DNA of 64,000 nucleotides from a virus (taxonomy: Duplodnaviria; Caudoviricetes), in the IMG/VR virus record IMGVR_UViG_3300037601_000088, positions 64,001 through 128,000 of that record; one strand, given 5' to 3'. A program made the position numbers and the translations under genes. Of this stretch, positions 1-64,000 are shown piece after piece. Each line of letters opens with the position of its first letter. Position 1 is the first letter of the stretch. The notes beneath the pieces were generated by a model. It saw only the letters and a program-made list of their open reading frames with translations, was not told the origin of the DNA and made no database searches.

Positions 1-12
1 TGTAAACAGCCT

Positions 13-65
13 TAAGTGTCATATTTGACTCTTAATTTATCATTAACAACCAAATATGACACTTA
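13..65. repeat. Perfect 15-bp inverted repeat (hairpin, 23-nt loop)
   Basis: taagtgtcatatttg (13-27) / caaatatgacactta (51-65). Confidence 0.8.
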
Positions 66-68
66 GTG

Positions 69-214
69 TTACTGCACATTTCTGGAAAGCACCAGAGATT
101 ATTCCTGATATCTCCCAACCTTTACCGCGCTATGATCAACTCGCATCAGCTCAAGTATGTCACTTTCGAAGGGTGTGAATCGCTTTTCACCAGCTCTCCA
201 GAAATGTGCAGTAA
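69..214 (-). ncRNA. Putative ~146-nt structured ncRNA closed by a long terminal stem
   Basis: Perfect 18-bp IR 69-86/197-214, extending to 22 bp with one G-U on the - strand; internal hairpins; promoter ends just upstream. Confidence 0.55.
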
Positions 215-217
215 TTT

Positions 218-246
218 TTTATACACAAAGTAAAAGCTTATGTAAA
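218..246 (-). promoter_or_regulatory. Early sigma70-type promoter
   Basis: (G)TTTACA-N17-TATAAA, matching the T4 early-promoter pattern; same motif recurs at 26403, 44668, 44745 and 56384. Confidence 0.7.
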
Positions 247-379
247 CCTTTTTTATGCGTAATATTTTGGTGGCTCGGGATCAATCCACCAATTATCATT
301 TTCAGCAGGCCTAAAAAGAAAAGGCCTGAGACTATATCGAAAATTTTTAATATAACCTTTTGAATAAATAATAACCATT

Positions 380-1783
380 TTATACCTCTGCTTTCTTGCG
401 AATTTCATCAAAGTATGAGAAAATATTGAATTTACCGTTTGTAAAAACAGGCTTCAATAAATTACCGCTATACTTTTCAATCTGAGCAAAATCATTTCTC
501 GTGTAAGGTTCAAATTTATTACTCACAGACTGAATACCCGCTTTAGATACTTTTTTAGTATCTGTCACTGGTTTCTTATAAACAGGAAGAATTTCATCTC
601 CTATTTTGATAGCACATGCTTTCATTGCGTAACCAAGACTATCACGATTTACTTTTTGCAATAATCCTGCACCCATACCGAAGGCAATATTATCTGCAGA
701 CCATCCATTTTTTCGATAGTTTTCTAGAATATTGCCAATTGAATGAATATTCACGCCATCACCTTGAATGATACGAACATTATTTAAAACTTTAAATCCT
801 TTGGTATTAAGAGTATAACCAAAACGTTTACCTAAAATTTCAATAACATCCAATGTAACATCAATTGGATCTCCAGAATCTGGCCGAATAACAAGAGTTG
901 CCTGAGAATCAATAATCTTTTGTTTTAAATGTGTCCCCCATAATTCATCACATGCTCGGTAAATATCATAAGAATCTGATACACAAGCAAGTAATGCCTC
1001 AGGTTTTGCAAACTGATTTAACATATTATCAAAAGCATCAATTTCTTTATCAGGACCACCCCATGCAGTGATTGTACTATGTTCAGATGCAGGGATAGAG
1101 AATCCTGTAGAATTAATGCCGGCGCCATAATTTTCCCTAAGATATATCAGGGAAGTTAAAGTGTCAGTCCCCATAAAATTAATTAAATGAGCACCACCAC
1201 CAATTCGGGCCTGTTCTTCAGAGGTTGTTCCACGCGCACCAAAATCATGAAGTTTGAATGGAAGCCCATCTAAATTATCAGCGGTCATTTCGAGATAACC
1301 TTTGATAATTTTTTTAACTTCACGAGATAGTGTCGCCACGGTTGAAGGATACCAAACAGCTCGTAGAATAACGGTTTCCAAGAAGCTTGTTAACCAAAAG
1401 CATTTTGGATCAGTGTTATAGACTTGAACCTGCGGTACACCTACAGGAAAAACTGTTCCTTCTGGAAGAGCCTCAATTACAATAGGAAGTCTTCCTTCGT
1501 GAACATTTAGAATATATTCCCAACCTTCACGATTGAATGGTACACCATGAGCTTTACAAACAAGATCAGCTTGATTGATCTTTTGTTGAGTAACAACTTG
1601 ACCGACCAAATAATTCCTTATAAAAGCCTGAAGGCCGAAGTTGACAATTTCATCCGTGTAATTCATTTCAGCTGAGGTATAGCGAGGCTCAATATATGAA
1701 TACACTGTCTCGGTTTTTGGCGGATATTGAAGATAGTGGCTGTGTTTATAGCTATCAGCCATTAAGAGTAAATTATTTTCCAT
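380..1783 (-). CDS. nadV: Nicotinamide phosphoribosyltransferase (NAMPT)
   Basis: DSYKxSH, LHDFGARG, PASEHS, VSDSYD, IRPDSGDP, IIQGDGV motifs. Confidence 0.95.
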   Translation of the reverse strand: MENNLLLMADSYKHSHYLQYPPKTETVYSYIEPRYTSAEMNYTDEIVNFGLQAFIRNYLVGQVVTQQKINQADLVCKAHGVPFNREGWEYILNVHEGRLPIVIEALPEGTVFPVGVPQVQVYNTDPKCFWLTSFLETVILRAVWYPSTVATLSREVKKIIKGYLEMTADNLDGLPFKLHDFGARGTTSEEQARIGGGAHLINFMGTDTLTSLIYLRENYGAGINSTGFSIPASEHSTITAWGGPDKEIDAFDNMLNQFAKPEALLACVSDSYDIYRACDELWGTHLKQKIIDSQATLVIRPDSGDPIDVTLDVIEILGKRFGYTLNTKGFKVLNNVRIIQGDGVNIHSIGNILENYRKNGWSADNIAFGMGAGLLQKVNRDSLGYAMKACAIKIGDEILPVYKKPVTDTKKVSKAGIQSVSNKFEPYTRNDFAQIEKYSGNLLKPVFTNGKFNIFSYFDEIRKKAEV

Positions 1784-1812
1784 TTCATAAGTTCCTTATG
1801 TTAGTTTGAATA

Positions 1813-1831
1813 TTGAACGTCTATCGTTCAA
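1813..1831 (-). promoter_or_regulatory. GAUAGAC-loop leader hairpin upstream of nadV
   Basis: TTGAACG-ATAGA-CGTTCAA ending 29 nt before ATG; twin element upstream of natV. Confidence 0.6.
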
Positions 1832-2148
1832 ATGACCATGAGAATTTCTTTAGCAATTTCTAAAATTTTATTAAAATCACTATAATCAAGAGTTTTGTCA
1901 AGATTATTGACAAAAATTTGTGCATCATGTAAACACAAATTTTTCATATAACCTGGCTGTGACCATTTTTCATAATACCAGGCTCCGTCCGTGTCTCCTT
2001 TCTTATATTTTATTCTATAAATTTCTTCAGCAATAGGAATTAGAGGATTATCTATAATTTGTTTCTCTAATGCTTCTCTTTTTTCAAGAAGCATTTCGAG
2101 TTCAGATTCGACTGATTGAATGTTTCTATTAACTTGATCTAAATTCAT
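1828..2148 (-). CDS. Hypothetical protein
   Basis: ORF tightly packed between natV and nadV. Confidence 0.7.
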   Translation of the reverse strand: MNLDQVNRNIQSVESELEMLLEKREALEKQIIDNPLIPIAEEIYRIKYKKGDTDGAWYYEKWSQPGYMKNLCLHDAQIFVNNLDKTLDYSDFNKILEIAKEILMVI

Positions 2149-2151
2149 AAT

Positions 2152-3240
2152 TTAAACTCCTAGCATATCTTTGACAATAAAATAATGATCCTCAAACATT
2201 TTTTTAGGATTCAATTCATTTAATGGTACCCATTTTGCTTTGTCAGCATCGTCAGAACCCCTAACTTTTGGTAGTGAAGTTTGAGCCGGCAAACTAATCA
2301 AAAAAGCCTGAGTAATTAACCTACCACGAGCAGACCTATGTGGATCATCATAAGTTTTACTTTCTTTAATTGATCCACGAAGAACAGCTTCAGGTACCTT
2401 AAGTTTTGTTTCTTCCTTAAGTTCTCGGATAGCGGCATCTTCTAATTTTTCGTATTCATGAATAAAACCTCCAGGAAGGGCCCAAATGCCTTTGCCTGGT
2501 TCTGACCTTCTACGAACAAGAAGAATATGACCAGATTGAACAACAACAGCATCAACGGTATGTTCAATACGAGGATATTTACTTACACCTTTTTTATAAA
2601 CTTCAATAAATTCTTGTTCAGTTTTTAGCTTCGTATATGTTTCTGTTTTTTGAAATTTTTTAAGAAACTCCAAAGAATCATTAGAAAGAAAATTATTTAA
2701 AGCATTTTGTGCGGTATGAGTTCCGGTTTCAGGATCCCAACTAGGATTTATTGCTCCATAACTCCAATAAAGTTCTCTAAGATCAGTAGCATTAATTGGA
2801 TCTAAAAATTCTACAGATTCATTTCCCCATGTAGGGAATAATTTGAGATAATAACTAGTATGATCCTTTGCGCAACCAATAAGACCAATCTTATCATTTT
2901 CGTTAGTTTCGTTATCAACCAACTCACGAACTTCTTCAATCCAACTATTATCATTATATGTATGATCATTAAGAGGGAGAATTACTAATGAGTTATCAAC
3001 ATCATATTGACAACTAAATTCACCTTGTTGGTGATCATATAAACCATATGTTCGTTGAATCATATGTTTACGTTCTTCAAACGTAAAAGGATTACGCATG
3101 CTCCTGCCAGAATTAGCAGAACCAATGAGAACAATTACTTTTTTAGAAAGTTCGAGAGCACGGTCAATTACGCGCTTATGGCCATTATGAAATGGCTGGA
3201 ATCTCCCTATGAAAACTAGGGCATCATACTTATAAGTCAT
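2152..3240 (-). CDS. natV: Bifunctional NMN adenylyltransferase / Nudix ADP-ribose hydrolase
   Basis: GRFQPFHNGH (HxGH) N-domain; Nudix box ALPGGF..E....AAIRELKEET; GSDDA. Confidence 0.95.
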   Translation of the reverse strand: MTYKYDALVFIGRFQPFHNGHKRVIDRALELSKKVIVLIGSANSGRSMRNPFTFEERKHMIQRTYGLYDHQQGEFSCQYDVDNSLVILPLNDHTYNDNSWIEEVRELVDNETNENDKIGLIGCAKDHTSYYLKLFPTWGNESVEFLDPINATDLRELYWSYGAINPSWDPETGTHTAQNALNNFLSNDSLEFLKKFQKTETYTKLKTEQEFIEVYKKGVSKYPRIEHTVDAVVVQSGHILLVRRRSEPGKGIWALPGGFIHEYEKLEDAAIRELKEETKLKVPEAVLRGSIKESKTYDDPHRSARGRLITQAFLISLPAQTSLPKVRGSDDADKAKWVPLNELNPKKMFEDHYFIVKDMLGV

Positions 3241-3269
3241 CGAAAAACTCCTCTTCGACTAATGTATAC

Positions 3270-3284
3270 TGGAGTCTATCTCCA
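3270..3284 (-). promoter_or_regulatory. GAUAGAC-loop leader hairpin upstream of natV
   Basis: TGGAG-ATAGA-CTCCA ending 29 nt before ATG. Confidence 0.6.
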
Positions 3285-3303
3285 ATAATTATTTATTGTA
3301 TTT

Positions 3304-3684
3304 TTATTCTATAATTTTTGCAATTTGAAATCTTTTTTTCTCAAGGTGAGAATAATTACTTAAAATCGTATCAATTTCATCTTTAATTTCACCCAAAGAA
3401 CCAAATGTTCTAGATGCATAAAATGCATCTTTATTATACAAAAGAATATATTCTTCTTCTACATATTCTTTGTCAATATCATACCAAGAATAGCCTTCTT
3501 TATCTTTAGAATTCACAAAGGAAGACCATTCTCCTGTTTTTTTGAAAGATATTGCTGTCCCGCCTTTGCAAGTAAATCCAATATAATAATGCATTGAATC
3601 TTCGTCACTAAATTCATTTTTAGCAGCAATAAAAACTTTCGCACCATCTTTGGTGAGATAATATTTTCCAACTTCAATTTCCAT
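3304..3684 (-). CDS. Hypothetical protein
   Basis: MEIEVGKYYLTKDG-type phage N-terminus; GGAG upstream. Confidence 0.7.
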   Translation of the reverse strand: MEIEVGKYYLTKDGAKVFIAAKNEFSDEDSMHYYIGFTCKGGTAISFKKTGEWSSFVNSKDKEGYSWYDIDKEYVEEEYILLYNKDAFYASRTFGSLGEIKDEIDTILSNYSHLEKKRFQIAKIIE

Positions 3685-3842
3685 AGATTATTTCTCCGCA
3701 TCTTTCTAAATCATGAGAAAATTCCAAACAAGATCGAAAGGCATTATTTTCATGCCTTTCGATATCTACCTTTGCTATTTCTTTGGCAATATACATGAAA
3801 GTAACACACGCCATAAAAATAACGAATACAAGGAAGTCTTTT

Positions 3843-4226
3843 TTACCCAAGTTCTTCAAGCTCTTTAAGAATATCTTCTTTAGATTTGCTTGATAGTTCT
3901 TCATTTTCCTTTGTAGCAAGTGCTTCCAAAAGCTTTTCACGTTTAGCCGCGCGATCAGCTTTAGCTTTTTCTACTTCTTTTTCTTCCTGTTTAACTGAAA
4001 TAATATATTTCAGAATATCAAGCTGAAGAGTAAAAATAGCTTTGCTTGGATGCGGCCGAGTATTAATAAAACTTTCCTCGGTCACTTCTTTCAAATTTGT
4101 ATTAACATCACGAGCAATTTTATCGAGACGAGTCAGAGAAAGATCCCATAACTGTTCAACAGTAAGTTCGCCTACATTTGAGTTAAAGCGAACTTTTTTT
4201 CGAGATGCCTTTTCAAAAATATCCAT
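3843..4226 (-). CDS. Hypothetical coiled-coil protein
   Basis: AAGGA SD; charged helical C-terminus; co-oriented with the 671-aa gene. Confidence 0.8.
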   Translation of the reverse strand: MDIFEKASRKKVRFNSNVGELTVEQLWDLSLTRLDKIARDVNTNLKEVTEESFINTRPHPSKAIFTLQLDILKYIISVKQEEKEVEKAKADRAAKREKLLEALATKENEELSSKSKEDILKELEELG

Positions 4227-4240
4227 TTTATATTTCCTTT

Positions 4241-6256
4241 CTAAAACTGGACTTCATATGGTTTGTTATCTACTTTTAATAAAACTGTATTCTTTTGAGT
4301 TGATGAAAAACCTACTCCGGATAATTGATCCATCGTATTTTCGCATTTGGTTTTATCACCTAAAATCTCAAAAACTTTCCTATGCTTTCCTAACTCGGAT
4401 TTCAAAAATTCATTATAAATACCCCTGGTCGGATTTGGATTTTTACACCCAGATAGAATAAAGAACCAATGTTTGTTACCAACATTATTTTCATCCCAGT
4501 GATTAGGACTATACATAATAGTGTCAACAGACACAAATTGTTCTGTTTGAATTCCCCATTTTTCAATGGAATATGAACCACCTACAACATTTTTAGGTGA
4601 GAGTACATTAATATTACTCAATTCGCCGTTTGTAATAATAAGTTCTAAACAATGAACTGTTTTTTTGTCACTAAGACCCTTTTCATGAACATAATTAGAA
4701 ATTTTTCCTTTATATTCAACCTCTAATTCAAAACCAGGTCTTACTGAAGATCTACGATTATATTGATTTACATGAATTTCATATTTTCCATCTAATGGCA
4801 TTTTACTCCATTGAAGATTTTCAACAGGGTTTTTATTATTAGTCTGACCCCCAGCATTCATATCGACATCTAAGATACCTTTTTTATCTCCAAAATAGAT
4901 ATGCATACCATTTGGAGTATAACAATGAATATCAAGATCATCTGAATTATGCCAACCAAGACTTACTCTTAACTCAGCATCAACATTACCACCAGCCTTT
5001 TTAACTCTTTCTTTGATTGAATCTGTAACATTTCCATCATATGACCACCCGAAGTTATTATTCCATTGGAAAATCGGTTTAGCCATTTCATGAATTGGTG
5101 CAGTCAAAGACATAAAATTGCCGGCGTGATTTGATTTCAACATAATTTCAATGGATTTAGAATTAGGAACAATATTGTTCATAAAATCATCAATCGAAAT
5201 TTTTTGAGTTCCCTTCGATGGCTTTGTTTTGACCTTAACTTCTTCCATAAGAAGATTTTCAATTCCATCTTTCATTTTAGATTGAACAGAATTATTAACG
5301 AAAAGAACATTGTTAACAGAAACATCAGAAAGCTTAGCAAAACGCCGCTCCAATGATTCCTGAATGCCAAGTTCTTCAATGGTCTTCATTGCATCTTTAA
5401 CCATTGAAGGCGTAATCAAAGCTTTAGGCCGTTTATAATTTGCCGGTGCAACTTTATTTTCAAAAGCTTTTACAGCATCTTCTAAAGAAACTCCTGACGA
5501 AATATCTTGAATTAACGTACCAATCACAGTATTTCTAAAACGTGCAACCGAGTCATTTACATTCTTCCAAGCATAAAGGCTTTTTGAATTATCATCAGAA
5601 AGCTTATCAAAAGCTTTTTTATGCTTTAGAAAACCTTTAACCGATTTTAAATGTTCTTGACCGCGATAAAGAGAATTATCTTTAATTAATTCAATGACAT
5701 CATTAAGAGCTGCCACTGATAATTCATTTAATCCGCGATAAAAAACATCATATGATGACTTAAAACTTGACAAAACATGACCAGGATCATTATTCTGATA
5801 TTTTAAATCAGCAACGCCATGAAAATGATGCCATTTTTTGGTTTCATTTCCTTTAATTAATTCAATTGTATATTCGTTGCCAAAACCTCTATGTTTTGTA
5901 CGATAAATGTTTTCAATCGGTAAAGAATGAACAAATTTAGATAATTTTTTGGCTACGATATTGTAAGGATAATCTAATCCATCAACATCCCAAATTGATA
6001 CTATTTGATTATTAGAATCAATAGCAACAACTCTACCTAAATTTCGAATAAAATTCTTACAGCAAGAGCAATCATGGTATGTTCTTTCACGATAAAGAGG
6101 ATTTGTTCCTTCGGGAAAAGATTCCAGGTACACATCAAAAATATCCTGATTATCTAATTTAACAACATAAAGTTCATGATCTAGTAAATTTTGAATTTCA
6201 TTAAATTTATCATGAACCTTTGAGGCAAATGGTGTAAAGTTATATTCGTTTGACAT
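4241..6256 (-). CDS. Large hypothetical protein with CxCC motif and YfaP/DUF2135-like domain
   Basis: HDCSCC; LRVSLGW..DDLDIH...LDVD...VEN pattern; AAGGA SD. Confidence 0.7.
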   Translation of the reverse strand: MSNEYNFTPFASKVHDKFNEIQNLLDHELYVVKLDNQDIFDVYLESFPEGTNPLYRERTYHDCSCCKNFIRNLGRVVAIDSNNQIVSIWDVDGLDYPYNIVAKKLSKFVHSLPIENIYRTKHRGFGNEYTIELIKGNETKKWHHFHGVADLKYQNNDPGHVLSSFKSSYDVFYRGLNELSVAALNDVIELIKDNSLYRGQEHLKSVKGFLKHKKAFDKLSDDNSKSLYAWKNVNDSVARFRNTVIGTLIQDISSGVSLEDAVKAFENKVAPANYKRPKALITPSMVKDAMKTIEELGIQESLERRFAKLSDVSVNNVLFVNNSVQSKMKDGIENLLMEEVKVKTKPSKGTQKISIDDFMNNIVPNSKSIEIMLKSNHAGNFMSLTAPIHEMAKPIFQWNNNFGWSYDGNVTDSIKERVKKAGGNVDAELRVSLGWHNSDDLDIHCYTPNGMHIYFGDKKGILDVDMNAGGQTNNKNPVENLQWSKMPLDGKYEIHVNQYNRRSSVRPGFELEVEYKGKISNYVHEKGLSDKKTVHCLELIITNGELSNINVLSPKNVVGGSYSIEKWGIQTEQFVSVDTIMYSPNHWDENNVGNKHWFFILSGCKNPNPTRGIYNEFLKSELGKHRKVFEILGDKTKCENTMDQLSGVGFSSTQKNTVLLKVDNKPYEVQF

Positions 6257-6280
6257 AATATATTTCCTTAAATTTTAAAA

Positions 6281-6718
6281 TTAATAGGTAGAGGTGAGGG
6301 CATCAACAGCCCTCTGCCACATCTCACGGTCATCGTGAGCCGGTCCTGGAAACTTAATGCCTGAATCTGTTGTGTAATCACGCTCCTGCGCAATGAACTC
6401 CAAAGCCTCCTGCAATCGTTCTTCACGGGCAAGGGCTTGGTCGCGTTCGGCTATAATGCGATGCAGGTCTTCTTGTAGGCGCTCAACGGGCTTGTATACG
6501 TCAGTTTCCTGTCGGTCATAATTGCTCCAAGACAAGGCGTCATATTCTCCAGTAAAGACACGCCACGCGATCCTGAAACGCTCAAAAACGGTGGGCGCAG
6601 AAAGCGGTCGAGCTGGCCCCCAGGTTCCATCTGACCATTGTCTTTCTACGGTTTTCCATTGACGCCATTCTGCCCAGTGGCGGGCGCTTATGACTGTTGG
6701 TCCATGAGTATTAACCAT
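6281..6718 (-). CDS. Hypothetical protein (GC-rich island)
   Basis: Likely start MVNTH after GGAGG SD; high-GC sequence. Confidence 0.65.
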   Translation of the reverse strand: MVNTHGPTVISARHWAEWRQWKTVERQWSDGTWGPARPLSAPTVFERFRIAWRVFTGEYDALSWSNYDRQETDVYKPVERLQEDLHRIIAERDQALAREERLQEALEFIAQERDYTTDSGIKFPGPAHDDREMWQRAVDALTSTY

Positions 6719-6719
6719 T

Positions 6720-6992
6720 TTACTCTTCCTCCTTCTCGGTGGAGCGGGCGACGAGCATGGCGTCAGCATAGGCGAACTTCCACTCAGCTGTTGCCTTGGC
6801 GATAATCAGCGGGTCGATGTTCCTATCGTCTTGGCCGTACATTTCCCACCATTCCCGAGGCATACTGGGTGATTGGGAGGCATACCAATCACGGAGGCTC
6901 ATGCCCGGATGGCCGCCACATTCAGGATTACCATGAGCAAATGCAGGCCCACCATCGTTGATTACATCACTAATTATATCTAGTTTTTCCAT
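6720..6992 (-). CDS. Hypothetical protein, GGPAF...GMSLRDW family
   Basis: GGPAFA...GMSLRDWYA...AYADAML pattern typical of temperate proteobacterial phages. Confidence 0.7.
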   Translation of the reverse strand: MEKLDIISDVINDGGPAFAHGNPECGGHPGMSLRDWYASQSPSMPREWWEMYGQDDRNIDPLIIAKATAEWKFAYADAMLVARSTEKEEE

Positions 6993-7006
6993 TATAATTA
7001 ACCCAT

Positions 7007-7468
7007 TTATATAGGACGCCACTCAGTGGCAACAATAAGAGTGCCATCAGTTCCAGTAAAATAAGAACTATGTGGAGAAACTCCTGACTTATTCGCATAA
7101 CCCCGAGTACCCATAGCTGTTTCATTATATTTGGCCATAACACTATTTCTGACTTCTACAATTGTTTGCCATGGTGCAGTTTCAATTGGTTGCCACTCAT
7201 TATCACCATCTTTATTAAGAGCTTTAAAAGCCTTTTCGGATGGCCAGCCATCAAGGTTCCAGCAATGAACCGATTTACCGCTGTCGGCATCTTGAAACAA
7301 TTCCCAATTGTCTTCATTAGCAAACAGAAATAAAGCATCTCGCAGCCTGGCTACCTCTGAATTTAAGCGAGTGATTTCGCCAGTTTGTGATTCAACTCCG
7401 GCTTTATATCCTGCTGAATAACCAGTCGAATAAGGTCCGTTTGGACCATCCATTAAAATACGTTCCAT
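7007..7468 (-). CDS. Hypothetical protein with WQPIETAP module
   Basis: WQPIETAP...ATEWRP; AAGGA SD. Confidence 0.7.
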   Translation of the reverse strand: MERILMDGPNGPYSTGYSAGYKAGVESQTGEITRLNSEVARLRDALFLFANEDNWELFQDADSGKSVHCWNLDGWPSEKAFKALNKDGDNEWQPIETAPWQTIVEVRNSVMAKYNETAMGTRGYANKSGVSPHSSYFTGTDGTLIVATEWRPI

Positions 7469-7486
7469 AATATATTTCCTTTATGT

Positions 7487-8596
7487 TTAATTATATTCTG
7501 TTCCGTTTTTACGCGTTAAATAATCATCATTAATAAACTTCAACATTTTTGGTCTTTCGGTAGAAGAAACAACCACTCCTTCTCGAACGTGAGACTGATC
7601 ACCTAATGTTGTATTTCCCTTTGCATACCAATGAATCGCTTCAGGGTTATATTTCATGATTTTTAAAATAGGAACAAATTGAATCCACATTTCTTCAATG
7701 ATTTCTCGACTTTGTTTGGCATTCAAAAACGATCCATTATTGAAATTTCCTTCGTAAATGTAAACAGCGAAACCTTTAAAAGTTGGCTTCTCCTGATCAT
7801 ATTTTAGATCCTGAATGCCATTTCCAAAAATTTCACCAAACAAAACAATACCTTCAGTAGGCTTTAACATTTGATAACGATATATACCAAGTTTATTATC
7901 GATGTTTAATTCACGAAAAACCTTAGTATATACATTTTTTTCAAGATTTTCCTCAGAAAAAGGAAAAATAATCCCCTTGGAGAGCATTCCCTTTGAAGAA
8001 GCAAATGGCATTACATCAAGATAAGGCACATTATCCTTTGTATTTGTTTCAACAGGTCCTACACCACATGCTGCCATAGTACCATGAAGTTTTTCAGTAA
8101 TATAAACTTCTTCACCGGCACCAATTAAATTGGGTTCATTTTTATAATTTTCAATATCAAATGAAATTCTGGAAGCATCATTTGTTGCAATACCATCACC
8201 ATTAAATGATGCAGGAACCTCTGGAATATATTTTTGAATATTAAGAACACTCATTAAATTTTCTGATTCAATAATATCAATAGGTTCAATGCCATAGTTT
8301 TCAGCAATTAATTTAATTGGAATTACAATACCCTGTGATAAAACACCACGAAGCTTAATAGCTTTTACTCGATTCTTTTTTGATCCAGCAAGTTTTCCCT
8401 CAAGATTTAAAAGTTTAAGCAATTTTTCAGGCATTAAAGCTGCCTCAGGAACATAAACGATTACAGACCCTTCTTTGTGAATTCCTTTTTGAACTACACA
8501 TGAATACCCGTTAATTTTGGCTACTTCAATTTTATCCGCTCCTTCAATAGGTGAAAGTTCAGATATAATTTCTGATTTGACCACAAAACTAGACAT
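7487..8596 (-). CDS. RNA ligase, Rnl2/DRB0094-like, with N-terminal OB-fold
   Basis: PIEGADKIE...KLRGVLSQG N-domain; motif I TEKLHGT; FGEIFG; REGVV; LKFI. Confidence 0.85.
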   Translation of the reverse strand: MSSFVVKSEIISELSPIEGADKIEVAKINGYSCVVQKGIHKEGSVIVYVPEAALMPEKLLKLLNLEGKLAGSKKNRVKAIKLRGVLSQGIVIPIKLIAENYGIEPIDIIESENLMSVLNIQKYIPEVPASFNGDGIATNDASRISFDIENYKNEPNLIGAGEEVYITEKLHGTMAACGVGPVETNTKDNVPYLDVMPFASSKGMLSKGIIFPFSEENLEKNVYTKVFRELNIDNKLGIYRYQMLKPTEGIVLFGEIFGNGIQDLKYDQEKPTFKGFAVYIYEGNFNNGSFLNAKQSREIIEEMWIQFVPILKIMKYNPEAIHWYAKGNTTLGDQSHVREGVVVSSTERPKMLKFINDDYLTRKNGTEYN

Positions 8597-8798
8597 TTTT
8601 TAATTCCTTAAGTTAAGGTATTATACATAATTGTATGTGAAACAAAGAGAAGAAAAAGTGAGAAAAGAAAAGCTAAAGCTTTAATATAAATGTCATCTTC
8701 AGCGCCTGAAAAATGAGCCGAAAAAACTGCTAAAATAGAAGTAAAACAAGTTAATACACCTGTTGTAAATAAATTATCCATAATATTATTCCTTTCAA

Positions 8799-9068
8799 TT
8801 ATTCAAAATCACTTTTTTCAATTAAATCAAAAAGTTTAATTTTCCGGTTTAACGGAATATAATTCGAATTTTCAAAATTCAAATAAGCAACCAAGTTTTC
8901 TTTAGACCTAAGTGAAACAGCAGGATCGCCACAAACAGTAATTAAACCATATTTAACACTCTTAGAGTCAAACCCATAAAAAATCATCAATGCTTTACTA
9001 TTATGAGCACCTTCTTTTTTTAAGAGAATACCCGAAGTAATATCTTTTTCTTCCCAAATATATTTCAT
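8799..9068 (-). CDS. Hypothetical protein
   Basis: AAGGA SD, co-oriented ORF. Confidence 0.65.
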   Translation of the reverse strand: MKYIWEEKDITSGILLKKEGAHNSKALMIFYGFDSKSVKYGLITVCGDPAVSLRSKENLVAYLNFENSNYIPLNRKIKLFDLIEKSDFE

Positions 9069-9084
9069 AATAAAAATCCTTTAA

Positions 9085-17442: not shown

Positions 17443-17799
17443 TTATTCGCCTATTAATTCTTGTATTTGTTTTTCAGACATAAGTAAAATATAATTATGA
17501 GCTAAATCTCTATTGATATTATAAATTCTTGCTATGTCATCTATATATTTATCTGCCTTCTGCTTTTTATTCCATTTAAAAGTTCTTCTATTTTTCTTTA
17601 CTGAATGAAAATAATAATCATAATGAAGATCAGCAGAAACAGAATAGTTATTTATTTCATTTGCTAAAAAAATACTATTTTTATAATTACTAAAATATAA
17701 ATCGGTTAAATAACCGCTAAAGGCTTTGTTTTGATCATACTCCTTACTATTAATTGTGTTAATTACTTTAAATGGCGTATCGTTATTTGAATTTGACAT
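17443..17799 (-). CDS. 62: Clamp loader small subunit gp62
   Basis: Synteny 45-44-62-regA; ANEIN...HYDYY..SV.K..R..KW. Confidence 0.85.
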   Translation of the reverse strand: MSNSNNDTPFKVINTINSKEYDQNKAFSGYLTDLYFSNYKNSIFLANEINNYSVSADLHYDYYFHSVKKNRRTFKWNKKQKADKYIDDIARIYNINRDLAHNYILLMSEKQIQELIGE

Positions 17800-18733
17800 C
17801 TACCATTACTTCTGTTAAAAATGCGGCTAAATTAATTTCTTTATTAATGCTATGAGAAGCCTGAAATTGATATTTTGCCAGTAGAATCACCAAATAAGCC
17901 AGGCTTGATTCTTCTACAATATCTGACGCTTCATTATAAAATTTATCAAATATTTCTGTATCTAATATAGAAGAATTATCAGATACCCATTTTCTCATAT
18001 TGTTAAAATCTTGGCCTTTTAGAAAAATCAAAAGCCTACTAAATTCATTACCTATTCTGTTTGAAATCACATCTTTATCTATTTTGCCTAATTTAGACAT
18101 ATGTTGTAATTCCATAAGTATATTACGGAAGTCTAAATTTGATTTTTTGCTTACGATATAATCGGCAACAGACTCTTTATCGAATTCTATATTTTCATTT
18201 TTTAAAATCGATGCTACTACTTTGTAGTATTGTTTCATCAAATTAGGTTTTTCATCATTTCTAATAGAAAAATCAACAAGTGAACATCTGGATTTAATCG
18301 CATCACTCATCATATTGATTTTATTACATGTGAAAATATGACCGCAATTATCGGCATACATTTCAATAAAACCTCGAATAGCATCCTGCGCCTGCTGAGT
18401 GATTCTTTCAGATTCATCCCATATAATATATTTTCTCTTTAAATCAAGAGCCGAGGTCGAGGCAAATGATTGTGCGTTATTTCTTAGATTATCAATATTT
18501 CCATGCATTGACGCATTAATCAATGTATGAGTCGCACCAATATCATTCACCATGGCTAAAGCAGCTGTAGTTTTACCAACACCAGATGAACCATAAAATA
18601 TAAGATTTGTTGAAATTATTTCTTCTTCTATATAAGAAGATAATGCATCTTTAATTCTATTTGGTAAAATACAATCTGATAGTGTATCGGGTCTATATTT
18701 TTCTACCCATACAACATGGTCATTATTCACCAT
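17783..18733 (-). CDS. 44: Clamp loader large subunit gp44
   Basis: WVEKYRP, GVGKTT, INAS, SRC. Confidence 0.95.
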   Translation of the reverse strand: MVNNDHVVWVEKYRPDTLSDCILPNRIKDALSSYIEEEIISTNLIFYGSSGVGKTTAALAMVNDIGATHTLINASMHGNIDNLRNNAQSFASTSALDLKRKYIIWDESERITQQAQDAIRGFIEMYADNCGHIFTCNKINMMSDAIKSRCSLVDFSIRNDEKPNLMKQYYKVVASILKNENIEFDKESVADYIVSKKSNLDFRNILMELQHMSKLGKIDKDVISNRIGNEFSRLLIFLKGQDFNNMRKWVSDNSSILDTEIFDKFYNEASDIVEESSLAYLVILLAKYQFQASHSINKEINLAAFLTEVMVDVKFK

Positions 18734-19409
18734 TATAATATGATCCTTTTTTTACTGGTGCAACCCAATAAATCAAATTGTCACTTGAAAACTTGGAAAT
18801 GCCTTTGAATGATAATTCAACATCATAGTCTTTTTTAATCATATTAAATAAGTTAGTATTAAAAACCATTCTGAAATTCTCATCCGTTTCTCCTACTTTA
18901 ATGGAGAAACTATCACTATGCTCTTTATTATTTGATGAATTTAAACTATCAAACGAGGAGAATATAACATCTTTGCCATCACCAGTAAAACAAATATTGT
19001 TTTGGCTTAATACTGTTGTTCCCCTTAAAACGGAAGATAAGGCACTTTCTTCTAATTTAAAAGATACATCAACAGTAGGAAGTTTATGATCTTTTTCATA
19101 CGAAGGAATATTTATAAGGCTTTTCTTAGTTTGCCTATATGTCGCCTTTCTTCCTTTTTCTTTGAATGTAATTAAATCTGGTTGAACATCTAGTTCAGGA
19201 TCTTCAAAAAGTTTGAAAAGTTGAAGAAATGTCGGAAGATTTCCTATACATATGCTTTCCTCAAATTCATCCTCAACTATTGCTTTGGCCACAATTGAAT
19301 CATTATCAATTGGTTTAATTTTTATTACATTTCCTTTTTCAACATATAAATTAACACTTATGTTTGAAAAAGAATGTAATATTGTTAATGTTTCTTTACT
19401 AATTTTCAT
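18723..19409 (-). CDS. 45: Sliding clamp gp45
   Basis: MKISKETL.IL..F..I, YDVELS..GISKF....LIYWVA; synteny. Confidence 0.92.
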   Translation of the reverse strand: MKISKETLTILHSFSNISVNLYVEKGNVIKIKPIDNDSIVAKAIVEDEFEESICIGNLPTFLQLFKLFEDPELDVQPDLITFKEKGRKATYRQTKKSLINIPSYEKDHKLPTVDVSFKLEESALSSVLRGTTVLSQNNICFTGDGKDVIFSSFDSLNSSNNKEHSDSFSIKVGETDENFRMVFNTNLFNMIKKDYDVELSFKGISKFSSDNLIYWVAPVKKGSYYNGE

Positions 19410-19662
19410 TCTTTTTTTCTTTCAATTTATAACCTTCATCAAAATGATATGCTATACCAATTATAGAAAATATATAGGTAACCCATAACACAATATCTAT
19501 TGACCAATGTAAAAAAGGACCTAAAAACAAAATAAACTTACCAATTAGAAATATTAAAGATATAAAAAATCCAACTTTTAAGCCAATAATTGCAAATCCT
19601 AGTATACTATATGTCAACGTTCCTTTTTTTATTTTAAGGAAATTCAATAATCTTTTTGTCAT
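19399..19662 (-). CDS. Small membrane protein
   Basis: Two hydrophobic segments. Confidence 0.6.
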   Translation of the reverse strand: MTKRLLNFLKIKKGTLTYSILGFAIIGLKVGFFISLIFLIGKFILFLGPFLHWSIDIVLWVTYIFSIIGIAYHFDEGYKLKEKKNEN

Positions 19663-19664
19663 AT

Positions 19665-20507
19665 CTATTTTTTCTTAATTTTGCTTTTATCCGCCGTAGC
19701 TGATGCACCAATTGAAATAAGATGTGGCAATGATCCCTGAAATTTATATGTACCTATATGACCTAGTCTCATCCATGGTACCATATATATGTTTTTACCC
19801 ATGTTTGATACCTTACGGCAAAACCAATAATCCTCAGACAAGTATCTTTTAGATTCCGGATCAATTTCAGTGTGAAAAAATAATCCTATTTCCCTGGATC
19901 CATCGAAATGTTTTTGTCTTACATGATCAGGTAAATATGAAAGCTCCGGATAAAATTCCTTAAATTCTTCGAGAAGCTTTCTATCAAACATCATAAACCC
20001 AGTTCCTGCTTCGGATACTTTAAATGGTTCATCTGTTTTTATTTGTTTGGTATCAGGATGAAAATTAAAAACGTAATCACCCACATAATTGGCTAATTCG
20101 TTTGGATCTTCATCCGCTCTACCTTTATCAACTGCATCTTTAATTTTTTCAAATGCAATTGTTTTCTTTGAATAAGGTGCACATATTACGTCATAATTTT
20201 CATTTGTACACATTAAGTGTGCTAAAACCAAAACATCCATTGGTTCAAACTGAATATCAGCATCAATGAACATAAAGATTTCATAGTCAGTTCTTAAAAA
20301 AGCATCGACAGAATAATTCCGAGCTCTTTGAACAAGTGATTCATTCATTAAAAAGTATGTTTCCAATGGAATTTGGTATTGAGAACATACTCTTTGAAGG
20401 TTAATTAAGCTCTTGGCCGTTTCACCATAACATAGACCACCATACATTGGCATGCCTATGAAAATTTTCTTTTTTCTTAATTCTTCTAATTCTATTTTAA
20501 CTTCCAA
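19665..20507 (-). CDS. GT-A fold glycosyltransferase-like protein
   Basis: PMYGG, ESLVQRARN, FIDADI (DxD), GTGFM, YLSEDYWFC, L.HIG. Confidence 0.8.
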   Translation of the reverse strand: MEVKIELEELRKKKIFIGMPMYGGLCYGETAKSLINLQRVCSQYQIPLETYFLMNESLVQRARNYSVDAFLRTDYEIFMFIDADIQFEPMDVLVLAHLMCTNENYDVICAPYSKKTIAFEKIKDAVDKGRADEDPNELANYVGDYVFNFHPDTKQIKTDEPFKVSEAGTGFMMFDRKLLEEFKEFYPELSYLPDHVRQKHFDGSREIGLFFHTEIDPESKRYLSEDYWFCRKVSNMGKNIYMVPWMRLGHIGTYKFQGSLPHLISIGASATADKSKIKKK

Positions 20508-20513
20508 TTATAT

Positions 20514-20894
20514 TCATTCCTCTTTAAATAATCCTTCGGGTTCGTATTCAATAATATCGGCAATTTGGTCAAATGTAAGACCTTCATCATTTAATACAGT
20601 TAATCTATAATATGAATTATATAAACAAAACAAACCTTCACTTTCTTTAAATCCATAGTAATCCATTACTTCAGCAGGCAAAACTGAATATTTATTCAAA
20701 TAATAGTGTTTATTGCCATAACCGATAAATTTAAATTCATCTAATTTTGAAATTTCACAAGCAACTCCTAAACAACAAAATGAATCAAACAGTTTTAGTT
20801 TTCCTCGAGTTTGTTCATATTCACCTGATCGCAATGCTTCTACGAGTTCTTTACGGTGTTGTTTCTGTTGTTCTAATGTGTAAGTCATAATCAA
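20514..20894 (-). CDS. Hypothetical protein
   Basis: ALRSGEYEQ.RG.L....FCCLGVAC, LNDEG.TF.QIADIIE. Confidence 0.7.
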   Translation of the reverse strand: MIMTYTLEQQKQHRKELVEALRSGEYEQTRGKLKLFDSFCCLGVACEISKLDEFKFIGYGNKHYYLNKYSVLPAEVMDYYGFKESEGLFCLYNSYYRLTVLNDEGLTFDQIADIIEYEPEGLFKEE

Positions 20895-20903
20895 AAACTT
20901 TCT

Positions 20904-21374
20904 TTAAAAATAATAAACGTGAAATTTTATTCTAAAAATATTTTGTAAATCTATCAATATAGATGAAATTATATTCCAATCACCACCAGCTAAGCCAGCT
21001 CCAATTTTTGGAATTGATATAATAGAATTTTCCTTAATATTATTATCAATAATAAATCGTTCAAGACTGGTTCGTAAAGCAGTATAAACGATGCGGACAT
21101 TTCCATCATACCCATAATCATATTGAGTGAAAAGATTGCCTATAATTAAATTATCTTTTTTGTAAGTAATGTGTTGACCCAATAATTTATAATCATCGTC
21201 AAAAGTAGAAACAAAATATGAATATTTTTCATAACATTCAGGATATAAATCCCGAACATATTTAGCAAACCCTGAACCCATTTTACCCATACAATTACAT
21301 CCATGTGCAATAATATTGGGATTATCATCAAACAGATTCTTATTAATCATTTCTAATTCATTAAATTTATCCAT
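20904..21374 (-). CDS. Macro-domain ADP-ribose-processing protein (Tk.4-like)
   Basis: IAHGCNC.G.MGSGFA, NLFTQ, PKIGAGLAGGDW. Confidence 0.9.
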   Translation of the reverse strand: MDKFNELEMINKNLFDDNPNIIAHGCNCMGKMGSGFAKYVRDLYPECYEKYSYFVSTFDDDYKLLGQHITYKKDNLIIGNLFTQYDYGYDGNVRIVYTALRTSLERFIIDNNIKENSIISIPKIGAGLAGGDWNIISSILIDLQNIFRIKFHVYYF

Positions 21375-21376
21375 GA

Positions 21377-21574
21377 TTAAAGCCTGTCGAAAAAATCTTT
21401 AACTAATTCCCGAATTGATGGAATTTCAGAGCTATCAATATTAAATTCTTCAAATAAACCTTCGATACTCATAAGAAATTCATCGGCATCATTTCTTACT
21501 GCTTCTTCATCAATAGGGTCATCATGTTGATAATTGAAAAAAAGATCACTAATATATCCGTTAACTCGTCGCAT
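21377..21574 (-). CDS. Small acidic hypothetical protein
   Basis: Packed ORF. Confidence 0.55.
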   Translation of the reverse strand: MRRVNGYISDLFFNYQHDDPIDEEAVRNDADEFLMSIEGLFEEFNIDSSEIPSIRELVKDFFDRL

Positions 21575-21989
21575 TTTTCTTTCTCCATTTTTCAGTTTTT
21601 TTCAATGCTCTATCTTTTTGAAGTTTGGATACTCTATCAAAAAAACCAATACCTTCAAGCCGATCAACACATATTTGCATTAATGCAGCAGTCATACCAC
21701 TATATCTGTGTGTTTGTACATCACCGTTTGGTGTAGTAAAACGAATGCGTATAGTTTCTGATCTTTTTACTTTTAAATCTATCTCAGGATAATCAGGATC
21801 TTGTTCAATCGAATAAATTATATCATCAGAGGTATAAACTATTTTAGGGTCTTTAGCAATGATAATTGGTTTTGAATTTATGGCAAATCTATTATTTTCC
21901 TTATCCACTACATAATTATAGCCGTTTGTTTGTACCTCTATACAAAGGTCTGCTATGTCCTGTGGTATTTCTTCTTTATTGAACTTCAT
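21561..21989 (-). CDS. Peptide deformylase-like protein lacking catalytic motifs
   Basis: LKVKR..TIRIRF.TPNG...SGMTA..MQICVDRLEG aligns with the QHExDHLxG region but the His residues are lost. Confidence 0.65.
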   Translation of the reverse strand: MKFNKEEIPQDIADLCIEVQTNGYNYVVDKENNRFAINSKPIIIAKDPKIVYTSDDIIYSIEQDPDYPEIDLKVKRSETIRIRFTTPNGDVQTHRYSGMTAALMQICVDRLEGIGFFDRVSKLQKDRALKKTEKWRKKNATS

Positions 21990-23652
21990 ATTCTGAGAAA
22001 CCTTTTATTTTTTCAACTTTAATTGTTCTATCAAAAATGGTATGAGATTTGATATCAGGATTATGTGAGATAAAGATATTATTAATTCCCTCGACTGACC
22101 CAATACAATCCAAAACGCTATTAACATTATCAGAATCAATATTATCGACTAATTCATCTATAATTAACAAATCACAATTAATATTATTGTTCATCTGAGT
22201 AATATGACGAAAAGCCAATAAAATTGCAAGATTAATTCTACTTTTCTCACCCTCTGAGAAAGAATTATATGAAAATTTATCCCTATACCGAGATTTTATA
22301 GTCTCATTAAATTGGCTATCTAACTCAAAGCTTATGAAAAGATTGAATTTTTCTAGATAAGAATTGATAATGTTATTAAAAATAGGAATATAATTATCAA
22401 TTAGAACAGACTTAATGCCATCATCTTTCATCATTGTTATTGCTACATTAAGATTATCTCTTTCTTTTCTATTTTCTGAAAGAGATAGATTAAGTTCTTT
22501 GATTTCTTTATTAACTTCCTTTAATTTTTTATCGATACCTTCATCTTTTTGCTCTTCTTTTTCCTGAAGTTCTTGATAAGAGTCAACTTTATCTTTTAAA
22601 TCATTTATTTTTTCATTAAGAAATTTTTGATTAGATTCCAATGAATGTATTTTTTGAAGAAAATTTTCATATTTTTCAATCACTCTCTCATTTTCTTCAA
22701 TTTTACTTTTAAATTCATCTGATTTTTCACGCCATACTTTTTCTAAATCATCATTAGCCTTATAGAATTTTTCTCTATAATCATCCGAAATATCCTGATG
22801 ACATTTTTCACATTTGCCTTCATCAATAGTTTCTTTTTGTTTCGAATAATATTTAACTTTAGAAAAGGCATCTAAATATTTTGTTTTATAATCTTCTTTT
22901 TCAACTTTAAACTTTTTTATATCAAACCCGTCTATTTTTTCTTTTTTGCTTAATAATTTCTCGTTATTAAGTTTAAAAGTTTCTTCACACTCTTTAATTT
23001 GTTGATTTAAATCATCTATTTTTTCAGAATAGTCGTTTTTTTCAGAAGAAGACGTATTTTGACTATTCAAATAGTCGATCATGTCTTTTTTAGAATCTAA
23101 TTTTACTGTAAGTGTTTGTATATCCGATTTCACATTTGACAAAGACTTTTTGAAATCTTCTGTTATCTTAGAAAAAACAGAAAGATCTAATAAGTGCTCG
23201 ATTACTTCGCGCCGCTGTGGTGTGGATAATTTCATAAACGGTGTAAAAGCGGCCGATCCTAATATGACTATTTGGGAGAAAGTTTTGAAATTAAAACCAA
23301 GTATTTCCTCTAAATGAGATTGGTATGACTTGACATCTGTTTGTTCTATAAGATCTTGATTTTTATAAATTTCAAATTTATTTGGGTTTGTTTGTCTTAT
23401 AACCTTATAGTCATTAAAATGAACTTCACAGTATAGCTTTTTCTTATTAATTGAATTAACTATTTGAGCTTTGTTAATATCTCTGTATGTTCGACCAAAA
23501 AGCCCATATGACAAACCATCAATAATTGCTGATTTACCGGAACCAGAATCACCAAAAATGATGGTATTTTGTACAGAATCAAAATCTATTTCTAAGGGAG
23601 ATGCGCCTATACTTAAAAAATTTTTAAGAATTAGCTTTTTAAATGCTATCAT
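21976..23652 (-). CDS. 46: Recombination endonuclease ATPase subunit gp46
   Basis: KNFLSIG, GSGKS, CEKC hook, FSEGEK, IIDE, ISH. Confidence 0.95.
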   Translation of the reverse strand: MIAFKKLILKNFLSIGASPLEIDFDSVQNTIIFGDSGSGKSAIIDGLSYGLFGRTYRDINKAQIVNSINKKKLYCEVHFNDYKVIRQTNPNKFEIYKNQDLIEQTDVKSYQSHLEEILGFNFKTFSQIVILGSAAFTPFMKLSTPQRREVIEHLLDLSVFSKITEDFKKSLSNVKSDIQTLTVKLDSKKDMIDYLNSQNTSSSEKNDYSEKIDDLNQQIKECEETFKLNNEKLLSKKEKIDGFDIKKFKVEKEDYKTKYLDAFSKVKYYSKQKETIDEGKCEKCHQDISDDYREKFYKANDDLEKVWREKSDEFKSKIEENERVIEKYENFLQKIHSLESNQKFLNEKINDLKDKVDSYQELQEKEEQKDEGIDKKLKEVNKEIKELNLSLSENRKERDNLNVAITMMKDDGIKSVLIDNYIPIFNNIINSYLEKFNLFISFELDSQFNETIKSRYRDKFSYNSFSEGEKSRINLAILLAFRHITQMNNNINCDLLIIDELVDNIDSDNVNSVLDCIGSVEGINNIFISHNPDIKSHTIFDRTIKVEKIKGFSEYEVQ

Positions 23653-24659
23653 ACAGAATACTCATTATATTTTTTGATTATCATATTATAAATGATATCT
23701 TGCTCAATTTCTTCTTGTGAATAAACATATGTTTTAATGATATCATGAATTGGAATATCAATGACTTCATCAGAAGATCTTAATGTTGGATTTTTATACT
23801 TATTCACTGAAATTTGAACACCATAACATAATTCTTCCAACTTTTGAATTGCTTTTTCTTGTTTTTTCTCTTCCAATTTTTCAAGATTAAAGACTTTTAT
23901 ATAACAGTCCTTATAGTATTCTATATCAAATTGTTCATTCTCTTTAGAGAAATCAATATATTTAAAAATGTCATATGGATTATGTATAAACTCGATTTCA
24001 TAGGTTTCTGTATCAAATATGTAAAAGCCTTTAGGATCTTCAACATCGGCCCAGGTTTGTTGTGTGGGCGAGCCTAAATAATGAATAGAACCGCGACTTT
24101 GCCTTGAATGATAATGGCCTGAAAATACTTTTTCAAATTTATCAAGTATTTTCGGCGGCATTCCGTGTTTAGCAACCTGATATTTGTTAAGGTTAAATCC
24201 CTTTAATTCGAAGTGACCCATACAAACAGAATCATTTGAATTTTTGATCAAATTCTGACATTCTTTAAAATTATGTTTGTCTATCCAAGGAATAAAAGTA
24301 ATTCCACCCTCAGACATAGGTTTATCAATAATTGAAATAGCATCATTACATAATAAATTTGGACTATTTACATAATTATCGCCATTAAAATATTGATCAT
24401 GATTTCCTAAAAGAAGATACATCTGAAGTTCATATTCATATAATTTCTTAAAGAAATATTCATTCGCTCTATATAAGGTATAAATGTCTATTTTTTTTCG
24501 TGAATGAAAAAGATCTCCTAAATTTATAATCTCTGAGATTTTTCTCTTTTTTAATTCTGGAAAAAATATTTCGCTAAAAAACTTTTCCATATTATCATGA
24601 AATCTAGGTGAATCACCTCGTACACCAAAGTGAATGTCAGATATTAAAGCAACCTTCAT
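23649..24659 (-). CDS. 47: Recombination endonuclease nuclease subunit gp47
   Basis: SDIHFG, LGDLF, GNHD, GHFE, SGHYH. Confidence 0.95.
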   Translation of the reverse strand: MKVALISDIHFGVRGDSPRFHDNMEKFFSEIFFPELKKRKISEIINLGDLFHSRKKIDIYTLYRANEYFFKKLYEYELQMYLLLGNHDQYFNGDNYVNSPNLLCNDAISIIDKPMSEGGITFIPWIDKHNFKECQNLIKNSNDSVCMGHFELKGFNLNKYQVAKHGMPPKILDKFEKVFSGHYHSRQSRGSIHYLGSPTQQTWADVEDPKGFYIFDTETYEIEFIHNPYDIFKYIDFSKENEQFDIEYYKDCYIKVFNLEKLEEKKQEKAIQKLEELCYGVQISVNKYKNPTLRSSDEVIDIPIHDIIKTYVYSQEEIEQDIIYNMIIKKYNEYSV

Positions 24660-24805
24660 TAAGAATATCTTTTAATTATTTCATTACATTTATCGCGAAT
24701 AAAAACCAGGCGTGATATTAAAGTAGCTCTTAAGCCTGGGTTTCTTTCTTTTTTAACTTGTTCGATTAGGTCAGCCACTGGAGCTGGTAGATAATTATGA
24801 CTCAT
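24659..24805 (-). CDS. 48-aa small protein (MSHNYLPAPVADL...RLVFIRDKC)
   Basis: Hand-translated; fills the gap between gene 55 and gene 47 with overlaps at both ends. Confidence 0.55.
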   Translation of the reverse strand: MSHNYLPAPVADLIEQVKKERNPGLRATLISRLVFIRDKCNEIIKRYS

Positions 24806-25331
24806 TTTCTTCTTCTAAAAATTGATCTAAATTATTGGATACTTTTTTAGCCTTTTCTGTTTTCTTTTTTTCAAACTTCTTTTCCAAATCACTTCTCTCA
24901 TAACCATCTGATAAATCAGGCGGTTCTTCACCATTACATATCAAAAGATGGATTTCATTATGCATTTGCTTATATTTTATATAACTTTGTTTATGCTCTT
25001 GATTAATGCGATTAATAAATGCATTATGTATTATTTGCGTAAAATAAGCAAACGGGTTTGGATTTTCTCTGTAAATATCATATTTTTTATCTCTTAAAGC
25101 TTTAATGCAGCTTACAAGAGCGTCATCTTTCATTTCATCTAAGTAAGAATATCCAGCAAATTTGCCTTTTTTACCATAGTTATCTATGATTTGTAAAATG
25201 CCGATTGCTATGAAATTTGGTATTTCATCTTCTTCTGATTCATACCATTCAGAAAGTCTCTTATGAAGTTCAGGACCAGATATATAATCTCTATCTTTAT
25301 TTCTTCTTTGTCTTTTTTTCTTTATTTCCAA
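24795..25331 (-). CDS. 55: Late-transcription sigma factor gp55
   Basis: F.GYSY.DEM..DA...C, NPFAYFTQIIHNAF..RI..E.KQ..IK. Confidence 0.93.
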   Translation of the reverse strand: MEIKKKRQRRNKDRDYISGPELHKRLSEWYESEEDEIPNFIAIGILQIIDNYGKKGKFAGYSYLDEMKDDALVSCIKALRDKKYDIYRENPNPFAYFTQIIHNAFINRINQEHKQSYIKYKQMHNEIHLLICNGEEPPDLSDGYERSDLEKKFEKKKTEKAKKVSNNLDQFLEEENES

Positions 25332-25771
25332 TTTTTATTTTTTCTTCCTAGATTTGCTAAATTATCTGCCCTTTCATTCATGTAATGGCCATCATGACCT
25401 TTCACCCATTTCCAATTTATTTCATGTAAATTATTCAAACGATCTAATTCAATCCATAAATCTTTATTTTTAACGTCTTTCTTTTGAGATGTTTTCCAAT
25501 TACTTTTTTTCCATTTTTGGATCCAATTGGATACACCATTTTTTAAATATTTTGAATCTGTGTATAATATTACATTACATTTTCTTTTAAGTAAACATAA
25601 ACCTTTTATGGCAGATAATAATTCCATTCTATTATTGGTCGTATCTTCTTCACCACCATAAATTTCTTTCTTTTTATTTTTATACTTTAAAATTGCAGCC
25701 CATCCGCCATCTCCAGGGTTAGGACTGCATGAACCGTCTGTCCATATATAAACCATTGATTTATTTGTCAT
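25322..25771 (-). CDS. rnhA: Ribonuclease HI
   Basis: TDGSC.PNPG.GGW, TTNNRMEL, TDSKY, VKNKDLW, WVKGH, NERAD. Confidence 0.95.
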   Translation of the reverse strand: MTNKSMVYIWTDGSCSPNPGDGGWAAILKYKNKKKEIYGGEEDTTNNRMELLSAIKGLCLLKRKCNVILYTDSKYLKNGVSNWIQKWKKSNWKTSQKKDVKNKDLWIELDRLNNLHEINWKWVKGHDGHYMNERADNLANLGRKNKNWK

Positions 25772-25789
25772 ATTTTTACAATTCGCGTT

Positions 25790-26397
25790 TTTAGATCCTA
25801 TTCAACTTATCAAGACGTAATCTCACACAAGTAAAAAAAGAATTAATTTAATCTTAAAATAGATATAACACGTAAAACATAATAAAGGATCTAAATTATT
25901 CTCTGAAAAAATTAATCAGTGAGAACTGTCCTTTAATAACGTATCCATATGACGGTACGTCACTCTATCTGAATCCTTCTATACCTCAGCTGCCGATTTT
26001 CCGCTGGCCAAACGTCCCACCCCTTTTTACTAAAAGAGAAAAAATTTTTAAATGTGATAAATTAGCTGAGTTACTTTTATGCTCTATAGAGAAGAAACAT
26101 AAAACGGTCGCCTAGCCGAAAGGAAACCATAGTTTGGAGACTGGTAAACTATCAAACCCGCTCAACATTTTATTAGATCTAGACAGACCCGAATAGAGAA
26201 ATGTATTCGTAAAAACTATTCTTTTTATTTAAAAAATTTCTTTTTCTCTTTAAATAAAGCGGGAACCTCCGAGCAGACCTTTAATTTAAAGAAATAAGTG
26301 TTACCTTTTTAAACCTAATTTTTAGCAGTTAAAAGTTTCAGTTATCTGGATTACTCTTCTATCACTATGATAGAAATTGCTTGTCTTATTAGTCAAT
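25790..26397 (-). ncRNA. Putative ~600-nt structured RNA or R-loop origin region
   Basis: No ORF of 60 aa or more; many inverted repeats; own promoter at 26403-26431. Confidence 0.45.
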
Positions 26398-26402
26398 TTT
26401 TC

Positions 26403-26431
26403 TATATAAGATATAAAAATATATTTGTAAA
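26403..26431 (-). promoter_or_regulatory. Early-type promoter
   Basis: GTTTACA-N17-TATATA. Confidence 0.6.
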
Positions 26432-26444
26432 CACTAAAAATGAA

Positions 26445-27899
26445 TTATTTTAGGTCATATGAATGATATTCAACTTCAAATTCTTCTCTTTCATAAAGAG
26501 CAAGTCTTTGTTTGCCATGTTTAAGAGCATAATTATCTCTTTTCTTATATTTCATATTGTCTATAATGTCATGAATTTTAACAGTATCTTTCCCTTCAGC
26601 TAATCTTAAACCTCTACCAATAAGCTGAGGTACTTGTATTTCACTTTTCATTGGAGCTGCGATAATAACATGATTAATTCTAGGTATATTAATACCTTCA
26701 GAAAATGTACCCATTGAAACAACACCTACTATATTATTTCCGGTTCCCATCCATTTTTGATATTCAGAACGTCTCTCAACACTTATAGATCCATCAATAT
26801 AGAATCTTTCCTTATTTGTGAAGCATTGATAAATTGCATTTCCATGTTCCCTATTTCTGAAGGCAACAATTATATTTCCATCAAGTGTTTCAATTAAACG
26901 TCCCAAAAACTTGAGTCTTTTTTTACTTTCTGATATAATTGAGAATTCGTCTTTCCAATCAACTTTATTTTTTGCTATCATTCTATTAAATCTTTCTGGA
27001 TAATTTAATAGAATTGCATTAATTTTTGGTCTTGCGACAATGCCTTTATCAATTAGTTGTTTAGTTGTGGCTAGTCTTTTTGCTGGCCCAAACAAACCTT
27101 CCAATGTCAATTTATGTGTTTCAATATCTTTAATTGTTCCAGTAAAACCATGACGATACTTGATTTTTTTGCATTTTTTAAGTAGTGACGCACATATTTT
27201 AGCATCCCATCTATGAACTTCGTCGGCCATAATAACGTCAAATTGTTCAAACCATTTCGGCTGTTTATTCTTTATTGATTGCCATGTTGAGGCAACTATT
27301 TGAGCTTTTGAATTTTTTTCTTTACCAGAAAAAATGGTATGTGATGTAAAGGAATTTTTATTTTTATCATACTCATTTTTGAAATTATCTTCAATTAATT
27401 GATCAACTAAACCAGCTCTATGAGCAACAATTAATATTCTCTTTTTCTTTTCTATGTAATATCTTGATAGACCATAAAGAAGATATGATTTACCATTTGA
27501 TGTAGGAAGTATAGAAATATTTCTTTTTGAATTAATACAATCAACAAAGGCCTCTACCTGTTCATCATGAGGAATAAAAGGTCCTTCTATTTTTTTATAA
27601 AATTTATATACAAAATCTTCATCGATTAATTCTTCATCAGAAAATAAATTATCATCTAATTCTATACCAATTTTTTTATTTTCACAAAATTGTATTATCA
27701 TTGGTATCAGACCTTTATAAATTAAGCCATTTGATACATTCAATAAACGAATTTTACCGTCCCAAATACGTTCTCTATATTTTGGTGAAAATTTATAGTT
27801 TTCGGCATAGAACGTGAAAAATTCTGATATCTCTAATAAATAACCTCTGTCACCTTTTAGCTTACAGTGGACTTCATCAAACTGTTCTATTCGTAACAA
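26445..27899 (-). CDS. uvsW: UvsW RNA-DNA/DNA helicase
   Basis: WDGKIRL, PTSNGKS, STWQS, DEVH, GFTGT, FSEGINI, Q.IGRGLR; TTG start. Confidence 0.95.
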   Translation of the reverse strand: MLRIEQFDEVHCKLKGDRGYLLEISEFFTFYAENYKFSPKYRERIWDGKIRLLNVSNGLIYKGLIPMIIQFCENKKIGIELDDNLFSDEELIDEDFVYKFYKKIEGPFIPHDEQVEAFVDCINSKRNISILPTSNGKSYLLYGLSRYYIEKKKRILIVAHRAGLVDQLIEDNFKNEYDKNKNSFTSHTIFSGKEKNSKAQIVASTWQSIKNKQPKWFEQFDVIMADEVHRWDAKICASLLKKCKKIKYRHGFTGTIKDIETHKLTLEGLFGPAKRLATTKQLIDKGIVARPKINAILLNYPERFNRMIAKNKVDWKDEFSIISESKKRLKFLGRLIETLDGNIIVAFRNREHGNAIYQCFTNKERFYIDGSISVERRSEYQKWMGTGNNIVGVVSMGTFSEGINIPRINHVIIAAPMKSEIQVPQLIGRGLRLAEGKDTVKIHDIIDNMKYKKRDNYALKHGKQRLALYEREEFEVEYHSYDLK

Positions 27900-28340
27900 T
27901 TATACTCCAGACTCGAATTTTCTTATGTCAATTAAGTTTTTAATAATATAACCTCTTTGTTTCACAACAACCAATATATCTTTAAGAAATTCCATTTTTT
28001 CTTTATAAAGTGTTAAATTTATTGTAGATTCAACTACATCTTTATCATTATTCACATATCTGTGAACTTCACTCTTAAGAACAACCTTAGAAAAAGGCTT
28101 CCATCCATATTCATTCAATTCGGATTTTTCTAATTCTCCCAAATAATATTGGGTTTTAATATGAATTAATTCATCGTGTTTAATTTGCTTTTTAAGATAA
28201 GCTATTCGTGCTTTTAGAAAAATCTCATAATATTTACTGTGTAAAATTGCAGACTTTACTGTCTCGCCTGCAATATCTTCCTCATTAATTGTGCTATCTT
28301 TAGCCCATTCGCTTAATATATCGTCTAATTTCATGTACAA
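27900..28340 (-). CDS. uvsY: Recombination mediator UvsY
   Basis: W.KDS.I, LHSKY, R...IKN.ID.RKFESG; synteny. Confidence 0.9.
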   Translation of the reverse strand: MYMKLDDILSEWAKDSTINEEDIAGETVKSAILHSKYYEIFLKARIAYLKKQIKHDELIHIKTQYYLGELEKSELNEYGWKPFSKVVLKSEVHRYVNNDKDVVESTINLTLYKEKMEFLKDILVVVKQRGYIIKNLIDIRKFESGV

Positions 28341-28350
28341 ACCTTTAACT

Positions 28351-28857
28351 TTATTCTATGAAAAATGTATCATATTCAAAGGTTGTTGTACAATTTACGT
28401 AGGCTATGGTACTATTTTCAATATTTAATGAAATATCTGATATATCTGTTGGCCAAGCATTCTTAAAAATAAAGTTTTTATTAGCATTATTTTTACTCGT
28501 TTTTGTAATAACAGTTATATCAGATACTAGATTATCTTTAGTTTTTGTAGAATGAACTTTACTTTTGTATTCATTAAATTTATTAGGGAATGAAATAGAA
28601 TTTATCCATGAAAGGATTTCTTTATAGTTTGATAAATCTTCATCAACACGAAAAGTTAAAGACAATGGCGCAAAAACAGGATGATCCCCCTGTTGTTTAA
28701 TATTAGAAAACGGGGTAGGTTGAAATACTGTTCCAATACTAATACTTGGAATATTAAATTCATTACAGAAAAAAGTTACATTAGGGCACATATCAATTAC
28801 AACTTCGAAATTGATATTTTCCAATAAATTAATAGAATCGGATCTTATATTACTCAT
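28351..28857 (-). CDS. 3: Tail completion / tube terminator gp3-like
   Basis: P.V.FFC...NIP.ISIG, F.VDEDL.NYKEI..W, F.NAWPT. Confidence 0.8.
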   Translation of the reverse strand: MSNIRSDSINLLENINFEVVIDMCPNVTFFCNEFNIPSISIGTVFQPTPFSNIKQQGDHPVFAPLSLTFRVDEDLSNYKEILSWINSISFPNKFNEYKSKVHSTKTKDNLVSDITVITKTSKNNANKNFIFKNAWPTDISDISLNIENSTIAYVNCTTTFEYDTFFIE

Positions 28858-28894
28858 GAAGCAAAAACCTTTCAATGATATTTATCAAACCAAT

Positions 28895-29116
28895 ATGGAG
28901 CGGTTTGAAGAAAAAATTAGAAATTTACAATCTAAGTATGATTTAAATGCTTGGGAAGCAATACAAAAATATCAAGAAGATACAGGAATTGAGGAAGAAT
29001 TAATCGGCAATATGATTAATGGTTTACCTAACCTGAAAAAAGATATATACAATGCAACTTCTATGCTTAATTTAGTAGAAAAAAATGATAGTAAATTACC
29101 AGATTATGAAGAGTGA
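28895..29116 (+). CDS. 33: Late-transcription co-activator gp33
   Basis: F...I......EAI..Y.E..GIE.E....I...LK..I...A..LNL....KLP; upstream of gene 32. Confidence 0.7.
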   Translation: MERFEEKIRNLQSKYDLNAWEAIQKYQEDTGIEEELIGNMINGLPNLKKDIYNATSMLNLVEKNDSKLPDYEE

Positions 29117-29146
29117 CATGCATAAATTTAGGCCTATTTTTAGTCC

Positions 29147-29209
29147 TATAAATATACTTGGCTGCTAGACAGCGTAATTAAAGAAAATTAAGGAAATTAA
29201 AGAAAACAT
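29147..29209 (+). promoter_or_regulatory. Late promoter and gene-32-type autoregulatory leader
   Basis: TATAAATA at 29147-54; GCTG-CTAGA-CAGC hairpin followed by three AATTAA(A)GG/GAAA-like repeats before ATG. Confidence 0.65.
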
Positions 29210-30199
29210 ATGTCAAATTCATTTGCAGATTTATTAAAAAATAGAAAAAAACAAAACGAAAAACTAAAAGAAAAAATTCAAAAAGCATCAGGTGAAAAAA
29301 AAGAAGTAGATGATCGCTTCTTCGATTTAAAAACAATTAAAGATGAAAATGGTCATGGTAAAGTTCTTATTAGATTTTTACCACCACCCCCAGGAGAAGA
29401 TTGTGAATTCGTCACATATTTCTCGTATACAGATCAAAATAAAGAAAATGGTGTATGGTATTGGCACAATAGTCATAAATCATTTGACCCAGATGCCGAA
29501 GATCCTGCGTGGGATTATAATGGTAAAATTTGGTCTTCCCCAGATTTAACAAAAGAAGAAAAGAAAATTAAATCAATTCGCAGAACGAAAAATTTCGTTT
29601 CAAATATCCTTATTGTAAAAGATTGGGAAAATCCAGAAAATGATGGTAAAGTATTTCTTTATCGTTATGGCCCAATGATTTTCAAAATGATTGAAGAGAG
29701 ACAAAATCCAACATCTTCTTCAGATTTTGATGAAGCAGCAAATCCATTCGATCCTATTGAGGGTTGTAACTTCCTGTTAAAAATTACTCCGAAACAGGTT
29801 GGTATGGATACAATGTCTACATATGAAAAATCTGTTTGGAAAGATCCTTCTCCTATGGCAGATGATGAAGAAGAAATGGAAAAAATTTGGAAGCAATGCT
29901 ACAGTCTTACTGAATTTATTGATCCAGAAAATACTGACATGTATAAGACATTGGCTAAACAAAAAGCGGATCTTGCCCGTTATTTAGGCGAAGACGAAGA
30001 AGAAGATGATGATAATGTTAAACCTGCAAAGGAAGAAAAATCAAAAAGCTTTGCTAAAGAGCTAGACGATGATATTCCTTTCAAAGAACCAAAATCATCT
30101 AAGGATGATGAAGAAGAGGAAGACGATCTTCCTTTTACCGTTGATGATAGCGATGAAGATGACGATGATGATTCATTTTTCGATAAATTTAAGGAATAA
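29210..30199 (+). CDS. 32: ssDNA-binding protein gp32
   Basis: DDRF, IRFLP, SNIL.VKD..NPENDGKVFLY.YG, NPFD..EG.NF.LK; acidic tail. Confidence 0.95.
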   Translation: MSNSFADLLKNRKKQNEKLKEKIQKASGEKKEVDDRFFDLKTIKDENGHGKVLIRFLPPPPGEDCEFVTYFSYTDQNKENGVWYWHNSHKSFDPDAEDPAWDYNGKIWSSPDLTKEEKKIKSIRRTKNFVSNILIVKDWENPENDGKVFLYRYGPMIFKMIEERQNPTSSSDFDEAANPFDPIEGCNFLLKITPKQVGMDTMSTYEKSVWKDPSPMADDEEEMEKIWKQCYSLTEFIDPENTDMYKTLAKQKADLARYLGEDEEEDDDNVKPAKEEKSKSFAKELDDDIPFKEPKSSKDDEEEEDDLPFTVDDSDEDDDDDSFFDKFKE

Positions 30200-30201
30200 T
30201 T

Positions 30202-30651
30202 ATGATGGATCGTTTATTTACTCTTAAGCGATATGCTCAAGAAATCAATGGAAGACAGTATCGTCAAGAAATTGATTCGGATTTAAGAAGAAGACTTAAA
30301 GAAGACGAAGTCGTGGTGCTCTACGGAGCATCCGACGATCTTCTTGAAATCGATGGTGTTTTTCAAGAAGAAGTAGGGGCATATGATGGTGGCCTTTTTG
30401 AACCCGTCGTATTTGGTAATACAGATTATTATGATTTTGTAGCGTCTGAAGAAAAACAGTCTTTTCTGGAGAATAATAATTATCCATACATTGATATGGT
30501 TTGGTCTCCCGAAAATTCAGATTTTTCATGGATAATTGATACAAATATTCCCCATGAAAGATTTATCATTTATGAAGATGACGATACTTATTGCGAGGGT
30601 GTACTTTTTTATCTGGAAGATTTAAGAAGTATGATAATCGCTTCCAGATAA
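30202..30651 (+). CDS. Hypothetical protein
   Basis: VV.YGASDDLLE.DG, W...T.IPH..F.I.EDD..YC.G. Confidence 0.75.
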   Translation: MMDRLFTLKRYAQEINGRQYRQEIDSDLRRRLKEDEVVVLYGASDDLLEIDGVFQEEVGAYDGGLFEPVVFGNTDYYDFVASEEKQSFLENNNYPYIDMVWSPENSDFSWIIDTNIPHERFIIYEDDDTYCEGVLFYLEDLRSMIIASR

Positions 30652-30664
30652 AAGTGTTTTTATT

Positions 30665-31066
30665 ATGATTAGAAATGTGAAAATGATACATGAAATGGCA
30701 GCTGATCTTAACAATGATTTTCGCTTTAAGATTGTGGCTGCCATTTTTTTGAAAAATAAACCCGTTTCATTTGGGTATTGTCATTTGAAAAGCCATCCTT
30801 TTCAGGCTTCATATGCAAAGAATGATGATTCTATTTATTGGCATGCGGAAACTTATGCAATTTTCAACTCGTTGAAAAGAATCACTAAAAAAGATCTTGA
30901 AAAAGCTACCCTTATTGTGGCAAGATCGAAAGAAAATGGTCAGTTTGGTATAGCTAAACCATGTTGTGGGTGTGTACGTTGTATTTCTGATTATAAAATT
31001 AAAAAAGTAGTATATACTCTGGATGATCCATATAATAAAGAGTATGCAATTATTGATAATAGGTAA
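30665..31066 (+). CDS. Zn-dependent nucleotide deaminase-fold protein
   Basis: HAE...AKPCCGC. Confidence 0.8.
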   Translation: MIRNVKMIHEMAADLNNDFRFKIVAAIFLKNKPVSFGYCHLKSHPFQASYAKNDDSIYWHAETYAIFNSLKRITKKDLEKATLIVARSKENGQFGIAKPCCGCVRCISDYKIKKVVYTLDDPYNKEYAIIDNR

Positions 31067-31069
31067 AAA

Positions 31070-32161
31070 ATGCAAGAAGCTTTAGATTTTTCACAAGTAT
31101 TAATTGAGCCCCGCTATAGTCTTGTTAATTCAAGAAAAGATGTGTCATTAATTAATTCTTTTACACTGCCAAATTCAAATCAAATTATTACAGGTGTTCC
31201 CATTATTGCATCAAATATGCATTCTGTTGGTAATCTTAAAACGGCTAAAATACTTCAAGAAGCTGAAATGTTTACGTGCTTGTCAAAATTTGAAAATCCA
31301 TTTGAAAATCACTTAGATATGGAAACGGATAATTTTAAACACGGCTATCTTGCTAGAAAAATGTCACTTACATATTCGATAACTAGAAATAAAGATTTAG
31401 ATCCTGAATATATAATTCCATCTATTGGTTATGATATGAAAGATTCTCATGTTAATAGAATTTTTGATAATTTTAATATTGTATGCGTTGATGTAGCAAA
31501 TGCACATACTCAAAGAATGATTGATTACTGCACTACTTTAAAAAGAAAATATTCCGAAAAAGCCATTATTATCGGTAATTTAGCTTCATGTGATTCTACA
31601 TTAATACAGAAATATATTGATGCTGGTGTGTCAGGCTTTAAAATTGGGATTGGTTCTGGTTCTATGTGCACAACACGCCTTCAAACAGGAATAGGTGTTC
31701 CTCAATTTACACTAATCAGGAATTTTGTTGAAGCACTTAAATATTATCCTGATCATCTTATTATTTCAGATGGTGGAATTCAAACACCAGGTGATATTGT
31801 AAAAGCTTTTGGTGCTGGTGCTAATATAGTTATGGTTGGTTCCATGTTTGCCGGTTTTAAAGACAATTCTGTAGCGGACGCAGATGGAAATGTTGAAATT
31901 TATGGAATGAGCAGCAATTTTGCCTCAAAACAGCTTGATATTAAAAATCATGACCATAATGTATCAGAGGGTAAAGTTGTTCAAATTCCTCAAAAACAAA
32001 TCACATTAAAAGAATTTACATCTGAAATTAAAAATTGTATAAGAAGCGCATGCACTTATGTAGGAGCTAATTATATTGGTGAATTAAGTGGAAAGTGTAA
32101 TTTTATTAAAGTAAATCAACAATATAATAATTCATATGATAAATATACAATAGGAGATTGA
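31070..32161 (+). CDS. guaC: GMP reductase (IMPDH/GMPR family)
   Basis: PIIASNM, VDVAN, KIGIGSGSMCTTR, SDGG, SEGK, RSACTYVGA. Confidence 0.85.
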   Translation: MQEALDFSQVLIEPRYSLVNSRKDVSLINSFTLPNSNQIITGVPIIASNMHSVGNLKTAKILQEAEMFTCLSKFENPFENHLDMETDNFKHGYLARKMSLTYSITRNKDLDPEYIIPSIGYDMKDSHVNRIFDNFNIVCVDVANAHTQRMIDYCTTLKRKYSEKAIIIGNLASCDSTLIQKYIDAGVSGFKIGIGSGSMCTTRLQTGIGVPQFTLIRNFVEALKYYPDHLIISDGGIQTPGDIVKAFGAGANIVMVGSMFAGFKDNSVADADGNVEIYGMSSNFASKQLDIKNHDHNVSEGKVVQIPQKQITLKEFTSEIKNCIRSACTYVGANYIGELSGKCNFIKVNQQYNNSYDKYTIGD

Positions 32162-32245
32162 TGCGGATTAGACTGGAGAGGTATTTAGGCCCCAGCTCTG
32201 GTTCATTCCCAGATGACATAGGTTCAAACCCTATATCCGCAACCA
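32162..32245 (+). tRNA. tRNA-Met(CAT)-like with enlarged D-arm
   Basis: TGCGGAT/ATCCGCA-ACCA; TCTGG-TT CAT TC-CCAGA; ATAGG-TTCAAAC-CCTAT. Confidence 0.75.
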
Positions 32246-32256
32246 ATAATTATATT

Positions 32257-32688
32257 ATGAAAAATCACAAAAAACGTAAAATTCTTTATTTTGAAAAAGC
32301 CAATACACATTGTGTTTATTGTGAAATTCAGATGAAATATGTTGACTTTTCGGAAGAATGTTGTAATTTACCCAACGCATGTACAATAGAACATATTATA
32401 CCAAAGTCTAAAGGCGGAACAAATCATATTTCAAATTTAACTTTGGCATGCAGAAAATGTAATACTACGAGATCTTCAATGGATATTGAAGATTTTAAAC
32501 TAAAGTCTCGTATTGAAAAACTTGCAAAAAGAAATAAAAAATCACGGTCTTTGAAAAAAATTGAAAGAAATATTAAAAAATTAAATAGTATGATAAAAAG
32601 TGATTCTCAAAATTTTGAGAATTGGTTAAATACGTTGCGATTGCCTAAAGATCAAGAAATGTTATTTAAATTTATACATTATGGATAA
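32257..32688 (+). CDS. HNH endonuclease
   Basis: CVYC...TIEHIIPKSKGG.N..SNL.LAC.KCN; start moved downstream of the tRNA. Confidence 0.88.
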   Translation: MKNHKKRKILYFEKANTHCVYCEIQMKYVDFSEECCNLPNACTIEHIIPKSKGGTNHISNLTLACRKCNTTRSSMDIEDFKLKSRIEKLAKRNKKSRSLKKIERNIKKLNSMIKSDSQNFENWLNTLRLPKDQEMLFKFIHYG

Positions 32689-33850
32689 TATTATGACAAA
32701 CAAATTTCCAAAAATCGAACGTATGTCTGATGTTTCTGAATTTTATGATTCAGAATTCTTTACACTTAATGAAAAAGAAATTTTCGGGCATAAAGTAAAA
32801 TGGTATAACTATCATGTAATATTTTCTGACACTTTTAATAGCGGAAATTCTTTACGGGATAGTGTTGTTCAAGAGTTTCGTGGTATTACATTTTGCTCAA
32901 AAACAGGCAAGCTTTTAAGACGCCCTCTTCATAAATTCTTTAACTTGAATGAAATACCTTCTACTTTTGAACTAAATTTTAAAAATGGTACATATAACTA
33001 TAATGACTATATGGCTATGGATAAAGTTGACGGTTCAATGATTTGTCCTATTATTATTGGTAATGATATTTTTTGGGGGACTGGAAATCTTGCGACCGAA
33101 TTTCACGACTATGTTGAGGAATTTTTGATTGATTCTGGTAAAAAAGATGAATATAAATTGTTTGTTAATATGTTAAGTTCATCAGGTCATAGTCCTATTT
33201 TTGAATTTACATCTAAGCACAATAGAATTGTGCTTGATTATAAGAAACCTGATTTAAAACTATTGCATATTCGTAATAAAAAAACAGGTCAATATGTAAA
33301 CCCTAAAAATATAGACAAACTTTTAGGAGATACTTTTACTAATATTTCAGTATGTCATATCTATAAAAAACCTTTTGATTCTACCCTTGTTCAAAAACTT
33401 AGTAAAATGAGTGATATTGAGGGAATTGTTATTTTTAATAAAGGACATATGATTAAAATCAAAACTGAGTGGTATTGTAATCTTCACAAGATTAAAGAAT
33501 CCCTTTCAAATGAACATAAAACCATTGAAATTATTTTAGATGGTAAAATGGATGATCTTCTCTCATTAGTGAACGACGACGACGACTATGACTATGTTCT
33601 TATGGTTGAAAAAATGATTGAAAATCTTTTTCATTCTACATATCATCGCATTTTACATTTAGCAAGTCAAAATTTATCTAAAAAGGATCTTGGCTTATCC
33701 GATGAAAAACATTTGATTAAAACCGTTATGTTTAGTTGTTGGGATAATTTATCCGAGGATAATATCAAAGATATGATTTTTTCTGTAATTAGAAAGAATT
33801 TAACTACATTATCTAAATGGCAAAAATTTAAAGAAGAGAATTATTCATGA
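32681..33850 (+). CDS. rnlA: RNA ligase 1 (RnlA-like)
   Basis: EFRGI.F, RP.HKFFNLNE, DKVDGS, FEFTS..NRIV..Y, EGIV, KIKT.WY. Confidence 0.9.
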   Translation: MDNIMTNKFPKIERMSDVSEFYDSEFFTLNEKEIFGHKVKWYNYHVIFSDTFNSGNSLRDSVVQEFRGITFCSKTGKLLRRPLHKFFNLNEIPSTFELNFKNGTYNYNDYMAMDKVDGSMICPIIIGNDIFWGTGNLATEFHDYVEEFLIDSGKKDEYKLFVNMLSSSGHSPIFEFTSKHNRIVLDYKKPDLKLLHIRNKKTGQYVNPKNIDKLLGDTFTNISVCHIYKKPFDSTLVQKLSKMSDIEGIVIFNKGHMIKIKTEWYCNLHKIKESLSNEHKTIEIILDGKMDDLLSLVNDDDDYDYVLMVEKMIENLFHSTYHRILHLASQNLSKKDLGLSDEKHLIKTVMFSCWDNLSEDNIKDMIFSVIRKNLTTLSKWQKFKEENYS

Positions 33851-33962
33851 AAACATTAAAAACGTACATGAAGATGCTTAAAGCTTTAGTAAATGGAAAA
33901 TTAAAAAAAGCGAATAAACTTAGAAATAAATTAATTAAATTAGAATTAAAAGAAAAATAATT

Positions 33963-34238
33963 ATGAATTACAATAAAAGATCAGAATATGAACATATTGA
34001 TCGAATGTTGGAAATCTTGACAAATTCTGAAAAACAACAAAAACATACTGAAATTAAAAAGGATTCTTTTAATCCTTATATGGCATTGGGTATATTATTT
34101 GGGGTATGGTTGATACTATTCACTGTTGGAATTACGTATTCCATATTAGATGAAAGACCTTCACAGTGTGAAGAAATGGGTGGTACCTGGATTTCACGAG
34201 AATCAATATGTGTATCAGAAATTAACTTAACAGAATAA
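33963..34238 (+). CDS. Small membrane protein
   Basis: One TM segment, C...GG.W....C tail. Confidence 0.6.
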   Translation: MNYNKRSEYEHIDRMLEILTNSEKQQKHTEIKKDSFNPYMALGILFGVWLILFTVGITYSILDERPSQCEEMGGTWISRESICVSEINLTE

Positions 34239-34250
34239 AGGAAATTAAAA

Positions 34251-34508
34251 ATGACTGAATCAAATATTGCAGCAGCGCAACTTCGTTCCTTAATTGAACG
34301 AATTGAGAACCTTGAAGAAGAGAAAAAAGCCATTGGCGATGATATTAAAGATGTCTATGGTGAAGCAAAGGCCAACGGGTTTGATTCTAAGGTATTGCGC
34401 CAAATAATTAGAATTAGAAAACAAGATCAGGCAGAGCGTCAAGAACAAGAAGCTTTACTTGAGCTTTATCTTTCTGCGTTAGGTCAATCTGTTGCATCCA
34501 ATGACTAA
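34251..34508 (+). CDS. gapR: GapR/DUF2312 nucleoid-associated protein
   Basis: [43 protein letters not shown]. Confidence 0.93.
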
Positions 34509-34704
34509 TGAAAAATTAGATGAAATACCTATTGAGGCAGCAAAAAACATTTCAAAAAAGTACAATTTTGACCAAATAGTCATTATTGGCCGTAGGGTAG
34601 GCTCGCATGAAGCCGTTACTACATACTGTAAAAATAAAGAACATTGTGATGTTGCTGCTAGAATTGGTAATTATTTAAAATTTAAAATTATGAATTGGGT
34701 ATAA
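34501..34704 (+). CDS. Hypothetical protein
   Basis: IPI.AAK.I...Y.FDQIVII; overlaps gapR stop region. Confidence 0.6.
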
Positions 34705-34728
34705 TCATAATTTGATTAATTCTCCAAC

Positions 34729-34736
34729 TATAAATA
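34729..34736 (+). promoter_or_regulatory. T4-type late promoter
   Basis: TATAAATA upstream of the amidase. Confidence 0.7.
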
Positions 34737-34773
34737 TATGTGTAAAAAGCATTAATTATAGTTGGAGAATACG

Positions 34774-35655
34774 TTGCTTAAAATTCAAAATGATAAATTA
34801 GTTTCAGATGAATTTAAAATTGATTATAGAACAACACATAAAAAATCTTCTGGAAGACTTAATAAAAAATTCTTAGTTATACATTATACCGCTGGTCTTA
34901 CCTATGAAGGTGATTTAAGAGTTTTATCAAGTTCAAGTGCTCAGGCATCATGTCATTTAGTACTTGGTCCTGAGGGTGAAGTTGGCCAAGTTGGCGATTT
35001 TAATGATGTTTTATGGCACGCCGGAAGATCTTCATGGAAAGGTTTAAGTGGTTTAAATCGTTATTCAATCGGTATTGAAGTTACATCTCCTGGTTGGGTT
35101 ACAAAAGATTCTAATGGGGTTTGGCGCCATTCAAGAGGTTCTGCGATTCCATCGAAACACCAAAATCTTTATAATTATGTCAGAGCCCGCCACGAAAATG
35201 GTGGTCCTGAAAGATGGTGGGCTGGATTTACTGACGCTCAAAATGAAAGATTATTGGATATAGGATCTTTCTTAATGAAAGAATACAATCTTGAAGTTGT
35301 CGGCCATGACCAAATTGCACCATCCAGAAAAATTGATCCAGGCCCTTGTATGTCTGACAATATGTGGAGGCTATTAAGGGGCGGTGGTGATCGTTCAAGC
35401 GATGGTCCAGATGTTGGTGATTTTCAGGATAATCCTGATTTATCTCTTGAATCTGATAATGAAGTTTCACCAAAAACTAAAAGAGTAATGGTCGATGGTC
35501 TTAATTTTAGAGCAGGACCTGGAACAAATTATCAAACTAAAGGTAAACTTCCAATTAATATTGAAGTAAAAGAATTAAGAAGAAGTGGAAATTGGTCTAA
35601 GGTTGAAACGCCAGCTGGTTACATCGGTTGGGTTCATAACGGTTATTTAGATTAA
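34774..35655 (+). CDS. N-acetylmuramoyl-L-alanine amidase with C-terminal SH3b (endolysin)
   Basis: VIHYTA, ASCH, WHAGRSSW, SIGIE, GH..IAP.RK.DPG; LNFRAGPG...GWV; TTG after GGAG. Confidence 0.9.
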   Translation: MLKIQNDKLVSDEFKIDYRTTHKKSSGRLNKKFLVIHYTAGLTYEGDLRVLSSSSAQASCHLVLGPEGEVGQVGDFNDVLWHAGRSSWKGLSGLNRYSIGIEVTSPGWVTKDSNGVWRHSRGSAIPSKHQNLYNYVRARHENGGPERWWAGFTDAQNERLLDIGSFLMKEYNLEVVGHDQIAPSRKIDPGPCMSDNMWRLLRGGGDRSSDGPDVGDFQDNPDLSLESDNEVSPKTKRVMVDGLNFRAGPGTNYQTKGKLPINIEVKELRRSGNWSKVETPAGYIGWVHNGYLD

Positions 35656-36002
35656 CCAATAATATTTTCATACATGGAAATGGCAATTTCTTGCAGGTTG
35701 CCATTTCCGCTTGATATAGAAGCTTGGTCTGTAGAAGATCCAATAATTCTTAATATTTGTTTCAATGTATTTAATTGAGATGGGGTTATAAAAAATGGAG
35801 ATGGTTCAATTTGATTTACTGCATACAAACCTTTATTATCGCCACCTCGGATCATAATGGTAGATGATGCATTGCCATACACTTTTCCATCAAAATCTAT
35901 ATATGTAACGCCAGAAGGAATATTTATTTCTTCATTAGGTTTACTTTGTGTAAATTCTATATTAAGAGAAGTAAACCCATAACGGAAATCATTTATGTTC
36001 AA
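35652..36002 (-). CDS. Hypothetical late protein
   Basis: TATAAATA on the - strand at 36033-40; AAGG SD, TTG start. Confidence 0.6.
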   Translation of the reverse strand: MNINDFRYGFTSLNIEFTQSKPNEEINIPSGVTYIDFDGKVYGNASSTIMIRGGDNKGLYAVNQIEPSPFFITPSQLNTLKQILRIIGSSTDQASISSGNGNLQEIAISMYENIIG

Positions 36003-36131
36003 AAAATTAATACCTTATAATTTACTTACAAATATTTATACAAATGAAATATATTTAGCAATTCAACACGATCTTGCTGATATGGCTGTGAGAAGTTTTT
36101 TCATATATTCATATTACGCAGGAGCACTTCT

Positions 36132-37322
36132 TTGGTAACAATAGAACAATCGGTTGAAGCAAAAAATTTATACGACGAATTAAAATCTCAAGAATCAGTT
36201 GCTAATAAATTAGGAATTTCTAGGCATCAAGTCAAAAAGCGTTTAGATTTTTATTATTCAAATCCTGAATCCATAGTCTATAGAAACGCTATAGAAAATG
36301 GTATTGATTATAATTCAGTAAAATTTTCATGGATTAAAAATGAAGAAGTTTCCATGTTTTGGAAACGGGAAGATGATCCTTCCTTTACTTATTTTGATAA
36401 ACGCCATGAAATTATAGAGGAGATGAAAAAGCATGCTCCCACCTATCCTAAAATTCAGAGAAGTATTAAAACAGGCAATTATTGTTTAATTATTGATCCT
36501 GCAGATATTCATGTGAATAAATTAGCTCTTGCCAAAGAAACAGGTAAAGATTATAATATTAATATTGCTGTTGATACCGTTTACGAAGCAGTAAAAAATC
36601 TTGTAAGAACAGCAAGTAATTCATATGAAATAGATGAAATAATTTTTGTTATTGGAAATGATGTACTTCACACAGATGATCATAGAGGAAACACTACATC
36701 GGGAACTCCTCAGGATTATGAGGCTCCGTGGTGGTTAGCATATCAGTTTGCTAAACAACTTTATATTAAATGTATAGAGCTTTTCCTTCCAATTGCTCCC
36801 GTTTATATTGTTTATTGCCCATCTAACCATGATTGGAAAGTTGGCCAATATTTGGCGGATAGTCTTTATTCATGGTTTCACAACCAACCCGATGTACGAT
36901 TTGGTTTTGACCAAAATAATATTTCTATGCTTCATAGAAAATATGTTGTATATGGAAATAATTTGATTGGTTTTACTCATGGTGATGGGGCCAAATTACA
37001 AGATCTTTCAAATATTATGCAGTATGAAGCCAGAGAAGAATGGGGTAAAACGAAATTTGCCTATTTCTACACTCACCATCTTCATCATAAAATGACCCAC
37101 ATAAACAACCAGATGGTTGAAAAGGATTACGTAGGTGTGACTGTATTAAGGTCAAATAGTATGTCAGAGCCTAATAATTCAGTGTATATTGAAACCATAA
37201 GAAGTCCGTCATCTCCGGATGGCTGGCACCATAGAAATGGTTATATAAATAATACTGCAATTGAAGCCTTTGTTCATCATACTGAAAAAGGTCAAGTTGC
37301 CAGGTTCGTAGAGTATACATAA
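36132..37322 (+). CDS. Metallophosphoesterase with N-terminal HTH
   Basis: VA.KLGISR HTH; ADIH, GND.LH.D, SNHD, THGD, HHLHH. Confidence 0.8.
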   Translation: MVTIEQSVEAKNLYDELKSQESVANKLGISRHQVKKRLDFYYSNPESIVYRNAIENGIDYNSVKFSWIKNEEVSMFWKREDDPSFTYFDKRHEIIEEMKKHAPTYPKIQRSIKTGNYCLIIDPADIHVNKLALAKETGKDYNINIAVDTVYEAVKNLVRTASNSYEIDEIIFVIGNDVLHTDDHRGNTTSGTPQDYEAPWWLAYQFAKQLYIKCIELFLPIAPVYIVYCPSNHDWKVGQYLADSLYSWFHNQPDVRFGFDQNNISMLHRKYVVYGNNLIGFTHGDGAKLQDLSNIMQYEAREEWGKTKFAYFYTHHLHHKMTHINNQMVEKDYVGVTVLRSNSMSEPNNSVYIETIRSPSSPDGWHHRNGYINNTAIEAFVHHTEKGQVARFVEYT

Positions 37323-37547
37323 ATGATAGCAGAAGATAATCCAATTAAAAAAAGAGAAGTAGACATAGAAGGTATATTTTTTAAAAATATGGAGGAAAAT
37401 ATTGAGTACAGATATCTTCTTCTAGAAGTTTTAAATTCTGACATGGCTATGAGAGAAGAAGATGAAGGAGAAATTTCTCCCCTTCTTGAAAAAATAAGAA
37501 AAACACTTAAAAAGAATAATCTGTTTGATCTAAAGGAACATTCCTAA
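37323..37547 (+). CDS. Hypothetical protein
   Basis: Packed ORF. Confidence 0.55.
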   Translation: MIAEDNPIKKREVDIEGIFFKNMEENIEYRYLLLEVLNSDMAMREEDEGEISPLLEKIRKTLKKNNLFDLKEHS

Positions 37548-38011
37548 TGAATATAATAGATAACATAACAAAAATTTTTCCTCTCCTTGAATTTGATAAA
37601 AAATATGGAAAGGCTCCTTATTTAAAGGTTAATGTTTCGCCTGAAGACAATAATATTGTCGACATTCAATATCTTAGTCAAAATATAGAATGTTATATGG
37701 ATAATGAGGAGCTTATTGAGGAAATATGGTATAATTTAGGAAGACTTCCTATAAAAAATTTTGGAATATTAGATGAAAATTTAGAAAAAGCTGAGTTACA
37801 AAAAAATACTTATATTAATAAATGGGTATTAGAAGTGGCTAAAAATACTCGAAGAGGCGTTGCAGAATTCTTTTATAAAAACCATTATTTATATATAAAT
37901 CAGAATTCAAAGTTTGATTCTCCTTTAATAATTTGTAAATGGAAAGACAAATTTGGTTTATTTATTCATCCTGATTTCCCTAAATATGGATTTAGAGTTT
38001 TAGAAAATTAG
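37547..38011 (+). CDS. Hypothetical protein
   Basis: TAATG overlap; AAGGA SD. Confidence 0.65.
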   Translation: MNIIDNITKIFPLLEFDKKYGKAPYLKVNVSPEDNNIVDIQYLSQNIECYMDNEELIEEIWYNLGRLPIKNFGILDENLEKAELQKNTYINKWVLEVAKNTRRGVAEFFYKNHYLYINQNSKFDSPLIICKWKDKFGLFIHPDFPKYGFRVLEN

Positions 38012-38086
38012 TGTCGGTGGCGGAACGGTTACGCGGTAGTCTGCAAAACTACGTCAATGTGGGTTCGAGTCCCACCCTTCACTCCA
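38011..38086 (+). tRNA. tRNA-Cys(GCA)
   Basis: GTAGT-CT GCA AA-ACTAC; GTGGG-TTCGAGT-CCCAC; U73-CCA; two acceptor-stem mismatches. Confidence 0.85.
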
Positions 38087-38100
38087 TCTTTAATAGTTAA

Positions 38101-38628
38101 ATGATAAGTTCTTTTTCTCCATTATTATTTTTAATTCTTTCACTTGTTTCTTTAAATAATTATTCTACCCCTTTACCAAATATTCACCGGGACGGAACAA
38201 CCGTTTATTTTGAAGGATCATTCACACTCCCTACTACTGTACATTCTTTAATGCACGAAATAGTCTATGAGGGTGAAACAGAAAGACTTGTTATTAATAG
38301 TTCAGGCGGAATAATATCATTAACTCTTTATATATTAGATATTCTTTTAGAAAATGATATAACACTCCATGTTGATAACTATTGCTATAGTTCATGTTTG
38401 CTATTAGCTACAGGGGCAAATCAAACTTATGCTGAACATGATTCTGTTTTTATGATACATTATGCAATAGATAATTATAATGGAATAAATTTGGAAGCAA
38501 CAGACTTTTATCAAAGATTTTTGCATTATAATGGTATGAGTAAAAAATTAACTGCACATCAACCTGACTTCTTTTTTGGTCCGGAATATGCATTACAAAT
38601 GAATATTATTAATAAAATATTAGAATGA
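38101..38628 (+). CDS. ClpP/crotonase-like protease with hydrophobic N-terminus
   Basis: INSSGG, CYSSC, FMIH, AL....IN.I. Confidence 0.65.
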   Translation: MISSFSPLLFLILSLVSLNNYSTPLPNIHRDGTTVYFEGSFTLPTTVHSLMHEIVYEGETERLVINSSGGIISLTLYILDILLENDITLHVDNYCYSSCLLLATGANQTYAEHDSVFMIHYAIDNYNGINLEATDFYQRFLHYNGMSKKLTAHQPDFFFGPEYALQMNIINKILE

Positions 38629-38635
38629 GGAAAAA

Positions 38636-38956
38636 ATGGAAGATAGAGATATAAATGACAAAATTTTAGAAAATTTTATTAGTCTTAAAGTTGAAAATAA
38701 AAAACTTTCCAGCTTAAATTTTGATTATGCAAAACAAGTTCAAAAAATTCAGGAAGATCTTAAAAATTTAAGAAGTGAACTTAGAAATATGTCATATACT
38801 ATGGAAGAAATCAGAAAATTCTTTATACAAGAATTTCAAGATGAAGAAGCTATAGCATTATCTGGAGAATTATTTAAAGATACAAAAGAAATACAAATTT
38901 TTAACTTATTGGTTGAAATTGAATGTTATCTTCAAACTGAAGGCTTTAAACAATGA
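38636..38956 (+). CDS. Coiled-coil hypothetical protein
   Basis: GAGG SD. Confidence 0.6.
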   Translation: MEDRDINDKILENFISLKVENKKLSSLNFDYAKQVQKIQEDLKNLRSELRNMSYTMEEIRKFFIQEFQDEEAIALSGELFKDTKEIQIFNLLVEIECYLQTEGFKQ

Positions 38957-39354
38957 GAGTTTTAGTATGTGGTGGAAGAGATTATACTAATTATAATCAA
39001 CTGTGTTATACCCTAAATGAAATACATAAAATTGATGGTATTAGTGTAATTATTCATGGTAATTCTCGAGGGGCCGATATCATGGCAAAAGAATGGGCGA
39101 TTGCTAAAGGTATTAGACATATTCCTTTCCCTGCTGACTGGGGTGATATGACAGAACCATGTTATGTTAAAAAAATACAGGGCAAACAATATAATGCTTT
39201 AGCCGGGTCTAAAAGAAATCAAAAAATGATTGACGAAGGTAAACCTGATATGGCAGTTGCTTTCCCGGGCGGAAACGGAACAAAAGACATGATTAATAAA
39301 TTAATGAAAGCAAACATAGATGTTAAATTGGTAGGTCAATATCAAAATGCATAA
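38953..39354 (+). CDS. SLOG/YspA (DUF2493) protein
   Basis: MRVLVCGGRDY, IHG..RGAD..A..WA, FPADW, AG..RNQ.M, AFPGG.GT.DM. Confidence 0.88.
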   Translation: MRVLVCGGRDYTNYNQLCYTLNEIHKIDGISVIIHGNSRGADIMAKEWAIAKGIRHIPFPADWGDMTEPCYVKKIQGKQYNALAGSKRNQKMIDEGKPDMAVAFPGGNGTKDMINKLMKANIDVKLVGQYQNA

Positions 39355-39652
39355 TGGATTAACAAAAGCACAGGAAGAAAGATTAACCCTTCTTATTGAG
39401 GAAGCAAGCGAAATAATTTATATTGCGTGTAAAATTAAAAGATTTGGTTTTGAGTCTAAAGATCCTACACGGCCGGATTCTCCTTCAAACAGAGAATACC
39501 TTTTTGAAGAATTAAAGGATTTAACTGCTGTTTTATTTGCTATGCAAACAGATGAACTTAATCAGTTTAAAATGACTAATGATGCCATTTTTAAATCATG
39601 GGAAAGAAAAAGAAAATATTTAAAATACCAAAAAGAATTAAGTAATGACTAA
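39347..39652 (+). CDS. MazG-like protein
   Basis: L.EEASEII...CKI.RFG...NRE.L.EEL.DL. Confidence 0.6.
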   Translation: MHNGLTKAQEERLTLLIEEASEIIYIACKIKRFGFESKDPTRPDSPSNREYLFEELKDLTAVLFAMQTDELNQFKMTNDAIFKSWERKRKYLKYQKELSND

Positions 39653-39974
39653 AAATCTATATAGAAGTTGAGGTAAAAGAAAATGGTAAACAGATCGATG
39701 AAAATAATTAAAACTTTATATATTTTAATTAAATGTTTTTTTCTTTGTATATGCATGATTTTATTATCAATTATTAGTACTATATTATTTTTCTTTCTTA
39801 TTTTAAAAGAAGAAGGTGAATATTTAATTGATTATAGCATTATAGATATAAAAGAAATATGGAAAAAGAAAAATAATTGAGACTTTTTTAGAAATATTTG
39901 TTTTATGTATATTTAGTATTACTTTATGAGAAAAAAATGGAGATGGCTTTGAATTAACTCATAAATACCATTGA

Positions 39975-40376
39975 ATGTGGTATTTTGAAAATAAGCCTTT
40001 TACAGAAGATTTAATTCCAGACGGAATTATAGGTTTTATCTATGAAATAACAAATCTTCAAAATGGAAGAAAATATATAGGTAAAAAACAATTCTTTAGA
40101 ACCATTAAAAGACCTCCTTTAAAAAATAAGAAGAGAAGAAGAATTTGCCAAGTAAAATCTGACTGGGAAGACTATTATGGTTCAAGCCCGTCTTTACAGG
40201 AAGATATAGAAAAACTAGGTAAAGACTCTTTTAAAAGAGAAATACTTAGATTTTGTAGAAATAAAACGGAATTATCTTATTACGAGGCAGAAATGCAATT
40301 TAAAAAGGGTGTACTTTTATCTGAAGACTATTATAATAATTGGATAGCGGTAAAAATTACTCAAACCGGCTTATAA
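39975..40376 (+). CDS. GIY-YIG endonuclease
   Basis: GFIYEITNL.NGRKYIGKK, SDW..YYGSS, YYN. Confidence 0.88.
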   Translation: MWYFENKPFTEDLIPDGIIGFIYEITNLQNGRKYIGKKQFFRTIKRPPLKNKKRRRICQVKSDWEDYYGSSPSLQEDIEKLGKDSFKREILRFCRNKTELSYYEAEMQFKKGVLLSEDYYNNWIAVKITQTGL

Positions 40377-40536
40377 ATGGAAGTAATAAAATCAAAGTGC
40401 CCTAAATGTAAGGTTGAACATTCATTAATAGAAATGAAGAAAATATTGATCTCCAAAAAAGAAAACAAACATAGATCATATATTGAATGTATAAAATGTA
40501 GGGCAAAATTCAGTCAAGTAAAAAAAGAAAGTTTAA

Positions 40537-40809
40537 ATGAAAATTAAAATTTTTGGAAAAGAAAACTGCCCTTATTGCGATTTTGCTAAACAATTACTAG
40601 ATCGTGTGGGTGAAGAATACGAATATGAGAATGCTTCTTCACCTGAAACAGTTTCTATGATTAAAGAAACATATGGTGATTCAATATCTACCGTTCCTGT
40701 CGTAATTGTTGATGGGATTTATATTGGTGGTTATGATCAATTAAAAGAGCACATTAATAAAAATTATGCTATGGTAAACGGAGAATATAGAAAGGTTCTT
40801 TATGAATAA
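40537..40809 (+). CDS. nrdC: Glutaredoxin
   Basis: CPYC, TVP, IGGY. Confidence 0.9.
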   Translation: MKIKIFGKENCPYCDFAKQLLDRVGEEYEYENASSPETVSMIKETYGDSISTVPVVIVDGIYIGGYDQLKEHINKNYAMVNGEYRKVLYE

Positions 40810-41077
40810 GACACAGTTTTTAAAAGAATTAAAGAAACCAAATCCATTGGAAATAACATTTGAGAAATCTGATGGTACAGAACGCGTTATGTTATGCAGC
40901 CTGTTTCCTGACTATCTACCAAAGACAGAAAAAAATTCAACAAAAACAACAAAAAAGAAGCCAAGTAGTGATATTATTGTTGTTTTTGATTTAGAGAAAT
41001 CTTCATGGAGAAGTTTTAAGGTAAAATCAGTCACAAATACTGAGGTTATTCTAACAGCAGTATCAATTTCAGAATAG
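40802..41077 (+). CDS. WYL-like/DUF2693 small protein
   Basis: ITF.K.DGTER.M.C.L, VFD.EK..WRSF. Confidence 0.75.
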   Translation: MNKTQFLKELKKPNPLEITFEKSDGTERVMLCSLFPDYLPKTEKNSTKTTKKKPSSDIIVVFDLEKSSWRSFKVKSVTNTEVILTAVSISE

Positions 41078-41086
41078 AGAATTTAT

Positions 41087-42031
41087 ATGAGTATAATATT
41101 AGACGGTGAATGGATTCGTGATGACTTAACAAAAAATGCAAATGGCGGCACTGAATCTATCATTAAAGGAATGTTAAAATACATTCCCAATAAAAAATTA
41201 AAGGGTTGGCAGATAATTCATTCACGTCTTCCTGATTTTTTAAGTGATGACCACAAAACAATGGTTGTTTTCCATGATATGCCAGCTGACCCAATGTATG
41301 ATAAGCTTTTAGAGCCTTCATATGTTGCAAAAATTGACAAATTTGTCTTTGTTTCATATTGGCAAATGGAAAGATTCATTCTTCAATATGGTATTTCATA
41401 TGATAAGTCTACGGTTATTCAAAATTTTATTGATTCTTTTGAATTAAGAAAGGCTGAACGTGATATTAATCACGTTAATCTAATTTACCACACTACTCCT
41501 CATAGAGGGTTAGACTTATTAATGGCTTCCTTTGAATCCATTTATGAAATTGACAAAGATATTAGTCTTGACATTTATTCTTCATTTGAAATTTATGGTT
41601 GGAAAGATAGGGATAAACCCTATGAAAAACTTTTTGAAAAAGCAAAAAATCATGAAGGTATACGATATCATGGATATCAACCCAATGAGGTTGTTCGCAA
41701 AGCGCTAAAAAAATCTCATATTTTTGCGTACCCATGTACATGGTCTGAAACAAGCTGTATATCGGCAATCGAAGCACTTTGTTCTGGTAATGTGGTCATC
41801 TGTCCTAGGTATGGGGCACTTCCTGAAACATGTGGTATGTTTGGTATCTATTATGATTTTTCCCCTTCAAACGTGGACCACGCCAACACATTTGTTAATG
41901 TGTTGTACAAGTCTATTCTTGCTATGAGAAATCAAGGCTTAAACACAGAATTCCAGCAAATGCTTTATAACAAATTTTATGATTGGAAAACTAATGCTCA
42001 CTTGTGGAAAAACATCCTCGAAGATAAATAA
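41087..42031 (+). CDS. GT-B (GT4-like) glycosyltransferase
   Basis: GGTE, FVS.WQ, YHTTPHRGL, YP..WSETSCISAIEA, GALPET. Confidence 0.85.
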   Translation: MSIILDGEWIRDDLTKNANGGTESIIKGMLKYIPNKKLKGWQIIHSRLPDFLSDDHKTMVVFHDMPADPMYDKLLEPSYVAKIDKFVFVSYWQMERFILQYGISYDKSTVIQNFIDSFELRKAERDINHVNLIYHTTPHRGLDLLMASFESIYEIDKDISLDIYSSFEIYGWKDRDKPYEKLFEKAKNHEGIRYHGYQPNEVVRKALKKSHIFAYPCTWSETSCISAIEALCSGNVVICPRYGALPETCGMFGIYYDFSPSNVDHANTFVNVLYKSILAMRNQGLNTEFQQMLYNKFYDWKTNAHLWKNILEDK

Positions 42032-42035
42032 TAGT

Positions 42036-42386
42036 ATGGGGACACTCCTTAAATTTCCGGATCAAAAAACTGGAAATCAATTACCTAAAAATATTATTGA
42101 ACTTCGAAAGAAAATTTTTGAAGAGCGAAAGGAGATAATCGAAGAAGCAGCTGATCATATTCATGAAATGACAGTAAAATCCATGTATTCTATGGGGCTT
42201 TATCCGGCTGAACCAGATGAAGGATATGATAAAAGTTTGATGCTTTTATATGAGGCAACCCGTTCAATAATTTGTAAATCTTTTCAGATATCACACCCTC
42301 TTCAAGAAATGGCAGATGACATATTTACTCCTGATGAAGATCAGGATATAGATGAAGAAATGCTTGAAGACGGAGAAGAACAATAA
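42036..42386 (+). CDS. Hypothetical protein
   Basis: MGTLLKFP start; HPLQ..AD motif; upstream of rnh. Confidence 0.7.
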   Translation: MGTLLKFPDQKTGNQLPKNIIELRKKIFEERKEIIEEAADHIHEMTVKSMYSMGLYPAEPDEGYDKSLMLLYEATRSIICKSFQISHPLQEMADDIFTPDEDQDIDEEMLEDGEEQ

Positions 42387-43237
42387 TACTCGTAGATTAT
42401 AGCCAAGTAGCAATTTCTTCTTATTTTGGTGCAGTCGGTAATCATACAAATTCACCTATAGAAGAAAATGCATTAAGGGCTGCTATACTCAATAGTATAC
42501 GCTTTATTAATGCCAAATTTAAAAATTCTTATGGTGAAATGATATTATGTTGTGATGATTATCACACGTGGCGTAAAGAAATTTTTCCATATTATAAAGT
42601 TTCCAGGAAGCATCAACGTCAATTAGACGACGTTGATTGGCCTGTTCTTCTTAAAATTATTTCACAAGTAAAAGAAGAATTAAAAGAAAACTTTCATAGG
42701 AAAGTTATTCAAGTAAAAAATGCTGAAGCAGACGATATAATTGCTACTATAATTAAATTAAATCCAGACACAAAAATAATCATAGCTTCATCTGATAAAG
42801 ACTTTAATCAACTTATTTCAGGTAATGTAGCAAGATTCGATAATAAATCTAAAAAATTAGTTGAAGATGTTGATGCTAAATCATATCTGAAAGAACATAT
42901 TTTTAGAGGTGATTCTGGTGACAGTATTCCTAATATTTTAACAAAGGATGATTACTTTTTAGTTAGAGAAAAGGGTCATCGCCAAAAAACAATAACAAAA
43001 AAAATGTTGGAAAAATGGGAAACTGATGGATATGAAGAATCTTTCGATGAGACCACAATGGATCGATTTAAAAGAAATAAAAAACTTATTGATTTATCTG
43101 AAATACCACCACACATTGAAAGTGCTATAGCAATAGAATTTCAAAATTCTAAGCCTAAACCTTTCTTTACTTTTAGTAATTATTTAATTAAAAACAAACT
43201 TAAAACTATGTATGAAAAAAAGCAGGACTTTCTATGA
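42383..43237 (+). CDS. rnh: T4-type RNase H (5'-3' exonuclease), probable ATA start
   Basis: Open frame upstream of the listed ATG gives (M)ILVDYSQ; WRK..FPYYK, EADDII, SSDKDF.QL, GD.GD.IPN. Confidence 0.9.
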   Translation: MILVDYSQVAISSYFGAVGNHTNSPIEENALRAAILNSIRFINAKFKNSYGEMILCCDDYHTWRKEIFPYYKVSRKHQRQLDDVDWPVLLKIISQVKEELKENFHRKVIQVKNAEADDIIATIIKLNPDTKIIIASSDKDFNQLISGNVARFDNKSKKLVEDVDAKSYLKEHIFRGDSGDSIPNILTKDDYFLVREKGHRQKTITKKMLEKWETDGYEESFDETTMDRFKRNKKLIDLSEIPPHIESAIAIEFQNSKPKPFFTFSNYLIKNKLKTMYEKKQDFL

Positions 43238-43680
43238 TTAGAACGGAAAAAAGAAATATTGGATCCATTTTAGCCGATGTTAGCAAAATTAGAAAAAAAG
43301 ATGAAAGAAAACAAGCACTAAGACAGGTTTGTACTGATAAGGCTGTAGCAATAGCCATTCAATATGCTTATCATCCAGACGTCATCTGGGAATTGCCTGA
43401 AGGTGATATTCCTGATACGCTTAAGAAGAAGGTTGAACAAGGCGATTGGAGAATGTTAAGACAAATACTTCTTCAGAATAAACTGAAGTATTGCCAAAAA
43501 AGTTCTGTTGTTTCAAAAGCTAAAAAAGAATACATTTTCCTAGATTATTATTTCTCATGTGACGAAATTGATAGACCTATTCTTCTAGGAATTAAAGACA
43601 AAAAATTACCAGTGCCTTACTTAACGGAAAAGTTTTGCATGGAATCCCTTCCAGAGCTTTTTCCAGCGAAGGATGAATAA
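43234..43680 (+). CDS. Hypothetical protein
   Basis: W.LPEGD.P...KDKKLP; lies between rnh and phoH. Confidence 0.75.
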   Translation: MIRTEKRNIGSILADVSKIRKKDERKQALRQVCTDKAVAIAIQYAYHPDVIWELPEGDIPDTLKKKVEQGDWRMLRQILLQNKLKYCQKSSVVSKAKKEYIFLDYYFSCDEIDRPILLGIKDKKLPVPYLTEKFCMESLPELFPAKDE

Positions 43681-43910
43681 TGCCAATTTATACTTTTAGA
43701 AACAATCATACAGGAGAGCTATTTGACGAAACAATGAAAATTTCAGAAATGGAGGAATTTATTAATAAAAACCCCCATTTAAGCATAGTTCCTGCTATTC
43801 CTAAATTTGTGGCTGGCAGAGGAACTATCAAACCAGATGATGGATTTACTGATATTTTAAAAACAATAAAAAAACAAAATCCAGGTTCTACAATAAGGAC
43901 CAAAAATTAA
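43680..43910 (+). CDS. Small protein (MPIYTF, FmdB-like N-terminus)
   Basis: MPIYTF.N..TGE.F, DDGF.DIL..IK..NPGS. Confidence 0.7.
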   Translation: MPIYTFRNNHTGELFDETMKISEMEEFINKNPHLSIVPAIPKFVAGRGTIKPDDGFTDILKTIKKQNPGSTIRTKN

Positions 43911-43921
43911 GAAAGAAAAAA

Positions 43922-44662
43922 ATGTCATCACAGGTTTTAATGAAAAAAAATCAAAGAAAACAAAAACCTACTAAATCAAATGGCAAATTACAACTTACTA
44001 GAGTTGAACCCAAAACAGCTAATCAACAAAAAATGATTAATAGTTTTGAAGATAATGATGTGGTTGTTGCACATGGTTATCCAGGAACAGGTAAATCATT
44101 TATGGCTCTTTATCTTGCTTTATCTGAGTTGGAAATAAACCCTGAATTTTATGAAAGGGTTCATATTATAAGGAGTTCTGTTTCTACTCGTGAACTTGGC
44201 TTTTTACCCGGTAAAGCAGATGAAAAAATGAAGGAATTCGAAGTTCCTTACGAAAAAATATGTGAAGATCTTTATAATCGTGGAGATGCATATGGCATTT
44301 TAAAACAAAAAGGTGTTATAACGTTTTCATCTTCATCTTTTCTTAGATCGGTTACATTTACAAAATCTATAATCATAGTTGATGAATTCCAAAATATGAG
44401 TTATCAAGAATTATGTACCATTATAACTCGTATAGGTGAAGATTGTAAGATGATTTTCATTGGTGACATTGAACAAGATGACCTAACTTCAGAAAGATTT
44501 AATGAAAAATCTGGTGCTTTGACCTTTATAAATTTGATGAAAAAAATCTCAAATACTGGTTTTGTATCGATGGAAATCGAAGATATTGTTAGATCCCAAT
44601 ATGTTAAGAACTTTATAATTGAAAAAGTTAAATATGAAAAAAATATAAATTATATGCAATAA
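43922..44662 (+). CDS. phoH: PhoH-like ATPase
   Basis: PKT.NQ, GTGKSF, GFLPG, IVDE.QN, ITR.G, GD..Q.D, DIVRS. Confidence 0.93.
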   Translation: MSSQVLMKKNQRKQKPTKSNGKLQLTRVEPKTANQQKMINSFEDNDVVVAHGYPGTGKSFMALYLALSELEINPEFYERVHIIRSSVSTRELGFLPGKADEKMKEFEVPYEKICEDLYNRGDAYGILKQKGVITFSSSSFLRSVTFTKSIIIVDEFQNMSYQELCTIITRIGEDCKMIFIGDIEQDDLTSERFNEKSGALTFINLMKKISNTGFVSMEIEDIVRSQYVKNFIIEKVKYEKNINYMQ

Positions 44663-44667
44663 AGGTG

Positions 44668-44773
44668 TTTACAAAGCTGTTTCTATTTCGTATAAAGAGA
44701 TCATCGAACATGCAGACATAAAAAACTCTCAGAGAAAAAAAATGTTTACATGCAGCGAAAAATGTGTTAAACT
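44668..44773 (+). promoter_or_regulatory. Tandem early promoters
   Basis: GTTTACA-N17-TATAAA (44668-96) and GTTTACA-N17-TAAACT (44745-73). Confidence 0.7.
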
Positions 44774-44801
44774 GAAACAGATTAAATTATGGAGATAAAT
44801 T

Positions 44802-45029
44802 ATGCGTACTAAAATCACGAATAAAAATGAACTTGCCGTTCGTTTGGCTAAAGTCAATGAATTGACCCCTTACTTCCGCGGTCGTATGATCGAAGAAGGT
44901 TATGTCAATGAAACTCCGGCTAAAGTTAAAGGAATGGGCCGTGGTGCACCTCGTAAAGTGTACAAACTGACCAAAAAAGGTCAGGCTATGGTGAACTTTA
45001 ATATGCCTAAAGATGAAGCTGCTGCTTAA
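44802..45029 (+). CDS. Small early winged-helix-like protein
   Basis: GGAG SD; EEGYV...GRGAPRKVYKLTKKG wing motif. Confidence 0.7.
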   Translation: MRTKITNKNELAVRLAKVNELTPYFRGRMIEEGYVNETPAKVKGMGRGAPRKVYKLTKKGQAMVNFNMPKDEAAA

Positions 45030-45053
45030 ATTTACTTTAGGCTTTACATTATG

Positions 45054-45089
45054 AAATAGCCCGGTTAAATTTGATCGGGCTATTTTTTT
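45054..45089 (+). terminator. Rho-independent terminator
   Basis: AAATAGCCCG...CGGGCTATTT followed by a T-run. Confidence 0.8.
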
Positions 45090-45107
45090 ACTTAAAAAGG
45101 AATAATT

Positions 45108-47699
45108 TTGGATTTTTATACACACTTTCATTCAGATAAAAAAAACATATACATATCCGGATATAAAAATAACAAAAAAATATACCAAAAATTTAAATTG
45201 AAGCCATACCTCTTTATTCATGATAAAGAATCTGAAGATTATAAAGATTTATCTGGCTTACCCGTTTCAAAAAAAGAATTTAATACAAGATCCCAGGCTA
45301 TGGCCTATATTGAAAAATATAGAGGCGTAGAAAATTTTGATATATTTGGAAGCACCTTTTTTGATTATGTGTGGATTAATGATAATTTTAAAGAAATAAA
45401 ATCAGATAATACTGTTTTAAGATATGGAATTTATGATATTGAAACAGATTCTGAAGGCGGCTTTGCTGATTTAGAAAAAGCAAATAAAGAAATAACCGCA
45501 ATATCAATGTCAGTAATGGGAGAAGATGAAGTCTATTGCTTAGGCTATAAAGATTATGATCCCAAAAAATCTGATATTCTTGAAAAAGAATGCCCAGGTA
45601 AAAAATTTGTTTATATTAAGTGTAAAAATGAAAACCAGCTCCTTAAAAGATTTGTTGAGCTCTGGAATTATTTAAATATTGATATAATTACAGGATATAA
45701 TATTAATCTTTATGACCATCCATATGTAATTAGAAGAATTATTCAAATTCTAGGAGAAGAATGGGCATTAAAACTTTCTCCCTATGGTCAAATCAAAAGC
45801 TCTAATTTTGTTTATTATGGTAAAAACCAAACCAAATATGAAATAGTAGGAATACCCACACTTGACTATTTTGATCTCTATCAGAAATTTTCATATAAAG
45901 ATACCGAAAGTTATAAACTAGATTATATATGTAAGCTTGAATTGGATAAGGGCAAACTCGATTATTCAGAATATAAAACACTTGCCAATCTCTATAAGGA
46001 AAATCCTGCTAAATTTTATGATTATTCTATTATTGATACCGTTAGAATTGAAGACCTAGAAAATAAGCTCAAATTTATTGACCAGGTTTTTTCTCTTACA
46101 CACTTTACTAAATGTAATCTACTAGATTGTTTTGGTACAGTGAGAATGTGTGATGTTCTCACTCATAACTTTATGATGGAAGAGCATATAGTTATTCCTA
46201 TTAAAAAAGATAAGATAGGAATAGGTAGACAAATAGCGGGCGGTTATGTTAAGCCAGTGAAGAAAACCATGGCTAAATATATGATTAGCTTTGATTTTAC
46301 ATCACTATATCCACATATTATTAAAGCTTTTAATATTTCACCTGAAAAATATGTTGGAAAAATTGACAAATATGATTCTCTTCAAATTCATCCCGACATA
46401 ATCAATGGATCTTTATCTGAAATACGGAATGAATTAGTAGATAACGATTTATGTATAACGGGTAAGGGAACTGTTTTTTCAAGAGATGGCCAGGGTTTTT
46501 TCCCAAAAATCATGACATTTCTCTTCAATAAAAGAAATGAGTATAAGAGTGAAATGTCCTCCTTCAAGAAAAGAAAGGAATTAATCACTCAAGAATTATC
46601 TAAAAGAGGTTCAACCAAACTTAAAGATTTTTCGGATGAAAAACTCAACCAAATCAAAAAGCAAGTTGAATATAAAGTCACGGAATTTCATAATAAGCAG
46701 ATAGCAATTAAGTATGTTCTTAATTCGTTCTATGGTCAATTAGCAAATGAGCATTCTCGCTGGTTCGATGAAAATATTGCTGAATCAATTACAATGTCTG
46801 GTCAATTATCGATCAATTGGGTAAAGACCTATATTGATAGAATGTTGAACGAGTATTGTGGTACGAAAGATGAAATATATGTCATCGGTGTTGATACTGA
46901 TAGTTGTTATGTAAGTCTTGAAAATGTTTTAAAAATCAACAATATAAATGAAGAAGATTCATTGGATTTTCTCATAGAATTCGTGGATTATATACAGGAA
47001 AAAATAATCAACCACGCACTCGAGGAATTATATAAGGACACAAATATTTTTGAAAAATGCCTTTATATGAAACCCGAAATTATTGGCAGGGGTTTATGGA
47101 GAAAAGCCAAAAATTATATAATGGGTGTTTGGTGGGAAGAAGGCATTCGTCTCAATGAAGAAAAAATAGCAATGAAGGGAATTGAGGCAGTTAAATCTTC
47201 TACTCCTGAAATTTGTAGAAACAAAATAAAAGATGCTGCTCCTATTCTTCTTGATAATGATTCTGAAAAGCTTTTGGATTTCGTTGAAGAATTCAGAAGT
47301 TCATTCAATGAATCAAACCTAGAACTTATTGGTAAACCAACCAAAATTACAGATATAGATAAATGGTATTCTGGTGACGGTTTAATAAAAAAAGGAACTC
47401 CTTTTCATTGTAGGGGTTCACTTATCTATAATAGTATGATATCTAAATTAAAGTTAGACGCGACATACCAAAAAATAAATAATGGGGATAAGATTAAGAG
47501 TTGGTACTTGAAAGAACCTAACCCCGTAGGAAGTTATGTGATTTGCGCTCCAGACGAATTACCAGAAGAATTCGAACTGGAAGATTATATTGATAAAAAC
47601 TTACAATTTAATAAGACTTTTTTAGAACCCATTGAAAGCCTGGCTGCAGCGGCAGGTATATTAATGGACGACACTACAGATATGGATCAATTTCTATGA
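45108..47699 (+). CDS. 43: Family B DNA polymerase gp43
   Basis: DIET, GYN..YD, DFTSLYPHII, K..LNS.YG, DTDS, KGIEAVKSSTP; TTG start. Confidence 0.97.
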   Translation: MDFYTHFHSDKKNIYISGYKNNKKIYQKFKLKPYLFIHDKESEDYKDLSGLPVSKKEFNTRSQAMAYIEKYRGVENFDIFGSTFFDYVWINDNFKEIKSDNTVLRYGIYDIETDSEGGFADLEKANKEITAISMSVMGEDEVYCLGYKDYDPKKSDILEKECPGKKFVYIKCKNENQLLKRFVELWNYLNIDIITGYNINLYDHPYVIRRIIQILGEEWALKLSPYGQIKSSNFVYYGKNQTKYEIVGIPTLDYFDLYQKFSYKDTESYKLDYICKLELDKGKLDYSEYKTLANLYKENPAKFYDYSIIDTVRIEDLENKLKFIDQVFSLTHFTKCNLLDCFGTVRMCDVLTHNFMMEEHIVIPIKKDKIGIGRQIAGGYVKPVKKTMAKYMISFDFTSLYPHIIKAFNISPEKYVGKIDKYDSLQIHPDIINGSLSEIRNELVDNDLCITGKGTVFSRDGQGFFPKIMTFLFNKRNEYKSEMSSFKKRKELITQELSKRGSTKLKDFSDEKLNQIKKQVEYKVTEFHNKQIAIKYVLNSFYGQLANEHSRWFDENIAESITMSGQLSINWVKTYIDRMLNEYCGTKDEIYVIGVDTDSCYVSLENVLKINNINEEDSLDFLIEFVDYIQEKIINHALEELYKDTNIFEKCLYMKPEIIGRGLWRKAKNYIMGVWWEEGIRLNEEKIAMKGIEAVKSSTPEICRNKIKDAAPILLDNDSEKLLDFVEEFRSSFNESNLELIGKPTKITDIDKWYSGDGLIKKGTPFHCRGSLIYNSMISKLKLDATYQKINNGDKIKSWYLKEPNPVGSYVICAPDELPEEFELEDYIDKNLQFNKTFLEPIESLAAAAGILMDDTTDMDQFL

Positions 47700-48004
47700 T
47701 AAAAAGAAAAGATTTTGGCTTTACCACAAATGATTTTTCGTTTGAATTTAACGCCGATGATAGTACTGAAAATAATGATGTTTTATTTTCTAACTATAAA
47801 GATAAAATCGAAAAATTATATAATGAAAGTAATAATTTGGCTGAAATGTTTCTACCGTTTCTTAAAAAACTAAGAGATGGTGAAGGAGACGTTATTAAAT
47901 GGCCCGAGGAAATAAGACTAAAACAAATCAATAGTTTTATGAATCAGATAGAAAAACAACAAGATTTATTAACAGAAATATATGGAGAAAATATTCAAGA
48001 ATGA
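47696..48004 (+). CDS. Hypothetical protein
   Basis: DFGFT...I.WP motif; between 43 and uvsX. Confidence 0.7.
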   Translation: MIKRKDFGFTTNDFSFEFNADDSTENNDVLFSNYKDKIEKLYNESNNLAEMFLPFLKKLRDGEGDVIKWPEEIRLKQINSFMNQIEKQQDLLTEIYGENIQE

Positions 48005-49059
48005 GTTTAAGAGATAGATTATTAAAAACTTCTAAAAAAGCACAGATTTTAAGTGAATCAAAAGAATATAATTATAATATTGATATACCCACACAAATTC
48101 CCGCATTAAATTTACTCCTTTCAGGAGAAGTTGGAAAAGGTATTACTCCAGGCATTACTTGTTGGGCAGGCCCTTCCAGACACTTTAAAACATTATTTTG
48201 TTTAATTTCTGCCAAGACATATAAAGATAAATTTCCTGATGCAACCATTGTAATGTTTGATTCTGAATATGGATCTCCTCCTAATTATATTGGTTCTTTA
48301 GGTCTGGATCCTGAAGAAATTGTTCACGTACCTGTTGATACATATGAAGAATTAAAATTTGAAGCAAACAAAATAGTTAAAGCCGTTGAACCAGGAGAAA
48401 ATGTATTCATTCTTATTGATTCTTTAGGGAATTTGGCTTCAGCTAAAGAGGCTAAAGACGCTGATAATGAGAATTCCGCCGCTGATATGACCCGCGCCAA
48501 AGAATCAAAATCGTTTTTTAGAATTATTACTCCTCTCCTAAAAAGACGTAATATTCCCATGCATGTTGTACAGCATACGTATGATACCATGGATTTTATG
48601 CCTAAGAAGGTTATTGCCGGTGGCCAAGCAACACTTCTATCTGCAGATAATGCATTTATTATTGGTAGAAGACAAGAAAAAGACGGAAAAGAACTTAAGG
48701 GATACCACTTTGTTGTAAACGTTGAAAAATCTAGATTTACTAGAGAAAAATCAGTTATACCTATTCTTGTTACTAGCGAGAAGGGTATTTTTAGATGGTC
48801 CGGTATGTTCGACCTTGCCTTAGAGTTAGGAATTATAGAAAAAGTTTCTGCTCAACTATATAAGCTAAAAGATTCAGATGAAGACGATACCTTTAAAAGA
48901 AAAAATGTTGAGGCCTCGTCTAAATTTTGGAAAGGTGTTTTCAACAATACGGATTTTGCTGATATGTTAAAAAATAAATTTAAACAAGATAGTTTAAATT
49001 TAATATCGGATGATATAGAAGATGAAGAAGAAGATTATAATGAAGAAATAGAAGAATAA
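48001..49059 (+). CDS. uvsX: RecA-like recombinase UvsX
   Basis: AGPSRHFKT, DSE.G, IDSLGNLAS.KE, ADMTRAK, VEKSRF.REKS. Confidence 0.96.
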   Translation: MSLRDRLLKTSKKAQILSESKEYNYNIDIPTQIPALNLLLSGEVGKGITPGITCWAGPSRHFKTLFCLISAKTYKDKFPDATIVMFDSEYGSPPNYIGSLGLDPEEIVHVPVDTYEELKFEANKIVKAVEPGENVFILIDSLGNLASAKEAKDADNENSAADMTRAKESKSFFRIITPLLKRRNIPMHVVQHTYDTMDFMPKKVIAGGQATLLSADNAFIIGRRQEKDGKELKGYHFVVNVEKSRFTREKSVIPILVTSEKGIFRWSGMFDLALELGIIEKVSAQLYKLKDSDEDDTFKRKNVEASSKFWKGVFNNTDFADMLKNKFKQDSLNLISDDIEDEEEDYNEEIEE

Positions 49060-49062
49060 TAT

Positions 49063-50391
49063 ATGATATCCACAGATGTTGTATTTTCACAAATAATTTA
49101 TAACAAAAATTATATGACAAAAGTTCTACCCCATCTTAAGGTAGATTATTTTGATAAAGATTCTGATAAAATTGTTTATAAATTAATTGGAAGTTATATT
49201 TCCAAATATAAAAAAATACCGAATAAAAAAGCGCTCATTGCTGAAGCTTATAGTAAAAATCTAAACAACGATTTAACAAGTTCCGTGGTTGATACTCTAA
49301 CCAAGTTGGAGAATGAGCCATATGATGAAGAATGGCTGTTTGATAAGACAGAAGAATTTTGTAAGGAAAAAGCTCTTTATAATGCTCTTTATAAATCGGT
49401 AGAATTAGCTGAAGGTGAAGAAAGGGGAAATATTCCTGAAATTCTTCAAAAGGCTTTAGCTGTTTCATTTGATACAAGTGTCGGTCATGACTTTTTTAGA
49501 GATGACCGATATGAATATTACCACAAAAAAACACATAAAATTCCATTCAGGTCAAAAACGTTTAATGATATTACTGATGACGGGCTAGAGCGTAAAACTA
49601 TTGCATGTGTGATGGGGCCAACCGGCAAAGGTAAATCTATTAACCTTTGCAACTTCGCTGCTGATTATTTAAAAGATGGTTTGAATGTCCTTTACATAAC
49701 ACTTGAAATGTCTGAAATAGCAGTTGCGGCTCGCATTGAACAAAACCTTATGGAATTAACAAAGGAAGAAGTTAAATCCTTATCCAGATCAGAATATAGG
49801 AAAAAACTTAAAAATGCACAGGAAAGATCGGGTGAGCTTCTCATTAAAGAATATCCATCTACGTCTGTTCATACCGGCCATTTTCGACATTTAATTCATG
49901 AACTAGAAACGAAAAAAGGAATTAAGCCTGATGTAATTATGGTTGATTATTTGGGTATTTGTAATTCTGAAAGAGTTAAATTCAAACAAAATTCTTTTGA
50001 TTATTTAAAAGCCGTTTCTGAAGAATTAAGATCTTTAGCTGTAGAGACAAATACTCTAGTTTGGACTGCTATGCAAACAAATAGAGATGGGGCTAAAAAT
50101 GAAAATTATGATGAAACAAATGTCTCAGAAAGTTGGGGAGTTGTTTATACTTTTGATTTCTTCATAGGATTTAAAAGAAATGAGGATTTAGACAAGCAAA
50201 ACAAAATTATATTCACACAATTTAAAAATAGAAATGTCGACGAATCCTTAATGAAGTCATTTGCTATGGGGATCAATAGATCTAAGATGCTTTTATATGA
50301 TTTGGGGGATGAAGATGAAGGAGATGATTTAGTTCAAAAATTTGATAATATTCCAGATAAAGAGAAGTTTAAATCGATATTTAAAACATAA
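49063..50391 (+). CDS. 41: Replicative helicase gp41
   Basis: TEEFCK, VSFD.SVGHD, G.TGKGKS, YITLEM, VDYLGIC, QTNR, SES.G. Confidence 0.96.
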   Translation: MISTDVVFSQIIYNKNYMTKVLPHLKVDYFDKDSDKIVYKLIGSYISKYKKIPNKKALIAEAYSKNLNNDLTSSVVDTLTKLENEPYDEEWLFDKTEEFCKEKALYNALYKSVELAEGEERGNIPEILQKALAVSFDTSVGHDFFRDDRYEYYHKKTHKIPFRSKTFNDITDDGLERKTIACVMGPTGKGKSINLCNFAADYLKDGLNVLYITLEMSEIAVAARIEQNLMELTKEEVKSLSRSEYRKKLKNAQERSGELLIKEYPSTSVHTGHFRHLIHELETKKGIKPDVIMVDYLGICNSERVKFKQNSFDYLKAVSEELRSLAVETNTLVWTAMQTNRDGAKNENYDETNVSESWGVVYTFDFFIGFKRNEDLDKQNKIIFTQFKNRNVDESLMKSFAMGINRSKMLLYDLGDEDEGDDLVQKFDNIPDKEKFKSIFKT

Positions 50392-50399
50392 ATATCTAT

Positions 50400-50792
50400 A
50401 TGGCTTTAAATTTAGTTACTTATTCTGATATTAAAACAGATTTTGAACCTCACCCCTTAACCGGCGATATATCTATAGTTACGGATATTGATTCGATTAA
50501 GCAGTCGGTTGTAAACATTGTTTTTACCGATTTCTATGAAAGATATTTTTCTCCTACATTTGGTGCAGGAGTTCCTCAGAACCTATTTGAAAATATGGTT
50601 CCTCAGACGCGATATGAAATTGAAAAAAGAATTAATGAAGCAGTAGAAAATTTTGAACCCAGAGCAAGAATAGTAAGAACAAGAGTTACACCGTCTCCAG
50701 ATGACAATAATATTGTGGTAACAATTGTTTTTAGACCAGTTAATTCAACAGAAGATGTAAGTGTTCAAAGAATTTTAAGGAGAATAAGATAA
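50400..50792 (+). CDS. 25: Baseplate wedge protein gp25
   Basis: YSD....F..HP.TGD, SIKQSV.N...T..YER.F.P.FG, NFEPR. Confidence 0.92.
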   Translation: MALNLVTYSDIKTDFEPHPLTGDISIVTDIDSIKQSVVNIVFTDFYERYFSPTFGAGVPQNLFENMVPQTRYEIEKRINEAVENFEPRARIVRTRVTPSPDDNNIVVTIVFRPVNSTEDVSVQRILRRIR

Positions 50793-51164
50793 ATGGTTAA
50801 ACTACCATTTATAGGAGCTTTTAGCACTGTAAAGCTTGTACTATATGGAATAGGTTTTTTGGCTGTAGCCGGTATAGTTTTAAATATATATTTGACTTAT
50901 CAAGAATTAGATAAAATCAAAATAGAAAATGGAGCTTTAAGAAGTGACTTAGCCGTTGCAAGCCGTGCAATAGATACTTTAGAAACAAACATAGAAAACA
51001 TTAATATAACTCTTGAAAAAAGAGATGAACAATTAAGCGATTTAAGAGAAGAATTAGATAATATTACCGTAGATTTAGGATCAGATTCAAATGATTTAGC
51101 TCCTGAATCATTGCGCGAACTTATCAGGCGTTTAGGGGGCGAACAAAACAATGGTCTTGAATAA
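50793..51164 (+). CDS. Inner-membrane spanin (Rz-like)
   Basis: N-terminal TM plus coiled coil; overlaps a lipoprotein gene. Confidence 0.7.
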   Translation: MVKLPFIGAFSTVKLVLYGIGFLAVAGIVLNIYLTYQELDKIKIENGALRSDLAVASRAIDTLETNIENINITLEKRDEQLSDLREELDNITVDLGSDSNDLAPESLRELIRRLGGEQNNGLE

Positions 51165-51432
51165 AATAATACTAGTTGTATTTTTGGGATTATTTTTGGC
51201 AGCTTGTCAAAGTACTGGTGAAAGAACACTGGTAGAAACAGTGTTTATAACTCCGCCCGATTCTGTAGTTCAATGTGAAAGATATACAAATTTACCTAAT
51301 CCTGAAACTTTAACAAATCAAGAAGTCTCAAATTTAATTATTGGGCTATATACAAATCTAGAAACATGTGCTATTAATATGGATGCAATTCGTGATTTTA
51401 TTCGAAGAGCGGAAGCATCACAATCTAATTAA
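51151..51432 (+). CDS. Outer-membrane spanin lipoprotein (Rz1-like)
   Basis: Lipobox LAAC; Pro-rich; two more Cys. Confidence 0.75.
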   Translation: MVLNKIILVVFLGLFLAACQSTGERTLVETVFITPPDSVVQCERYTNLPNPETLTNQEVSNLIIGLYTNLETCAINMDAIRDFIRRAEASQSN

Positions 51433-51453
51433 AATAGGATAAATTTTTTTATT

Positions 51454-51969
51454 ATGTCTGAGCGAAATGTATTTGTGATAAGTGATACACACTTTTGTCA
51501 TACAAATATCCTTAAATTTAAGGATAAAAATGGCAATCATATCCGGCAATTTGGCTCTGTTGATGATATGAATCATACAATGATTTCCAATTGGAATTCT
51601 TTAATTGAAGATCATGATTTAGTTTACCATTTAGGTGATGTTTCATTTGGCAATCATTCCCAAACTCATGAAATACTTAGTCAATTAAAAGGTCGTAAAA
51701 GGCTGATTGTTGGGAACCATGATCCGATTAAAAGTAAAGTTTTACACGACCATTTTCAAAAAATCTTCATGTGGAAGCCATTTAATGAAAATGGTGTAAA
51801 AGCTCTTTTAACTCATGTGCCGGTTCACCCCTCTAATATTCCTGAAGGGTATATCAATGTTCATGGCCATATACATCAAAATAATTCTCCAGAAGGACCA
51901 TATTTTAATGTATCTGTCGAAAAAACTGATTATAAACCAGTTAAACTTTGCCACTTAATTAATGGATAA
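51454..51969 (+). CDS. Calcineurin-like metallophosphoesterase
   Basis: SDTHF.H, HLGD, GNHD, THVP, HGHIH. Confidence 0.9.
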   Translation: MSERNVFVISDTHFCHTNILKFKDKNGNHIRQFGSVDDMNHTMISNWNSLIEDHDLVYHLGDVSFGNHSQTHEILSQLKGRKRLIVGNHDPIKSKVLHDHFQKIFMWKPFNENGVKALLTHVPVHPSNIPEGYINVHGHIHQNNSPEGPYFNVSVEKTDYKPVKLCHLING

Positions 51970-51975
51970 TTTAAC

Positions 51976-52356
51976 ATGACTATCGGTTCAAATATGAAGA
52001 ATATTGCTTTAAGTAAAGAATTAAAACAACTTGATAAAATTTTAAAAAATATTGAGCGGCTAAAAAAGATTATTAGAAAAAAGTCTCTGAAACAATCTGA
52101 AATTAATATTAAGATAACATATAAAACATTTGGTTTTTTAAATTATAATCTTGATTATGAAATTATTAAATCTTTATTTGATAAGTATTATTTTTTAAAA
52201 TTAAATTCGGCTAATACAGAAACTTTTAATTGTTATCTTAAAAATTTTAAAGAATGGGCTGAAAATGAAGATCTAATAATTAAATATCAACGTCACCCGG
52301 GATACTATCATTCTAATTCTTATATTAAACTAAACATTTTACCAAAGGAAAATTAA
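51976..52356 (+). CDS. Hypothetical protein
   Basis: Packed ORF. Confidence 0.55.
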   Translation: MTIGSNMKNIALSKELKQLDKILKNIERLKKIIRKKSLKQSEINIKITYKTFGFLNYNLDYEIIKSLFDKYYFLKLNSANTETFNCYLKNFKEWAENEDLIIKYQRHPGYYHSNSYIKLNILPKEN

Positions 52357-52359
52357 ATT

Positions 52360-52659
52360 ATGAGTTCTTATGAAATATTTCATGGTTATTTCGAAAAATT
52401 TGATTTGGATGTTGCCGATATTAATGACGAAGACTATTTATATGATTTAGAAAAAGAACATAAATGTTATTTTGTAAACGTTGATGATCAATTATATAAA
52501 GTTTGGTCGTCTGATTTATATCTTTCATATTATGGTTTTAGTGAAATTATAGAGCCATCAGATAAGCCCCAATTGCTATTGTATTGGTATAATGGTGGTG
52601 CGGGAATACGTGAAGTGGCTGAAGAAGCTATTAAAAAATATTTAAAGAAAGATGAATAA
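52360..52659 (+). CDS. Hypothetical protein
   Basis: AAGGA SD; WYNGGAG motif. Confidence 0.65.
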   Translation: MSSYEIFHGYFEKFDLDVADINDEDYLYDLEKEHKCYFVNVDDQLYKVWSSDLYLSYYGFSEIIEPSDKPQLLLYWYNGGAGIREVAEEAIKKYLKKDE

Positions 52660-53570
52660 TGCAAGTAAAAACGATTAATTCAGTTATAACAAATAAAATG
52701 AAGGCAGTTGCTAAATCCTTTAACGATGATTATATTCGAAATAATTTTGTAGATAATGCCGTTGTTTCTGGCGGATGTATATCTAGTATGCTTCGAAATG
52801 AAGAAGTAAATGATTTTGACGTTTATTTTAAAACAAAAGATTTTGCTACTAGGGTTATATGTGCTTTGCTTCCTGCGGCTGAAAAAAACAATGACAGTAA
52901 TAAAGTTAGCAAAATTGAAGTTAGACAAACTGAAGATGGTGTGAGGATTTTTATTAAATCTTCAGGTATTATAGGAACAGAAAATTCAGATTCTAATTAT
53001 GAATATTTTGAAATTAGCGGTAATTCTGCCAAAGAATTTTTAGCTGCTGCTAAAGAAGATAATCCAGATAATAAAGATTATTATCCTGTTTATTTTACTG
53101 ATAATTCTGTCACATTAAAAAACAATGTTCAATTAGTTACACGTTTTGTTGGCGAAGCAGAAGAGATTCATAAAAACTATGATTTCCAACATTGTATGGT
53201 TTATTGGACTAAAAAAACTGGTGTCGTTTTAAACGAAAAATCCCTTTTATGTATGATGGATTCTCGATTAGAATATTCAGGATCTAGATTCCCAATTTGT
53301 TCTCTTTTTAGACTTCGTAAATTTATCAGTCGAGGCTGGAGAATATCGGCTGGTGAAATGATGAAAATAGCCTGGGATATTTCCAAATTAGATCTTGATA
53401 ATATAGAAGTTTTGGAAGATCAAATGATGGGTGTAGATCATGCTTATTTTAGGGAAGTTATTGATGTATTAAAAACAAATAGAAAAGAACTGGACCGAAC
53501 CTATCTTTTTGAACTTCTTGATGCTGTTTGGAACGATGAAATGGATACAGATGTGAGTGATAATGCCTAA
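52659..53570 (+). CDS. Nucleotidyltransferase-like protein
   Basis: VSGG.I.S...VNDFDVYF (GG/DxD), NYDF.HC, R.RKF..RGW. Confidence 0.65.
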   Translation: MQVKTINSVITNKMKAVAKSFNDDYIRNNFVDNAVVSGGCISSMLRNEEVNDFDVYFKTKDFATRVICALLPAAEKNNDSNKVSKIEVRQTEDGVRIFIKSSGIIGTENSDSNYEYFEISGNSAKEFLAAAKEDNPDNKDYYPVYFTDNSVTLKNNVQLVTRFVGEAEEIHKNYDFQHCMVYWTKKTGVVLNEKSLLCMMDSRLEYSGSRFPICSLFRLRKFISRGWRISAGEMMKIAWDISKLDLDNIEVLEDQMMGVDHAYFREVIDVLKTNRKELDRTYLFELLDAVWNDEMDTDVSDNA

Positions 53571-53856
53571 AAGCAAAACATATGAAAAATTATCATATAA
53601 ATTTATTTTAGAAGGCGAGGAAGATTTTGATGATTTTACATATCAATCTTCTTCGTATTTTAGAGATATCGCATGTAAAAAATATTGTCAATATTTATTT
53701 CATGAAAGAGACGGGTGGGAATGGATGAAAGATATAGATTATAAACCTATGTTTAAAGTTTATGACCCATATGAAAAGTGTTTCTATGCATGTACAGTTG
53801 AAATAGGAAATGAACCTGTTTTTTATGTTCGTGATAAGAAGGTAGAAAATGGATAA
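53563..53856 (+). CDS. Hypothetical protein
   Basis: DGWEW...P.F motif. Confidence 0.6.
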   Translation: MPKSKTYEKLSYKFILEGEEDFDDFTYQSSSYFRDIACKKYCQYLFHERDGWEWMKDIDYKPMFKVYDPYEKCFYACTVEIGNEPVFYVRDKKVENG

Positions 53857-54271
53857 AATATACGATTATAAATTAATTCAATCTTTAAATTCATTCATTT
53901 TAAATTTTTCTCGTAGATCTGGAAGAACTATTGAATCTATTAAGGGATTAAAAGAAGGTGATATTTTTGTAGTGAATAGTACTTCTATGTTTGTTTATGC
54001 AAAACATAGAATGCTAGAATTTTTTAAAAATAATGAAATTTTGATAGTAAACCCAAAATCAAATGATTTAGCTAATGATCTTTTTCGTAAAATTCATCTT
54101 TTGCCGGGCCAAAGAATAATTTTTGATCATCATTGGATCGAATTACGGGCTCTTTCTTATGTAGAAAAATCATTAAACGATTTACAATTTGAATATGATA
54201 TGGTATTTAAAGAAAATCAAATAAACACAAATATTGCTTTACCAAACACTCATAATTCAGGTTTATTTTAA
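53849..54271 (+). CDS. Hypothetical protein
   Basis: RRSGRT degenerate P-loop-like; IIFDH. Confidence 0.6.
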   Translation: MDKIYDYKLIQSLNSFILNFSRRSGRTIESIKGLKEGDIFVVNSTSMFVYAKHRMLEFFKNNEILIVNPKSNDLANDLFRKIHLLPGQRIIFDHHWIELRALSYVEKSLNDLQFEYDMVFKENQINTNIALPNTHNSGLF

Positions 54272-54768
54272 TGAAAACATTAATATTATTGATAGGCATG
54301 CCATGTTCAGGTAAATCAACCTGGATAAAGGAAAATAAAAAATATATGCCTATTTTTACCGATGTTTTTAGCACCGATTCTATCATTGAAAAATGGGCTA
54401 AGGATCAAAATAAAACATATACTGAAATTTTTTCTGATAGTATTCAGGAAGCTGAAAATGTTTTCTGGCAACAAGTAGAAGAAGCTATGGTAAAGGGCAA
54501 TGACAATATTGTCATCGATAGAACAAATTTAACTGAAAAAGGCAGAAAAAAGTGGTTTACTCTCGCGTCCAAATATGATTACATTGTAAATGCATTCTTG
54601 TTTTTAGAATCTAAAAATACTTTAGAGAAAAGAAACATTGAAAGGAATAAAAAAACAGGAAAATATATTCCTGATAATATATTTCATAGTATATTTCATA
54701 GAATGTATCATTCGTTTGAGCCTCCAAAATATAGTGAAGGCTTTGGTTATATTAATTATGTTGGTTAA
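54271..54768 (+). CDS. Polynucleotide kinase-like P-loop protein (AAA_33)
   Basis: GMPCSGKSTW, STD, VIDRTNL...R, P...EGF. Confidence 0.85.
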   Translation: MKTLILLIGMPCSGKSTWIKENKKYMPIFTDVFSTDSIIEKWAKDQNKTYTEIFSDSIQEAENVFWQQVEEAMVKGNDNIVIDRTNLTEKGRKKWFTLASKYDYIVNAFLFLESKNTLEKRNIERNKKTGKYIPDNIFHSIFHRMYHSFEPPKYSEGFGYINYVG

Positions 54769-54786
54769 ATTATAAAGGAAAATAAA

Positions 54787-55203
54787 ATGTCTGATCGATT
54801 TTTGGGTTGGTTTATGGGTACTGTTACAGCTGTGATTATTTTAAGTCTTATTGTAATGGCCCTTCTTTGGACACCACTTGTAGGGCCTTGGGCGGCAGAA
54901 CGTAGAGGTATGGCAGAGCTTCGTCAAGCACAACAAAATAGGCAAATTCTAGTTGAACAAGCCGAAGCTCAACAGCAGGTTTCAATTATTCGTGCTCAGG
55001 CTGAAAAAGAAGCTAGTGAATTGAGGGCTGAAGCAATTGCTATTATTGGTGAGGCGGCTCAACGATATCCTGAATATCGCCAGCAAGAATTTATTGGAGC
55101 CTTTGCCGTAGCTTTAGAAGAAGGATCAATTAGTCAAATTATTTATGTTCCTACTGAAGCCAATATTCCTATCCTTGAAGCTGGCTCCGGAAGAGTTCAA
55201 TAA
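54787..55203 (+). CDS. Membrane-anchored coiled-coil protein
   Basis: TM, G.AEL..A...RQI, IIYVPTEANIPILEA. Confidence 0.75.
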   Translation: MSDRFLGWFMGTVTAVIILSLIVMALLWTPLVGPWAAERRGMAELRQAQQNRQILVEQAEAQQQVSIIRAQAEKEASELRAEAIAIIGEAAQRYPEYRQQEFIGAFAVALEEGSISQIIYVPTEANIPILEAGSGRVQ

Positions 55204-55213
55204 ATAAAATTAT

Positions 55214-55290
55214 CTGTGTGTAGCTCAGTCTGGTAGAGCGCCGCAATTGGGCTGCGGAAGCCGGTGGTTCGAATCCATCCTCACAGACCA
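55214..55290 (+). tRNA. tRNA-Pro(TGG)
   Basis: CCGCA-AT TGG GC-TGCGG; GGTTCGAATCC; CCA. Confidence 0.9.
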
Positions 55291-55390
55291 AATTCCTGAG
55301 GATAATCAAAATATGGCTTGAACTCCTTAGTGTGAGTGGATAAAAATAGTGCAATTATCGCGACTCACTTTAATTTTAAAAAATAATCTT

Positions 55391-55465
55391 GCCGGGTTAG
55401 CATAATGGTAATGCACGCCGCTCATAACGGTAAAAATATTGGTTCGAATCCATTACCCGGTACCA
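55391..55465 (+). tRNA. tRNA(CAT), Met or Ile2
   Basis: GCCGGGT/ACCCGGT-ACCA; loop CT CAT AA. Confidence 0.85.
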
Positions 55466-55485
55466 TTTAACGAGAGAATTTCAAC

Positions 55486-56028
55486 ATGTATGAATATGGA
55501 ACAGAAATTAAAGATGAAAACGAAAAAAAGGAAACTTTAATTGAATTGTTGTCAAAGATCTTAATTCGCGAAGCATCACTTGAACTTTATGTTAAAGAAT
55601 TATCTGAAGTATTAAAATGGTATGGTGAAAATTCTCGTTTAGCTCGATTAATTCATAGTGAAGGAGATGCTGGGCGACACGCTCTTGCTGCTGATGGAGG
55701 ATATCTTGCTAACCGTACTCTTTCTTATAAACCTTTTGATAAATCTTCGGTCGGGAATAGAGTTCTTCAAGAATTAAAGCATTATGTAATTAATAATAAT
55801 TTTCTTAAACTTAAATTAGAAGCACATGAGAGAGAAATTTCTCAATTAAAAGAGGTTTCGCAACAAATAAAAAATGATACAATTGAAAAATGTATAAAAG
55901 TAGCAAATGAACACCGAGAATTAGAAAAAGATGCTGCTTTAGCCGGTATTGAAGATGCTGATGAATATTTTTCCGGTTATGATACTGCAGCATGGGATAT
56001 TGCTACATCAATTCGTAATTCTGTATAA
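55486..56028 (+). CDS. Hypothetical protein
   Basis: Coiled-coil ORF with GAGAG upstream. Confidence 0.65.
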   Translation: MYEYGTEIKDENEKKETLIELLSKILIREASLELYVKELSEVLKWYGENSRLARLIHSEGDAGRHALAADGGYLANRTLSYKPFDKSSVGNRVLQELKHYVINNNFLKLKLEAHEREISQLKEVSQQIKNDTIEKCIKVANEHRELEKDAALAGIEDADEYFSGYDTAAWDIATSIRNSV

Positions 56029-56047
56029 TAGAAAAATGGACAGTTCA

Positions 56048-56287
56048 ATGAAAATTACATATATCGGTTATAAAGAGAAAGATTTTGGTGTGTGGGAAGT
56101 TTTTTGTAATCAATATGAACTTTATACCATGTCTAATACATTAGATAATGCGTTAGAAGAATTGAAAAAATGTATTAATGATTCTCAAATACCTCTTATA
56201 AATAGAAAAACAGACATTATTATTCCTCGCGATATAGAATCAATTTGTTCGGGAAATTTAATTGAAAAAATTCAAAGACGGTCTTAG
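56048..56287 (+). CDS. HicB-like antitoxin-domain protein
   Basis: KEKDFGVWEVFC....LYT.SNTLDNALEELKKCI...IP resembles the HicB N-domain. Confidence 0.45.
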   Translation: MKITYIGYKEKDFGVWEVFCNQYELYTMSNTLDNALEELKKCINDSQIPLINRKTDIIIPRDIESICSGNLIEKIQRRS

Positions 56288-56383
56288 CGATCGTGAAATT
56301 GATGAAGGTTCTTATATAGTTTTTAAAACTGCATTTTATTTTGTTATAATTTTTCTTGTTTTTCTTTTAGTTTTATTTTTTGG

Positions 56384-56414
56384 TTTACATGTTGAAAATA
56401 TTTTGATATAAATA
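56384..56414 (+). promoter_or_regulatory. Early promoter whose -10 doubles as a late TATAAATA
   Basis: GTTTACA-N17-TATAAATA. Confidence 0.7.
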
Positions 56415-56443
56415 AATATATCAAAAATTGGAGACTATATATT

Positions 56444-56758
56444 ATGGGTTATCAAACACGTAAAACTGAAATTACTCCTAAGGGTGTAAAAGCGATTGGT
56501 TATCGCATTAATGATGATGTTTATACAGTTCAGAATCCCGATACAGGAAAATGGAATGTGTATCATCAACCCTCTGATGGTTATTTTCGTAGTTCAAAGG
56601 GTCTTGGAGACTTTTCTAAGAAAGGTCAAGCAGATAAATTTGGCAATTTGATTATTGAAAATTTTAATATGGGGTTCGATAATGAAGACGGTTTCCAAGA
56701 AGTAAATCCAGATTTTGTTGAAACGGCTCAACATTTTCATTATGAAAGTTTGATATAA
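56444..56758 (+). CDS. Hypothetical early protein
   Basis: GGAG SD; follows the promoter. Confidence 0.7.
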   Translation: MGYQTRKTEITPKGVKAIGYRINDDVYTVQNPDTGKWNVYHQPSDGYFRSSKGLGDFSKKGQADKFGNLIIENFNMGFDNEDGFQEVNPDFVETAQHFHYESLI

Positions 56759-56763
56759 TTTAT

Positions 56764-56852
56764 TGGAGTGTACTCGAGTGGTAGCAGAGAGCGGACTGTT
56801 AATCCGTTAGCCGAAAGGCTCATCGCTGGTTCGAATCCAGCCACTTCAGCCA
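56764..56852 (+). tRNA. tRNA-Asn(GTT) with long variable arm
   Basis: GCGGA-CT GTT AA-TCCGT; V-arm AGCC-GAAA-GGCT; G73-CCA. Confidence 0.9.
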
Positions 56853-56856
56853 ATAT

Positions 56857-56931
56857 GAACCGTTAGCTCAGTGGTAGAGCACTGGACTTTTAATCCGGGT
56901 GTCATGGGTTCGAATCCCATACGGTTCTCCA
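56857..56931 (+). tRNA. tRNA-Lys(TTT)
   Basis: GAACCGT/ACGGTTC-TCCA; loop CT TTT AA. Confidence 0.92.
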
Positions 56932-56965
56932 AAAATGACTATAATAAAAGATAGGTAAAATACCT

Positions 56966-64000: not shown

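Follow-up and report, generated by a model that had tools for sequence, protein, structure and literature searches.

A conserved two-hairpin RNA leader precedes the NAD-salvage genes nadV and natV of a T4-like phage and their homologues in other phages and bacteria

The natV and nadV genes of a T4-like phage, which lie on the minus strand of the 64,000-nucleotide stretch of DNA analysed here (the window), are each preceded by a two-hairpin RNA leader. The leader is an undescribed, widespread element of about 65 nt that is found almost only in front of nadV and natV. It is very probably a functional structured RNA element, and it is likely to act on translation initiation. Our tentative explanation is that the leaders form a cis-regulatory mRNA element that coordinates the translation of NadV and NatV and that includes a putative protein reader. 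The earlier note on this DNA had proposed a translational operator co-regulating the pathway. A conserved, strand-specific element tied to the start codon does mark the nadV/natV pair, even where the two genes are unlinked, and the operator function is the most natural reading of it.

The features of the locus are listed in Table 1. Hairpin 1 of nadV was present exactly as the earlier note had written it (TTGAACG-ATAGA-CGTTCAA, read on the minus strand). Its natV counterpart, TGGAG-ATAGA-CTCCA, was also present, with a stem longer than that written: the 5-bp core at 3270-3284 can be extended to 8 bp. The distance of hairpin 1 to the ATG claimed for both genes, 29 nt, was borne out by the coordinates (ATG at 1783 in nadV; ATG at 3240 in natV, counted from the 5-bp core). 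A second hairpin enclosing the Shine-Dalgarno sequence (SD) was likewise confirmed in both leaders, and RNAfold placed both hairpins in the minimum free energy or centroid structure of each leader. In natV, the 3' arm of hairpin 2 covers the A and U of the start codon; in nadV, the SD AAGGAA lies partly within the 5' arm, and the hairpin ends 2 nt before the ATG. The folding z-score was -3.3 for the natV leader and only -1.2 for the nadV leader. In hairpin 2 the SD is partly exposed within the loop, and the nadV copy of this hairpin is weak; hairpin 2 might help initiation rather than hinder it.

Table 1. Leader elements, genes and promoter match at the natV-nadV locus (window coordinates)
Feature	Position	Strand	Description
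natV hairpin 1	3267-3287	-	8-bp stem, pentaloop AUAGA, G-C closing; -8.1 kcal/mol
natV hairpin 2	3239-3259	-	8-bp stem, loop GGAGU with Shine-Dalgarno; -5.7 kcal/mol
nadV hairpin 1	1813-1831	-	7-bp stem, pentaloop AUAGA, G-C closing; -5.9 kcal/mol
nadV hairpin 2	1786-1800	-	6-bp stem, loop GAA; -2.1 kcal/mol
Whole natV leader	3233-3298	-	R1 51.7 bits, R2 43.4 bits
Whole nadV leader	1776-1843	-	R1 42.3 bits, R2 36.6 bits
natV	2152-3240	-	NMN adenylyltransferase-Nudix hydrolase fusion (NadM-Nudix type), 362 aa; Pfam CTP_transf_like + NUDIX
nadV	380-1783	-	nicotinamide phosphoribosyltransferase, 467 aa; Pfam NAMPT_N + NAPRTase
orf106	1828-2148	-	small unknown gene between natV and nadV
Sigma-70-like promoter match before natV leader	3295-3323	-	-35 TTGCAA, 17-nt spacer, -10 TACAAT; consensus match only

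The homologous leaders were compared for pairing and covariation. The stems were paired in 89.3% of cells, in comparison with 60.7% for shuffled and 22-48% for slid controls, and the covariation score was 0.672 versus 0.163, with double changes at 11 of 12 pairs. In the consensus, hairpin 1 consists of 5-11 covarying base pairs, is rich in purines on its 5' strand beside the loop, and is capped by the pentaloop A-N-A-G-A. About 10 nt of linker separate it from hairpin 2, a stem of about 7 bp whose 5' arm and loop contain the SD and which extends as far as the AUG. The geometry of the leader is fixed relative to the AUG. The loop of hairpin 1 was AUAGA in 54 of 67 copies and AUGGA in 2, and AGAGA was among the natural variants, in a minority of copies. 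The G-ATAGA-C loop that the earlier note had called identical is indeed the same in both leaders here, but across homologues the conserved part is A-N-A-G-A only: position 2 of the loop is variable, and C-G or A-U sometimes replaces G-C as the closing pair. Mismatches in the stems were G-U in 21 cases and A-C in 15, a difference that is not decisive as proof of pairing at the RNA level. Inspection of the homologous leaders revealed no conserved pairing between the loops of hairpins 1 and 2, between the 3' arm of hairpin 1 and the SD, or between the loop and the 3' end of 16S rRNA.

Within the genome, the element was specific to the two NAD genes. The heptamer G-ATAGA-C itself was not enriched, with 5 copies in the window against 4.6 expected, but only the two copies at the NAD genes sit in hairpins, and these two have the longest stems around any ATAGA in the 147-kb genome. 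The signal lies in structure and context. Covariance model R1 matched only the nadV and natV sites at E < 0.01 in the 147-kb genome, and so did model R2 in the window. Five other phage records (166-318 kb) gave 2-4 matches each, all in the NAD locus except one outlier; this match (G005 at 135322, E 0.0025) has a different loop, lies before the gene of a small secreted-looking protein and was not accepted as a member. An SD-enclosing hairpin of at least 6 bp was counted at 5 of the 98 SD-bearing ORFs of the genome; from the measured stem lengths we infer that nadV and natV are two of them. A crude hairpin test was passed by about 43% of NAD genes and by 1.4% of 2887 control ORFs. This heuristic undercalls copies with an internal loop, and discordant calls between nadV and natV were therefore set aside.

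A covariance-model search of the regions upstream of homologues, a check that the earlier note had suggested, found the leader in dozens of IMG/VR phage contigs, before homologues of nadV and of natV (nadM-Nudix) that were about 40-58% identical, and also in bacteria. Inspection by eye confirmed it in at least three cultured phages, namely Synechococcus phages B23 and BUCT-ZZ01, of which BUCT-ZZ01 grows on S. elongatus PCC 7942, and Ruegeria phage RpAliso, which grows on R. pomeroyi DSS-3. Bacterial chromosomes with the leader include those of Thiothrix, isolates among them, Thiolinea and Methylococcales, and its whole range takes in phages of many hosts as well as Gamma- and Alphaproteobacteria, Campylobacterota, cyanobacteria and others. 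Among the best 61 matches, 33 were before NadV homologues, 23 before NatV homologues and 5 before small ORFs. When IMG/VR was scanned for the motif first, 35 NadV, 18 NatV and 2 orf106-like genes were found downstream; the remaining matches look like chance, and several are inside reading frames. All matches were on the gene strand (87/87 and 33/33). An order-level scan of 151 bacterial genomes with R2 gave only 2 matches; its first-look filter scored just 34 candidates per genome, and the low number therefore carries little weight.

Copies of natV that are far from nadV, or on a separate contig, also bear the leader, which therefore defines a regulon. NatV and NadV were both present in every motif-bearing record tested, so co-occurrence cannot separate the two as reader. 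The leader was absent at closely similar natV-nadV pairs of many genomes (Variovorax, Shinella, KVP40 and ACP17), and thus the enzymes do not need it. Two loci were unusual: a Seg-like endonuclease gene interrupts nadV in L079, with a leader on each half, and in L059 the second hairpin is also an AUAGA hairpin, whose 5' arm is the SD. No NrtR-like or other regulator was found beside the motif-free or motif-bearing bacterial loci, where the neighbours were TetR/SlmA-like, response-regulator or housekeeping genes.

The transcription context of the two leaders was also analyzed. Use of the sigma-70-like promoter match before natV would place the transcript start on the first base of hairpin 1, near 3288. 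Such matches were no more numerous in the region than in shuffles; a TAAATA-type box was present at the same offset in many homologous leaders, and boxes of this type lie 5-10 nt upstream in many loci. For the intercistronic nadV leader no promoter match was found upstream, a point in favour of RNA-level control. On the gene strand there was no terminator-like site after hairpin 1, and no U run followed hairpin 1 of either gene. A T4-type late promoter was also considered; TATAAATA was not enriched in the genome (13 and 17 copies versus about 26 expected), and the AATAAATA box before natV is therefore no evidence of a late promoter here. Megablast of the locus against GenBank phages found no near relative.

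The small gene between natV and nadV, orf106, starts 3 nt past the natV stop, and its stop codon falls in the 5' arm of the first nadV hairpin. L211 (E 7e-6), L251, L039 and L298 encode remote homologues of 108 aa, and the three that were checked (L211, L251 and L039) have leader copies of their own. The direct BLASTP comparison of orf106 with the L039 protein was not significant, and L211 links the two. With only 5 members across the loci compared, orf106 and its 108-aa relatives were rejected as a universal reader. The other small ORFs downstream of the leader matched no Pfam family.

Several other explanations were weighed against these data. That two unrelated hairpins merely resemble each other by chance would agree with the heptamer count in the window and with the folding z-score of the nadV leader; however, the specificity, the covariation, the strand, the regulon and the recurrence in distant genomes are all contrary, and the comparative data refute this explanation. 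It is very unlikely that the element is a DNA-level signal, whether as the operator of a transcription factor (NrtR, for example) or as a promoter element that forms a hairpin or cruciform. Bacterial nadM and nadV are reportedly under the DNA-binding repressor NrtR, and G-U pairs were not clearly above A-C. However, the stems vary freely in sequence yet retain their pairing, the conserved loop lacks palindromic symmetry, and every one of the 120 matches reads in the sense orientation. In addition, the site keeps its place relative to the start codon, it is physically joined to an SD hairpin, and there are copies within operons; on the stem, loop and strand evidence an NrtR-type operator was rejected. 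An improbable, though less remote, alternative is an mRNA stability or processing element, in which hairpin 1 would set the half-life of the transcript, either by protecting its 5' end as a stem-loop or by serving as a ribonuclease site. Hairpin 1 of the natV leader is at, or a few bases from, the predicted transcript start, and the upstream boxes of many loci fit this. In contrast, a stabilising hairpin would work without a conserved loop and would be expected at more than two genes, the nadV copy is transcript-internal here and in many operons, and the spacing is fixed to the AUG and not to the transcript start.

The strongest competitor, which we nevertheless regard as doubtful, is a new small riboswitch, in which the hairpins would bind NAD+, NMN, nicotinamide, ADP-ribose or PRPP and thereby alter access to the SD in hairpin 2. 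The same element before the same genes in many phage hosts and bacterial groups is a typical riboswitch pattern, an SD hairpin resembling an expression platform belongs to the conserved unit, and no regulator gene is consistently nearby. There is also a precedent for few conserved bases: the guanidine-II riboswitch consists of two hairpins with only four conserved loop bases each. However, the leader has only about 5-6 conserved bases outside the SD and AUG, and a single pentaloop contains them all; conservation does not extend to any internal loop, junction or linker or to an alternative fold, and inspection showed no conserved complementarity between the loops or between hairpin 1 and the SD. 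The models of the known NAD+ riboswitches did not match either. It is similarly doubtful that such a riboswitch turns on NAD rebuilding when NAD-depleting immunity (Thoeris, DSR, SIR2) strikes phages and some bacteria. A metabolite-sensing RNA would account for the spread over phyla and phages just as well as a protein-read one.

Protein autoregulation, although held tentatively, was favoured over the riboswitch. Protein-binding operators are typically simple hairpins with a conserved loop and a free stem, as in MS2, boxB, IRE, T4 gene 43 and PyrR. The leader probably sets the amount of NadV and NatV made, and its reader could well be a protein, at odds slightly short of even. A trans-acting reader would recognise the loop of hairpin 1, about 27 nt upstream of the AUG and at the edge of the 30S footprint, and by occupying this site or stabilising hairpin 2 it would reduce ribosome loading on both mRNAs. 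The leader accompanies its genes in phages that infect many hosts and in several phyla of bacteria, so its reader has to be self-contained. Most likely this reader would be either NadV or NatV, serving as an autogenous repressor that binds the leader in a manner dependent on its nucleotide ligand. Between them NatV (NadM-Nudix) is somewhat more likely than NadV; that NatV itself is the reader is only a minority possibility. Pfam detected no RNA-binding domain in NatV or NadV, and we know of no RNA-binding activity of either. Autogenous repression would place the pathway, which uses up PRPP and makes NAD+ in excess, under feedback control; this rationale follows from the NARP2 preprint, which reports excess NAD+ and the PRPP cost of the pathway (bioRxiv 10.1101/2024.02.11.579819).

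NadV and NatV together are NARP2, by which phages rebuild NAD+ after the action of NAD-depleting defence systems, and the preprint does not address how expression of the pathway is set (bioRxiv 10.1101/2024.02.11.579819). A dedicated, conserved RNA switch on both genes would, if true, be the control point of this counter-defence. To our knowledge, only DNA-binding regulators (NrtR, NadR, NiaR) are known for bacterial nadV and nadM, and the leader would then be the first RNA-level regulator known for these genes in bacteria. If the riboswitch explanation were true, the leader would be the first case of a phage counter-defence pathway gated by a metabolite-sensing RNA. Whether an NAD enzyme turned out to moonlight as the reader or a metabolite were sensed, the biology would be new, and the leader would offer a compact part for synthetic translation control. 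The leader is small and present in cultured systems, and these ideas could be tested within a few weeks.

Finally, the leader was compared with known elements. No Rfam family matched it in a search that the earlier note had also suggested: cmscan of window positions 1-5000 with E up to 10 listed neither the NAD+-I (nadA motif) riboswitch nor the NAD+-II (pnuC motif) riboswitch nor the PyrR binding site (RF00515), and 15 motif-bearing loci gave no hit at the gathering score. No paper describing the leader was found in the literature. An intrinsic terminator or PeSL cassette of T4-like phages was rejected, as there is no U run and the element occurs at two NAD genes only in the genome. CsrA/RsmA sites were also rejected: a GGA is present in the loop of hairpin 2, but the usual loop of hairpin 1 is AUAGA. 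The NrtR, NadR and NiaR regulons also target nadM-Nudix and nadV and follow the same logic, in which salvage genes are regulated together; however, they use DNA operators for transcription factors, whereas the signal here is a hairpin that covaries, is strand-specific and has its position set by the start codon.

Among RNA elements, NAD+ riboswitches I and II resemble the leader in controlling NAD metabolism genes at the RNA level, and class II also hides the SD. However, these riboswitches have conserved internal loops or a pseudoknot, and they control nadA or pnuC, whereas the leader stands before nadV and nadM. Like the leader, guanidine-II (mini-ykkC) is built of two small hairpins whose stems are free and whose short loops are conserved, with a variable linker and a ribosome-binding site in the second hairpin. 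It differs in its identical, kissing ACGR tetraloops and in its unrelated genes; the loops of the leader are ANAGA versus GGAGU or GAG, without complementarity, and two AUAGA loops occur only in L059.

The PyrR loops of the Bacillus pyr operon offer another parallel, in that a phosphoribosyltransferase homologue of the pathway binds repeated leader hairpins and is tuned by nucleotides. PyrR hairpins are topped by a purine-rich pentaloop of the AGAGA type, and the likeness is limited to the minority of leader copies with such a loop, the usual loop being AUAGA closed by G-C. PyrR, moreover, acts by transcription attenuation with anti-terminator hairpins, whereas the partner of hairpin 1 is an SD hairpin and no terminator-like site follows hairpin 1; PyrR is a type I and NadV a type II phosphoribosyltransferase. 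Other parallels are the thrS operator of E. coli, bound by ThrRS, and the gene 43 operator of T4 and RB69, bound by DNA polymerase. Unlike these operators, the leader is common to two different, often unlinked genes, its loop sequence is unrelated to theirs, and the candidate readers NatV and NadV, unlike ThrRS and DNA polymerase, are not nucleic-acid enzymes. Common to all are a hairpin with a conserved loop at or upstream of the ribosome-binding site, a free stem sequence and a self-contained cassette that is mobile with its gene. In thrS and gene 43, translation is controlled by the protein encoded downstream, and by analogy the leader may be controlled in the same way; like autogenous operators, it is a structured site at the ribosome-binding region that is conserved with its gene.

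Re-reading of the window upheld every sequence detail that the earlier note had given for the leaders of nadV and natV, in which a first hairpin with an AUAGA-type loop is followed by a second hairpin that holds the Shine-Dalgarno (SD) sequence. The predicted fold of each leader contained both hairpins. The loop heptamer was not enriched in the window (5 copies vs 4.6 expected), and the remaining three copies lay outside hairpins. Among the 521 ATAGA pentamers of the 147-kb genome, the two NAD copies had the longest flanking stems.

Features of the NAD locus and its two leaders (window numbering)
Feature	Position	Strand	Description
Inverted repeat	7-70		long, imperfect
nadV	380-1783	-	nicotinamide phosphoribosyltransferase; Pfam NAMPT_N and NAPRTase
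nadV hairpin 2	1786-1800		6 bp, SD inside
nadV hairpin 1	1813-1831		7-bp stem, AUAGA loop, 29 nt before the ATG (1783)
orf106	1828-2148	-	106-codon ORF between natV and nadV
natV	2152-3240	-	NMN adenylyltransferase fused to Nudix hydrolase, NadM-Nudix type (Pfam)
natV hairpin 2	3239-3259		8 bp, GGAGU loop, 3' arm reaching into the AUG
natV hairpin 1, core	3270-3284		5 bp, 29 nt before the ATG (3240)
natV hairpin 1, lengthened	3267-3287		8 bp
Candidate promoter	3323-3295	-	sigma-70-like, consensus match only
Terminator-like hairpin	3733-3763	-	strong, 12 bp then T-rich tail

The source record is a virus of 147 kb and 32% G+C with T4-type replication and repair genes (family-B polymerase, gp41-like helicase, gp46/47-like nuclease and RNA ligases), and every gene in window 1-6300 is on the minus strand. 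From the candidate promoter, natV transcription would begin exactly where hairpin 1 begins. The same search gave no promoter match before the nadV leader copy, which overlaps the orf106 stop codon, so this copy acts within a polycistronic RNA. The terminator-like hairpin, about 440 nt upstream of the candidate promoter of natV, falls within the overlapping minus-strand ORFs 3674-3940 and 3513-3701 and may be the end of an upstream transcription unit. The inverted repeat is directly downstream of the nadV operon and was detected solely through spurious microRNA-like hits to both strands; it may represent a terminator or some other structured element.

GenBank phages contained no close relative of the NAD locus, and NadV homologues (41-58% identity) were therefore taken from IMG/VR. 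About half of them had a hairpin at the equivalent site, with another stem and the identical loop, followed by an SD hairpin. RNAalifold analysis of 36 copies gave 8 pairs, with compensatory changes in 7. A covariance model of the leader, R1, was then searched over both strands of the window and 78 loci (584 kb); all 87 matches were on the gene strand, and the best 61 of them preceded NadV homologues (33), NatV homologues (23) and small ORFs (5). For the 55 R1 matches with E < 1e-3, pairing cells amounted to 89.3%, compared with 60.7% in shuffled alignments and 22-48% when the partner was slid, the covariation score was 0.672 vs 0.163, and 11 of 12 pairs had double changes; this pairing signal is partly by construction, because seed copies had to have stems of 4 bp or more and the alignment was model-fitted, an effect of which the outer stem pairs and later matches are free. 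The leader is a conserved, structured, sense-strand element common to two genes of one pathway, and the two leaders first noticed in the window are one instance of a real regulatory RNA family.

The features of the family were measured in 67 diverse copies. The hairpin 1 stem had a median of 7 bp (range 5-11), the linker 10 nt (3-21) and the hairpin 2 stem 7 bp (4-9). The position of the leader relative to the AUG is fixed: the gap from hairpin 2 to the AUG had a median of 0 nt (-3 to +5), and the distance from the end of hairpin 1 a median of 27 nt (22-37). The hairpin 1 loop, with consensus A-N-A-G-A, was AUAGA in 54 copies, ACAGA in 5, AGAGA in 4, AAAGA in 2 and AUGGA in 2. Its closing pair was almost always G-C, rarely C-G or A-U, and the three pairs beneath were purine-rich on the 5' side. 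In hairpin 2, the first half of the SD lay in the 5' arm and the remainder in a GAG, GAU or GAA loop.

The element was found almost exclusively at NAD genes. R1 in the 147-kb genome (E < 0.01) and a second model, R2, in the window each found the two NAD leaders only. Five other whole phage records (166-318 kb) gave 2-4 matches each at the nadV/natV locus; the sole outlier was a hairpin with a different loop. A crude hairpin test was passed by about 43% of NAD genes vs 1.4% of 2887 control ORFs. When IMG/VR was scanned for the motif itself (hairpin 1 heptamer, gap, 11-mer of hairpin 2), the downstream genes were 35 NadV, 18 NatV and 2 orf106-like, and the rest of the matches were chance-like, several within reading frames. 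SD hairpins of at least 6 bp were rare in this genome (5/98 SD-bearing ORFs), and from the stems measured two of these five should be those of the NAD genes.

The leader defines a regulon that extends beyond phages. In four records where natV did not adjoin a motif-bearing nadV, natV was elsewhere with its own leader copy, on a separate contig in two (both bacterial MAGs). Among 80 bacterial nadV loci, the leader preceded both nadV and nadM-Nudix in Thiothrix and Thiolinea isolates, Methylococcales and Crenothrix, a Xenococcaceae cyanobacterium, Campylobacterales, Marinicella, Alteromonadales and others; loci of Variovorax, Shinella and Novosphingobium had none. The Thiolinea locus adjoins the housekeeping gene ispG, so these bacterial copies are chromosomal. 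Of cultured phages, Synechococcus phages B23 and BUCT-ZZ01 and Ruegeria phage RpAliso carried the leader at both genes and Xanthomonas phage RTH11 probably also has it; it was not detected in KVP40, ACP17, Mx1, Cp1R7A-A1, B1VFA, SCTP-2 or 1.081.O. The orf106 family is a third regulon member, because in other phages its gene is preceded by a leader copy of its own. It consists of few proteins of about 108 aa (L211:416, L251:7754, L039:4556 and L298:4405 in the fetched loci) with an N-terminal helix, a TDG-x-W-Y/F-YE motif and, in most members, Cys and His residues, and it matched neither Pfam nor PHROG.

Several natural variants were found. In locus L059 (1815-1890, 2950-3003), a second AUAGA-loop hairpin replaced the usual SD hairpin before both natV and nadV, with the SD as its 5' arm and the ATG touched by its 3' arm; a reader of the loop can thus occupy the ribosome-binding site itself. 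Several phage contigs have nadV in two pieces, an N-terminal and a C-terminal half (L079:3001-5685; G162 and G163, loci L309 and L310). Near-identical leaders preceded both halves in L079, as expected if the leader sets translation yield; a 378-aa ORF between them resembled Seg-type GIY-YIG endonucleases weakly and below threshold. L309 and L310 had the leader on the N-terminal half only. The natV-type copies of L036, L037, L015, L042, L039, L032 and L034 form a hairpin 1 subclass in which a 3x3 internal loop (AAA opposite CGA) is conserved, as is GACAUU past the stem, and the nadV copies of these phages have common conserved AAGUCC and GGCAA flanks and a bulged U; these traits may be extra recognition features or mere relatedness. 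One good leader copy (L049:1794-2084) has a CATAAATA box before it and, after it, a 76-codon ORF that is mostly TCAT-type tandem repeat and is overlapped by a 309-aa ORF on the opposite strand; this arrangement has the look of a regulon member that has decayed or been disrupted. There may be other classes of leader: the nadV leader of Ralstonia phage RsoM2USA (L175:3413-3490) has the same layout with a 12-nt hairpin 1 loop replacing the pentaloop, and three IMG/VR contigs (L012, L020, L024) combine the same SD hairpin with yet a different first hairpin.

The earlier note had proposed a translational operator, and the data support that reading. The co-regulated pair and the structured element fixed to the start codon are borne out by the data, and the leader would act on translation initiation, with a trans factor reading the hairpin 1 loop. 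Phages infecting many hosts and bacteria from several phyla carry the leader, which makes a host-specific reader unlikely and points to a universal metabolite or to either of the two enzymes. With a conserved part that is a single pentaloop on a free stem, the leader resembles known protein operators more than riboswitch aptamers, and because of this simplicity we weakly prefer autogenous repression by NatV or NadV, with NatV ahead, at somewhat under even confidence. Co-occurrence cannot separate the two enzymes, because both were present in every motif-bearing record checked (4/4 and 5/5).

A small riboswitch, in which a universal metabolite would be the reader, is a serious rival to autogenous repression, though we judge it unlikely. 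An element governing mRNA stability fits the data poorly and is improbable; a signal acting at the DNA level, also a poor fit, is very improbable indeed.

In the Rfam search that the earlier note had called for, Rfam 15 had no family matching the leader in window 1-5000 (E up to 10) or in 15 loci (gathering score), and neither class of NAD+ riboswitch nor the PyrR site was matched in these sequences. In one IMG/VR contig, the segment immediately downstream from nadV (L026:4454-4528) matched the Rfam family freshwater-2 RNA (52 bits, above gathering score). Full-text literature combining nadV, natV or nadM with riboswitch or RNA motif gave nothing relevant, and the preprint on the NadV-NatV (NARP2) pathway says nothing of a hairpin, stem-loop or promoter, nor of expression control (bioRxiv 10.1101/2024.02.11.579819). 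The nearest analogues in function are the enzyme-read translational operators of thrS and T4 gene 43 together with PyrR loops, and in form the two-hairpin guanidine-II riboswitch comes nearest, but the leader does not fit the definition of any of these families. It is a real and apparently undescribed regulatory RNA family on the phage NAD-reconstitution pathway.
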